Source: Mobula hypostoma
Taxonomy: Eukaryota
DNA: 64,000 bases
Assembly: GCF_963921235.1 (NCBI RefSeq)
Contig: NC_086097.1
Coordinates: 29,886,001-29,950,000, forward strand
Direction: 5' to 3'
Shown: positions 1-64,000 of the stretch, piece after piece
Layout: each line of letters opens with the position of its first letter
How positions within the stretch are numbered: position 1 is the first letter of the stretch
The notes under the pieces: generated by a model
Databases searched by the model: none
Told to the model about the DNA's origin: nothing
The model's input: the letters and a program-made list of their open reading frames with translations, nothing else
Made by a program: the position numbers and the translations under genes

Positions 1-39
1 CAACTGGCCTACTTCTGCTCCTATATCTTATGGTTGTAT

Positions 40-804
40 GGTCTTAAATAAATATGCAGGCAATTTTCTAAACGGGGAAGAAATCCAAAAATCTGTGATG
101 CGAAGGGTCTTGGGACTCCTTGTACAGAACACCCTAAGGGTTAACTCGTGGGTAGAGTCAGTGGTGAGGAAGGCAAATGCAATGTTAGCATTTATTTCAA
201 GAGGTCTAGAATTCAAGAGCGAGAGTGTGATGTTGAGGCTTTATAAGACACAGGTGAGGCCTCACCTTGAGTATTGTGTACAGTTTTGGGCTCCTCATCT
301 AAGAAAAGTTGTGCTGGCATTGGAGAGGGTTTAGTGGAGGTTCACAAGGATGATTCTGGGAATTGAAAGGGTTATAAAACAAGGAATGTTTGATTGGTCT
401 GGGTCTGTACCTGCTGGAATTTAGAAGGATGAGGGGGGATCTCAATGAAACCCTTCGAATGTTGAAAGGCCTAGGCAGAGTCGATATGGAAAGAATGTTT
501 CCCATGGTGGGAGAGTCAAGGACAAGAGGGCACAGCCTCAGGTTAGAGGGACGTCCATTTGAAGCAGATGCTGAGAAATTTCTTTAGCTAGAGGGTGGTG
601 AATTTATTACCACAGACTGCTGTGGAGGCCAGGTCATTGGATATATTTAAGTTAGAGCTTGGTAGGTTCTTGATCGGACATGGCATCAAGGTTACGGGGA
701 GTGGGGCTGAGGAGTGGATAAAAGGATCAGTCATGATTGAATGGTGGAACAGATTTGATAGGCCAAATGGCCTAATTCTGCTCCTATGTCTTATGGTCTT
801 ATGG
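40..804 (+). mobile_element. CR1 LINE 3' fragment, decayed
   Basis: [31 protein letters not shown] motifs; tail tctgctcctatgtcttatggtcttatgg. Confidence 0.9.
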
Positions 805-3800
805 ACGAGGGAAGCACAGGAGCGCTTATAGGACTGCTTTGAATCAATGGACTGGACGGCGTTCAGGTATTCATTTTCAAATCTGGATGAGTATGCTGCA
901 GTTCATTAAAACCTGCGTGGATGAGTGTATGCTTATGAAAACTTACTGTACATTCCCAAACCAAAAGCCGTGGATGAACCAGGAGGTATCTCGTCTGCTG
1001 AGGGCTAAATCTGTGGCATTTAAGTCTGGTGGCCCAGGTTTGTAGAAGCAAACCAGGTATGACTTGCGGAGGGCTATTTCAAGCGTGAAGAGACAATTCG
1101 AAGTAAGATCGGGGATGACATCGGATCCAGGGTTTGCAAGACATTACTTCCTACTAAGTGAAACCCAATAGCATGAATGGCAGCGATACTTCACTACCAG
1201 ATGAGCTGAATGCCTTCTATGCCTTCCTTGAAAGTGAGAATATAACTATAGCTGTGAAGATCCATGCTGCCTCTGGTGACCCTGTGATCTCTGTCTCGGA
1301 AACTGATGTTAGGCTGCCTTTAAGGAGGGTGAACTCTCACAAGGCGGCAGGCCTCAATGGAGTACCTGGTAAGGGTCTGAAAAATTGTGCCAACCAACTG
1401 GCAGGAGTACTCAAGGACCATTTTCAACCTCTCACTGCTACAGTCAGAAGCTCCCACCTGCGTCAAAAAGGCAATAATTAAACCAGTGCCTAAGAAGAGC
1501 AGTGTGAGCTGCCTTAATGACTATCATCAAGTAGCACTCACATCTACAGAGATGAAATGCTTTTGAGAGGTTGGTCAAGGCCAGAATCAACTCCTGTCTC
1601 AGCGATAGGCAAATAGGCAATTTGCCTATCGCCGTAATAGATCTAGCACAGACGCAGTCTCAGTGGCTCTTCACACGGCCTTAGATCACCAGGGCAATGC
1701 AAACACTTATGACAAGATGCTGTTCGTTGACTATAGCTCAGCATTTAAGACCATCATTCCCACATTCATGGTCAATAAGCTACAGAACCTGGGCCTCTGT
1801 ACCTACATCTGCAATTGGATCCTTGACTTCCTAACCGGAAGACCACAATCTGAGCAGATTGGTAATAATACCTCCTCCTCACACTCGGGTGTGTGCTTAG
1901 CCCTCTATTCTACTCTCTGTCTGTACCCATGACTGTGTGGCTAGGTATAGAACATAGAATATAGAATAGTACAGCACAGTACAGGCCCTTCGGCCCACAA
2001 TGTTGTGCCGACCCTCAAACCCTGCCTCCCATATAAGCCCCCACCTTAGATTCCTCGAATATACCTGTCTAGTAGTCTCTTAAACTTCACTAGTGTATCT
2101 GCCTCCACCACTGACTCAGGCAGTGCATTCCACACACCAACCACTCTCTGATTAAAAAACCTTCCTCTAATATCCCCCTTGAACTTCCCACCCCTTACCT
2201 TAAAGCCATGTCCTCTTGTATCGAGCAGTGGTGCCCTGGGGAAGAGGCGCTGGCTATCCACTCTATCTATTCCTCTTATTATCTTGTACACCTCCATCAT
2301 GTCTCCTCTCATCCTCCTTCTCTCCAAAGAGTAAAGCCCTAGCTCCCTTAATCTCTGATCATAATGCATACTTTCTAAACCAGGCAGCATCCTGGTAAAT
2401 CTCCTCTGTACCCTTTCCAATGCATCCAAATCCTTCCTATAGTGAGGTGACCAGAACTGGACACAGTACTCCAAGTGTGGCCTAACCAGAGTTTTATAGA
2501 GCTGCATCATTACATCGCGACTCTTAAACTCTATCCCTCGACTTATGAAAGCTAACACCCCATAAGCTTTCTTAACTACCCTATTCACCTGTGAGGCAAC
2601 TTTCAGGGATCTGTGGACATGTACCCCGAGATCCCTCTGCTCCTCCACACTACCAAGTATCCTGCCATTTACTTTGTACTCTGCCTTGGAGTTTGTCCTT
2701 CCAAAGTGTACCACCTCACACTTCTCCGGGTTGAACTCCATCTGCCACTTCTCAGCCCACTTCTGCATCCTATCAATGTCTCTCTGCAATCTTTGACAAT
2801 CCTCTACACTATCTACAACACCACCAACCTTTGTGTCGTCTGCAAACTTGCCAACCCACCCTTCTACCCCCACATCCAGGTCGTTAATAAAAATCACGAA
2901 AAGTGATCAGATCCTTGTGGGACACCACTAGTCACAATCCTCCAACCTGAATGTACTCCCTCCACCACCACCCTCTGCCTTCTGCAGGCAAGCCAATTCT
3001 GAATCCACCTAGCCAAACTTCCCTGGATCCCATGCCTTCTAACTTGCTGAGTAAGCCTACCATGTGGAACCTTGTCAAATGCCTTACTAAAATCCATATA
3101 GATCACATCCACTGCACTACCCTCATCTATATGCCTGGTCACCTCCTCAAAGAACTCTATCAGGCTTGTTAGACACGATCTGCCCTTCACAAAGCCATGC
3201 TGACTGTCCCTGATCAGACCATGATTCTCTAAATGCCTATAGACCCTATCTCTAAGAATCTTTTCCAACAGCTTTCCCACCACAGACGTAAGGCTCGCTG
3301 GTCTATAATTACCTGGACTATCCCTACTACCTTTTTTGAACAAGGGAACAATATTCGCCTCCCTCCAATCCTCCGGTACCATTCCCATGGACAATGAGGA
3401 CATAAAGATCCTAGCCAGAGGCTCAGCAATCTCTTCTCTCACCTCGTGGAGCAGCCTGGGGAATATTCCGTCAGGCCCCGGGGACTTATCTGTCCTAATG
3501 TATTTTAACAACTCTAACACCTCCTCTCCCTTAATATCAGCATGCTCCAGAACATCAACCTCACTCATATTGTCCTCACCATCATCAAGTTCCCTCTCAT
3601 TGGTGAATACCGAAGAGAAGTATTCATTAAGGACCTCGCTCATTTCCACAGCCTCCAGGCACATCTTCCCACCTTTATCTCTAATTGGTCCTACCTTCAC
3701 TCCTGTCATCCTTTTTTTCTTCACATAATTGAAGAATGCCTTGGGGTTTTCCTTTACCCTACTCGCCAAGGCCTTCTCATGCCCCCTTCTTGCTCTTCTC

Positions 3801-5390
3801 AGCCCCTTCTTAAGCTCCTTTCTTGCTTCCCTATATTCCTCAATAGACTCATCTGATCCTTGCTTCCTAAACCTCATGTATGCTGCCTTCTTCCTCCTGA
3901 CTAGATTTTTCACCTCACTTGTCACCCATGGTTCTTTCACCCTACCATTCTTTATCTTCCTCACCGGGACAAATTTATCCCTAACATCCTGCAAGAGATC
4001 CCCAAACATCGACCACATGTCCATACTACATTTCCCTGCAAAAACACCATCCCAATTCACACCCGCAAGTTCTAGCCTTATAGCCTCATAATTTGCCTTT
4101 CCCCAATTAAAAATTTTCCTGTCCTCTTTGATTCTATCCTTTTCCATGATAATTATAAAGGCCAGGGAGCAGTGGTTGCTGTCCCCCAGATGCTCACCCA
4201 CTGAGAGATCTGTGACCTGACCCGGTTCATTACCTAGTACTAGATCTAGTATGGCATTCCCCCTGGTCGGCCTGTCCACATACTGTGACAGGAATCCATC
4301 ATGGACACACTTAACAAATTCTGCCCCATCCAAATCCTTGGAACTAATCAGCTCAAATACCATCTATAAACTTGCTGATACAATCATTGCTGGTAGACTC
4401 TGGCACACCTCGGGTGTGTGCTTAGCCCTCTATTCTACTCTCTGTCTGTACCCATGACTGTGTGGCTCAGTATAGCTCAAATACCATCTATAGACTTGCT
4501 GATACAATCATTGTTGGTAGAATCTCAGATGGAGATGGGAGGGTGTACAGGAGCAAGGTATACCAGCTAGTTGAGTGGTGTAGCAACAATATTGCACTCG
4601 ATGTCAGTGAGAGGAAAGAGCTGAATGTGGACTTCAGGAAGGGTAAGACAAGGGAGCAAGAATCAATCTCATCGAGGGATCAGAAGTGGAGGGAGTGAGG
4701 AATTTCAAGTTCCTGGGTGCCAAGATCTCTGAGGATTTAACCAGGTCCCAACATAACAATGCAGCTATAAAGAAGGCAAGACCGCAGCTATACTTCATTA
4801 GGAGTTTATCAACTAAAATACTTGAGAACTTCTATAGATGTACGGTGGAGAGCATTCCGACAGGCTGTTATGGGGGGGAGGGATGTGGGGGGGGGGTGCT
4901 ACAGCATGAGACCAAAAGAAGCTACAGAAAATTGTAAAATTAGCTCCATCTTGGGTACGAACCTTCGTAGTACCCAGGGCATCTTCAAGGAGCAGTGGTG
5001 GCTCAGAAAGGCAACGTCCATTTTGAAGGACCCCCATCACCCAAGACTTGCCCTACATGCCCTCTCCTCACTTTTACCTTCAGGAAGGAGGTACAGAAGC
5101 CTGAAGGCACACACTCAGCAATTCGGGAACAGTTTCTTCCCCTCTGCCATCCAATTCCTAAATGGACGTTGAACCCATGAACACCACCTCACTTTTTTTT
5201 AATACATTATTTTGGTTTTTGCACTATTTTAAATCTATTTGTTATACATATATATACTTATTGTAATTGATTTACGTATTTTTTCTTTCTATATTATCAT
5301 GTATTGCATTGTACTTCTGCCGCTCAGTTAACAAATTTCACGACACATGCTGGTGATAATAAATCTGATTCTGATTCAGCCTATCTATGC
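805..5390 (+). mobile_element. Rex1/Babar-like LINE, decayed, interrupted by a CR1 at ~1950-4352
   Basis: [74 protein letters not shown]-rich 3' UTR ending ataaatctgattctgattc. Confidence 0.8.
1950..4352 (-). mobile_element. Young 5'-truncated CR1 LINE, ORF2 (end of endonuclease, linker, reverse transcriptase)
   Basis: 489 aa and 283 aa ORFs with KSPGPDG, QHGF, DFSKAFD, GVPQG, FADD, RPHLEYC; one frameshift at ~2900; (TTCTA)n-type tail at ~1950-1968. Confidence 0.95.
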
Positions 5391-5649
5391 CCCTCATGAT
5401 TTTATACACCTCTATAACATCACCCCACAGTCTGTTACACTCCAAGAAATAAAGTTCTGGCCTGTGCATCCTCTCCCTATAACTCAGTCTCTCAAGTGCT
5501 GGCAACATCCTTGTAAATCTTTTCTGCATCATCTCTGACAGCAAGTTCCAGATATCAACTTTAAAAATCCTTCTTAATACCTTGAACCCTTTATTTTTGA
5601 TCCCCTATCATGGGAAAATATTTTGATTCACTATATACCTGCATCATAT

Positions 5650-6212
5650 CAAAGTTCAAAGTTTGAAATAAATTTATTATCAAAGTACATATGTGTGACC
5701 ATATATAACCCTAAGATTCATCTTTTTGCGGGCATACTCAGTAAATCCGACAACCATAATAGAATAAATGAAAGATCACACCAACAGGGTAGACAACCAG
5801 TATGCAAAAGACAACAAACTGAGCAACTACAAAAAGAAATAAATAAATAAATAAACAATAAATATCGAGACGAATGGATGAAGAGTGAAAGTGAGTCCAT
5901 AGGTTCTGGAACATTTCAGTGATGGGGCAAGTGAAGTTATCCCCTTTGGTTCAAAAGCTTGACAGTTGAAGGGTAATAACTGTTCTTGAACCTGGTGGTG
6001 AGAGCTCTGAGGCTCCTGTACCTTCTCCCTGATGGCAGCAGTGAAAAGAAAGTATGACCTGGGGCGTGGGTGTCCCAAATTTTGGATGCTGATTTCCTGC
6101 GACTACACTCTGTGTACATGTGCTCAATGGTGGGGAGGGCTTTACCCTTGATGGACCGGGCCATATCCATGACTTTTTGTAGGACTTTCTGTTCAAGGGC
6201 ATTGGTGTTCAT
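5650..6212 (-). mobile_element. Rex1/Babar-type LINE 3' fragment (same family also at ~9900-10460, 19315-19950, 54350-56070 on the - strand and 43640-44830 on the + strand)
   Basis: FSLLPSGRRYRSL..TTRFKNSYYP motif and shared 3' UTR (tgtactttgataataaattt). Confidence 0.7.
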
Positions 6213-6689
6213 CTGTCAGCCTTCAGGAAAGTTGAACACAGCCTATCCAATCCCTTCCCAGAAATAAGGTCCTCCAGGCAACATCATGACAAATCTGCTC
6301 TTCACTCCATCCAGCACGACCACATCCTTCCTACAGTGTGGTAACCAGAGTGTGGCCTAAGCAGTGTCTTGTAAAGTAGCAACAAAGTATTCCACCTCTT
6401 ATTCAATGCCTCAACCTATAAAGTCAAACAAGCCTCCACCATAACTACCTGTGCCACCACCTTCTGGGAACAACAGACTTGAACCTGAAGCCAAGTCCTC
6501 TTATACAATTTACCAAAAATGATCACCTCATACTTGTAGGATCTAATTTCATCTGCCCAGCTCTCATGATATATCTTAATTTACAGGGTACAAATACCAG
6601 ATTTATAGATGGCACAAAATACAGGCAGATGGTGAGCTGTTAAGTAGAAGATTAGTGGATTGGTGATGGTGGCCAATGCAGTTAAATAT

Positions 6690-6995
6690 GGCACACAACA
6701 TAGTGGCTAGTGTAATGCTTTACAGCATAAGCACTTGGGGTTCAATTCCTGTCGCCATCTGCAAGGAGTTTCTACGTTCTTCCCATGACCACATGGGTGC
6801 CGCAGTTGCCTCCCACATTCTAATGATGTACAGATTAGGGTTAGTAAATGGTGGGCATGTTGAGTTGGTGATGGAAGCAGGGTGACACCAGTGGGCTACC
6901 CCCAGCACATCCTTGGACAGAGTTAGTCGTTGATGCGAACAATACATTTCTCTGTATGTTTTGATATACATTTGGCAAACAAAGCCAGTCTTTAG
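6690..6995 (+). mobile_element. tRNA-derived V-type SINE (HE1-like); further copies at ~7755-8030(-), 10580-10875(-), 14925-15240(+), 16150-16430(-), 47425-47715(-), 48598-48905(+), 50395-50690(+)
   Basis: B-box-like ggttcaattcc, conserved core ctgtaaggagtttgtacgttctcccc...gggtttcctcc...gtttcctcccaca, tail tgtgacaaataaagctaatct. Confidence 0.7.
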
Positions 6996-8114
6996 ATTGT
7001 CTACTGACCGACTTCCTCTAGGGAAGCAGGCGACTTCAGTGATACACATTGTGGCTGAAGAATAACTCCATTAGGGAAAATCATTGTCCTCCCACATTCT
7101 GGTGACACCCAGCATCCACCGAACCAATGAGATCAAATATGCTCATCTGCAATAAAGAGACTCTCAAAATGTAAAAGAAAGATTCAAATCTTAATCCTTT
7201 GAGTCATTCCATTATAAACTTCGTAAACTCATCTTTGTTTAGGTTGCAAAGACTCTTAACTGAATTTGACTCAGACTTAATATTTAGTCAACACTTGGAG
7301 AGTCCATTTTAATCTATGTTTGTAGTTCAGAGGTTTCCAGCCTGGGGTCAGGGTCCAAGGCATAAAAAATGTTGGGAACCCCTGATTTAGTGTATTTTAA
7401 ATTGGATGTGATAAAGAATCAGGTTGACATTGGTATGCCAAATTAAAGCATAGTGGACTGGTATGGACAGGCAAGGAGCCATGAGCAAGAACTTGTTCTA
7501 ATGTTGTTCTGCTTATCATTGGGTGATGATCACAAGCCAGCTAGAGTTAACATTGTGATTGGAAAATAAATGGTAAGCAAGGCTTAAAAGTTCTCAGTCA
7601 GGGGAGCCAAACAGAGGAAGCCTGTACGGTCACAGGGAGAACATTCAAATGCCTTCAGATGGTGGCTGTAATTGAATTGAACCCCAATTACTGGTGTTGC
7701 AAAGTGTTATACTAACTAATACATCATTGTAGCATAGGAGAGTGTGGGATGATCTAGCTTTATTTGTCATATGTACATCGAAACATACAGTGAAGTGTGC
7801 CGTTTGCTTCAAAGTCCGACACGGTCCGAGGATTGTGCTGGGGCAAGGGTCGCTGTGTTTCTTGTACCAACACAGCATGCCACAACTTACTAGCCCAAAT
7901 CCATATGTCTTTAGAATGAGGAAGGAAGCTGGAGCACCCAGAGGAAACCCACACAATTACGGGGAGAATATAGAAAGTCCTTACAACAGCAACAGGAATC
8001 TTTGGTGCTGTAATAGTGTCATGCTAACTGAAACACCAGGCTGATGCCCGCAAATAAGTGGGATGGGAAGGGCAGATTGTGATCTGGTTGTACACCTGTC
8101 TTGTCTTCCTGCAG

Positions 8115-8264
8115 AGTTTGGGATCACTGGCAGACAGCTTGCCAACACTGACTCCGAGTTGTTTGACCAGCTGCAGCTGCAGGGAGCCGAGGACAGAGAG
8201 AGGCTGCTATTTGCCCTGTACCAGGAGCTTAACCCATCTGATATGAACGTTGAAGAGATCCTGG
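8115..8264 (+). CDS. Internal coding exon A of unnamed SAM/coiled-coil/PDZ-like gene; encodes C-terminal half of a SAM-like domain (FGITGRQLANTDSELFDQLQLQGAEDRERLLFALYQEL)
   Basis: Acceptor ttgtcttcctgcag, donor G|gtaagg; 150 nt, phase 1 to phase 1; pattern resembles SAM helices 3-5 (I-[TD]-G-x-x-L ... L-x-L ... R-x-x-L-L). Confidence 0.8.
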
Positions 8265-11200
8265 GTAAGGAATACAGTAAATGCAGTATACATACTGTTC
8301 AATAAAAACAGAAAAGTTCAAGAGCGTCAGGGGGCAGAATAAGTGTAGTCACTATTACTAAGGAGAAGGTGCTTGGGAATCTGAAAGGTCTGAAGGTGGA
8401 TAAGTCATCTGGACCGGATGGACTACGCACCAGGGTTCTGAAATAGGTAGCAGAAGAGATTCTGGAGGCATTAGTAGTGATCTTTCAAGAATCACTTGAT
8501 TCTGGAATGGTTTTGGAGGAGTGGAAAACTTCACTCTTTAAGAATGGAGGGAGACAATAGACAAGAACTTATAAGACCATAAGAAGCAGAATTAGAGCAT
8601 TTGGTCCATCAAGTCTGCTCCACCATTTTATCATGACTGATCCATTTCCCTCTCAGCTCCAATCTGCCTTCTCCCCATATCCTTTCAAGCCCTGACTAAT
8701 CGAGAATCTATCAACCTTTGCCTTAAATATACCCAGTGACCTGGCCTCCACAGCTGCCGGTGGCAACAAATTCCACAGATTCACCATTCTCTAGCAAAAG
8801 AAATTCCTCCTCATCTCTGTTCTAAAAGGAGACCCCTCTATTCTGAGGTTGTGTCCTCTGGTCTTAGATTTTCCAACCATAGGAAACATCCTCTCCACAT
8901 CCACTCTATCAAGGCGTTTCACCATTCAATAGGTTTCAATGAGGTCACCCTTCATTCTTCTGAATTCCAGTAAGTACAGGCCCAGAACCATCAAACACTC
9001 TTCATATGACAAATTATAGGTCAGTTAGCCTAATTTCAGTGGTTGGCTAGATGATGGAGTCTCGTGGTCAAGTACGGTGAGGTACACCGTACAGGTAGAG
9101 TGGAAAAACTTAACTAGGAGATTCTGCAGATGCTGGACATCTTGAGCAACATAGGCAAAATGCTTGAGAAATTCAGTGGGTCAGGCACCATCTATGGAGA
9201 GGAGTAAACAGTGGATATTTCTAACTGAGATCCTTCAGCAGAATAAGGTGATAGGTAAGAGCATGTGGGGGGGGGGTTCCTCCTTTGTCCTTTCTCTTTT
9301 TCACCTATCCCCTCGCAGCTTCTTACATCATCCCACCTTCCCTCTCTCCTCGTTTCATCTTTCACCTGCCAGCTTGTACTACGTGCCCCTCCTCAAATTC
9401 TTATTCTTGCTTCTGCCCCCTTTCTCAGTCCTGATGAGGGGGCTCAGCTCAAAGCGTTGGCTGTTCATTCTCCTCAGCAGAAGCTGCCAACTCAGTAAGA
9501 AAGAACTTGCTTGCAGCAGCATCGGAAGCACAAAGTACGGACAATGCATAGCACACAAATTATGCCAAAATAAACAAGACAGTGAACAAAAAGAGTGTGC
9601 AAAACCAGACATTAGTGCAGAAAATAACCGGACACAAGTCCCTGGTAGTGCAAGAGGTGCTCTGTATTTTTCCGCGGCTTAGGTAAGGTTAGGGTTGCGC
9701 AGGTCGGTTGAAGAACCTGTTAGTTATAGAATAACAAGCGTTCCTGGTGGTGTGGGACTTCAGGCTTCTGTACCTCCTGCCCGACAGTAGCAACAAGAAG
9801 AGGGCATGACCAGAATGGTGGGATGCTCAGTGATGAATGCCAAGCGTATTCTTGGGAACTGTAGTACCATCATGAAGCCACAGTGCACCTCACCTACAGC
9901 AGCTCCCCAAATTACAGGTCAAAGTCAAAGTAAATTCATTATCAAATATGCATAAGTCGCCAGATATACCTTGAGATTCATTTTCTTGCAGGCATTTTAC
10001 AGGAAAATAAAGAAATTCAACAGGATTTATTAAAACTAGATATACACAAAGACCGATAAACAACCAAAGTGCAAAAGAAAAACAAACCGTACAATAAAAA
10101 ATACCAAGAACATGAGTTGTATGGGTCCTTGAAAGTGAGCCCCTAGTCTGAGGAATCAGCTCAGTATTGAGGCGAATGAAGTTATCTACACCAGCTCAGT
10201 AGCCTGATGGGTGTAGGGTAATAACTGCTCCAGAAGCTGCTGGTGTGGGTCTTCAGGCTCCTGCCCAATGGTAGTAGCGAGAAAGAGAGCGTGACCTGGA
10301 TGGTGGGGGTTCTTTATGATGGATGCTGTTTTCCTGCAGCAGCGTTCCATATAGTGTGTTCAACGGCGTGGAGGACTTTGCCTCTGATGGACTGGGCTGT
10401 ATCCACCACTGTAAACTTCCAGTAGGCTTTTCCATTCTTGGGTATCGATGTTTCCATACCAATGATCAGCAGTTCCCACGTTCGAGTATTTTGTCCATAT
10501 TCCTACAATAACTTGAGAAACTAATCCTCCTCTTCCCGGGTTTGTTCAATTGCAAATAGGAAATCTGTTTCTAAAGAGCAAGATTCATCACATGTACATC
10601 AAAATACACAGTGGAATGCGCCATTTGTGTCAATAAGTAACACAGTCTGTGGATGTGCTGGGGGCAGCCCGTAAGTGCACCACACTTCTGGCGTCAATAT
10701 AGCATGACCACAACTCACTAACCCTAACACATCCGTTGTGGGAAGTGGGAGAAAACTGGAGCTCCTGGAGGAAACCCACATGATCACAGGGAGACCGAAC
10801 AAACTCCTTACAACAGCAGGAATTGAACCTGGGTTGCTGGTGTTGTAAAGCATCATGCTAACTGGTACACTGCTGTTCTAATGGGCCTGCTGTAACTTTC
10901 CACAAGGAAAAGAAAATATAGATGCCGGAAACCTGCAATAAACCGATATAGGAAACACCCAGTGGGTCAGTCAGCGACTGTGGAGAGGAAAACACAGTGA
11001 ACATTTCAGGTCTGGGCTACTGTCATAAATGAGCCTGAAACATTATTTGTAAGGAAATTAATGATAATGGGGAACTGGCACAGAACAGGAGTTGAGGCTA
11101 GCATAGATCAGCCAATGATTGCATTGAATGGCAGGCAGGCAGGCTTGAGGGGCTGAGTGGCCTAGCCCAGCTCCATTTGTTTGTACCCGTGTGTTTCTTT

Positions 11201-11353
11201 CTCCACAGATGCCGCCTGTCCTGCTGTATGTCACTCTTTAGTTCACTCTTTCCGAGATCTCAATTTGCTCAAAAACCTCAGTAGCTGGAAGACAAGATAG
11301 GATGTGTGGATCAAGACATGATTTAGATCCTCTTTCCCTCTGCTCTCATACAG

Positions 11354-11459
11354 GAAGCACTGACATTGACAACGTGTTCTCTGGCGTGGAGTTAACAATG
11401 GACAGGCCAGGTTCAGAGGATCGGATATCAGGAGAACATTTACTTCAGGCGAACTCCAG
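11354..11459 (+). CDS. Internal coding exon B (GSTDIDNVFSGVELTMDRPGSEDRISGEHLLQANS)
   Basis: Acceptor ctttccctctgctctcatacag, donor AG|gtagac; 106 nt, phase 1 to 2, open and compatible with exons A and C; not in the ORF track. Confidence 0.75.
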
Positions 11460-11779
11460 GTAGACAATAATGACCTGTGCTCTCTCACCTCAGGCAGGAA
11501 GACCTGAGTTTTAGAGAAAGTTTGAATGTGTTAGGATTTTATACCCTGCAGCGTAGAAGAATGTGGAGAGATTTGAATGAAATTATAAGGGGTATATGGT
11601 AGATGGGGTAAATACAAGCAGGCTTTTTCCATTGAGGTTGGGTGAGACTAGAATTAGAGGTCATAGATTAACAGTGAAAGGTGAAATATATAAGCAGAAC
11701 CTGAGAGGGAACTTCTTCACACAAGGGGTGGTGATGGTGTGGGATGAGCTGCTAGCAGAAGTAGTGGACACAGGTTTGA

Positions 11780-14239
11780 CAGGGGCGGCGCTATGGTGGT
11801 GCTAGCTGGGGCTATAGCCCCAGCAGAAATTGTAATAGCACCACCATAGCACCACCAAGAAATCAACTGCAGCTGCTTTGCTTTCTCTGTATAGTTTTGA
11901 ATACAGCTTGTTTCTCCAGTTGATCTAGTGAAACAGCGCCCCCAATTACCATAGCACCCATGCAGCAATAAAGTTATAAACTCGGTCAGATCCACCCTAC
12001 ACTTCTGCTTATTCGTTCGTTGTCAATGTCTTGCCATTGCTGTCCTCAGATCAGTTAAGCTGATCTAAGATCACTTAAGGTGGTGACGTCACTCACTCTC
12101 ACTCACGCGAGAGATTGATAGTATACATCCAGGCGCAGATCCATGGTCTTGCGAGACTAACGGATGTCACACGCGCACATTGTGCTTTTACAAGCTAGTG
12201 TCGACCTGGCACGTGCATTATTTTGGCGGGCTTGAAAAATGGATCGATCTTCAGTCAGAAAACAACCTCATCCAGAGGAATCAGTGGTGTCTCAGCCTGA
12301 GCCTGTCTTAATTGAAAGTGACATGTAGAAAGGAGTAAGTGGGGATGAGGACGACAGCAGTTCATCGAAGGAGTGTGAGGGCAAAGTAGAGGAACAAGAA
12401 ATGGAGCGGGATTCGGAAGAGAACGTGGATGAAGCCGCTCCTAGTGCGAGTGGGAATACTGTTAGCGATGTTAGCCAGCAGCCTGAGGAAGGACCCCGTC
12501 AGCCAGCATTGAAAAAGTACCCTTCGCAACAGTTTGGCAATCAGCAAAGGAGTTTTATTCGTGGCTGGTTTGACCCGTACTCCTGGCTGGAATATTCAAT
12601 CACAAAAGATGCTACATTCTGCTTCGCATGCAGGCATTTCCTGTGTGGAGGACATGGGTTCCATTCTGAGTCTACCTTCACTGTCACCGGTTACCGCAAC
12701 TGGCGGAAAGCTACAACAGCTTTCAAAACCCACCATGTAAGTGCAGCTCATAAGTTTGCTATGGAGGCATGGACCGAATTCAGACTGAGAAAACAGGACG
12801 GGTCAAGATTGGGAAATATGCTTGATAAAGGACATGCAAAGATTGTCCAAGAAAATCGTGAGTATATGAGAGCAGTAGTTGAGGCTCTACGCTATACTGT
12901 GTGCCAAGGCATTGCCCAGCGAGGACACCGGGAGAATGATGGATCTGGCAATAGGGGAAACTTTGTTGAGTTGCTCAGTGTAATTGGGAAGTTTGATAAA
13001 ACTGTAGCTAAAAAAATAGAGGGCAATCCTGGAAATGCAAAAAAACACCCATCACGATATCCAAAATGAAATTATGGGTATTATGGCAGATATGGTCAGA
13101 CATCAAATAAGTGCAGAAATCAAGGAGGCTGGATATTTTGCCATCATGGTGGATGAAAGTAAGGACTTGAGTAAAAAGGAGCAAATATCAGTGGTGGTGC
13201 GGTATTTGAATAACGAACAGTGCTTGAAGAATGTTTGCACTTCACTCCAGCAGAAGGGTTGGACGCAGAGTTGCTTCTTAAAAGCATTGTACAGACACTC
13301 GCCCAGTGTGTTATTGATAAGAACGCACGTATAGGTCAGTATAGGTCCTCATGCGAACGGAGTTTCTCTTGCCTCAGACGCGTCAAAAACTACTTAAGGA
13401 ATAGCAGCGGCGATGCTCAGAACAGCAACTTGGCCCTGTTGGCCATAAACAAACGGAGGACCAAGGCACTTGACATCCAGAAAATCATTGATTCTTTCGC
13501 CACCAATCACAACAACAGACGGGTTGTGCTTCTCTGAAAACATTAATGGTGAGTGCAGTTGTTTTTTAAAAATTTGGGCCAAGACTAATGCTGATTATTG
13601 TTATTATTATTTTGTGGTGGATACCCCATAGTCCTTATGTTTCCTGCAAATCCTAAAATATTACATTTACTGCTATTAAGCCTACTGGTTTTGCTTAGAC
13701 TTCCAAGTGCTGATTCTGTTGATTTTTGTTTTAAATTCAATTAATTGAGGTACTGCATGGTCAGAGTACGATTTGTCCAACTCCTGGTAAAGCCTTGCAT
13801 CTGTTGTTTGCCTTATTTGACTTGAATAACGGTGTATCTTTTGGCATTGATGTCTATGTAATACGAATAGCAGTGGGTTCGTGTTGTGTTTTTCAGTTGA
13901 AAAGCACGCATTTGACGCTGATTGCGGGATTGGTGCGTGATTCATGTTGTCCGCTGTTGTTCGGATGCTCTGTTTGTTTTTTTTTGTCTATGCTCCATGT
14001 AGCCCAGGTTGTCTCCGATGCCGTTGACACTGTAACAGTTCACTTCTACATTAGATCTGTCAATTGCTGTTGCTTGTGAATCAACAGAGGCATTTATAGT
14101 AGGCACATAATGCTTGAAACTGACTTTTTAATGCCTCGCGTCTAGCCTTGTGAATATATTACCATACAGTGCATCCCTCAGCACCATCACTGAATCATTT
14201 TGCCCCTCCGTAGTACAGCAAGAAAAAATCTCTGGCACC
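11780..14239 (+). mobile_element. hAT DNA transposon (ZMYM1/TTF zinc-finger type transposase), internally deleted and non-autonomous
   Basis: 8 bp TSD AGGTTTGA at 11772-11779 and 14240-14247; left TIR caggggcggcgc; WLEYS...FCFAC, RGHRE...GNFVELL, MVDESKD, CERSFS.LRRVKNYLR motifs; sits inside a CR1 fragment. Confidence 0.9.
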
Positions 14240-15341
14240 AGGTTTGATTTCAACTTTGAAGAGAAGTTTGGTTGAGTACATGGATGGGAGGGGTATGGAG
14301 GGCTATGGTCCAGGTGACTAGGCAGAATAACAACGTGGCTTGGGCTAGGTGGGCCACAGTTCCTGTTTCTGTGCTGTAGTGCTCCATGTCTCTACGATCT
14401 ACATACCCATTCCCCACCTCCCAACTCGCCTCCCCACCAGAATGTCACAGTCTGTGCAACAACAGTGCATGCACGTCTGTGCAGCAGAGAATTCAGGAAG
14501 ATAGGTGTCCCTGGTGGGACAGGGCAGAGCAAGGGACTAGGCTGAAGCTGAGATATTGTGTGCCTCTCCAGGTAGATATCCCTAATCCTTACCTGAACTC
14601 AGCATAATCAAGGACCCCTCCCACCCACTAACACTCTCTCTTTCCCCCTCCTGTCGAGTGGGAGATACAGAGCACACATACCACCAGGCTCAGGGACAGC
14701 TTCTATTCCACTGTTTTAAGGTGAATTATTGATCTCCGTGTCTGTCTTCTTTGACCCTGTACTACACTTAGTGTACCATGCTATATTCTGCATCCTGTTA
14801 TTGTTTTCCCTTTGCTTGATGCACTGATGTATGGAGTGATTTGTATGGGTGGTATGCAAACAGAAGCTTTCCTCTGTATCTCAGTACGTGTGACAATAAT
14901 AAACCAACAACCAATTACCAATTGCAGCATGGTAGCTTAGCATCATTGCTTTACATACCAGCAGTCCCAGATGGGGTTTTGATTCCCATCACTCTCTGTA
15001 AGGAGTTTGTACCTTCCCCCCTTAACCACATGGGTTTCCTCCAGATGCTCTGGTTTCCTCCCACATTCCAAAGACATATGGGTTTAGGACTAGCAAGATA
15101 TGGGAATGTTCTGTTGGTGCTGGAAGTGTGGTGACACTTGTGAGTTGCCCTCAGCATAACCCTCGCTGATTTACTTTGACGCAAACAACGCATTTCACTG
15201 TAAGTTTCAAGGAGCATGTGACAAATAAAGCTAACCTTTCTTTCTAATTACACCCAGTGAGTCTATTTGGAAAACGATATTTCTCTGTTTTGGTGCCACT
15301 TTGTGTAACTTTAATTCAGACTATGTTTAATTCTTTATCAG

Positions 15342-15400
15342 TTACATAAATCTGGAGGATTTGGCGCTGGAATCAGTGATCAAGAACTCACCGGGTAACA
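15342..15400 (+). CDS. Internal coding exon C (YINLEDLALESVIKNSPGN)
   Basis: Acceptor ttctttatcag, donor A|gtaagt; 59 nt, phase 2 to 1; not in the ORF track. Confidence 0.75.
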
Positions 15401-17200
15401 GTAAGTGGCATTAGTGTTTGGGCCTCAGAGATTCTTGTAGAACAGAGAGACCTGGATTACAGGCACATGGTTCCCCTAAAGTGGGAACACAGGTGGCATT
15501 TGGCATTTAATACCTCAGCAACAGGCTCCAAGGCAGTTTCTTCCACCAGGCCATCAGACTGATTAATTCACGCTGACACTATTGTATTTCTATGCTATAT
15601 TGACTGTCCTGTTGTACATACTATACAAATTGTAACAATAAACACAGAATGAAAGTCAGTAGCTCATTATTAATAAACTGCCGACGAACGTAAAGAATTT
15701 TACACCTCATGTATGTGAAGGATTTAAGAAATAAAGTCAATTCAATTCAATGATCTTCAGCCAACCAGGACATTGGGCATTGTTGTAACTGTGCAAGCAT
15801 TGGTGAGAGACCACACTTGGAGTATTGTGTACAGTTCTGCTTGCCAAGCTATAGGAGGAATGTCATCATGTTGGAAAGGGTGCATGAGAGATTTACATGG
15901 GTTGCACCAAGACTGACAGGGCTTGAGCTTTGAGGAGAGGCTAGGACTGAAGGAGGCTGAGGGTGACATTATAGAGGTTTATAAAATCATGAGGGTCATA
16001 GATAAGGTGGATGGTCACAGTCTTTATCCCAGGGTAGGAGAGTCCAAAACTAGAGGGAACAAATCTGAATCAGGTTTATTATCACTGAAATTAATTATAG
16101 CAGTAGTACACTGTATTGGGGTAAAAATAATAGAATAAAAATTACTATGTGTTTATTTATTTATTCAGTGACACAGCACTAACCAGACCGTTCTGGCCGT
16201 ACTCCCCATCAACCCATCTATTTCACCCTAGCCTAATCACAGAACAACTTACAATGAACAATTAACCTGCTAACTGGTACATCTTTGCACTGTGGGAGGA
16301 AACCGGAGCACCCGGAGGAAACCCATGCAGTCACAAGGAGAATGTACATCCTTACAGTTGGTGCCAGAATTGAACTCTCAACTCTCAACTCACTTAGTAC
16401 TGTGCTAACCACTACGTTACCATGACGCCCAGTTACAATGGGAAATAGATGAAAGAAGTTAATAAAATATGGTGCAAAAAGAGAGAAGAGTAGTGAGATA
16501 GTGTTCACGGGTTCATGGACCATTCGCAAATCTGACGGCAGAGGGGTAGAAGCTTTTTCTAAAATGTTGAATCTGCATCTTTGGGCTCCGATTCCTCCTT
16601 TCTGATCGTAATAATGAGAAGAGGACACGTATAGGATGGTGAGGGTCCTTAATGATGGATGTCACCTTCTTGAAGCATCACCTTTTGAAGATCTCCTCAG
16701 TGATGGGGAGGGTTGTGCCCATGATGGAGCTGGGTGAGTCTACAACCCTCAGCAGCTTTTATCAGTCCTATGCTGTGGTGCCTCCTACCAGACGGTGATG
16801 CAGTTACTCAGAATACTTTCCACAGTACATCTATAAAAATTTACTAGAGTCTTTGATAACATAACAAATCTTCCTGAACTCCTAATGAAGTATAGTCACT
16901 GACGTACCTTTTTCACGATTGTATCTATGTGTTGGGCCCAGGACAGATCCTCTGAGATGTTGATACCCAGGAACTTGAAGGTGCTCACCCTTTCCACTGA
17001 GAAGAGAATCTTTAAAAACTGAAATACAGCGTGGAATAGGCCCTTCTGACCCTTCAAGCTGGCCACCCAGCAATCCCCCGATTTAATCTGAGCCCAAACA
17101 TGGGACAATTTACCATGACCAATTAACCTACCAACCGGCATGTCGTTGGACTCTGGGAGGAAACCAGAGCATCCAGAGGTAACCCACACAGTCTTGGGGA

Positions 17201-18046
17201 TGTTACGTACCCCGTAACTGGGTTGCCAAACCAGCAGAAATGGACCACTTAGTTGGAGTCTGGATTACTGGAACTAAGAAAGTTTTATTAAAGAAATAAG
17301 TAACACAGTACTCTAAACACAAGGATATAAATGCAACAGGTTAGCAATGATAAAACACGCATGTACACAGAACTAGGATAATATTAATAGGATAATAGTC
17401 TAGGGGTAAAATGATCAGTCTCAAGTGACACAGAGTTCAGTTCAGTTTAGTTCAGTTCGCAGTAATCGCTGTTGTACCGTGGGGGGGGGGGGGAGAGAGA
17501 GAGAGAGAGCGAGCGAATGATGATATTCAAATCGGATTCAAACAGACCTTTGATATACCTCACAGTTTGCTTTCGGGCAAGCTCTTTGTAATGTGTTCTG
17601 AGGTCCCCTCCGTTCTGGATACGATCGTTCTTCTGCAGTGAACCCGGCACCCAGGCAAGGGCGGACACACACACCAGGTTCCCGCCGATCGTACCTTTTC
17701 ATCCTGTGCGTCTATGGTCGGTCCCGTGACCAGACCTCCAAAACTCCCACCAACTTGGGGGGGGGCACACTGCACTTCCAGGGTCTCGTTACCTCGTGGT
17801 GTTGTGGTGTGTCGCTTGCCTTAGCGAACCTGTTCCTCTTATTCCCCCTGCTGGGGTATCGCCTGTCCATCAAACTTCAAACAGTTCAGGTTCAAAGCAA
17901 CCGGTCTGTCAATACTCAGAACTGTGTCTCTTTTCGTTAATCTCTCTCATCTCTCCCTTATTAGCATTTTGAATATTTCCCCCATTTGTCTCTCTCTCAT
18001 CTCTCTTATCGGCATCAATCTTCTGATAACTTGGTCTGTTGTCACA
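17201..18046. mobile_element. Solo LTR (846 bp) inserted into a SINE
   Basis: Ends TGTTACG...GTCACA; 4 bp TSD GGGA at 17197-17200 and 18047-18050; removing it restores the SINE motif gtc..ggggagaacg. Confidence 0.85.
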
Positions 18047-18809
18047 GGGAGAACGTTCAAACTTCTTACAGGCAGCAGTGGGAATTGAACCTGATCACCT
18101 GTACTGTAAAGCATTGTGCTAACGGAGATTAAAGGGGATTTAAGGAGGAACATTTCCATAGAAGGGTGGCGGGTATATGGAAGGAGCTGCCAGAGAAGTG
18201 GTAGGGGATAAAATTGCAATGTTTTAAAGACATTCGGATAAGTACATGGATAGGAAAGGTTTAGGGAGATATGGGCCCAATACAAGGAATTGGGGCTTGT
18301 TGAATAAACATTTTGGTTGGTGTGGATGGGTAGAGCTAAAGGGCCTATTGCTGTACTGTATGACTCTGGAAGTATGTTCAATTTAAATTATGCTCTATTC
18401 AGAATGGGAGGAATTAGATGTAAAATGCTAGGGACTCTAAATTCAAGATGAATTTGCCTATAAATTTCCCTCTTGCAGTTGTGAATTTTTAGCATTCTCT
18501 ATTCCAGGCATACAGGAGAGTAAGCATTATGAATGATGAACAGGAACAGGAGGTGATATGGGTCACACGAGTGTAATTGGGCAGCGCGGGCTTGTTGGGC
18601 CAGAAGGGCCTGTTACCAAGCCTGTCCTGGGGCCTGGGGTTGGAGGACTGTGTGTGTGTGTGTGTGTGAGGGGGGGGGAAGAGAGAAGGGATCTTGTTTT
18701 GCTACTGTTGTTGTGTTGCTTGTTGTGTAATGTGTTGTTCTGCTGAGCATTGTGAACATGATATATTGGCGCTGGAATGTGTGGTGACATTTGTGGGCTG
18801 CCCTCAGCC

Positions 18810-20095
18810 AACAATGCCACTAATTTTCTTACAGCTGTGCAGCCTAACCATTGCTCTAAGAGGAAATTTTTACATGGCCTGAAATCTGTGCAGTCCTTTA
18901 AATGTTTTTTTCTGTAATATGCTTATTACAAATATTTGGAATGAAAGTTAAAAGATCACATACTTTTGATTTTATTTATTGAAGGGTATAATGGAATACA
19001 GTACAACAAAGACAATCATTTACATTCAGTGATGGTCTTTAGTGGGTTGGCGGTTAATAATGAGGTACTGACTTCCATTCTGTGTTTATTGTTACAATTT
19101 GTATCAGTGTTGAAACTTAAAACACTGACCACGTACAGTAAATATGTTGAAGCTTTAAAATGTTTCAAAGTAAAGGTTGTGGTATGTTTATTATTTAGAA
19201 ATTTTATGGATTATATTCATGAACTCATAATTAATTAAAGGATATTTCACAATTATGTTACCATAGATTTCAAAATTAAGTTGGCATTATTTCAAAGTTA
19301 TATGAACATAATTTCAAAGTCCAAAGTAAATTTACTATCAAAGTACATATATGTCACCATATAGAACCCTGGGATTCATTTTCTGTGGGCATACTCAATA
19401 AATCCATAATAGAATAATAACCATAATAGAATCAATGAAAGACTGCACCAACTTGGGTGTTCAATCATTGTGCAAAAGACACAAACTCTGCAAAAACAAA
19501 AAGAAAAAAAAATAAAATTAAAAATAAATAAATAAATAAATAATAAATATAGAGAACATGAGATGAAGAGTTCTTGAAAGTGAGTCCATAGATTCTGGGG
19601 ACATTTCAATAATGAAGCAAGTGAAATTGAGCGAAGTTATCCCTTTCCATTCAAGATCCTGATGGTTTAGGGGGATTAACTGTTCCTGAACCTGGGGCTC
19701 CTGTACCTTCTTCCTGATGGCAGCAGCGGGAAGAGAGCATGACCTGGATGATGAGAGTCCCTGATCATGGATGTTGCTTCCCTGCAACAATGCTTCATGT
19801 AGATGTGCTTAGGGATGGGGAGGGCTCTGTCCATAATGGAATGGGCCGTATCCAGTACTGTTTATAGGATTTTCCGTTCAAGGGCATTAGCAATTACATA
19901 CCGGGCTGTGATGCAGCCAGCCAATATACTGTCCACTGCACATCTATACACATCTATTATTAATATGATTTCAAAATTGTATTATAAATGAAAATTTCAG
20001 TTGCTCAGCAACAAAGGCTATGTGTATGGGAGCATTTCAGTAACTGTGCAGCCGTGCACCTGTACAGCTTTGAGGAAACCGTGCCCTCCACACAA
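18810..20095. mobile_element. Possible old non-autonomous DNA element, interrupted by a LINE 3' fragment
   Basis: Related subterminal motifs (ctgtgcagcc) at ~18835 and ~20045 around an AT-rich body; termini degenerate. Confidence 0.3.
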
Positions 20096-20175
20096 CCTTC
20101 GGTTAATGATAATGATGTATTCCTATGCACATGTGATAAATAAATCTGAATCTTCTATGTGTTTTCCCTTGGCAG

Positions 20176-20270
20176 TGGACATGTTATACAGTCACCAAAC
20201 TCAGCAACTAGTTCAGGACACACCATCTAAATCTGTGCCATTGTCTCCTGCTACTTTTGAACAGGATCAG
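20176..20270 (+). CDS. Internal coding exon D (MDMLYSHQTQQLVQDTPSKSVPLSPATFEQDQ)
   Basis: Acceptor ttttcccttggcag, donor CAG|gtaatg; 95 nt, phase 1 to 0. Confidence 0.75.
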
Positions 20271-20482
20271 GTAATGCTTCCTCACTGGGTGACTAGGAAG
20301 ATGGGAGAGCAGCCTCAAGCTAGGCCTGGATTAGGCATAGACCCATAGTGTCATACAGCATGGGAGTAAGCTCTTCAGCCCAACTGGTCCATGCCAACCA
20401 TGATACTTTATACTTTATTGTCGCCAAACTTCCTATCTAAGTTAATCCTATTTGCTCACATTTGGCCCATCTCCCTCTAAAC

Positions 20483-20695
20483 CAGAGGTTCCCATCCTTT
20501 TTTATGTCATGGACTCCTACCATTACACAGGATACAGGAAGGGGAAAAAGGCAGGAGATTGGGGCTGAGGGGAAAATTGATCAGCCTTGATGAAATAGAA
20601 GAGCAGACTCGCTGGGCCAAGTGGCCTAAATCTGCTCCTATGTCTTATGGTCTTATTAACCGAGGCGTCCATGGATCCTAGCTTGGGAACCCCTG
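20483..20695. mobile_element. hAT-type MITE interrupted by a CR1 3' tail (~20528-20655); a shorter relative lies at 7328-7384
   Basis: Perfect 8 bp TSD CTCTAAAC (20475-20482, 20696-20703); TIRs cagaggttccca / tgggaacccctg. Confidence 0.85.
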
Positions 20696-20951
20696 CTCTA
20701 AACTTTTCCTATCCCGAGTAACTTTAAAGTATGTTTAAAACCAATTCCTTGGAGCTCATTCCATATAATCACAAAATTCTGGAGGAACTCAGTGGGTCAG
20801 GCAGCTTCTAATGGTTATGAGGTGAAAGCAGGAGAATGGGGTTGAGGGGGATAAGACATCAGCCATGATGGAATGGTGGAGCAGACATGATGAGCCAAAT
20901 AGCCCGATTCCACTCCTATGTCTCATGGTCTTATGGGAGGCCATTTGACTA

Positions 20952-21104
20952 CAGGTCCACCTTCACTAATCCGGCACCACTGGGACCTGAGGAGTGCCGG
21001 ATTAGTGAGAACGCCGAATTCGGAAGGATCACATTAAGCATAATCAGTGCCGGATTATTGAAGGAACCGGATTACAGGTAGTCGGATTAGTGAAGGTCGA
21101 CCTG
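20952..21104. mobile_element. 153 bp Tc1/mariner-pogo-type MITE
   Basis: TA on both sides; 22 bp TIR caggtcNaccttcactaatccg with 1 mismatch; internal repeats of cggatta. Confidence 0.85.
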
Positions 21105-21854
21105 TACTTGGATTTGTTACAAGGGAACAAGTGGACTTCACTTAGTCCATCAAGTAACACTGAAGGACAACCTTGAAACGTATATAGGAGTATAAGAAAG
21201 CTGTAAACTCCTTGGCCCATAAATAGAGCAAAAGCAAGCCATTTAACTCCCTCAGACTGATACAAAGGAACTGAAAAAAAGCCTTTTAGCCCCCCTCATC
21301 TAGATCACCAATGAGCCTTATCATCATTGATCCATCCACAAATTTACATAAAACACAGGAGGCCCAGTACTAACACCTTAAAACTCTTAACCATGTTGTG
21401 TCTACAATTTATTCGCAAAATGATTTGTACCTCTCAAGGTAAATAAAGGAAATATTAACAGCTTAAATGTAGAACTCAAATATTGAATGTTTTAACTTAG
21501 ATTACAAAGAGTGCTGGAACATCATACATTTTTCACTTGGCTGCACTTGAAGCAAGCATTCAGAGCACTGACATCACAGAGTGTTTATCTTACTTAAAAC
21601 ACTTCATTACAGTGTGGTGTTTCTGAAGTAAAAATGTTTCATGGGAATCCTGTTGCCTGACAGAAATGGAAATTCACCACCCATTTAATCACAGTCATAT
21701 CCTTGACCTTCTGACAGCGTATAATTAACAAATCCTTCCCTTGTCAGGAAGCAGCCTGATGATTTATCTCTGACAGCGGTTGAAAGCACAGAGCAACTCA
21801 GTGACAATTTTCTGTTTCCAGCATTAAGGGACACTCCTTGAACATTTACCTTCA

Positions 21855-22505
21855 TAGAGGTAGATAAGATTATAAAGAGCTTTTGGCATGTTGGCCCTAA
21901 ATCAGGGCATTGAATACAGGGGTTGGGATGTTACACTGAAGTTGTACAAGATGTAGGAGAAGGCTAATTCGGAGTATTGTGTACAGTTCTGGCTGACTAC
22001 CTACGAGAACGTCATCAATAAGCTTGAAAGAGTGCAGAGAAAATTTACAAGAATGTCGAGGACTTGAGGACCTGAGTTATAGGGAAAGGTTGAATAGGTT
22101 AGAAGTTTATTCCTAGACCGCAGAAGAATGAGGAGAGATCTTATAGAGGTATATAAAATTTTGAGGGGTATAGCGAGGATGAATGCATGCAGGCTTTGTT
22201 CACTGAGGCTGGGTGAGACTAGAGCTAGAAGTTACAGGTTTAGGGTAAAAGATTAAATATTTAAAGGGAGCCTGAGGGAGAATTTCTTCACTCAGAGGGT
22301 GGTGAGAGTGTGGAATGAGCTACAAGTGGAAGTGGTAGATGCAGGTTCAATTGTAACATTGAAGAGAAGTTTAGATACGTACATGGATGGGAAGGGTACG
22401 GAGAGTTATGGTCCAGGTGCAGGTTGATGGTACTAGCCTGAAGATCATGTTGGCATGGACTAGATAAGCCAAAGGGTCCGTTCCTGTGCTGTAGTACTCT
22501 GTGAC
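21855..22505 (+). mobile_element. CR1 LINE 3' fragment, decayed
   Basis: ggagtattgtgtacagttctgg, ttcactcagagggtggtgagagtgtggaatgagct and CR1 3' UTR. Confidence 0.8.
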
Positions 22506-24114
22506 TCCGAGCGCTCTCTTCAAACACAGTCATACAGCATAGGAACATGCCCTTCAGCCCAGCTGGTCCATGCCAACCATTTCAGCTTGTCCACATTTGG
22601 TCACCATCTCTCTAAACCTTTCCTCCATCTAGATCTGTCCAAGTACCTTTTAAATCTTGTCTTCAGTGAACCAACTAGGTTAATGGAGGATTTAGAGAGA
22701 GCTTTATTTTTGTGATGGTGGGGAAATAGGTGCATTTTTGTGTACAGGGAGTTGTTGGGGTGCAAGTACATAGCTCCCTGAAATTGGCAAAGCAAGCGTG
22801 GAGAGGAACTTGCCATCATTAGGCAGGGTGTGAGTATATAAACTGGGAAGTCACATAGCAGCTGGGTGAGGTATTAAAGGGTATGGGAGCGAAGGGAGAG
22901 TGGGATCAGACTGGGAGGGCTATTAAAGGGAGTGGGGAGTGAGTTATGTCGATAGACTTGTCTCAGTAGGCTGATAGATGGTTAACAGTTGTTGATTCAA
23001 GGCTCTGGAGATGAGACTTCAGGATCAAAAGAGATACAGCATGGACACAGGCCTTTCAGCCCACCGAGTGTGTACTGACCCTCGACCATCCGTTTACACC
23101 ACTCCTAATCCTGTTTCATTCTCCCACATTCCCTTCAGCTGCACTATCCCCACTCCCTGCCAGATTCTGCCGTTTCCGACACACCGGGGGAAATTTCCTG
23201 CAGACCATTAACTCCCCCAACTTACACGTCTTTGGGATGCAGGAAGCCCAGAATGTCACACTGCAGGGAGTAGCGGACTCTGCCCGATAAATCATGGGCA
23301 CATCCCTCTCCACCATCGGGAACATCTACAGCAGACATTGCCTCAAGAAGGCAACGTTGATCAGCAAAGATCCCCACCGTCCAGCTCCTACCATCTTCTC
23401 ACAGCTACTGTTGGGCAGGAGGTAGGGAAGCTTGAAGTCCCACAGTACCTGGTTCAGGAACAGCTACTCCCATTCACCCATTTGGCACAATCCTAATCAT
23501 TACAGTTTATCAACACTAATCTGCGTAAGGGGTGAAAAGTGAAATATTTAAGGGGAACATGAAGGGAGAACTTCTTCGCTCTTGAGTGTGGAACGAGCTG
23601 CCAATGAAAGTGCTGGATGTGGGTTTGATTTCAATACTTAAGAGCTGTTTGGATAAGTACGTGGAAGGGAGGGGTATGAAGGGCTATAGTCTGGGTGAAA
23701 GTCAATGGGACTAGGCAGAATAATAGTTTGGCATGGACTAGTTTGGCCTGTCTCTGTGCTGCAGTGCTCCATGACACTATGACCACTTTCCACTAAAATG
23801 GACTTTTTTTTGGTTGTAATCGTATTCCTCTTGTAAATATGGTGTATAATTTAAGTTGAACTTTGCTTTTTCTTGTCGTTGTTTATCTGATGCTATGTGC
23901 CTGTTATGCAACTCCAAGTTTTTTCTTTGCACCATAATCGTAAGTTTGACCTCAACTTTGATAGCACCTAATGTCAGGATTGAACCTGCGTCACTGGCAG
24001 TGTGACGCTGGCTTCTCTGTTGCCTGCACCTCCATGTAACCAAGACTTACATCTCAAAGGCCAGAGCTGATGGCTCCCTTGATGGTGATATCCTCTGCTG
24101 TGCTCACCCCTCAG

Positions 24115-24332
24115 ATGCCTCTGCTGAATCGGAGAGTGCTTGAACTGTCAAAGGTGGTGGACGAAGGGCTGCGTGAAGCCGGGCGCCAAGTCCAGGAGTG
24201 TGATCTGTGGAAACCACTGGATCTGGTGCTGGTGAAGGACCGGCTGGGACATATCCAAGAGATGATGGAAGAGGTGGAAGAGAATATTTTGCAAATCGAG
24301 TTAGGGCGGCAGTCCTATAGTTGGGAAGACAG
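24115..24332 (+). CDS. Internal coding exon E, helical (MPLLNRRVLELSKVVDEGLRE...EVEENILQIELGRQSYSWED)
   Basis: Acceptor tgctcacccctcag, donor AG|gtcagt; 218 nt, phase 0 to 2; coding-like composition. Confidence 0.85.
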
Positions 24333-25001
24333 GTCAGTCAAGCTTAGTGAAGCTCTCAAAGGAATCAGAATTAGGTTTATTGTCACTGACGGATGTCATG
24401 AAATGTGATTTGCGACAGCAGAACAGTTTAGTACATAAAATAGATTATAAATTACAAAAAGAAATGTACTGTGTGTATATACTTGTATGTATATAGATAG
24501 ATAAACAGACCAGCTGACAGACAGACTGACAGATCCTTCATCAGGTCTGGAAAGAAAGCGGGCCAGAAGCCAAAAGATAGCAATGCAATCTGACGTAATG
24601 CAGAAGGAAATTAATTAACCTAAATCCTGATGAAGGGTATCGGGCCAAAATGTCCACTGTTTATTCCTTGGCATAGATGCTGCTTGACCTGCTGAGTTCC
24701 TTTATGTGTTTGCTCTGGCTTTCCAGCATCTGCAGAATCTCATGTGTTTATGAAGTTGTGGACTGCCTAGAGTAATCCTCACATTTGATTTGATTTGATG
24801 CCAACGACACTGTATGTTTCTAAGAACAAGTGACAAGTAAACCTAATCTTTAAATCTTTATCTCAATTAAACAAATTCATTTCCCTGATGCTTTGGTTCC
24901 AAGTCTCCAGGCTATTATCTTGGCACTCATTTGGGCCACAGTGGTGATTATGCCTCAACACTGTATGTTGAAAGCTGCCCATCCACTTTCTTCGTGTTTA
25001 G

Positions 25002-25131
25002 GAACCTGGCCAAGGCCTCGGGTGAAGGTACTGCTCTGGAGCTGCACCTGATCCAGCAGAAGGTGGTATTATTGCAGCTGAAACAGCGGTTCTGTCAGGC
25101 GAAAACACAGCTCCGTGTGAACGGCCTCCAG
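25002..25131 (+). CDS. Internal coding exon F, helical (RNLAKASGEGTALELHLIQQKVVLLQLKQRFCQAKTQLRVNGLQ)
   Basis: Acceptor ctttcttcgtgtttag, donor CAG|gtattc; 130 nt, phase 2 to 0. Confidence 0.85.
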
Positions 25132-25654
25132 GTATTCTTCCTCTTACTTCCTCACGGGGACTGGTGGCAGAGGGCAGTAGGAGGAAGATTCCCATCTATT
25201 CTTGGAATCGAAGTCCACTCCAGCAAAGACCATTCATTGGCTTGTTTTCCACTCTTGGGCTTGGGCCCTGCCACCTCAATTCAGCCCACACACACCACAC
25301 TGCACCTTTGAGACTTCTGTTCACACTGTAAAAATCCCAGATTGTATAGGCAGTTCACAAGCTCAACTCCAAAAGGGAAGTTATAGGGTATTGATTGCAG
25401 TGATCATTACTGGGGAAAGTGTGATTAATAGATCAGTTAGTAGTTTTGTTTGCTGCCAGCAAGTGGTCACTGTGTTTCACCAGCGCCAATTTAAATCAAA
25501 AGAATTACCCTGAACAATCAGAATCCCTCATTGTTCCTTGTGATGGATTCATAGTATAGACTTTTTAGCCCACAATGACCTTTTAATCTACTCCAATATC
25601 AATCAAACACTTCCCTTCCACATAACCCACCATTTTCCTTTCATCCATGCACCT

Positions 25655-27001
25655 CTTTCAATATTTTTAATAATATTAGATAAATTGCATGAATACAAAT
25701 ACAAAATTCATAGGAACACAAGTAAGTAATATGAATTACATTATGTTTAAATCACAGTAATATGATCACAGTATCCTATATTCCAAATCAATCATGTAGA
25801 AAAAAAAGATTGAATTATGAAATGAAATAAAATAAGATAATTTTATTTTATTTAAAAAAAAATCTACCCCCACTACCAAAATGAGCTGGTTGGTAAAAAA
25901 AAGAGAAGAAAAAAAATATCTTACCATATAATAATGGCTCAGATCCATACTTTAATAACAGTTCAAAGATTATGAAAATAACTCAGAAAGGATCCCCATA
26001 ACATTATAAAATCATGTTTAGAATCAGAATTCCAACAACAAATCTTCTCTAGATCAAGGCATAACATAACATCAGATAGCCATTGAACATGAGTGGGGGG
26101 GGGGCGGCCTCCTTCCACTTGAGCAAGGTCACCCTCCTGGCCATAAGAGACATAAAGGCCAATACCCGCAAATTAGGTGGCTTCAATTTTGTAGCACTAT
26201 CCTCAACAATACCGAAGATGGCAGTCAAGGGATTAGGCTTAAAACTAACATTTGAAAAGTACAGAAAAAGTTTGAATCTTGCTTTCTTTATCTTTAAATA
26301 AACTAACTGACAATGTGGTGGTCAAACATACTGTGAGGATTTGGTTACAGTTTAGAAAATATTTCGGTTTATTGAGATTCTCCCTCTCGAGTCCCATCTT
26401 TTCTAATTGTTTCTTTAAACCATCTATAATTGACTTATCTTTTAAAGAATGGGATAGATTGGGTATTAAACGATTTCAGGATTTGTTTGATGGAGGGAAT
26501 CTCTCTTCTTTTGTGCAACTTTCAACGAAATTTAACCTTTCCAATACCCACTTGTTTCGTTACTTACAGATTAGAGATTTTTTAAGATCTCAATTACATA
26601 CATTTCCTACAAGTCCAGACAAGAATATAATAGATACAATTTTTAATCTGAAACCCTTTGACAATGGTTCAATATCTTACATTTACGGTCTGCTGTTGGG
26701 ACTGAAAAAGGCTTCTTTAGTTAAAATTAAAGGAGACTGGGAAAAGGATTTACAGATTTTTATATCTGAAGAAAGCTGGAAGATTATTTTAAAATTGATT
26801 AATTCTTCATCATATGGGCTCGTCATTCTTTATTACAATTCAAAGTGGTACATAGGGTTCATATGTCTAAAGACAAGCTCTCTCGTTTCTACACAGATAT
26901 TTCCCCTTACTGTGATAGATGTACTAATGGAGTGGCCACACTAATTCATATGTTTTGGACATGTCCGAGCCTTGAAAAATTTTGGGAAGATGTATTCAGC
27001 A
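25655..27001 (-). mobile_element. L1-clade LINE, 5'-truncated and 5'-inverted: 3' part on the - strand (25655-~26256), inverted 5' part on the + strand (~26257-27001)
   Basis: + part encodes ORF2 C-terminus up to CDRC..ATLIHMFWTCPSLEKFW; - part continues (PNPLTAIFG..MARRVTLLKWKEAAPPTHVQWL) into the 3' UTR; flanking ATGCACCT at 25647-25654 and 27002-27009. Confidence 0.8.
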
Positions 27002-27613
27002 ATGCACCTAAATGCTCTACCACCACCCCCAGCAGAGCATTCCACACAGCCGCCACTCTCTGTCACCTACCTCTGACACCCCCTCATACTTTACTTCAAT
27101 CACCTTAAAATAATGCCCCCTCATATTAGCCATTTCCACCCTGGGAAAAAGTCTCTGGCTATCAATAATATCTTTACCTCTTTTCATCTTGTATCCCTTT
27201 ATCAAGTCATCTCTCCTCTTCCTTTGCTCCAGGGAAAAATGCCATAACTCATTCAATCTTCTCTCATGAGACATGCTATAATCCAGGCAGTGTCTTGGTA
27301 AATATCCTCTGAGCTCTCTCTAAAGTTTCCACATCCTTCATGTAATGAGGACAACCAGAACTGAACACAATACTCCAAGTGTGGTCTAACTAGAATTTTA
27401 TAGAGCTGCAGCATTACTTTGTGGCTTTTGATCTTAATCCCTTGACTAATAAAGGCCAAAACACTTTATGCCTTCTAAACAACCCCATCAACTTCAATGG
27501 CAAGTAGCTAGAAAAAATTTGCTATAAAAAGTTGATACAAAAAATATGTTGTAAAGTGACAACATGTCAGTGTTGGCTGAGGGCCAGTTGATAAACTCTT
27601 TCATAATTCACAG

Positions 27614-27789
27614 GACCTGCTGCAGCAGGCAAAGAAACCCCTCTCACCCCTAGTCCCTTCATCAGCCCAGTTACTACAGGTGGAGGTGGACACGGACCCA
27701 CGAAAGCAGTGGGTCAGTCTGGACATGGATCCATCAGGGACCCCCATGGTAACGTGGTCTGTGTTACCAGTACTGGCTGAAGGAGATCG
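27614..27789 (+). CDS. Internal coding exon G, N-terminal part of PDZ-like domain (DLLQQAKKP...LLQVEVDTDPRKQWVSLDMDPSGTPMVTWSVLPVLAEGD)
   Basis: Acceptor cttttcataattcacag-like tract ending cag at 27611-27613, donor CG|gtaagt; 176 nt, phase 0 to 2; joining to exon H gives LAEGDRLIEING. Confidence 0.8.
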
Positions 27790-29279
27790 GTAAGTACAGA
27801 TGGGTTTTATGAGAATATTGCCAGGACTCAAAGGACTGAGATATGGAGGGAGGCTGAGCAGGCTCAGGCATTTTCCATTGGAGTCCAAGAGACTGAAGGG
27901 TGATTTCACTGAATGTTTCGATAGGCATGTAATAAGTAAAATGAATGTGAATCTGAACGACCTTACTTCATCCCCCCTCTTCCACCCACCTACTCTCCCC
28001 CTCCCCTGGTCTCACTGATCACCTGCCTGCTTGAACTCCCTCCCTCCCCCGCCCCACCTACTTATTCTGGCTTCTTCCTCCTTCCTTTCCAGGACTGATG
28101 AAGCGTCTCAGCCCAAAACATGGGCAGCTTATTCCCCTCCACAGATGTTGCCTGACCTGCTGAGTTCCTCCAGCATTTTGTGTGTTGCTCTGGATTTCCA
28201 GCATCTGCAGAATCTCTGTTGTTTCTGACGTTATAAAAGGGGTATAGATCGGGTGAATGCACACAGTCTTCTCCCAGGGTTATGGAATCAAGGACTAGTG
28301 GGCATAGGAGAGGAGGGAGATTTGATAGGAATCTGAGGGGTAGCCTTTTCACACAGAGGGTGGTCAGGATATGGAAGGAGCTGCCAAAAGAAATGGTTGA
28401 AGTAGGTACAATGACAACATTTTAAATCTTTGGATAGCTACCTGGATAGGAAAAGTTTGAAGGAATATGGGTCAAATGCAGGCAAATCAGACTAGCTTTG
28501 ATGGTCAGTATACGATAGTTGGGCTGAAGAGCTTGTTTCCACACGATACGACTCTATGACTCTATGTCACAAGAGACTGTAAATGCTGGAATCTAAAGCA
28601 ACAAACTAGAGCCTTCTTGTCCATATCCTCTTCTCCCTACCACCACTGGGCCAGAGGTACAGAAACCTTAGGTCCCACACCCCTAGGCTCAGGAACCAAT
28701 CCCTTCAACGATCAGACTCCTGAACCGGGATGGATAACTTTGCTCACCTCAATTCTGATCTGATTCTACAACCTATAAACTCACTTTCAAGGACTCATGT
28801 TCTGGGTATTATTTTGCATTTGTGCAGTTTGTCTTCTTTTGCATATGGGTGTTTGTCAGCATAGGCCAGTTGGGCTGAAGGGTCTGCGTCCATGCTGTTT
28901 GACTCTGTGGTCTCTACTCCACCAGTCAATGCCCTGAATGTGATTCATCCCTTATGCATTCCCAGTCTCTGACACTCTCACAGTTCTCTCCCTCCGCATG
29001 TATCCAGTATGTGTCAGACCTCAGGCCTCCCACTATCCTCATCTGTAGGCCTGACCCATATCATTCCCGAGATCCCACCTCAGAGCATTGGTTAGTTGGT
29101 CTAGTTTCTATAATCAGAAGCCAAACCAGCAATGGTTAAGAGTACTGGTGTGCCAGATGCTTAGTAAGATAGCTGGGCCTGGTTAACATTCATTAACTAT
29201 CTTAGTGATCATCTTCAATCTATCACTTTTTCTGGAAGGACATCGTAGAGGGACATTTGCTCTTTATCTATCTAATAGG

Positions 29280-29612
29280 TACTGTTACTGCCCTGAGAGT
29301 GTGTGATGAGACAGTGTTGATGGAGCATCATCTATTCTATATATAACCCTGGGAGCGTGTGATGGGACAGTGTAGAGGGAACTTCATCCTGTGCCTGACC
29401 CATGCTGCTGCTGCTGGGACAGTGCAGATGGATTTCAGGAAATTGAGAATGACTTTATAATAAACCAGTGTCATCCTTACCTGAAGAGTGTGTGACAGGA
29501 CAGTGAAGGTGAAGTATTTTTCTGCATCTACAGGTGTTTCCTACTCTGGGAGTGTTGTTGGGACAGTGTGGAGGCACTTTACTCTGTATCCAACTCACAC
29601 TGTCCCTGTCCC
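29280..29612. repeat. Degenerate minisatellite, reverse orientation of the 45805-46155 array motif
   Basis: Recurrent gggag(t/c)gtgtgatgggacagtgt. Confidence 0.6.
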
Positions 29613-30923
29613 GGAAGAGTTTGATATGACGTAATGTGTAAAAATTGCATTGAAATCCTCCGGGAGACTTCACAAATAATTACCAAAGGTTGTTTACAAT
29701 TCAGAATTCCGAACCACATTGTTACAATTAAATATCCATACCCAGCATTTCAGAACATTAAGGAGCAAACCCTTCCACGTTCTGTACCCCAACCCCGGCA
29801 ATTCCTTCTCTCTGTTTACTTCCCTTTGGAAAGTTGTTACTCGACCAGCTTTCACATAGTTTGTCATTACATTCCAGATCAGAGATCCTGTCTCTGCCTT
29901 AATCCCCTCTGGGTTCTTTGGCATTAGTCTTTAGATACTTTATATGTTATCAGCCTTCCTCGGTTTGGAAATGGTTTCACTCTATCAGCTACATGGGAAA
30001 CCCTCATAATTTTGTACAATCTTCACTACATCTTGCCACAGTCCAATTTCTCCCCTATGGTTTCTCAGCTGTAGTCCCTTATCCTCAACAAGAATTCCTC
30101 TACATCCTTCCTGGAATTGTGTACTGGATCCTACTGAGTGATTTACAAGTGTTTAGCATAGTTCCTTGTTTGTCATTTTAAATATTTGTGTTAGCCTTCT
30201 CAATGATAGATGTTGACCACACATCATGTCAGGGAAACGACTGAAAAACTCGTATAAACTGCCGTCAAATTTTTAATACTAAAAGGAAGTTTTATGCCAG
30301 GTTGACTTTATTCTTCAAACATTGGAGAACTTGGAGCATTAGGGGAAAGTGCTTGCTTGTCCTCTCCAAGGGCGGCAGGCACAGCTGATGTGGTCTCAAG
30401 AGAAGCTGTGGCCATTTAAGGTGATGAATCTTTGGAATCTCCTAGCCCAACAGGCAGTGGAACCTTCATCAGTAAACATGTTCACAGCTGTGATATGAAT
30501 AACAGATTATTAGGCCAAAAGAGACGAGCAGAATTAGACCATTTGGCCCATTGAGCTTGCGTCAACCCATTCTCCTCCCTTCTCTCCAAAACCTTTGGCA
30601 CCCTTACTATGCAGAAAAATATCAACCTCCACTTTAAATATACTCAATGATTTGGCCTCCACAGCCATCTGTGGTAATGAATTCCACTGATTCACCACCC
30701 TCTGGCTAAAGAAGTTCCTCCTCATCTCTATTCTAAAGTGTCATCTTTCTATCCTGAGGCTGTGCCCTCTGGTCCTAGACTCTCCCAGTATTGCAAACAT
30801 CCTCTCCACATCTACTCTATCTAGGCCTTTCAACGAGATCCCCCTTCATTCTTCTAAACATCAGTGAGCAGAGGCCTCAGGCCATCAAATGCTCCTATGT
30901 GTTAACCCTTTCATTCCTGGGAT

Positions 30924-32586
30924 GGTGGGCCCCGCTTTCCGAACGTTTGCTTTACGATACCAAACTGTTATGAAAGACCTACATTAGTTACCTGTTTTCG
31001 CTAACAGAAGGTGTTTTCACTGTTACAAAAAAGGCAGAGCGCGCCCGAACAGCCAAGTTCCTCCCCCGGAACTGCATTCTAGCCGGCATTGCTTGAACAC
31101 GGGCATCTGTTAACAAGATGAGTTCTAAGGTATCGGAAAAGCCTAAAAGAGCTCGTAAGGGTGTTACACTTAGCGTAAAACTAGACATAATTAAGCGTTT
31201 CGATCGTGGTGAACGAAGTAAGGACATTGTCCGTGCATTGAACTTGCCTGCGTCCACCATTCGCACTATTTATACGCAGAGAGAAACGGCGTTTGGTTAT
31301 TCGTTTAACTGTGACGAAACTGCAATTTATTGGAAAAAATTGCCGAGCAAAACATTTATTTCGATAGAAGAAAAGCAGGCTAAGGGACACAAGGCATCGA
31401 AGGACAGGTTTACCCTAATGCCTATTATTAACGCCAATGGTGATGCTGTCCTTAAGCCTCTACTAGTGTATCATTCAGAAAATCCGAGGGTACTTAAAGG
31501 CGTTGATAAGAAAACACTTCCCGTTGTGTTCCGTTCACATCCAAGTGGTCGGAATACCCAAGTGCTTTTTTCTGAGTACATGAGTGGATACGTTAGTCCT
31601 TTTGTTGAAAAATACTGTAGAGAAAATAACCTCGATAATAGGTGCCTTGTGATCGTCGATAATTGTGCTGCTCATCCGCCTGGCATTACCGAGTATGGCG
31701 GTAACATTCGTCTTGCGTTCTTATCGCCAAATACGACATCGTTGCTGCAGCCATGCGACCAAGGCCTAATAGCCACAGTTAAGGCTTACTATACGCAAAA
31801 CGTGATGCGTTTTGTTGTAAGTATCACTGACAGAGAGGACAACTCCGAAGCGTCTTTGTGAAAGATCGGGAAAGAATACAATATAAAATTGGCAATCGCC
31901 AACATTGGAGATGCTCTCGACAGGCTAACAGTCTCGATGAGAAATGGCTTTTGGAGGAAACTGTGTCCCGAAGCAGTGAACGATTTTTAAAGGCTTCGAA
32001 CCATCAACAATAAAAACGGCAATAGTGAGTTTGGCTACTGTACATACATTATTTCTACTTTATATAGGCTGTGCATTTTTATGCGTTATTTGGTATGATT
32101 TGACAGCTTCATAGCTTAAAGGTTACTGGAGAGAAAGTTTCCGCGGAGAGCGCTTCCGCCAAGAGTGCTGCCGTGATATTTTCGCTGCGATAGACAGTGC
32201 CGAAAAATATTTCTACGTTATATAGGCTGTGTATTTTATGCGTTATTTGATATGATTTGGCAGCTTCATAGCTTAAAGGTTACTGGAGAGAGTGTTTCTG
32301 CCGAGAGCGCTGCTGTGAGATTTTCGCTGCGCTAGACGGTGCTGAAAAGTATTTCTACTTTATATAGGCTGTATATTTATCGTATCATTCCTGCTTTTAC
32401 TATATGTTAGTGTTATTTTAGGTTTTATGTGTTATTTGGCATGATTTTGTAGGGTTTTTTTGGGTTTGGGAACGCTCAAAATTTTTCCCTTATTAATAAA
32501 TGGTAATTGCTCATTCACTTTACAACATTTCGGCTTACGAACCGTTTTATAGGAACACTCTACCTTCGGATAGCGGGGGAAACCTG
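30924..32586 (+). mobile_element. Tigger/pogo (TIGD-like) DNA transposon, internally deleted
   Basis: 247 aa ORF 31118-31861 with psq-type HTH and NCDET / IVDNC / QPCDQG motifs; TIR remnants ccccgctttccgaa and ttcggatagcgggggaaacctg; inserted into a - strand CR1 fragment. Confidence 0.9.
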
Positions 32587-32764
32587 GGTATTCTCATTAA
32601 ACTATACACTCTCTCCAATACCAGCACATCCTTTAATAGCTAAGGGATCCAAAACTATACACAGTACTCCAAATGTAGTCTGACCAATTCATATAAAGCC
32701 TCAGCATTATATTCTAGTCCTCTCCAAATGAATGCTAACATTGCATTTGCCTTCGTCTTCCTTA

Positions 32765-33465
32765 CTTGTGCATGAATCACAAAAGGTTGGTTTGCAGGTG
32801 CAGCAGGCTATCAAGAAAGCAAATGGACTGTTAGCCTTCATTGCTAGAGGGATTGAATTTAAGAGCAAGGAGGTTATGCAGCAACTGTACAGGGTACTGG
32901 TGAGGCTGCGTCTGGAGTACTGTGTGCAGTCCTGGTCTCCTTACTTGAGGAAGGATATACTGACTTTGGAGGCAGTGCAGAGGAGGTTCACTAGGTTGAT
33001 TCCAGAGATGAGGGGGTTAGACAGGAGGAGAGATTGAGTCGCCTGGGACTGTGCTCGCTGGAATTCAGAAGAATGAGAAGAGGTCTTATAGAAACATGTA
33101 AAATTATGAAAGGGGATAGATAAGATAGAGGCAGGAAAGTTGTTTCCACTAGTAAGTGAGACTAGAACTAGGGAACATAGCTTCAAGATTTGGGGGAGTA
33201 GATTTAGGACGGAGATGGGAGGAACTGCGTTTCCCGGAGAGTGGTGAATCTGTGGAATTCTCTGCCCAATGAAGCAGTGGGGGCTATCTCAGTAAATATA
33301 TTTAAGACAAGGTTGGATAGATTTTTGCATAGTAGGGAAATTGAGGGTTATGGGGAAAAGACAGGCAGGTGGAGATGAGTCCATGGCCAGATCAGCCATG
33401 ATCTTATTCAATGGTGGAGCAGGCTCGACAGGCCAGATGGCCTGCTCCTGCTCCTATTTCTTCAC
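32765..33465 (+). mobile_element. CR1 LINE 3' fragment
   Basis: KKANGLLAFIARGIEFKS, LEYCVQ.WSP, VQRRFTRLIP and CR1 3' UTR. Confidence 0.9.
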
Positions 33466-33777
33466 TTACTACCAACCAATCTGCATGTTAACTTTAGGGA
33501 TTCCTGCGCTCCCAACTCTCTTTGCACCTCCAATTTCTGAATATTGGAAATCCGACACAGAGAAGGTGGTTAAAACAGAAAATGCTGGACAAACCCAGCA
33601 TCTGTGGATAGAGAATTGAGTGCATTCATTTCATTACCACCACCCCATTGTATGAATAACTGTTCTGTTTAGAAGTTCATAAGATTATCAGAGGCATAGA
33701 TAGGGCGGACAGTCAGTATCATTTCCCCAGGGTCTAAATATCAAATATTAGATGATGTACATCTAAGGTGAGAGGGG

Positions 33778-34002
33778 AACACACATCAAAGTTGCTGGTG
33801 AACGCAGCAGGCCAGGCAGCATCTATAGGAAGAGGCGCAGTCGACGTTTCAGGCCGAGACCCTTCGTCAGGACTCCTGACGAAGGGTCTCGGCCTGAAAC
33901 GTCGACTGCGCCTCTTCCTATAGATGCTGCCTGGCCTGCTGCGTTCACCAGCAACTTTGATGTGTGTTGCTTGAATTTCCAGCATCAGCAGAATTCCTGT
34001 TG
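33778..34002. mobile_element. Penelope-like terminal-repeat insertion forming a perfect 191 bp palindrome (33778-33968)
   Basis: 95 bp arms with zero mismatches around a 1 nt centre at 33873; 14 bp direct repeat TAAGGTGAGAGGGG at 33764-33777 and 34003-34016. Confidence 0.8.
33839..33874 (-). ncRNA. Minimal type I hammerhead ribozyme motif (mirror copy with weaker stem I on the + strand, ~33872-33907)
   Basis: Minus strand reads AGUC-CUGACGA-AGG(GUCUCGG)CCU-GAAA-C-GUC-GACU: catalytic core, stem I AGUC/GACU, stem II AGG/CCU, loopless palindromic stem III (ACGU). Confidence 0.7.
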
Positions 34003-36359
34003 TAAGGTGAGAGGGGGAAGGTTTAGAACATGAACCATTACAGCACAGTTCAGGTCCTCAATCTTGCGCCAACCTTTTAACCTACTCCAAGGTCAAATTA
34101 CCCCTTCCCTCCCACCTAGCCCTTTATTTTTCTCTCATCCATGTACCAATCTAAGAGTTTCTTCAATTTCCCTCATGTATCTGCCCCTACCACCACCTCT
34201 GGCAGGATATCCCATGTACCCACCACTCTGTGTGTAAAAAGCATACCTCTGACATCTCCCATGTACTCCAATCACTTTAACATATACCCCCTGATATTAG
34301 CCATTTCTGCCCTGGAAAAAGGTCTCTGGCTATTGATATTGATATCGGCCTATGCCTCTTAGCATCTTGTGCACCTTTGCAAAGTTGCCTCTTATCATCC
34401 TCCAGTCGAGAGGGAAAAGCCCCAGCTTGCTGGAGCTGGTTTAAAGGAGATGTGTGGAGCAAGTTCTTTACAGAGAATAGTGGGTACCTGTCAGGGTTGG
34501 TAGCGTTCTTTTAGAAAGAGAAAACTCAATAAAGAGTCCTGATTGAATCTTTATCGATACACCACTAAAAGCAATGTCAGCATGTATTGTGGCTTTGTAT
34601 GACAGCTGCTCTGCATGTGACCGTGAGAAGCTGCAGAGGATTGAGGACAGAGCTCAGAACATCACAGGAACCAGCCTCCCCTCCGTGGGACTCTGTCTAT
34701 ACTGCTCACTGCCTCAGTAAGACCCCACCCATCCCGGGCATTCTCTCCCCTCCCTCCCATCAGGCAGAAGATACAACAGCATGAAAGCATGTATCACAAG
34801 GCTCGGGGCAGCTTCTATCCTGAGTTATGTGCAATGAAAGGATAAAATGGGCTCATGGCTTTACAATCTGCTTCATTATGATCTTGCACTTTCGTTTACC
34901 TGCACTACATTTTTTTGGTAGCTTTCACACTTCATTTTATTTGTCTTTTTTTAATTTAGAGATACAGCGCAATATCAGGCCTTTCTGGCCCAATGAGCCC
35001 ATGCTGCCCAGTTACGCCCATGCTGCCCAGTTACGCCCGTGCTGCCCAATGATGCCCGTGCTGCCCAATGACACCCATGTGACCAATTACAGACAATGGA
35101 ATTTTTGGAATATGAGAGGAAAGCAGAGCACCCAGACATACAAACTCCTTACAGACAGTAGCGGGAATTGAACCGGGGTCACTGGTGCTGTAATAGCATT
35201 ACACTAACGATTTTGCTACCGTCAGCTGTCTGGTTATGAATTTGCCTTGTGCGACCTCAATGCACTGTGTAAATACCAGATCTGTATGCACAATAGGCAA
35301 GGCAAGCCTTCCACGGTATCTGGGTACTTGCGACAATAATAAGCCAATGCTAGTACCTATGTGGATTATGTGCAGGAAAAGGGGGTTTACTTTAATTTGG
35401 CATTATGGTCGGCACAGATATTATGGGCCAAAGGGCCTGTTCCTGTGTTGCACTGTTCTATGATTATCAGATTGGCAGGATATAACCAGCAAGATCACCA
35501 TTATGCCATTCAGAGTCTGTTGTTAGCCCACACCTGGAATATCATGAGCAGTTATGGTCGTCATATTAAAGGATAAACAGATTGTATAGAGATTAGCTTT
35601 ATTGATCACATGTACTTTGAAACATAGTATTGTTTTACATCAAATCAAATCGGTGCATATGTGCTGGGGGCAGCCTGCAAGTGTTGCCATACTTCCGGTA
35701 CCAATATGGCATGCCCACAACTTACTGACCCTAACTGTGCATCTTTGGAACGTGTAAGGCATGTAACATTAGACAAATTGAATTTAAAATTAATCTTTTT
35801 ATTTAGATACATGGACGATAGGGGTATGGAAGGCTATTGTCCCAGTGCAGGTTGATGGGAGCAGGCAGGTTAAATGATTTGGCATGGACTAGATGGGCTG
35901 AAGGGCCTGTTTCCATCCTGTATTTTTTCTATGACTCTATGACTCAGTCATGGGGAGAACGTATAAACTCCTTATAAACAGTGCTGTAAAGCATCACGGT
36001 AGGCACTAAGCTGCTGTGCCCAAGGAATGATGTGATTAAACTAGGAAACTGTGTAGAAAACATTCACTAGGATGTTGCCAGGACTGGAGGCCTGAGATAT
36101 AAGGAGAGACTCTGGAAAGAGTTTTCCCTGGAGCCGAGGGGGTGTCCTTAAAGAAATAAAGTCATGAAGGGTATAGATAGGCAAGATAATCACAGTCTTT
36201 TCCCCAGGGTAAAACTAGATGGCACAAGTTTAAGGTGGGTCAAAGTCAATGTCAAGTTTATTTGTACACAGGTGCAATGAAAACTTACTTGCAACAGCAT
36301 CACTGGCACAAAGCAGCAGATAAGCAGCATTCACAAGAAAAACACAAACATGAATTATG

Positions 36360-37373
36360 CATGATTCCGCAGGGATCAGTGTGGGGACCACTTCTTTTTG
36401 TGCTGTATATAAATGATTTAGATGATGGAATAGATGGCTTTGTTGCCAAGTTTGCAGATGATATGAAGATTGGTGGAGATGCAGGTAGCGTTGAGGAAAC
36501 AGGTAGGATGAAGAAGGACTTAGACAGATTAGGAGAATGGGCAAGGAAGTGGCAAATGAAATACAATGTTGAAAAATGCATAGTCCTGCACTTTGGTAGT
36601 AGAAATAAGTGTGCAGACTATTTTCTAAACAGGGAGAAAATATAGGAATCTGAGATGCAGAGGGACTTGGGAGCCCTTGTGCAGAACACTTTGAAGGTTA
36701 ACTTGCAGGTTGAGTTGGTGGTGAGGAAGGCAAATGCCATGAGGTCTAGGTGTCTAGAATACAAGAGCAAGGATGTGATGCTGAGGCTTTATAAGGCACA
36801 AATGAGGCCTCACCTTGTGTATTGTGAACAGTTTTGGGCCCCTCATCTTTGAGAAGATGTGCTGGCATTGGAGAGGGTCCAGAGGTTCACAAGGGTGATT
36901 CCAGGAATGAAAGAGTTATTGTACGAGGAATGCTTAATGACTCTGGGCCTGTACTCGCTGGAATTCAGAAGAATCAGGGGGGATCTCATTGAAATCTTTC
37001 AAATGTTGAAAGCCTAGACAGAGCAGATTTGGAAAGGATGTTCCCCATGATGGTAGAGTCTAGGGCAAGAGGGCACAGTCTTAGGCTAGAGGGGCGACCA
37101 TTTAAAACAGAGATGTGGAGAAATTTCTTTAGCCAAAGGGTGGTGAATTTGTGGAATTTGTTGCCACATGTAGCTGTGGAGGCCAGGTCATTGGGTGTAT
37201 TTAACGCAGAGATTGACAGGTTCTTGATTGGACATGGCATCAAAGGTTATGGTGAGTAGGCCGGGAACTGGGGTTGAGGAGGGGATAGAAAAAAGGATCA
37301 GCCATGATTGAATGCGGAGCAGACTCGATGGGCCAGATGGCCTAATTCTGCTCCTGTGTCTTATGGTCTTATG
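36360..37373 (+). mobile_element. CR1 LINE 3' fragment from the PQG motif to the tail
   Basis: IPQGSVWGPLLFVLYINDLD, KFADD, WQMKYN, RPHL; tail tcttatggtcttatg. Confidence 0.9.
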
Positions 37374-38114
37374 ACCTTTAGAAGAAAACTCGATTAGAAC
37401 AGAAAAAAAGCAAACTCTGTTTTAGTACAAAGTGATCAGTGGTTATTATGTTGATAACATACAGTGATTAAGGGTTTGCCACTTTGTTCATGAACCAAAA
37501 GGTAGAATGAAAGTAGTTGTTCTTGAACTGAGTGATGTGGGACTTCAGGTTTCTCGTGCCCTGTGGTAGATGGTCATTATTGGAATGGCTTGGATAGTGG
37601 GGATACCACACTGTTTGTATATTCTATAGAAGTCTCCTCTCATTTCATCCTCAAATCCCATCCTTCTGTTCTTCGTGTGTGTTTGTGCAGTTTATATGGA
37701 ATCATAGAATGTGAATTCCATTCCCAACTCAGGTCAAGGTCACAGTTGAATTTATTGTCATCTGCACAAGTTTATATGTGCACAGGTGCAATGAAAAACT
37801 AACTTACAGCAGCATTACAGGCATACAGCATCAAGATACACAACATTCACAAGAAAAAAACATAACTTAAAAATAATTCCTATACAATCTTTACAAGACA
37901 AAACAATTAGAAGAAAAAATATCCATTTTAGTGCAAGGTAACCAAAGTGATCATTATGTTGCTAAAATATAGTGATTAGGGTTGTGCTGGTTGGTTCAAG
38001 ATCAGAATGGTTGAAGGGAAGTAGCTGTTCTTGAATTAGTGGTGTGGGACTTCAGGCTTCTGTACCTCCTATCCAATGATGAATGTGAGAAGATGGCATG
38101 GCCTGGGTGCAACC

Positions 38115-39840
38115 ATCTATCAGAAGAAGCTGTAGAAGTGGGTCGTCTTCTTCATGTGCCTTGCGTGTTACATGCTTGGGCGATCATGGCTCTCCACATC
38201 GAACGATCTATATTTTCTTCTTTGCCTTCCTCTTCTGCGTTTCCCAGGCATACGGCCTTGTAATGTAAGGCATTCTATTTCTCCCTTTCTGATGACATGG
38301 CCCAGGAATTTAAGTTTCCTCTCATTTAATGTTCTCATTAAAAATCTTCTTGTATGGGCACGTTGGAGTACTGTCTCATTAGTTACCCTATCCCTATATG
38401 ATATTTTCAGCATTCTTCTAAGAAACCACATTTCTGTTGCTTCTAAGTTTCTTTGGAGTTCTGGTGTTAATAGTCCAAACTATAACACCAGAAGCATACA
38501 GCAAGATTGACCAGATGTAACATTTTAGTAGCCTAAGCCTTGTTGTCATAGAAATGTGTCTGTTGGTAAAAAATGGGTTTCATTTTTTGGAAGTTGGTTT
38601 TGGCAAAGGCAATTCTTTTTATTTCTACTTTACTTCTAGCATCTTGTGATATAAAGCTATCAAGGTAATTAAAGCTGGTCTTTTGTTCAATCTCTTGGTT
38701 ACCGATGTACAATTGGCAATTGGGAATATCCTGCTGTTTTGATATGACCATACATTTATTTTTTTTTACAGTTGATGGTTAGACCAAAATCTGCACTTGT
38801 TTGTACTACTTTGTCTAGGAGGATTTGTAGGTCTTCTGCAGCACTTGCTATTAGGGTGGTATCGTCGGCATATCTTATATTGTTGATGTTAACACCTCCA
38901 ATTTTTATCCCATCTAGGTCTTCTATTTCTCTGAGAATCATTTCACTATAGATATTAAATAATTCCAGTGAGGCAACACATCCCTGTCTAACTCCCCTTT
39001 GAAACTTAGTCCAACTACTTATATTATCATCAATTTTTACCGCCGCTGCTTGATTCCAATATAAATTTTGAAGCAGTTGTTGGTCCCTTCCGACTATGTT
39101 TAGTTTAGCGAGAATTTGAAATATTTTTTCATGTTGCACTTTTTCGAATGCTTTAATGAAATCAATAGATGCTGCTTGGCCTGCTGCGTTCACCAGCAAC
39201 TTTGATGTATGTTGCTTGAATTTCCAGCATCTGCAGAATTCCTGTTGTTTGCGTAAAACATAAAAAGACATCATTTTGATATTCAATTGCACTTTCTGAA
39301 AGCATTTGTAGTATGAAAATTGCGTTCCTAGTTCCTCTCTCTTCAATAAATCAATACTGCAGTTTAGAAGTTTCTGGCTTTAACTTGTTTTTAATTCGAC
39401 TCAGAACAATTCTCAACAAAATCTTTATTATGTGACTCATAAGACTGATTGTTCTAGAATTTTCGCAGTCAATAGTTCCAGGAGTTTTTGGCAGAGTTAT
39501 AAATGCTGATTTCAAGAGATCGTCAGGCAATACACCAGACCCCTATATGCCATTAAACAGTTCAAAAAGAATATCTATGCCCAGATCTTCGAGGGCTTGT
39601 ATCATTTCCACTGAAATTTCATCAGATCCAGTGGCTTTACCATGTTTCATGCTTTTCATTGCTTTAGTTATTTCTTCTTTGGTAATAGGTGGACCAGAAT
39701 TAGGGTGTTTAATATCTGGGGGTTCCCCTTTATTGTCTTCAAAAAGCTGTTCTATATACTGAATCCACCTCTCACATACTTTATCTGGATCTGTTAGTAT
39801 GGATCTGTCTGCTGATCTTATGCATCCTGTAGAGGAGTGT
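38115..39840 (-). mobile_element. RTE-clade LINE fragment, decayed, with an ~87 bp Penelope-type insert at ~39165-39250
   Basis: GKATGSDEISVE, GVRQGC, IRYADDTTLIA, FNYL.S.I, MWFLRRMLKISYRDRVTNETVL, GRMPGKRRRGR. Confidence 0.85.
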
Positions 39841-40198
39841 ACAATGTAGAAATGGGTACAATTACAATTTTTAAAGACATTTGGACAGGTACATGGATAG
39901 CAGAGGTTTAGAGGGATACAAGCCATATGCCTTACTGCTGCTTGTGTCTGGGAGGGGGAGTTGGGGGGGCTTTGGGGTTCTAATGTTTTAACTGTCATTC
40001 ATTCTTTGGGGCACTCCTCTGTTTTCGTGGATGTTTGCGAAGAAAAAGAATTTCAGGATGTATATTGTATACATTTCTCTGACTAAATGTGCCTATTGAT
40101 ATGCAGGCAAATGGGACTAGCACAGGATAGTACATTGGTCAGCATGGACGAATTGGGTTTCTCTGTACCACGTAACCCTATGAATCTACAAATCCATC

Positions 40199-41950
40199 TG
40201 TGATAGAGAGGAGTCAATAACACACACACGCACACTGTCTTGACATTCTGCTTTCATTGCACTGAATGTGCGCACTTCAGAATCTTTCCCTGGTATATTA
40301 TAACGGGTTGGCTTTATGGCTTTTCCACCATACATGGTGGAATTTTCCATTTCTTTAATAATGAGGATGTGTATATATTTGTGATGCCTCTTAGTCTTCA
40401 ATGTGTACCAGCAACCTTACAGCGGTTGATGGACTGGGTGCTACAAGGCTACAAGAGCTGCAGTGCGACCTATCTAGATGACATGGTTGTCTACAGCCAG
40501 ACATGGTCAGAACACCTGGACCATCTGCGCAAGACCGTGGGGAATATTCATGTTGCCAGTCTCACCCTCAACCTACAAAAATGTGAGTGGGCAAAAAGGG
40601 AAACTTTGGCTACCAGTTGGGACATGGAAAGGTTTGAGCATAGATGAACAAAGTGAGAGCAATCGGCAACAGTCCTAAACCTCGCACCAAGAAGGAAGGG
40701 AAGATCTTCCTGGGCCTAGTAGGGTAGTATCATGTTCATTCTCCAATTCACCACTCTAGCTGCGCCTCTGACTAATCTGACTGGGAGATTTGTAAGCAAC
40801 CCAGTGACATGGACAATGAATGTAAAAACACTTTTCAAGCCTTTAAAATCTCACCTATTCTTCAGAGCCTGGACTTTGCCAGGTGGATCTCTCAGGAGAA
40901 GGCTTTGGAGCAGTTCTGGCACAAGGAGAACCTGGAGAAGAGTGACCTGTCCTTTACGTAAGCCGAAAGCTTCTCCCTAGTGAAATCTGGTATTCCACCA
41001 CTGAAAAGGAGTGTCTAGCCATTAAGTGGATCCTTGACAACCTCCGGTACTACCTCCTAGGCTGGGAGTTTGACCTTTACGCAGATCACAAAGTGTTGAC
41101 ATGGATTCAGACAATGATGCCAGAGTAACACAGTGGTACCTGGAGCTCCAACCCTTCAAATTCTGCGTTCAATCTTAAGTAGGAAAAGAAAATGTTACTG
41201 CAGATGACCTGTCTCGACTGTTGAACATTATCGCCACACGAGAGGAGGGTGGTAATGTGATGGAGAGCACTCGTCAAGGCACTCTATACACATGCGCATT
41301 TACACGCACTTAACCCACACACAAATATTGCCTTGGCATTCCACTGTCGTTGTGCTTGAGTGTGTACATTTCAACGTCTTCCCTGGTATATTCTTATAAT
41401 GGATTGGCTTTCTGCTTCCTTTGCCACCATATATGGTGGAATATTTCATTTCTTCAGTAACGGGGATGTGTAAATGTGTATATATCAAATGTTTCCATTT
41501 ATTATCTGAGAATGTGTACAGTATACAATCTGAAATACTTCTCTTCACAGACAAATATTCTTTGTATTTTGTATTTAATGTAGATACTAATGTTTATTTT
41601 GTAATGTGATTGTAACTACATTGTGGGGTGCATCAAACTCTGTGTAGTCTGAAGTTATCTTTGTTGATAATTAAGGATGGTATGTCATGGTGCCGAGAAA
41701 ATGTGGCAGTTCGCTCTCAGTCACAGGGGGGAGAAATAGAGATGCCAGGAGGTCACACTGGTCAGTTATAAGTACAGCCTAATGCTGTGTTTTCTGGTAG
41801 ATAACTTTTTGTGAACATTGACAGATTTATTTTCGTTATTTTCACTAAGTTTTGTATTTAGATTTTTTGGCACATTGAATAAACATGCTTGCACGCAAGT
41901 GCTAAACAACTCCAGTCATCTTTTTTCGGTGAAATCCCACATTAGTAACA
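40199..41950 (+). mobile_element. Old Ty3/Gypsy LTR retrotransposon remnant: partial 5' LTR, RT-RNase H fragment, PPT, 3' LTR (41256-41950)
   Basis: PATLQRLMD, YLDDMVVYS, YSTTEKECLAIKW; purine tract gagaggagggtgg before TGTGA at 41256; 40199-40380 resembles the 3' LTR start; flanks CATC / CATT. Confidence 0.75.
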
Positions 41951-41989
41951 CATTCCCTAATTGACTTAATAGGGAACATGCTAGGATAT

Positions 41990-43550
41990 TCAACATTAGC
42001 TACATGGTCTTGGTCTGTAGTCACATATAATACCAGGCCAGGTAAGGATGCATCTCTGAAGGATGTGAGTGAACTAAGTGGGTTTCAGCTACTATTGTCA
42101 TCATCATTACTAATAACTACATACACTACATACAGTGCCTATAAAAATTATTCACCGACGCGCCCCCCCCCGGACATTTTCATGTTTTATTGTTTTGCAA
42201 CATTGAATCACAGTGGATTTAATTTGGCTTTTTTTGACACTGTTCAACAGGAAAAGACACTCATGTCAAAGTGAAAACAGATCTCTACAAAGTGATCTAA
42301 ATTAATTACAGTTGTAAAATACAAAATAATTGATTGCGTAAGTATATACTCCCTTCAAGTCTGTATTTAATAGATGCACCTTTGGTAGCAATTACAGCCT
42401 TGTCTGTGTGGATCGGTCTCTTGTCAGCTTTGCACATCTGGACACTGCAATTTTTCCCCCATTCTTCTGTACAAAACTGCTCAGCCTCTGTCAGATTGTA
42501 TGAACAAACCTTTTCAAGTCCAGCCACAAATTCTCAATTAGATTTTGGTCTGGACTCTGACTTGGCCACTCCAGGACAATAACTGTTGTTTTAAGCCATT
42601 CCTGTGTAGCTTTGGCTTTATGCTTGGGGTCACTGTCTTTCTGAAAAATAGATCTTCTCCCAGGTCACAATTCTTTTGCAGACTGCATCAGGTTTTCCTC
42701 CAGGATTTCCCTGTATTTTGCTGCATTTATGCTACTCTAGCTGAGATTTCATGCAAGTCTTTTTCAACAGTGGGTTTCTCATTGCCACCCTCCACATAAA
42801 GCTGCGATTGGTGAAGCACCTGAGCAACAGTTGTTGTATGTGCAGTCTCTCCCATCTCAGCCACTGAAGCTTGTAACTGCTCCAGAGTTGTCATAGGTCT
42901 CCTGGTGGCCTCCCTCACTAGTCCCCTTCTTGCACAGTCACTCAGTTTTTGAGGACGGCCTGCTCTAGGCAGATTTACAGCTGTGCCATATTCTCTCCAT
43001 TTCTCAATAACTATACTCCAGGGGATATTCAGTGACTTGGAAATTTTCTTGGCTGCATTTCCTGACATGCTTTTTAATAACCTTTTTGCGGAGTTGTTTG
43101 GAGTGTTCTTTTATCTTGATGGTGTAATTTTTGCCAGGATACTGACTCACTGGCAGTTGGACCTTCCAGACACAGGTGTATTTCTACTGCAGTCAATTGT
43201 AACACCTTGACTGCACACAGATCTCCATTTAACTAATTATGTGACTTCTAAAACCAAGTGTCATATTAAAGGGGGTGAATATTTATGCAATCAATTATTT
43301 TGTGTGTTATATTTGTAATTAATTTAGATCACTTTGTGGAGATCTGTTTTCACTTTGACATGAGTCTTTTTCTGTTCATCGTGTCAAAAAGACAAATTAA
43401 ATCCACTGTGAATCAATGTAGTAAAACAATAAAACATGAAAACTTCCGGGGGGGGGGAGTGAATACTTTCTATAGGCACTGCAAATAATTGAATTTAAAT
43501 TCCACTGTGAGCATGGTGGTGTTTCAACTCACAACCTGGAACACCAGTCC
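41990..43550 (-). mobile_element. Deu-domain (SacSINE1-like) SINE split by the Tc1 element
   Basis: - strand has tRNA-like head then aaacccacttagttcact...ccttacctggcctgg...tgtgactacagacc, resembling the DeuSINE central domain from memory. Confidence 0.5.
42133..43481 (-). mobile_element. Tc1-family DNA transposon with long (~220 bp) TIRs, decayed transposase
   Basis: TA|cagtgcctata...tataggcactg|ca ends; KKISKSLNIPWS...NLPRAGRPQKLS...LVREATRRPMTTLEQLQAS paired-like HTH. Confidence 0.9.
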
Positions 43551-44089
43551 CCGCCTAATATCTCACCTTGTGGTTTTTGCTTTTTTTGTATTGGTGTTTC
43601 TGTTTATTGTTGCCACATGTACCGGGGTACATGGTAGCCTGATATGGAATCACCAGTGGCCAAGAATGGAAAACTCTACAGAAGATGGTGGAGACAGCCC
43701 AGTCCATTACGCAAAGCCCTCCCCACCATTGAGCTCATCTACAAGGAGCATTGCCACAAGAAAGCAGCATCCACCATCCAGTCCACACTCTCTTCTTGCT
43801 ACTACCATCAGGTAGAAGATACAAGAGCTTTAGGTCCCACACTACCAGGTTTAGAGGCAGTTATTACTCTACAACCACTAGGCTTCTGGACTGGCATGGA
43901 TAACTTCACTTACCAGACCTCTGAGCTAATTCCATAACTTACAGACTAATTTTCAAGGACTCTGCAACTCGTGTTCCCCGTATTATTTATTTTTTATCTG
44001 CATGATTTGTCTTCTTTTGCACAATGGTCGTTTGCCACTCTTTATAGTTTTTCTTAAATTCTATTGTATTTCTTTATTTTCCTGTAAAT

Positions 44090-44765
44090 CAGCAGGGAGG
44101 AGAAGAAGATGGCGGCCTCTCCGGTGAATGATATCTGTTATCTGTCAAGTAGGGCACTGTGCACAATCCTGATTTGATGGAGACAGACGTGAGAATACGG
44201 AGGAACATCTGGAGAAACTTCTGAAGTGCCCGCTTCGCTGCCACTGCTACTGTGTGGTAACCGGAATCTCCGGAGCAGAAGGCCCCGAATCCTTGGCTTC
44301 GCTTGTTTCGGCAGCCAGGGCGAGGTTGAAGGCGCTCGGCAGAGGACGGCGCTCGGGAGGCTGTATTGGAGGGGCTGGGTCGGAAGCTCGGAGTTTTCGG
44401 TCGAATGGGCTCAGTGTCAGCTGTGGTCGGCTGCTTCCAATGCGTCGGCAGTTGTTGGTGTCTGGAGGTTTATGGCAGGGAGTTTCTCCCTTTTGCCACC
44501 TGCTATCGGGGACTTGGGAGTCGATCGGGACTTGAGACTTTTTTTTACCGTGCCCATGGTCTGTTCTTTATCAGATTATGGTATTGCTTTGCACTGCTGT
44601 AACTTTATGTTATAATTATGTGGTTCCGTCAGTGTTAGTCTTTGGTTTGTCCTGTTTTCTATGATATATCTCTGGAGGAACATTGTATCATTTCTTAATG
44701 CATGTATGCATTTCTAAATGATAATAAAAGAGAACTGAGTATTCTCATAATCTAATCTAATCTAA
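44090..44765 (+). mobile_element. CpG-rich non-coding retroposon-like insert (possible non-autonomous LINE derivative)
   Basis: Starts near aagatggcg, ends in a (TCTAA)n tail, interrupts another repeat at cctgtaaat|gcctgcaag. Confidence 0.6.
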
Positions 44766-45450
44766 ATGCCTGCAAGAAAATGAATCTCAAGGTAGCATAT
44801 GGTGATGTATGTATACGTACTTTGATAACAAATGATACTTTGATACAGTGAATAGTTTTATAACGGCGGGATAGAAGCTGTCCTTGAGCCTGGCGATGTA
44901 TGCTTTCAGACTTTTGTATCTTCTGCCCGATGGGAGATGCTGAATCTGTGGAACTCATTGCCACAGTTTGCTGTGGAGGCCAAGTCTTTGAGTATATTTA
45001 AAGTGGACCTTGGTAGGTTCTTGATTGGTAAGGACATTGAAGGTTACAGGGAGAAGACAAGAGATTAGGGCTGAGAGGAATAATAAATCAGCCATGATGG
45101 AATAGTGGAACAGACTTAATAGGCCAAAAGGCCTAACTCTGCTTGTATGTCTTTTGATCTTATGCGGGGGGGGGGGTGGGAGAAAGAATATCCAGAGTAA
45201 GTAAAATCCAGTATTATTGTCAGATGCAATGAATGCATTGGAAATCTGCGTAGATATGACCATAGAACCTGTGTTTAGTATCCGGGATATTAAAATTTGA
45301 CTTTGTGAAGAGATTCAGGACAAGTAGAAGATATTTGAGCAGCTTTGTAAAAGCAGATACTGTGATGTTAAAAAGGAGAATGACCTATTTCTGCAGCTAA
45401 CATTGTGTGTGGAGGTACTGTATGCTGTTCTCAATACTCTCTGTTTTCAG

Positions 45451-45708
45451 GCTGATTGAGATCAACGGAAGGAGTGCACGGAATTGCTCTGTGGAATCTT
45501 TGGAGCAGATGCTTGGTGAAGCAGGCACTACCCAGATCTTGGTCCTGCGGAATGGGGAGAGGCAGCCCAGGAAGTTGGCAGAAGGTGCCTGCGCTCTGGA
45601 GTGCGCCCTCAAGGAGCTGACAGACCTGCAGTCTGACTTCTTCGCTACCAGTGTTGAGCTGTCAGCTCTCAGGAACGAGAAGGAGGAGATGTGGGCCGAG
45701 ATCCAAAA
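45451..45708 (+). CDS. Internal coding exon H, C-terminal part of PDZ-like domain plus start of coiled coil (RLIEINGRSARNCSVESLEQMLGEAGTTQILVLR...ELSALRNEKEEMWAEIQ)
   Basis: Acceptor ctctctgttttcag, donor AA|gtaagt; 258 nt, phase 2 to 2; GDRLIEING matches the PDZ GD-x-I-x-x-[VI]-NG motif. Confidence 0.85.
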
Positions 45709-45804
45709 GTAAGTGTCACCCTGATAACTCCGTTCACCACAACTCCCTTCTTCCTGCTTCTCCACACCCTCATGATTAAACTGCCTCTGTAAACTCCCTC
45801 TACT

Positions 45805-46155
45805 CCATCCCAGCACACACTCCCAGGGTTAGATAGAGTTCAACACACTCTACGTTGTCCCATCACACACTCTCGGGGTCAGATATAGTAAATCTCATTC
45901 TACACTGCCCCATCACACACTCCCAGGTAAAGTAAAGCTCACTCGACAATGTCCCATCAAACACTCCCAGAGTTAGATAGAGTTAAACACATTCTATGCT
46001 GTCCCATCACATTCTCCCAAGGCTAGGTAAAGTAAAACTCACTCTACACTGTCCCATCACACAGTCCCAGGGTTAGGTAAAGTAGAACTTGCTCTTCATT
46101 GTCCCATCACACACTCCTAGGGTTAGATAGAGTTAAGTTCACTCTACACTGTCCT
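45805..46155. repeat. ~49 bp minisatellite, about 7 copies
   Basis: Unit ~cccatcacacactcccagggttagatagagttaaactcactctacactgt. Confidence 0.85.
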
Positions 46156-46189
46156 ACCATGCACTCCTACCAGCCCAGTGAATTATGGG

Positions 46190-46730
46190 ATCCAACAAGA
46201 GAAAATCCAGCTATCACCCCCTGACATTCTAAGCCATAACCATCACTGAATCCCACACTGTCAGTATTATGGGGTTACCACTGACAGAAGCTGAACTGAA
46301 GTAGTTTCATAGGCAGTGACACCATGCAGGAAATAGCAGCCCACTTGACAGGACTCCATCCACAACCATTCACTCACTCCACCACCACGACACAGTTTGT
46401 ACCATCTTCAGGACTCACCTCAGTAACTCACCGGGACTCCTCAGACAGCACCTTCCAAACCCACCAACCCTACCACCTAGAGGGACAGGAGCAGCATTAG
46501 CACGGGTACCCCATTCCCTGGAAGTCACCCACCAAGCCACATACCACCCTGACTTGGAAATACATCGCCATCCCTTTCCCACTGGGTTAAACTATCTCCA
46601 GAACAATATAGTGGGTTTACCCACACCTCAGGGACACTGGTGGCTCAAAGAGGCAACTCGCCACCACCTTCTCAAGGGCAGCTGGAGATGGGTAATTAAG
46701 GCCTGGCTCAGCATGTTAAGCCCACGTCCT
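46190..46730 (+). mobile_element. Ancient non-LTR retroelement 3' end
   Basis: caccttccaaaccc...ctgacttggaaatacatcgcc...caccaccttctcaagggca resembles an old CR1/L2-like 3' end from memory. Confidence 0.45.
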
Positions 46731-46826
46731 GTTACACATGAAAAAGTTTGTCTGATATCTTTTGGAGATCCATACGTGCCGAATTCATCATAAAGCCTTC
46801 AGTAATGCATCAAAGTAAAGTTTGTC

Positions 46827-49800
46827 GAACACGCATAAAGTCCTGTATTATTCCAGGATGTGGTGGTTCTACAACATATAGGATACCATTAACCCACAGA
46901 GGTAGACACTGTTGCCGAGCCTAGACCACCCAGTTGACTTCAAGATTAGCAGGTTAACTCCATCATCCGGTGTTGATGTGAGTGAGGGGTCATGGTTAGT
47001 TTTTACAATGGGGGAGCTCAGTCCAGCCCCCATCTCAGCAGTTAAGGACCCTGAGGTCCGGTTCCAAAACCTCACCTCTTGATGCTCCCTGTCCAGTTGT
47101 GGGAAAGCATCCTGATTGCTCCCCATAATATCCCAACATCACCCCTAGAGAATTCCTGCCCTCCACTGTCCAATAACTATCCACAGGCATCACTGGTTGT
47201 TCCTTTTATGGAGTCAGGGTTGTCCCAGAAACCCCGGGACACAGCCACTAGTCCTGCACTGGGGCAGGTAATGGAGGGGTGGGGTATATTCTTTACCTGT
47301 GAACTCTATGCCTACATCAGGGCAATATGTCACAGGCCCCACAGACCTCCTGTGACCTCTGCAAGCTACCCCAGCCCTGCAGCCCAGACTGAGAATCATG
47401 ACCTGAAACCTTGTGAAGATTAAAAATTAGTTTTATTTTTTCACATGTACATTGAAGCACACTGTGAAATGCATTTTTCGCATCAAATCAAATCAGCAAA
47501 GATGTGGTGGGGCAGTCCGCGCTTCCGGTACCAGCATAACGTGCCCACAACTCACGAACCCTATCCATACATCTTTAGAATATGGGGGGGAAAATCGGAG
47601 CACCCAGACAAAATCCACGTGGTCACAGAGAGAACATAGAAACTCCTTACAGAGAGTGGCTGGAATCAAACCCTGCTCTTACAACTGGTGCTGTGAAGTT
47701 TCACACCAATTGCTACATATGCAGCAAACTTCCAGGGCTGAGGTTTGAGGAAGAATCAGATGGATAGAACATAGAATAGAACAGGATGGTACAGGCACTT
47801 CAGATCACAATATTATGCTGAACTTTTAACCCTTCCCTCCTACATAGCCCTCCATATTTCTACCATCCTAGGGAAAAGTATCTGGCTGTCCACTCTATGC
47901 TTCTTATCATCTTGTACACCTCTGTCAAGCCTCTCTCTGCCTTGACTCCAAAGAGGAAAGTCCTAGTTTGCTCAGCCTATCCTCATAAGATATGCCTGTA
48001 AAGAAACAGCATGTTGGTAAGCCTCCTCTGCACCTTCTCTAAAGCTTCCACATCCTTCCTATAATGAGGCAACCAGAAGTTAACACAAGCGTGGTCTAAC
48101 CATGAGGCTGGGGAGCTGCAGCAATACTTCACCACATTTGAATTTAATCCCCCAACTAATGAAGGCCGATATGCCATATGCTTTCTTAACAACTCTATCA
48201 ACTTGCATGGACCCCAACTTTAATGGGCTCGATATAGGGAAGTTTGCCCAGACGGAGGAGTCCAGGATTTAAGGGGCAAAATCTCAAGATAAGGCTGGGA
48301 GCAACTTCTTCACTAAGGGACTTCTTCACTGGTGGGACAGCAGATATAAACCCAAAACTTCAAACCCAAGAATGAATAAAGGAACGGGTTTGTTTAGTCA
48401 CAGTGGACCTGACCAGAAACAAAGTCCCAGATACAGCTTGTGGCCATGGGCTTAGAAGTCACAGAGTCGTATAGCACGGAAGCAGCCCTTCAGCCCAGTG
48501 TGCTGTCCCTTGAGCTGGTCCCATATCCCTCTAAACCCCTCCTATCCATGTGCTTACCCAGGTGGCTTCTAAATGTTGTTGATGTGCCCGCCATGACATA
48601 GGTGGCACGGTAGCATAGCAGCTAGCGATATGCTTTACAGTGCCAGTGACCCTGGTTCAATTCCCAGTGCTGTCTGTAAGGAGTTTGTACATTCTCCCAG
48701 TGACCACATGGGCTTCCTTGGCGTGCTCCGTTTCCTTCCCATAATCCAAAGATGTACGACTTAGTAACTGTGGGCATGCTGTGTTGGTGCTGGAAGCATG
48801 GCTACATTTCCAGTTTACCCGGAATGTTTTGGCTGCTGACACAAAACAATGCATTTCACCTTATGTTTCAAAATACATGTGACAAATCAAGCTAACCATT
48901 ATCTTTACTTCTGGCTGCTTATTCCCAATACGCACCACCATTTGAGTTAAGAAGTTGCTCCTGATGTGCCCTTTAAATCTCTGGCCTCTGACATTAAACC
49001 TAGGCCCTCTTGTTTTAGGCACCCTCCCCCAAGGAAAAATAATATGTGCTTTCACAGCTTCTATACCCCTTGTGATCTTGTATATAAGACAAGACCATAA
49101 GACAAAGGAGCAGAAGTCAGCCATTCGGCCCATCGAGTCTGCACTGCCATTTTATCATGAGCTGATCCATTCTCCCATTTAGTCCTACTCCCCCGCCTTC
49201 TCACCACAACCTTTGATGCCCTGGCTACTCAGATACCTATCAATCTCTGCCTTAAATACACCCAGTGACTTGGCCTCCACTGCTGCCCGTGGCAACAAAT
49301 TCCATAGATTCACCATCCTCTGGCTAAAAAAAATTCTTCGCATTTCAGTTCTGAATGGGCGCCCTTCAATCCTTAAGTCATGCCCTCTCGTACTAGACTC
49401 CCCCATCATGGGAAGCAACTTTGCCACATCCACTCTGTCTGTGCCTTTCAACATTTGAAATGTTTCTATGAGGTCTCCCTTCATTCTTCTAAACTCCAAG
49501 AAATACAGTCCAAAAGCGGACAAACGTTCCTCATATGTTAACCCTCTCATTCCCAGAATCGTTCTAGTGAATCTTCTCTGTACCCTCTCCAATGTCAGCA
49601 CATCCTTTCTTAAATAAGGAGACCAAAACTGCCCACAGTACTCCAAGTGAGGTCTCATCAGCGCCTTATAGAGCCTCAACATCACATCCCTGCTCCTATA
49701 CTCTATTCCTCTAGAAATGAATGCCAACATTGCATTCGCCTTCTTCACCACCGATTCAACCTGGAGGTTAACCTTAAGGGTATCCTGTACGAGGACTCCC

Positions 49801-51285
49801 AAGTCCCGTTGCATCTCAGAACTTTGAATTCTTTCCCCATTTAAGTAATAGTCTGCCCGTTTATTTCTTCCACCAAAGTGCATAACCATACACTTTCCAA
49901 CATTGTATTTCATTTGCCACTTCTTTGCCCATTATTCCAATCTATCCAAGTCTCTCTGCAGACTCTCCGTTTCCTCAGCACTACCAGCATGTTGCAGCTA
50001 TCTAGCCTCCTGATTAGACCACGCTTGTGTTCACTTCTGATCGCCTCATTATAGGAAGGATGTGGAAGTTTTAGAGAAGGTGCAGTGGAGGCTTACCAAT
50101 ACGCTGTTTCTTTACAGGCACATCTTATGAGGATAGGTTGAGCAAGCTAGGACTTTTCTCTTTGTAGTCAAGGCGGAGAGAGGCTTGACAGAGGTGTACA
50201 AGATGATAAGAAGCATAGAGTGGACAGCCAGATACTTCTCCCCAGGATGATAGAAATATGGAGGGCTATGTAGGAGGGAAGGGTTAAAAGTTCAGCATAA
50301 TATTGTGATCTGAAGTGCCTGTACCGTCCTGTTCTATTCTATGTTCTATCCATCTGATTCTTCCTCAAACCTCAGCCCTGGAAGTTTGCTGCATATGTAG
50401 CGATTGGTGTGAAACTTCACAGCACCAGTTGTAAGAGCAGGGTTTGATTCCAGCCACTCTCTGTAAGGAGTTTGTATGTTCTCTCTGTGACCACGTGGAT
50501 TTTGTCTGGGTGCTCCGATTTTCCCCCCATATTCTAAAGATGTACGGATAGGGTTCGTGAGTTGTGGGCACGTTATGCTGGTACCAGAAGCGCGGACTGC
50601 CCCACCACATCTTTGCTGATTTGATTTGATGCGAAGAATGCATTTCACAGTGTACTTCAATGTACATGTGAAAAAATAAAACTAATTTTTAATCTTCACA
50701 AGGTTTCAGGTCATGATTCTCAGTCTGGGCTGCAGGGCTGGGGTAGCTTGCAGAGGTCACAGGAGGTCTGTGGGGCCTGTGACATATTGCCCTGATGTAG
50801 GCATAGAGTTCACAGGTAAAGAATATACCCCACCCCTCCATTACCTGCCCCAGTGCAGGACTAGTGGCTGTGTCCCGGGGTTTCTGGGACAACCCTGACT
50901 CCATAAAAGGAACAACCAGTGATGCCTGTGGATAGTTATTGGACAGTGGAGGGCAGGAATTCTCTAGGGGTGATGTTGGGATATTATGGGGAGCAATCAG
51001 GATGCTTTCCCACAACTGGACAGGGAGCATCAAGAGGTGAGGTTTTGGAACCGGACCTCAGGGTCCTTAACTGCTGAGATGGGGGCTGGACTGAGCTCCC
51101 CCATTGTAAAAACTAACCATGACCCCTCACTCACATCAACACCGGATGATGGAGTTAACCTGCTAATCTTGAAGTCAACTGGGTGGTCTAGGCTCGGCAA
51201 CAGTGTCTACCTCTGTGGGTTAATGGTATCCTATATGTTGTAGAACCACCACATCCTGGAATAATACAGGACTTTATGCGTGTTC
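46827..51285. repeat. Long inverted repeat: ~1.3 kb arms at 46827-~48123 and 49989-51285, spacer ~1.87 kb
   Basis: Mirror ORFs with identical translations whose coordinates sum to 98112; arm ends gaacacgcataaagt / actttatgcgtgttc. Confidence 0.97.
49090..49988 (-). mobile_element. CR1 LINE 3' fragment (~900 bp) with open 242 aa ORF2 C-terminus
   Basis: ORF 49185-49913 MKYNVGKCMVMHFG...RPHLEYC...; tail tcttatggtcttgtctt at ~49086-49102. Confidence 0.95.
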
Positions 51286-51704
51286 AGATCAGCCCTCAAT
51301 CTCCTACATTCCAAGTAAAGAAGGTTCTAGTCTTCACAACCTCTCCTGTAACACAGGCTCTCAAGTTGTGGTAGCCTCCTGGTAAATTTCTTCTGCACCC
51401 TGCTTAGTTTAATGAGCAAAACTCACAACAAGCTGGAGGAATTTGCCAAGTCAACAGTGACTATGGAGGGATAAAGGTTCAAAGGTTCATTTATTATCAA
51501 AGTATACAACTGGGAAATCCTTCAATTATCCGCATAGCCGTGAAACCAAGACAGAAAAGAAAGGCAGCTTGATCATCAACCCCTAAATCCCACCTCCCTG
51601 CAAAAAAAAAACAAACAAAACAGATCAGGCATGTCAACCCCCAAATCCCCCCTCCTGTACAAAATCAATCAAAATGGATCAAGTACATTGACCCCCAATT
51701 AATA

Positions 51705-52012
51705 GTAATAGGCATCCGTTTGTCTCATGAGACCATGGATTTGCGCCTTGGAAGGTTTCCAGGACGCAGGCCTGGGCAAGGTTGTATGGAAGACCAGCAG
51801 TTGCCCATGCTGCAAGTCTCCCCTCTCCATGCACCGATGTTGTTCAAGGGAAGGGCATTAGGACCCATACAGCTTTGCACCAGTGTCGTCGCAGAGCAAT
51901 GTGTGATTAAGTGCCTTGCTCAAGGACACATACGCTGCCTCAGCCAAGGCTGGAACTAGCGACCTTCAAATCACTAGATGAACGCCTTAACCACTTGGCC
52001 ATGTGCCAACAC
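51705..52012 (-). mobile_element. tRNA-derived SINE (second family); + strand copy at ~59468-59775, 3' remnant at ~12128-12168
   Basis: A box tggccaagtgg, B box gttcgagcc (clear in the 59.5 kb copy), shared tail ccaaggcgcaaatccatggtctca.gagac..acggatgcc. Confidence 0.8.
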
Positions 52013-52350
52013 ATATATCGACCCCCCCAGATATATCTTATCTAATCATCTTATCAGCTTTCCTATAACAGGGCGACCAGATTTATCACATGTACCACAT
52101 GGAAACATACAGAGAAATAACAACCAACACAACCTAACAATGTACGATGGGAAGCCCGCAGGTATCACCACACATTCTGGCATCAACCTAGCATGCTCGC
52201 AATGCTTGGCAGAATAACACAGAACACAACACACACCAAAACATCAACAGCAAAACAAGCCTTTTTCTCCCTCCTACCCACCCACAAACACAGACAGTCC
52301 TCCAGCCCCAGGACGTGTAATCAGGACTCCAGACTTTGACCTCCAGACTT

Positions 52351-52530
52351 ATGCAACACGCTGAAGGAACTCAGCAGGTCGGGCAGCATCAGTGGAAACG
52401 AACAGTCAATGTTTCGGGCCGAGACCCTTCATCCTGACGTTGACTGTTCATTTCCACGGATGCTGCCTGACCTGCTGAGTTCCTCCTGCATGTTGCTTTG
52501 ACCCCAGCATCTGCGGAGTATTTTGTGTTT
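52351..52530. mobile_element. Second Penelope-type foldback insertion, imperfect palindrome
   Basis: 12 bp TSD ACCTCCAGACTT at 52339-52350 and 52531-52542; arms gaactcagcaggtc / gacctgctgagttc; degenerate hammerhead core. Confidence 0.7.
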
Positions 52531-54549
52531 ACCTCCAGACTTCTGATTGACTTTCGGGCTTTGATATTGAGTATTGACCCCCGGACTGGCTGAGGACGGG
52601 ACCTCGAACTCCAGGCTAGAATTTCGGGCCCATCGACTGACCTGTTGTCATGCCTCCTGCTTACTCAGACATCCAATCCCGGAACCCTATGGACTGAGAC
52701 ATATCCAGCAATGACCTACATCACCTGTACACACCACTGGGTTTCAATCACAGAGTGGAAGCCTGGACTCTGAAAGTCCTTTATCCCATGTCCACATTGC
52801 TGGCCTTCAAGTGCATGTAAATTTGTTTATCTCGAAGAGTCATAACACAAGCAGACAACAATAATACAACGGATGTGTGCACTACAGTGTAACAAGATGA
52901 TGGGATCTGAAATCACATTAAGATTCTATTATTATTTGTCAATATTCCCACAAGGTGTGTGGTGCAATTGATAATTAACTTCTGCTGCCTCGGGATGGTT
53001 GCCATGATGGTTTATTTTCTTGCTTGCTGACGCTGATGTTAATCAATTTGGTAAAGTTGATCATGTTCCTAGCCCTGAGAGCACGCTGTAAGGGCAACCC
53101 TCAGACAACTTCTGGTGTCGAGGGCGGCCAGCATCATCTCGAGTGAGAAAGCAGAGCTATTAATGTTAGGCTTGTTGGAGATCGGTCCAGGTTGGGGTAG
53201 AAGGAGAGAGAACACGAAAAAAGAGAGGTCTGCAGTAAAGATTCGGTAGTGTTGACATTCAGAGAGCCCTGGATGTTCTTGTATGTACTGTAGGTCAACG
53301 CCAACAGATATATCTGATCAGGAGAGCAAAGTATATATTAGGCTTAATCATAGAATAATAAACAGGGAAACGGCGCCTTCGGCTTAATGTGTCCATATCG
53401 ACCATCTCCAGCTTCTGGTATCTTCTACCCCTTCCCCCTTCTCTCTTTTTCCATTCTCTGTTCTGGTTCCCCTCCCACCCCTCCTCTTTTTCTCACCTGC
53501 TCGTCACCTCCCTTTGTGGCCCTCCTCCTTCTCTTTCTCCCATGGTTGGCTTTCCTCACCTATCGGATTTCTTCTTCAGCCCTTTATCACCTCCTCCATC
53601 CCATCTTGTCTCAACTATCATCAGCCAGTTTGTACTACTTCCCCTCCACCCTCCGCCCTTCACCTTATTTCGGCCTCTTGCCCCCTTCCTTTCCAGGAAA
53701 AAAAAAGGTTTTGGTCTGAAACATCAACTGTTTATTTCTCTCTGTAGATGCTGCCTGACTTGTTGAGTTCCTCCAGCATTTTGAGTGTTGCTTCATCTGA
53801 ACTAGACCTATCTGCCTGTATTTGGTTCATAACCCTCTAAATCTTTCCTATGCATGTATCTGCCCAGGTATCTTTTAAATGTTGTTAATGTACTTACCTC
53901 AACCACTTCCTCCAGCAGCTTATTTCTCTGCATGAAGAAGTTGCCCCTCGAGTCCTTTTAGAAAGGCCTGGGTGGATGTGGAAATGATGTTTCCAATGGA
54001 GGGAAAATCAAGAATCAGCGGTTACAGTCTTAGAATAGAAGGATGTCCCTTTAAAACAGAGAGGAGGATAAATTTCTTAAGTGAGAGTGATGATTGTGTG
54101 GAATTCATTATTGCAAAGGTCACTGTGGGTGTCAAGTTATTAGGTATATTTACAGTGGAAGTGAGGATGATTAAATGGTGGAACAGACTTTTTGGGCCAA
54201 ATGGCTCAATTCTGCTCCTATGTCTTAAACATCCACTTACTGTTTCAGAAAGCAATCTCAATCACGTCCCTCCTTCACTGTATCGCTTAGCAATTCATTC
54301 TTCTGAAGTTTTCTTCTAATTCCATTTAGGAGGGTTCTGCTGGACTTCAAAGTAAATTTATTGTCAAAGTATACTTATGTTACCACATACAACCCTGAGA
54401 TTCATTTTCTTGCAGCCATACTCAGTAAATCCAGGAAACCCAATGGAATCAATGAAAGGGCAGACAAACAGCTGATGTGCAAAAGACAACAAGCTACAAA
54501 TACAAAAGAAAAAAAATATTATAAATAAATAAGCAATAAGTATCCTAGA

Positions 54550-55858
54550 TGTACGGGGTTTCTTTGTATGTTCAATTTAAAATGGCTTCTACATTATGTT
54601 AAATGCTGAGAAAGTCTCTAGCTAGACATTTGCTTGGGTTAATACAGACAGCAGGGTGCTATTAGCCAATGGGTGTTCATGTATCGTTTTGTTTTCGGAT
54701 GATAATGCTGTCTCATATGACTGGGGACGGGGTTTTTGGGGGGAGTCGGAGGAGAGACGGGGAGGACGGTGGACGGGGTTTTTTGGGGGGAGTTGGAGGA
54801 GAGACGGGGAGAACGGTGGACGGGGTTTTTGGGGGGAGTCGGAGGAGAGACGGGGAGAACGGTGGACGGGGTTTTTGGCGAGGAGTTGGAGGAGAGACGG
54901 GGAGGACGGTGAACGGGGTTTTTGGGGGGAGTCGGAGGAGGGACGGGGAGGACGGTGGACGGGGTTTTTGGCGAGGAGTCGGAGCAGAGACGGGGAGGAC
55001 GGCGGAAGGGGTTTTTGGCGGGGAGTCGGAGGAGAGATGGGGAGGACGGTGGACGGGGTTTTTGGGGGGAGTCAGAGGAGGGACGGGGAGGATGGTGGAC
55101 AGGGTTTTTGGCGGGGAGTCGGAGGAGAGACGGGGAGGACGGTGAATGGGGTTTTTGGTGGGGAGTCAGAGGAGAGACTGGGAGGACGGTGGAGAGACGG
55201 GGAGTCGGAGGAGAGACGGGGAGGACGGTGGACGGGGTTTTTGGGGGGGAGTCAGAGGAGAGATGGGGAGGACGGTGGACGGGGTTTTTGACGGGAAGTC
55301 GGAGGAGAGACGGGGAGGACGGTGGACGGGGTTTTTGGGGGGGAGTCGGAGGAGAGACGGGGAGGACGGTGGACGGGGTTTTTGGGGGGGAGGACGGAGG
55401 AGAGATGGGGAGGATGGTGGAGAGACAGGGAGGACAGTGGACGGGTTTTTGGGGGGAGTCGGTGGAGAGACGGGGAGTTGGAGGAGAGACGGGGAGGACG
55501 GTGGACGTGCGAAAGGCTCTGGTCGATCACTCTGGGTGGTCCCAAGCCATGAGTTGACAGGATCCGGGTGGTCGTCAGGAATCGATTGAGCTCCAACGGT
55601 TGCGCACGAAGAACTTGGACTTTGATAAGTCTTGGCGCCTTTTTTTTCATGACTTCCTTTTCTGTATTTTATTTATATTAATGTCATAGACTTAGTAATA
55701 TCTGTAAAATGTACTGGGTAAAACGTACTGGGTGTGCTGGCTGATGATTGATGTTTGGGATTGATTCGGGCGGCAGCTGACTCAGTGGGAAGCGTTGAGG
55801 CAGGTGCTGGGCGGGATTTCCTCTAGACATATACGAGCCAATGTAGCAGAGCATTACA
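54550..55858. mobile_element. Solo LTR (1309 bp) with expanded internal minisatellite
   Basis: Ends TGTA...TACA; 4 bp TSD TAGA at 54546-54549 and 55859-55862; interrupts a LINE 3' UTR. Confidence 0.85.
54725..55507. repeat. G-rich 46-47 bp minisatellite, about 17 copies
   Basis: Unit ggggtttttggggggagtcggaggagagacggggaggacggtggac. Confidence 0.95.
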
Positions 55859-56266
55859 TAGACATAAGATGAAGAATCCTTGAAAGTGAGTCCACAGGTT
55901 GTGGGAACAGTTCAGTGGTGGGGCAAGTGGAGTTATCCCCTTTGGTTCAACAGCCTGATGGTTGAGGGGTAATAACCGTTCCTGAAACAAAACCTGGTGC
56001 TTTGGTTTCTGAGGCTCCTGTACCTTCTTCCTGGTGGCAGCAGCAAGAAGAGAGCATGGCCTGGATGGTCACGGGGACGGACACGGGCACACACACATCA
56101 ACTCACATGGGCACACACGGACACACGCATGTTTTAGTTTCATGCTTTAATAATTCCAGAGCTTTCACTCTACAGTAAGCACAGGTACTCCCCTCCGAGA
56201 CCACCACACTAGAGTGATGATAATGGCCTCTGGTGTGAGCACTGATCTCTTTGTTCTTTACCGCAG

Positions 56267-56342
56267 GCTTCGGGAACGAGAGTCCCTCCTTCTGCAGGAG
56301 AACAAGCGAGCCCTTCATTCAGCTGACATACTGAAACAGCTG
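56267..56342 (+). CDS. Internal coding exon I, coiled coil (KLRERESLLLQENKRALHSADILKQL)
   Basis: Acceptor ctctttgttctttaccgcag, donor CTG|gttagt; 76 nt, phase 2 to 0; continues the helical pattern of exon H. Confidence 0.75.
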
Positions 56343-56544
56343 GTTAGTTGTCATTCCAAGCAGATGAGCACCACATGCCACTGTACTCCTCGTTTCGGTA
56401 TCATTAATAGCTTATCGCTCGAACAACATTACTGGAACAGTAATGGTTGTGCAGGGTTGCAGTAGGTTCATAGACTCGTCCCACTGAGTCCGTGCCATCC
56501 AACAACCACCGTTTATGCTAGGACGTTGCCAGGACTGTGGAAAT

Positions 56545-57228
56545 GATAACGAAGATTGGTGGAGGGGCAGGTAGTGTTGAGGTAACAGAAAGGCGGCAGA
56601 AGGACTTGGACATATTAGGAAAATGAGCAAGAAAGTGGCAAATGAAATACAATGTTGGAAAATGCATGGTCATGCACTTTGGTAGTAGAAATAAATGTGC
56701 AAACTATTTTCTAATCGGGAGAAAATGCACACCTGAGCTGCAAAGGGACTTGGGAGTCCTTGTGCAGAACACCCTAAAGGTTAACTTGCAGGTAGGGTCG
56801 GTGGTGAGGAAGGCAAATGCAGTGTTGGCATTCATTTCAAGAGGTCCAGAATACAAACGCAGGGATGTGATGCTGAGGCTTTCTAAGACACTGGTGAGGC
56901 CTCACCTCGAGTATTGTGAACAGTTTTGGGCTCCTCATCTAAGAAAAGATGTGCTGGCATTGGAGAAGGTTCAGAGGAGGTTCATAAGGATTATTCTAGG
57001 AATGAAAGGGTTATCATATGAGGAATTTTTGATGGCTCTGGGCCTGTACTCTCAGGAATTTTAAAGGATGAGGGAGGATCTCTTTGAAGCCTTCTGAATG
57101 TTGAAAGACCTAGACAGAGTAGATGCCTCAGGATAGAGGAGCGTCCATTTAAAACAGAGATGTGGAGAAATTTCTTTAGCCAGAGGGTGGGGAGTTTGTG
57201 GCCTAATTCTGCTCCTATGTCTTATGGA
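56545..57228 (+). mobile_element. CR1 LINE 3' fragment with internal deletions
   Basis: [28 protein letters not shown], tail gctcctatgtcttatgg. Confidence 0.9.
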
Positions 57229-57619
57229 GACCTTGAGCAATAAGAAAAGATTCTGGAGAGGGAATTATCTAGAACAAAAGCAATTGAAGTGTGACCTGAA
57301 AGAAGTTTATTAAGTCATAAACACAAGAGATTCTGCAGGTGCTAGAAAATGCAGAGCAACAGCAGAGGCAGGTGATGGGCTGCTGAGGAGAAGAGAAAGG
57401 GCTAAGAGGAGAGCCAGAACAAGGAATAGAAAAAGAGAGAAGGGGGAGGGGGGAGAAATTACCAGAAGATGGAGAAATTAATGTTCATGCTATCTGGTTG
57501 GAGTCCTCCTAAAATCATGAGGGTTATAGATGGGCAAGAATATCACAGTATTTTCCTCCAAGTAGTGGAGCCTAAAACTAGAGGACAAAGGTTTAAGGTG
57601 AGAGTTCAACATATATTTA

Positions 57620-60600
57620 TCTTAAGACCATGAGATATAGGAGCAACATTAAGCCATTTGGTCCACTGAGTTTGCTCTGCCATTTCATCATGGCTGATCC
57701 ATTTTTCCTCTCAGCCCCAATCTCCTGCCTTCTCCTGATATAGTTTTATGCCCTGACCAATCAAGACTCTTATCAACCTCTGCCTTAAATATGCATAAAG
57801 ACTTGGCCTCCACAGCTGGCTGTGGCAACAAATTCCACAGACTCACCACTCTCTGGCTAAAGAGATTCATCCTCATCTCCATTCTAAAAGGACACCCATC
57901 TATTCTGAGTCTGTGTCCTCTAGTGTTACACTCTCCCACTATAGGAAACAGCCTCTCCACCTCCACTCCATCAAGGCCTTTTGCCATTCAATAAATTTCA
58001 ATTAAGTTACGCCTCATTGTTCTGAATTTTAGTGAATACAGGTCCAGAGCCATCAAACACTCTTCACATGACAAGCTGCTTAATCCTTAAAGCATTTTTG
58101 TGAACCTCCTTTGAACTCCCTTCAGTTTCAGCATTTTCTTTCTAAGATAAGGGGCCCAAAACTGCTCACAATATTCCAAGTGAGGCCTCACCAGTGCTTT
58201 ATAAAGTTCAAAATTCCATCCTTGCTTTTATATTCTAGTCCTCTTGAAATTTGCCTTCCTTACCACAAGCTCAACCTGCAAATTAACCTTTAGGGAATCC
58301 TGCACAAGAACTCCCAAGTCCTTTGCACCTCCATTTTTTTTGTATTTTTTTCTCCGTTTAGAAAATAATCACCTTTTCATTTCTTCTACCCCCATGCATG
58401 AACATACGCTCCCTGACATTTGTTTCTTCGTCCATTCTCCTGATCTAAGTCCCTCTGTAGCCTCTTTACAACCTCAAAACTACCTGCCCTTCCATCTATC
58501 TTTATAATGTCTGCAAAATTTGCAACGAAGCGTCTAAATCATTGACATATAGCACAAAAAGGATCAGACCCAACACAGATCCCTGTGGAACACCACTAGT
58601 CACCGGCAGCCAGTCAGAAAAGGCCCCCTTTATTCCCACACTTTGCCTCCTGCCTATCAGCTACAGATTTATCCATGCTAGAATATTACCTGTAATACCA
58701 CGGGCTTGTAGCTTGTTAAGCAGCCTCATGTGTGGCATCTTGTCAAAAGCCTGCTGGAAATCCAAATACACAACATCAACCGATTCTCCTTTGTCTAACC
58801 TACTTGCTAGTTCTTCAAAGATTTCCAACAGATCTGTCAGACTAGATTTTCCTTTGAGGAAACCATGCTGACTATAGCCTATTTTATTATGTGCCTCCAA
58901 GTACCTCAAAACCATATCCTTAACAATCAACTCCAACATTTTTCCAACGACTGAGGTCAGACTAACTGGCCTATAACTTCCTTTCTTCTGCCTCTCTCCC
59001 TTCTGGATGAATGGAATGACATTTACAATTTTCCAATCTTCCAGAACCATTCCAGAATCCAGTGATTCTTGAAAGATCATTTCTACTACCTCCACAATCT
59101 CTTCAGCCACCTCTTTCAAAATCCTGGGGTGTACACCATCTGGTCCAGATGACTTATATACCTCCTGACCTTTCAGTTTCCAAAGAACCTTCCCCCAGTA
59201 CTAGTAACTTCACACACTTCATGACCCCTGACACCTGGGACTTCCACCACACTGCTAATGTCTTCCACAGTGAAGACTGATGCTAAATACTTATGAGGTC
59301 ATCTGTCATTTCCTTGTCTCCCATTACTACCACTCCACCATCATTTTCCAGCGGTCCACTATCCACTCTTGTCTGTCTTTTACAATTCATGTATCTGAAG
59401 AAAAATTTGGTAATCTCTTTAATAGTATTGGCTAGCTTACTTTTGTTTCCATCTTTACCACCTTCTGTGTTGGTGCATGGCCAGTGTTGGCATGTGGCCA
59501 AGTGGTTAAGGTGTCGGTCTAGTGATCTGCAGGTCACTAGTTCGAGCCTCAGCTGACCCAGCGTGTTGTGTCCTTGAGCAAGGCACTTAACCACACATTA
59601 CTCTGCGACAACACTGGTGCCAAGCTGTATCGGTCCGAGTGCCCTTCCCTTGGACATCGGTGGCATGGAGAGGGGAGACTTGCAGCATGGGCAACTGCCA
59701 GTCTTCCATACAACCTTGCCCTGGAAACCTTCCAAGGCGCAAATCCATGGTCTCACGAGACTAACGGATGCCTATACCTTTTTTTGTAATTTATTTTTCT
59801 TGAATTTCATCATCAAACAAACACTTCCATAAGATGCATTTCGGGTACTGTACATATATATCATATAATCATACCTTAATGACTTTTTTAGTTGCCTTCT
59901 GTTGGTTTTAAAAGTTTCATAATCCTCTAATTTCCCACTAATTTTTGCTCGATTTATGCCCTCTCTCTGGATTTTATATTGGCTTTGACTTCTCTTGTTA
60001 GCCACGGTTATGTCATTTTTCCTTTAGAATATTTCTTCCTCTTTCAGATAAAAACATCCTATGCCTTCTGAACTGCTTTGAGAAACTCCAGCCATTGCTG
60101 CTCTGCCATCACCCCTGAGAGTGTTCTTTTCCAATTAATTCTGGTCAACTCCTTTCTCATACTTCTGTAATTCCCTTTACTCCACTGTAATACTGATACA
60201 TCTAACCTTAGCTTCTACTTCTCAAATTTCAGGGTGAATTTGATCATATTATGATCACTTTCCCCTTAGGATTATTTTACCTTAAGCTCTCTAATCAATT
60301 CCGGTTCATTGCAAAACACTCAATCCAGAATAACTGATCCCCTAGCGGGATCAACCATGTGCTGCTATAAAAAACCATCTTATAGGCGCTCTTGAAATTC
60401 CCCCTCTTGGAATCCATTACCAGCCTGATTTTCCCAATCTACCTGCTTATTGAAATCTCCTATGACTATTGTAATATTGCCCTTTTGACATGCATTTTCT
60501 ATCTCTCGTAATTTGTAGACTACGTCCTTACTACACTTTGGAAGTCTGTAAATAACTCTCATCAGGGACTTTTTACACTTGCAGTCCTTTAACTCTATCC

Positions 60601-61245
60601 ACAATGATTCAACACCTTCTGACCCTATGTCACTTCTTTCTAATGATTTGATTTCATTTTTTGCCAACTCAGCAATGCCACCCTCTCTGCCTTCCTGCCT
60701 GACCTTTCAATGCAATGTGTATCCTTGGACATTAAGCTCCCAGCTATAATCTTTCAGCCATGATTCAGTGATGCCAACAACATCATACATGCCAATCTGT
60801 AACGGTGCTGCAAGTTCATCTACCTTATTCCGTATACGGCATGTATTCAAATAGAACACCTTCAATACTGTATACGCCCTTTCCGATCTTGATTGTCTTT
60901 TTCGTTGCAACTCATCCTGTTGGCTGCAATTTTGCCCTGTCACTAGCCTCTCCCTGCTAGCAGTTTCACCACAAATTGCCTTTGTTGCTAAACCAACTGC
61001 CTCATCTTTAGCACTATCGCTTCGGCTCCCATCCCCCTGCCAAATTAGTTTAAGCTCACATGAACAATCCTAGCCAACCTACCTGCAAGAATACTGGACT
61101 CGCTCGGATTCAGATGTAACCCATCCCTTTTGTACAGGTCATACCTTCCCAGACGAGATCCCAATGATCCAGAAATCTGAACTCCTGCCCCCTGCACCAG
61201 TTCCTCAGCCACGCATTCACCTGTTAAATCATCCAATTCTTATCC
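57620..61245 (-). mobile_element. Long decayed CR1 LINE spanning the ORF1 C-terminus (esterase-like), APE endonuclease and RT; interrupted by a SINE at ~59.5-59.8 kb
   Basis: DLYKRDGLHLN; YLN..RIRNKVDEL, VGITESWL, VIGDFN; YRPVSLTSVVGK, QHGF, DFQQAFD; 3' tail at ~57622-57645. Confidence 0.85.
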
Positions 61246-63304
61246 TCACTGTAAAGTATGTACACAATATACAATCTTGAGATTCGTCTTCTTGCGAGTA
61301 TCCACAAAACAAAGAAATACAATAGAAAAGTTCCATGCAACAAGTCCATCAAACATCCAGTGATGAAAAAAGAACAGATTGTGCAAACAATAGAGAGTAA
61401 ACAAAAATATTAACCCCAGATTCCCAGAAGGTGAGTCGGCAGCCATGGAGCCACTGAGGTGAATGAAGTTGATCCAGAAGCCCGATAACTGCAGGCCACA
61501 GCCACAGAGTCAGTTCAGTGCTGAAGCACCTTGATCAAATTGCACAAATAGGAACAAAACAAGTGGTTAACAAAAACACAAAGAACAGGAACTGCAGAGT
61601 CTCCGAGAGTGCTGGGAAGTGCATTCAGTGCTGAGGCAAGTGAAACCTGTCCAGATGCTCCTCCTGAACCCAGCAATGTGGGACCCGAGAGTTCTGCACT
61701 TTCCACCCACTGGTAGCAGTGGGAAGAGACTGGGCAAGTGCAGGCAGATGGTGCTGAACCGCTGCTTATTTTCTACTCTCATCCTCAACAATCTTAATCT
61801 TGCTCGATGCTTTAATCAGTGCAGAGTAAAGGAGCCAGCCGTGGGTTCATGCTCCACCACGAGGAATCGACACAGCGATGGCCGTAGCTGCACTCTCCAC
61901 TCTCATCCGCGTCAAATCCCCCAGGAGATCGAGGAAGCGCCAGATCGTTTAGTCGGCTCAAAAATACATCCTTAAAAGGGAAACCACAGGCTGCAGTTAA
62001 TCGCAGTTCAGAAGAAGAACTACAGTTAAAAGAAGAATAGTATCTTGTGAGCTGTCTGCAAGATGTTGCCTTTGGGCGCTGGCACCATCTTGCCAGGAGA
62101 GAGGAAAGATTTAAGGGAGCTCTGAAGGGTGCAGGTTTTCACACATAGGGTCAAAGTCAAGTTTATTAACATCTGCACAAGTACAGTGTGTGTAAGCACG
62201 GATGTACTGAAAAACACACTTACAGCAGCATCACAGGTACATAGCTTCATAAAAGCAGCATTTGCAAGAGAAATATTAAAATCATGCACAATTTTTACAG
62301 GAAAGAACACAACTTGAAGAAAAAATTTACTTAGTAAAGGTAGTAATTAGTGTTGTGCTGGCTGGTTCAGGACCAAGTGGTTGGAGGGAAGGAGATGTTC
62401 CTGAGCTTGGTGGTGTGGGACTTCAGGGGTCTGTACCTCTTTCTCTAGTCCTGCTGAAGGGTCTTGGCCCAAAACATCAACTCTACTCTTTTCCATGGAG
62501 CAGCCTGGCCCTGCTGAGTTCCTCCAACATTTTGTATGTGTTGCTTGGATTTCCAGCATCTGCAGATTTTCTCTTGTTTCTGTACCTCCTGTCTATTCCT
62601 ACTATTGTTTATTTTATTCATCACATGTTCTCATCAACTTCCCCAATCTCCTGCCACCTAATTGTCCCACTTACCCACACACTAGGGGTAATATACAGCA
62701 GACACTTAACTTACAAATTCATTTGTCTTTGGGGGTGCGTAGGACCTTCAGCAACCAGGACATGACAGCTGCTTGTTATATCATCAGGAAGGAGATACAG
62801 GAATCTGAGGACATACACTGAATGATTCAGAAACAATTTCTTTCCCTCTGCCATCATATTTCTGAACGATCCATGAACCTATGAATACTACCTCATTATT
62901 TTTGCAATATTTATTTTGTAATTTATAGTAAGTGTACATATTGCACTGTATTGCTGCTGCAAAACACCAAATTTCTCAACCAATGTACAGTAAGTAATGG
63001 CAAACCTGATTCTGTTTCTGATATGTAATATGATATAATCATCATCCACAACAATCTAAAATATATTTTAAAAATTTATATATACATATATCTTTTACAA
63101 GAAAGAACACAATTAAAATAAAAAGACAATGTCTATTTTAGTGCAAATTTCTGAAAATGGTTACAGTTTCAAATATTGCAGTATTGTAGCTCGGGTTGGC
63201 TATTTGGAAATTTGGTTGATCGCCAGGCTTGGCAAAATGTTTCCAGACATTTCGTCTGTAATTGAGAAGCCATCATCTGTGCACAGTTGAGGGTGTTGTT
63301 GTTG

Positions 63305-64000
63305 TTGTTCTTCTTCTTCTTCTATTTCCGGCTGTTTAGACGCATCTCGGCGTATTACAGCCCTCCGCAGGATGTATAATTAATTATAGAACTTCAAGGA
63401 ACTCCAAATTTTCGAATACAACCTAGTCTCATGTATAAACTGAATAATAGATTTTTCAATCAGATGTTGACTCTCTTGATGGCCAAACAAAGATTTAATA
63501 GAAAACCAAAATAAATTTAAGCCAGATAGCCTCCTGAACAACATGCTTCTTTCAATTTTGTATCGATTACAGCTCAGCAAAACATGCTGGACTGTCTCTG
63601 GACTACCACAGTCACATAATCCAGTAGGATGTTTTCCTAGTATCTTTAAGTAATAATTTAGCCCACAATGCCCCAACCTAAGTCTTGTAAATTTCATCAT
63701 ATCTCTACGACTTAAAAGGTAACAGTCTGTGACCTTTTTAACTAGTGCGTGACTAGAAAAATAATGCCTGCCCCTTAATTTATTTTTCCAATCCTCCTGC
63801 CACTTCTTCTCTATACCTTTTTTAATCCTACTTTTCAATTCTGCTGTGCTTAGGGGAATTCTAATTTCTACTTGCTGCTCTGTAAGGAAGACTTTGCAAT
63901 GCCATCCACAATTTCATTTCCCTCCACCCCAGCATGCCCAGGTATCCATGAAAATCTAACTGCACAACCCATCTTCCCTACTCTAAACAACACTAAGAAA
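63305..64000 (-). mobile_element. 3' end of an RNase H-containing non-LTR retrotransposon (I/Nimb-like), continuing beyond the window
   Basis: FSWIPGHAGVEGNEIVD (RNase H), RLRLGH, CDCGSPETVQHVLLSC zinc knuckle, short 3' UTR and (GAA)n tail. Confidence 0.8.

What the first reader, a model, noticed from the sequence alone, without database searches (positions are those of the whole stretch)
49087..51288. A CR1 insertion appears to have captured and inverted 1.3 kb of its own neighbourhood
Seen: an older CR1 fragment breaks at ...gatcttgtatataaga (49089) and resumes at agatcagccctcaatctcctacattcc (51286), with AGA on both sides. The 2.2 kb between is therefore one insert. On the - strand it reads as a copy of + strand 46827-~48123 joined directly at 49989/49988 to a 5'-truncated CR1 3' end. 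The captured piece is in host pre-mRNA sense and its source lies ~1 kb from the insertion site. Known: LINE reverse transcriptases can switch templates during target-primed reverse transcription. Inference: CR1 RT jumped from its own RNA to the nascent host intron RNA, or to local DNA during repair, creating a 4.5 kb inverted repeat.
Basis: partly seen in the sequence, partly recalled or inferred. Interest (0 to 1): 0.75.

Follow-up and report, generated by a model that had tools for sequence, protein, structure and literature searches.

The report
CR1 insertion with flipped local copy
A CR1 jumping gene in an intron of a ray gene carries at its front end a flipped 1.3-kb copy of DNA lying 1 kb away, likely copied while the insertion was being sealed and likely re-matched later by gene conversion; this is a known by-product of LINE insertion, here unusually large and repeated at a second locus.

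Summary
Bases 49990-51285 are an inverted copy of 46827-48123 (1297 bp, 97.7%), joined to the 5' end of an 898-bp truncated CR1, all inside an older CR1 fragment. The outer arm has two copies in the genome, and a related species carries the right junction. AGA may be a target duplication, but the rejoined site is 6 nt short, so a small deletion fits too. (1) The arms differ at 0/631, 8/405 and 22/261 sites from outside to inside; the inner drift matches the CR1's age, and outgroup alleles show copy-to-source gene conversion. (2) The layout recurs: of 153 other family copies, one has a clear 215-bp inverted capture from the same tail side, with 30 nt of homology at the switch, and one has a weak 31-bp case; none is in direct orientation. 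This leans towards cDNA fold-back on DNA (0.55) over a jump to pre-mRNA (0.3); this locus cannot separate them. Both routes are in print for human L1 and R2. The scan's earlier notes hold related LINE chimeras, not this layout.

The parts
46827..48123 (+). Source arm: intronic DNA that was copied (unique part, a SINE-like repeat at about 47430-47680, and the first 260 bp of an old CR1 fragment)
46827..47457 (+). Outer 631 bp of the source arm, identical to the copy; carries the copy's derived allele at 46879, so likely overwritten by gene conversion
47863..48123 (+). Inner 261 bp of the source arm, 22 differences from the copy (11 source-derived, 9 copy-derived, 2 unresolved): records the real age
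48124..49089 (+). 966 bp between the template-switch point and the insertion site, not duplicated
48900..49089 (-). Left half of the older CR1 fragment that was the target; ATAAGA at 49084-49089 also matches the incoming tail
49090..49988 (-). 5'-truncated young CR1: 3' end of ORF2 (open 248 aa at 49185-49931), 3' UTR and TCTTATGG-type tail; 29 differences from the family majority in 898 sites
49989..49990 (.). Inner junction: no microhomology at the break, one extra or mutated base; a 6-nt match (AGATAG) lies 8-9 nt off the break
49990..51285 (-). Captured inverted copy of 46827-48123
51286..51430 (-). Right half of the older CR1 target fragment, starting with AGA
45709..56266 (+). Host intron (GT at 45709, AG ending 56266) of an uncharacterised ~1140-1270 aa protein gene conserved in rays; holds both arms and no exon between them

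Best explanation
The 2.2-kb insert is a truncated CR1 joined to an inverted copy of nearby DNA, likely made in one insertion event in which the new CR1 cDNA end folded back on the DNA strand it was primed from. Steps: (1) shown by sequence: the CR1 tail meets the target at 49084-49089 and cDNA ran rightwards on the + strand to 49988. (2) Inferred: the cDNA 3' end left the CR1 RNA and was extended on the same + strand about 1 kb behind the nick, made single-stranded by resection of the - strand or displaced by transcription, copying 48123 back to 46827. (3) Inferred: the extended end was released and joined to the right target end with a 3-nt duplication or a deletion of a few bases. (4) Shown by polarised alleles: both arms then drifted about 3-4% each, and the outer 1 kb was homogenised by arm-to-arm gene conversion, most recently copy to source. 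No host function is proposed; it is a neutral repair scar.
For: Single event: the flanks rejoin into one old CR1; copy-derived changes in the inner arm (9/261, 3.4%) match the CR1's distance from its family (29/898, 3.2%; 9 synonymous, 14 non-synonymous); the same layout recurs at L201, whose 215-bp piece is two-copy in the genome. DNA fold-back: both independent captures among 153 copies (L201, L321) are inverted and on the tail (primer) side, none direct; 457 flank-swapped controls gave no inverted hit; at L201 the switch sits in 30 nt shared between the CR1 and an older, oppositely oriented CR1 piece on the primer strand. Published L1 cases show primer-side fold-back after 6.3 kb of resection with 0-bp microhomology and local genomic pieces of 137-793 bp in insertions (PMC11702581). 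Conversion: 0 differences in 631 bp where about 40 are expected at the CR1's age, or 8 even at the A-B distance; both arms share derived alleles at 50745, 50804, 50806, 50864 and 50929, where B and outgroup D are ancestral; at 51233/46879 outgroups C, D and B's source are ancestral while B's copy and both arms here are derived.
Against: No microhomology at the focal switch point; the 6-nt match nearby is weak (5 of 153 other junctions and 1.4% of random source places reach it). 1.3 kb is far longer than the usual templated pieces (<250 bp within 15 bp of the site, 10.1101/2024.08.27.596794; 52-220 bp, PMC10191854). A fold-back of this size must be unwound again to avoid a chromosome-scale fold-back, which an RNA template would not need (inference). 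The family tally is tiny (one clear and one weak case), the loci held only about 1.1-1.5 kb of flank, and direct-orientation captures were harder to see. The empty site was not read directly in any outgroup.
Confidence: 0.55

Rival explanations
1. Same single event, but the CR1 reverse transcriptase jumped from its own RNA to the nascent host intron RNA and copied 1.3 kb of it.
For: The piece is in pre-mRNA sense inside a + strand intron, upstream of the site in the direction of transcription. No microhomology plus one extra base fits end-to-end template jumping by LINE-type enzymes (own knowledge). The length is easy for a reverse transcriptase and the source stays intact. One somatic L1 case of co-inserted nearby precursor mRNA is reported (PMC10191854). 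An unchecked scan note describes an mRNA-LINE chimera in this genome (e1-7790876).
Against: Orientation does not discriminate. No direct-orientation capture among 153 copies, though about half would be expected (low power). L201 shows a homology-guided switch. No RNA hallmark: no splice, no A tail, and 3 of 9 copy-derived changes are A>G with no cluster. Germline expression of the host gene was not tested.
Confidence: 0.3
2. Two separate events: an inverted duplication by replication template switching or break repair, and a CR1 insertion whose 5' end happens to meet it.
For: Local duplications exist in this region (16 low-copy pairs in 1.06 Mb). The target signature is ambiguous.
Against: The junction is within 1 nt of the CR1 5' end; ages match; the layout recurs at L201; only 3 of the 16 pairs are inverted and only this one touches an annotated CR1 end.
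Confidence: 0.1
3. Assembly artefact or a dispersed chimeric repeat.
For: The perfect 631-bp identity could come from polishing; no listed contig crossed the inner junction.
Against: Two-copy arm; three runs of organism B bridge the right junction; the inner copy keeps ancestral alleles seen in outgroup D at 48103, 48110, 48112, 48121, which an assembler cannot invent.
Confidence: 0.03

Closest known systems
L1 templated insertions (Zumalave et al. preprint 10.1101/2024.08.27.596794, passages seen; Mendez-Dorantes et al. PMC11702581, passages and supplement Figs S9-S10 legends seen)
   Same: Non-element genomic sequence from near the site copied into the insertion, duplicating it; primer-side fold-back of the cDNA end after kilobase resection with 0-bp microhomology (Fig. 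6B case).
   Different: Those are somatic or cell-culture human L1 events, typically <250 bp within 15 bp of the site; the Fig. 6B case ends as a chromosomal fold-back. Here: CR1, germline, shared by two species, 1.3 kb, 966 bp away, resolved back to the target site.
L1 'foldback inversion' and pre-mRNA co-insertion (Nam et al. 2023, PMC10191854 and its preprint; passages seen)
   Same: Inverted duplication of local DNA at the 5' head of the insertion; one case of nearby precursor mRNA co-inserted by strand switching.
   Different: Their foldbacks are 52-220 bp and come from the 5'-upstream side of the target; here the source is on the tail side and 6-25 times longer.
Snap-back 5' junctions of R2-protein insertions (PMC11371274, passages seen) and 5' extra nucleotides of zebrafish L2-clade LINEs (PMC4245944 passages; PMC4760211 parts 1-2 of 4)
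   Same: The cDNA 3' end primes extra DNA synthesis on itself or on flanking DNA before the 5' junction is sealed; shown in LINE clades other than L1.
   Different: Short pieces, engineered or cultured-cell insertions; no CR1 data in what I read.
Arm-to-arm gene conversion in inverted repeats (Y and X palindromes, PMC3723533, PMC8600007: search listing only; C. elegans inverted repeats, PMC1803023: abstract)
   Same: Inverted arms more alike than their age allows, sharing lineage-specific alleles.
   Different: Here the arms are only 1.3 kb with a 1.9-kb spacer, non-coding, born from a retrotransposition accident, and the inner quarter has escaped conversion.

Membership tests
5'-truncated CR1-type LINE inserted by target-primed reverse transcription | 3' part of an RT-encoding ORF2 shared with a dispersed family | tested here: met
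   40 scored copies at 95-96%; longer copy L004 has RT-type frames upstream; a related element in the window hits Pfam RVT_1. The focal 248-aa piece lies behind the RT core and has no Pfam hit at cut-off.
5'-truncated CR1-type LINE inserted by target-primed reverse transcription | Tandem-repeat 3' tail that overlaps the target | tested here: met
   TCTTATGG unit in the family; 6-nt overlap ATAAGA at 49084-49089.
5'-truncated CR1-type LINE inserted by target-primed reverse transcription | Short target-site duplication | tested here: inconclusive
   AGA on both sides, but the rejoined site is 6 nt short in 47 of 69 hits; 134 of 154 family copies show only 0-4 nt duplications.
5'-truncated CR1-type LINE inserted by target-primed reverse transcription | Placement in the CR1 clade by an RT tree | not tested
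LINE templated 5'-junction insertion / snap-back | Non-element sequence at the 5' junction copied from nearby DNA, source left in place | tested here: met
LINE templated 5'-junction insertion / snap-back | Same event as the LINE insertion | tested here: met
   One target site, matching ages, recurrence at L201; an intermediate state in relatives was not seen but not excluded.
LINE templated 5'-junction insertion / snap-back | Microhomology at the switch (common, not obligatory) | tested here: inconclusive
   0 nt at the focal break, weak 6-nt match nearby; 30 nt at L201.
LINE templated 5'-junction insertion / snap-back | Template was DNA | not testable with these tools
   DNA + strand and sense RNA give the same product at this locus.
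L1 foldback inversion of Nam et al. (process C) | Source on the 5'-upstream side of the target, 52-220 bp | tested here: not met
   Source is on the tail side, 1297 bp.
Reverse-transcriptase jump to nearby pre-mRNA | Piece in sense orientation of a transcript covering the site | tested here: met
Reverse-transcriptase jump to nearby pre-mRNA | RNA hallmarks (splicing, A tail, editing clusters) or strand tracking across loci | tested here: inconclusive
   None in the copy; 0 direct captures in 153 copies, low power.
Twin-priming 5' inversion | Inverted part derives from the element's own RNA | tested here: not met
   The inverted part is host intron DNA.
5' transduction or chimeric retroelement family | The 5' piece comes from a distant source element or recurs with the LINE at other loci | tested here: not met
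   Two copies only, both local.
Arm-to-arm gene conversion | Derived alleles shared by both arms that postdate the duplication | tested here: met
   Five shared derived sites and one directional site.

The most novel reading that the evidence does not exclude
CR1 insertion is a steady germline source of local inverted duplications in cartilaginous fish: about 1 in 100 insertions folds its cDNA back on the primer strand, often guided by older CR1 copies nearby, and copies hundreds to more than a thousand bases. The arms then stay nearly identical through gene conversion, seeding long intronic hairpins. With about 6 young copies of this family per Mb, that would mean on the order of 100-250 events for this family alone, enough to settle whether LINE 5'-junction captures use DNA or nascent RNA.
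Probability: 0.35. Interest if true: 0.6.

Novelty: new member of a known kind. Interest (0 to 1): 0.4.

Why it matters
How a LINE seals its 5' end, and whether the extra sequence there is copied from DNA or RNA, is still open. Published cases come mostly from human L1 in tumours and cell lines. This locus and L201 show that the same accident is fixed in the germline by a CR1 element, at kilobase size, so repeat-rich shark and ray genomes could give a large natural sample to test strand and side bias. The locus is also a clean, dated example of gene conversion in a small inverted repeat, and a warning that arm identity cannot date such duplications. Both arms lie in one intron, so the pre-mRNA is predicted to form a 1.3-kb stem (untested).

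Tried and rejected
Scan of 1.064 Mb around the window for low-copy local duplicates: 16 pairs, only the focal one at a CR1 end; too few young copies (6 of this family) to be informative. Family scan candidates dropped: L368 looked like an inverted capture but is a second CR1 family nested inside the element, with 97-98% matches elsewhere; L014 lies in a microsatellite; L275 is an internal duplication of the element; L242 is a 20-bp hairpin at the 5' junction, not counted as a flank capture; L210 gave no hit and 34 duplicate loci were removed before counting. Extending the loci to 10 kb was not possible, so captures from more than about 1.5 kb away and most direct 5'-side captures are untested. 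Error-prone synthesis as the cause of the inner divergence: rejected, changes fall on both arms about equally. A young event with a diverged master element: disfavoured, best genome matches are 96% and changes look neutral, though only 17 of the 29 differences are rare in other copies, so the age may be nearer 2% than 3%. Paralogous CR1 as donor of the inner 260 bp: rejected. Empty allele in outgroups: no joint listed; C and D contigs run from the arm into the source flank, and a C contig stops aligning at 49084, but its remaining letters were not shown. Contig depth over the arm is 1.25-1.6 times that of neighbouring contigs in A and B and flat in C and D; the tool warns that depth is no copy number, so I use it as a hint only. 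No RNA holder was listed. Host protein: weak PDZ hit below cut-off in 1 of 3 proteins, nothing in PDB or the Atlas. Literature: searches found no report of a kilobase templated capture by CR1; the library lacks most subscription papers, and bioRxiv supplements and all figures were not visible, so absence is not shown.
Full report
Observation. The window is repeat-rich ray DNA: the exon ending at 45708 matches a protein annotated in Mobula hypostoma at 100% and two other rays at 88-90%, and that protein maps as 17 segments on the + strand across and beyond the window. The finding lies in one intron, 45709-56266. Self-comparison confirms the inverted repeat, 46827-48123 against 51285-49990, 1297 bp at 97.7%. 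The outer 594 bp occur twice in the genome. The inner 271 bp, although part of an old CR1, match the local source at 92% and the other scored copies at 76-83%. The copy is therefore local and not a dispersed element.

The element and its junctions. Bases 49091-49988 are the 3' end of a young family whose best scored copies are 95-96% alike. Family copies show that the element stops at 49988; 49989 is one extra or mutated base, and the captured piece starts at 49990. There is no microhomology at the break. A 6-nt match lies 8-9 nt away; 5 of 153 other junctions reach that length, so it is a weak hint. The family tail is a TCTTATGG repeat and overlaps the target by ATAAGA. Rejoining the flanks restores one older CR1 fragment: 69 hits span the joint, 47 with 6 nt more than the rejoined site. 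So AGA may be a 3-nt duplication, or the insertion may have removed a few bases. Family copies mostly show 0-4 nt duplications (134 of 154).

Support from reads. Contigs of organism B, about 1.3% from this genome in 7 listed contigs (28 of 2095 letters), bridge the right junction in three runs of one sample. The left junction is crossed by 21 letters in X1 and by 35 reference positions with 13 gap letters in X5, which is short of a firm bridge. No listed contig crossed the inner junction, but the tables were cut. In the more distant organisms C and D a single contig covers the outer arm and runs on into the source's flank; no insert junction was listed, and the empty site was not read. The event is thus older than the A-B split and probably younger than the split from C and D.

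Age and gene conversion. The arms differ at 0 of 631, 8 of 405 and 22 of 261 sites from outside to inside (p = 2e-13). Polarised with 28 old CR1 relatives, the inner differences are 11 source-derived, 9 copy-derived and 2 unresolved, so both arms drifted, 3-4% each. The young CR1 is 29 of 898 sites from its family majority, with a neutral-looking pattern. At that age about 40 differences are expected in the outer 631 bp, and 8 even at the A-B distance. Outgroups explain the gap. At 50745, 50804, 50806, 50864 and 50929 both arms here carry a letter that B (three runs) and D do not; C agrees with them at the two sites it covers. At 51233 (source 46879) C, D and B's source contig are ancestral, while B's copy contig and both arms here are derived. 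The copy's allele moved into the source. These contigs collapse small differences, so B's arm divergence is only roughly known (at least 8 candidate sites in about 600 bp, some perhaps allelic), but the conclusion for this genome holds either way. Why the inner quarter escaped is not shown; early divergence blocking further pairing is my guess.

Recurrence. I collected 267 loci of the family, 232 unique, 154 with both ends in view, including the focal one. Among the other 153, L201 has a 215-bp inverted copy (1 difference) of DNA 631-845 bp beyond its tail, two-copy in the genome. Its switch lies in 30 nt shared with an older, oppositely oriented CR1 piece in the source. L321 has a weaker 31-bp case (90%, 95-125 bp beyond the tail, 7 extra bases). 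Four other hits were dropped for stated reasons, among them L368, a nested insertion. No direct-orientation capture was found. Swapping flanks between loci (457 pairs) gave no inverted hit and two direct hits from one repeat pair. The rate is about 1 in 100, a lower bound because flanks were short.

Mechanism. The cDNA grew rightwards on the + strand and then continued as the complement of the + strand sequence behind it. Three templates give this product: the resected primer strand, the non-template DNA strand displaced by transcription, or the nascent RNA. The locus cannot tell them apart. Fold-back on DNA always gives an inverted, tail-side copy; an RNA template should give direct copies about as often. 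Two of two independent cases are inverted and tail-side, and one is homology-guided, which tips me to DNA at 0.55 against RNA at 0.3. The single-event reading as a whole stands at about 0.85 and later conversion at about 0.9.

What is known. Human L1 insertions carry short foldback inversions from the 5' side (3 cases, 0.3%) and, once, co-inserted nearby pre-mRNA (PMC10191854 and its preprint, passages). Templated insertions were seen 22 times in a long-read tumour set, typically under 250 bp and within 15 bp of the site (10.1101/2024.08.27.596794, passages). Primer-side fold-back after 6271 bp of resection with 0-bp microhomology, and local pieces of 137-793 bp, are in PMC11702581 (passages and supplement part 3). 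Homology of 25 bp or more promotes recombination of L1 cDNA intermediates (PMC13526784, passages), which fits L201. R2-protein insertions show snap-back synthesis on cDNA or nearby DNA (PMC11371274, passages), and zebrafish L2-clade LINEs copy flanking DNA into 5' extra nucleotides (PMC4245944 passages, PMC4760211 parts 1-2). PMC13174262 (passages) catalogues L1-RNA chimeras and does not mention CR1. Eight searches found no kilobase CR1 case, in a library that lacks most subscription papers.

Verdict. A real, well-preserved LINE templated 5'-junction capture: a new member of a known kind. It is notable for its clade, size, germline fixation, a second case with the same geometry and directional gene conversion. 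It has no sign of function. Interest 0.4.

Noticed in passing
L201 = G000:C66:28566141-28569320 (copy 28567865-28568079, source 28566616-28566830): Second CR1 insertion with an inverted 215-bp capture from its tail-side flank and 30 nt of homology at the switch; arms differ at 1 site while the element is 7/404 from its family majority.
   Followed up: yes
L321 = G000:C81:13265979-13269138: 31-bp inverted piece (90%) from 95-125 bp beyond the tail, plus 7 extra bases, at a CR1 5' junction.
   Followed up: partly
L368 + L400, G000:C5:129637494-129644000: Three nested or abutting CR1 copies: a 555-bp copy of a second family sits inside the element, and another copy of that family lies tail to tail with it.
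   Followed up: yes
L275 = G000:C58:36080081-36083240: CR1 copy whose 5' junction is preceded by a 140-bp direct duplicate of its own 3' region (96.6%).
   Followed up: no
G000:C1:30023028-30025365 (L080): Two young copies of another repeat family joined in inverted orientation (974 bp, 95%); its ends match the short repeat at window 33778-34003. Penelope-like by recall only.
   Followed up: partly
window 33778-33968: 191-bp near-perfect palindrome (99.5%) made of two back-to-back copies of a short repeat end.
   Followed up: no
window 42133-43481: Element with 226-bp inverted ends (84.5%) around a transposase-like frame at 42727-43110; Tc1-like by recall.
   Followed up: no
window 45789-46167 and 54719-55507: Two minisatellites (about 50-bp and 46-bp units) in the same intron as the finding.
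   Followed up: no
G000:C1:29403588-29415428: Two adjacent tandem duplications of low-copy DNA, 3.3 kb at 97.9% and 2.6 kb at 99.3%.
   Followed up: no
window 8114-56345 and beyond (P0001-P0003): Host gene is an uncharacterised 1138-1271 aa protein found only in three rays in one search, with a weak PDZ-like segment before a predicted coiled-coil-like exon.
   Followed up: partly
window 49077-49124: Organism B's contig is 13 nt shorter than this genome across 48773-49124; a 13-nt slip between the ATAAGACAA repeats of the tail would explain it, but the letters were not shown.
   Followed up: no
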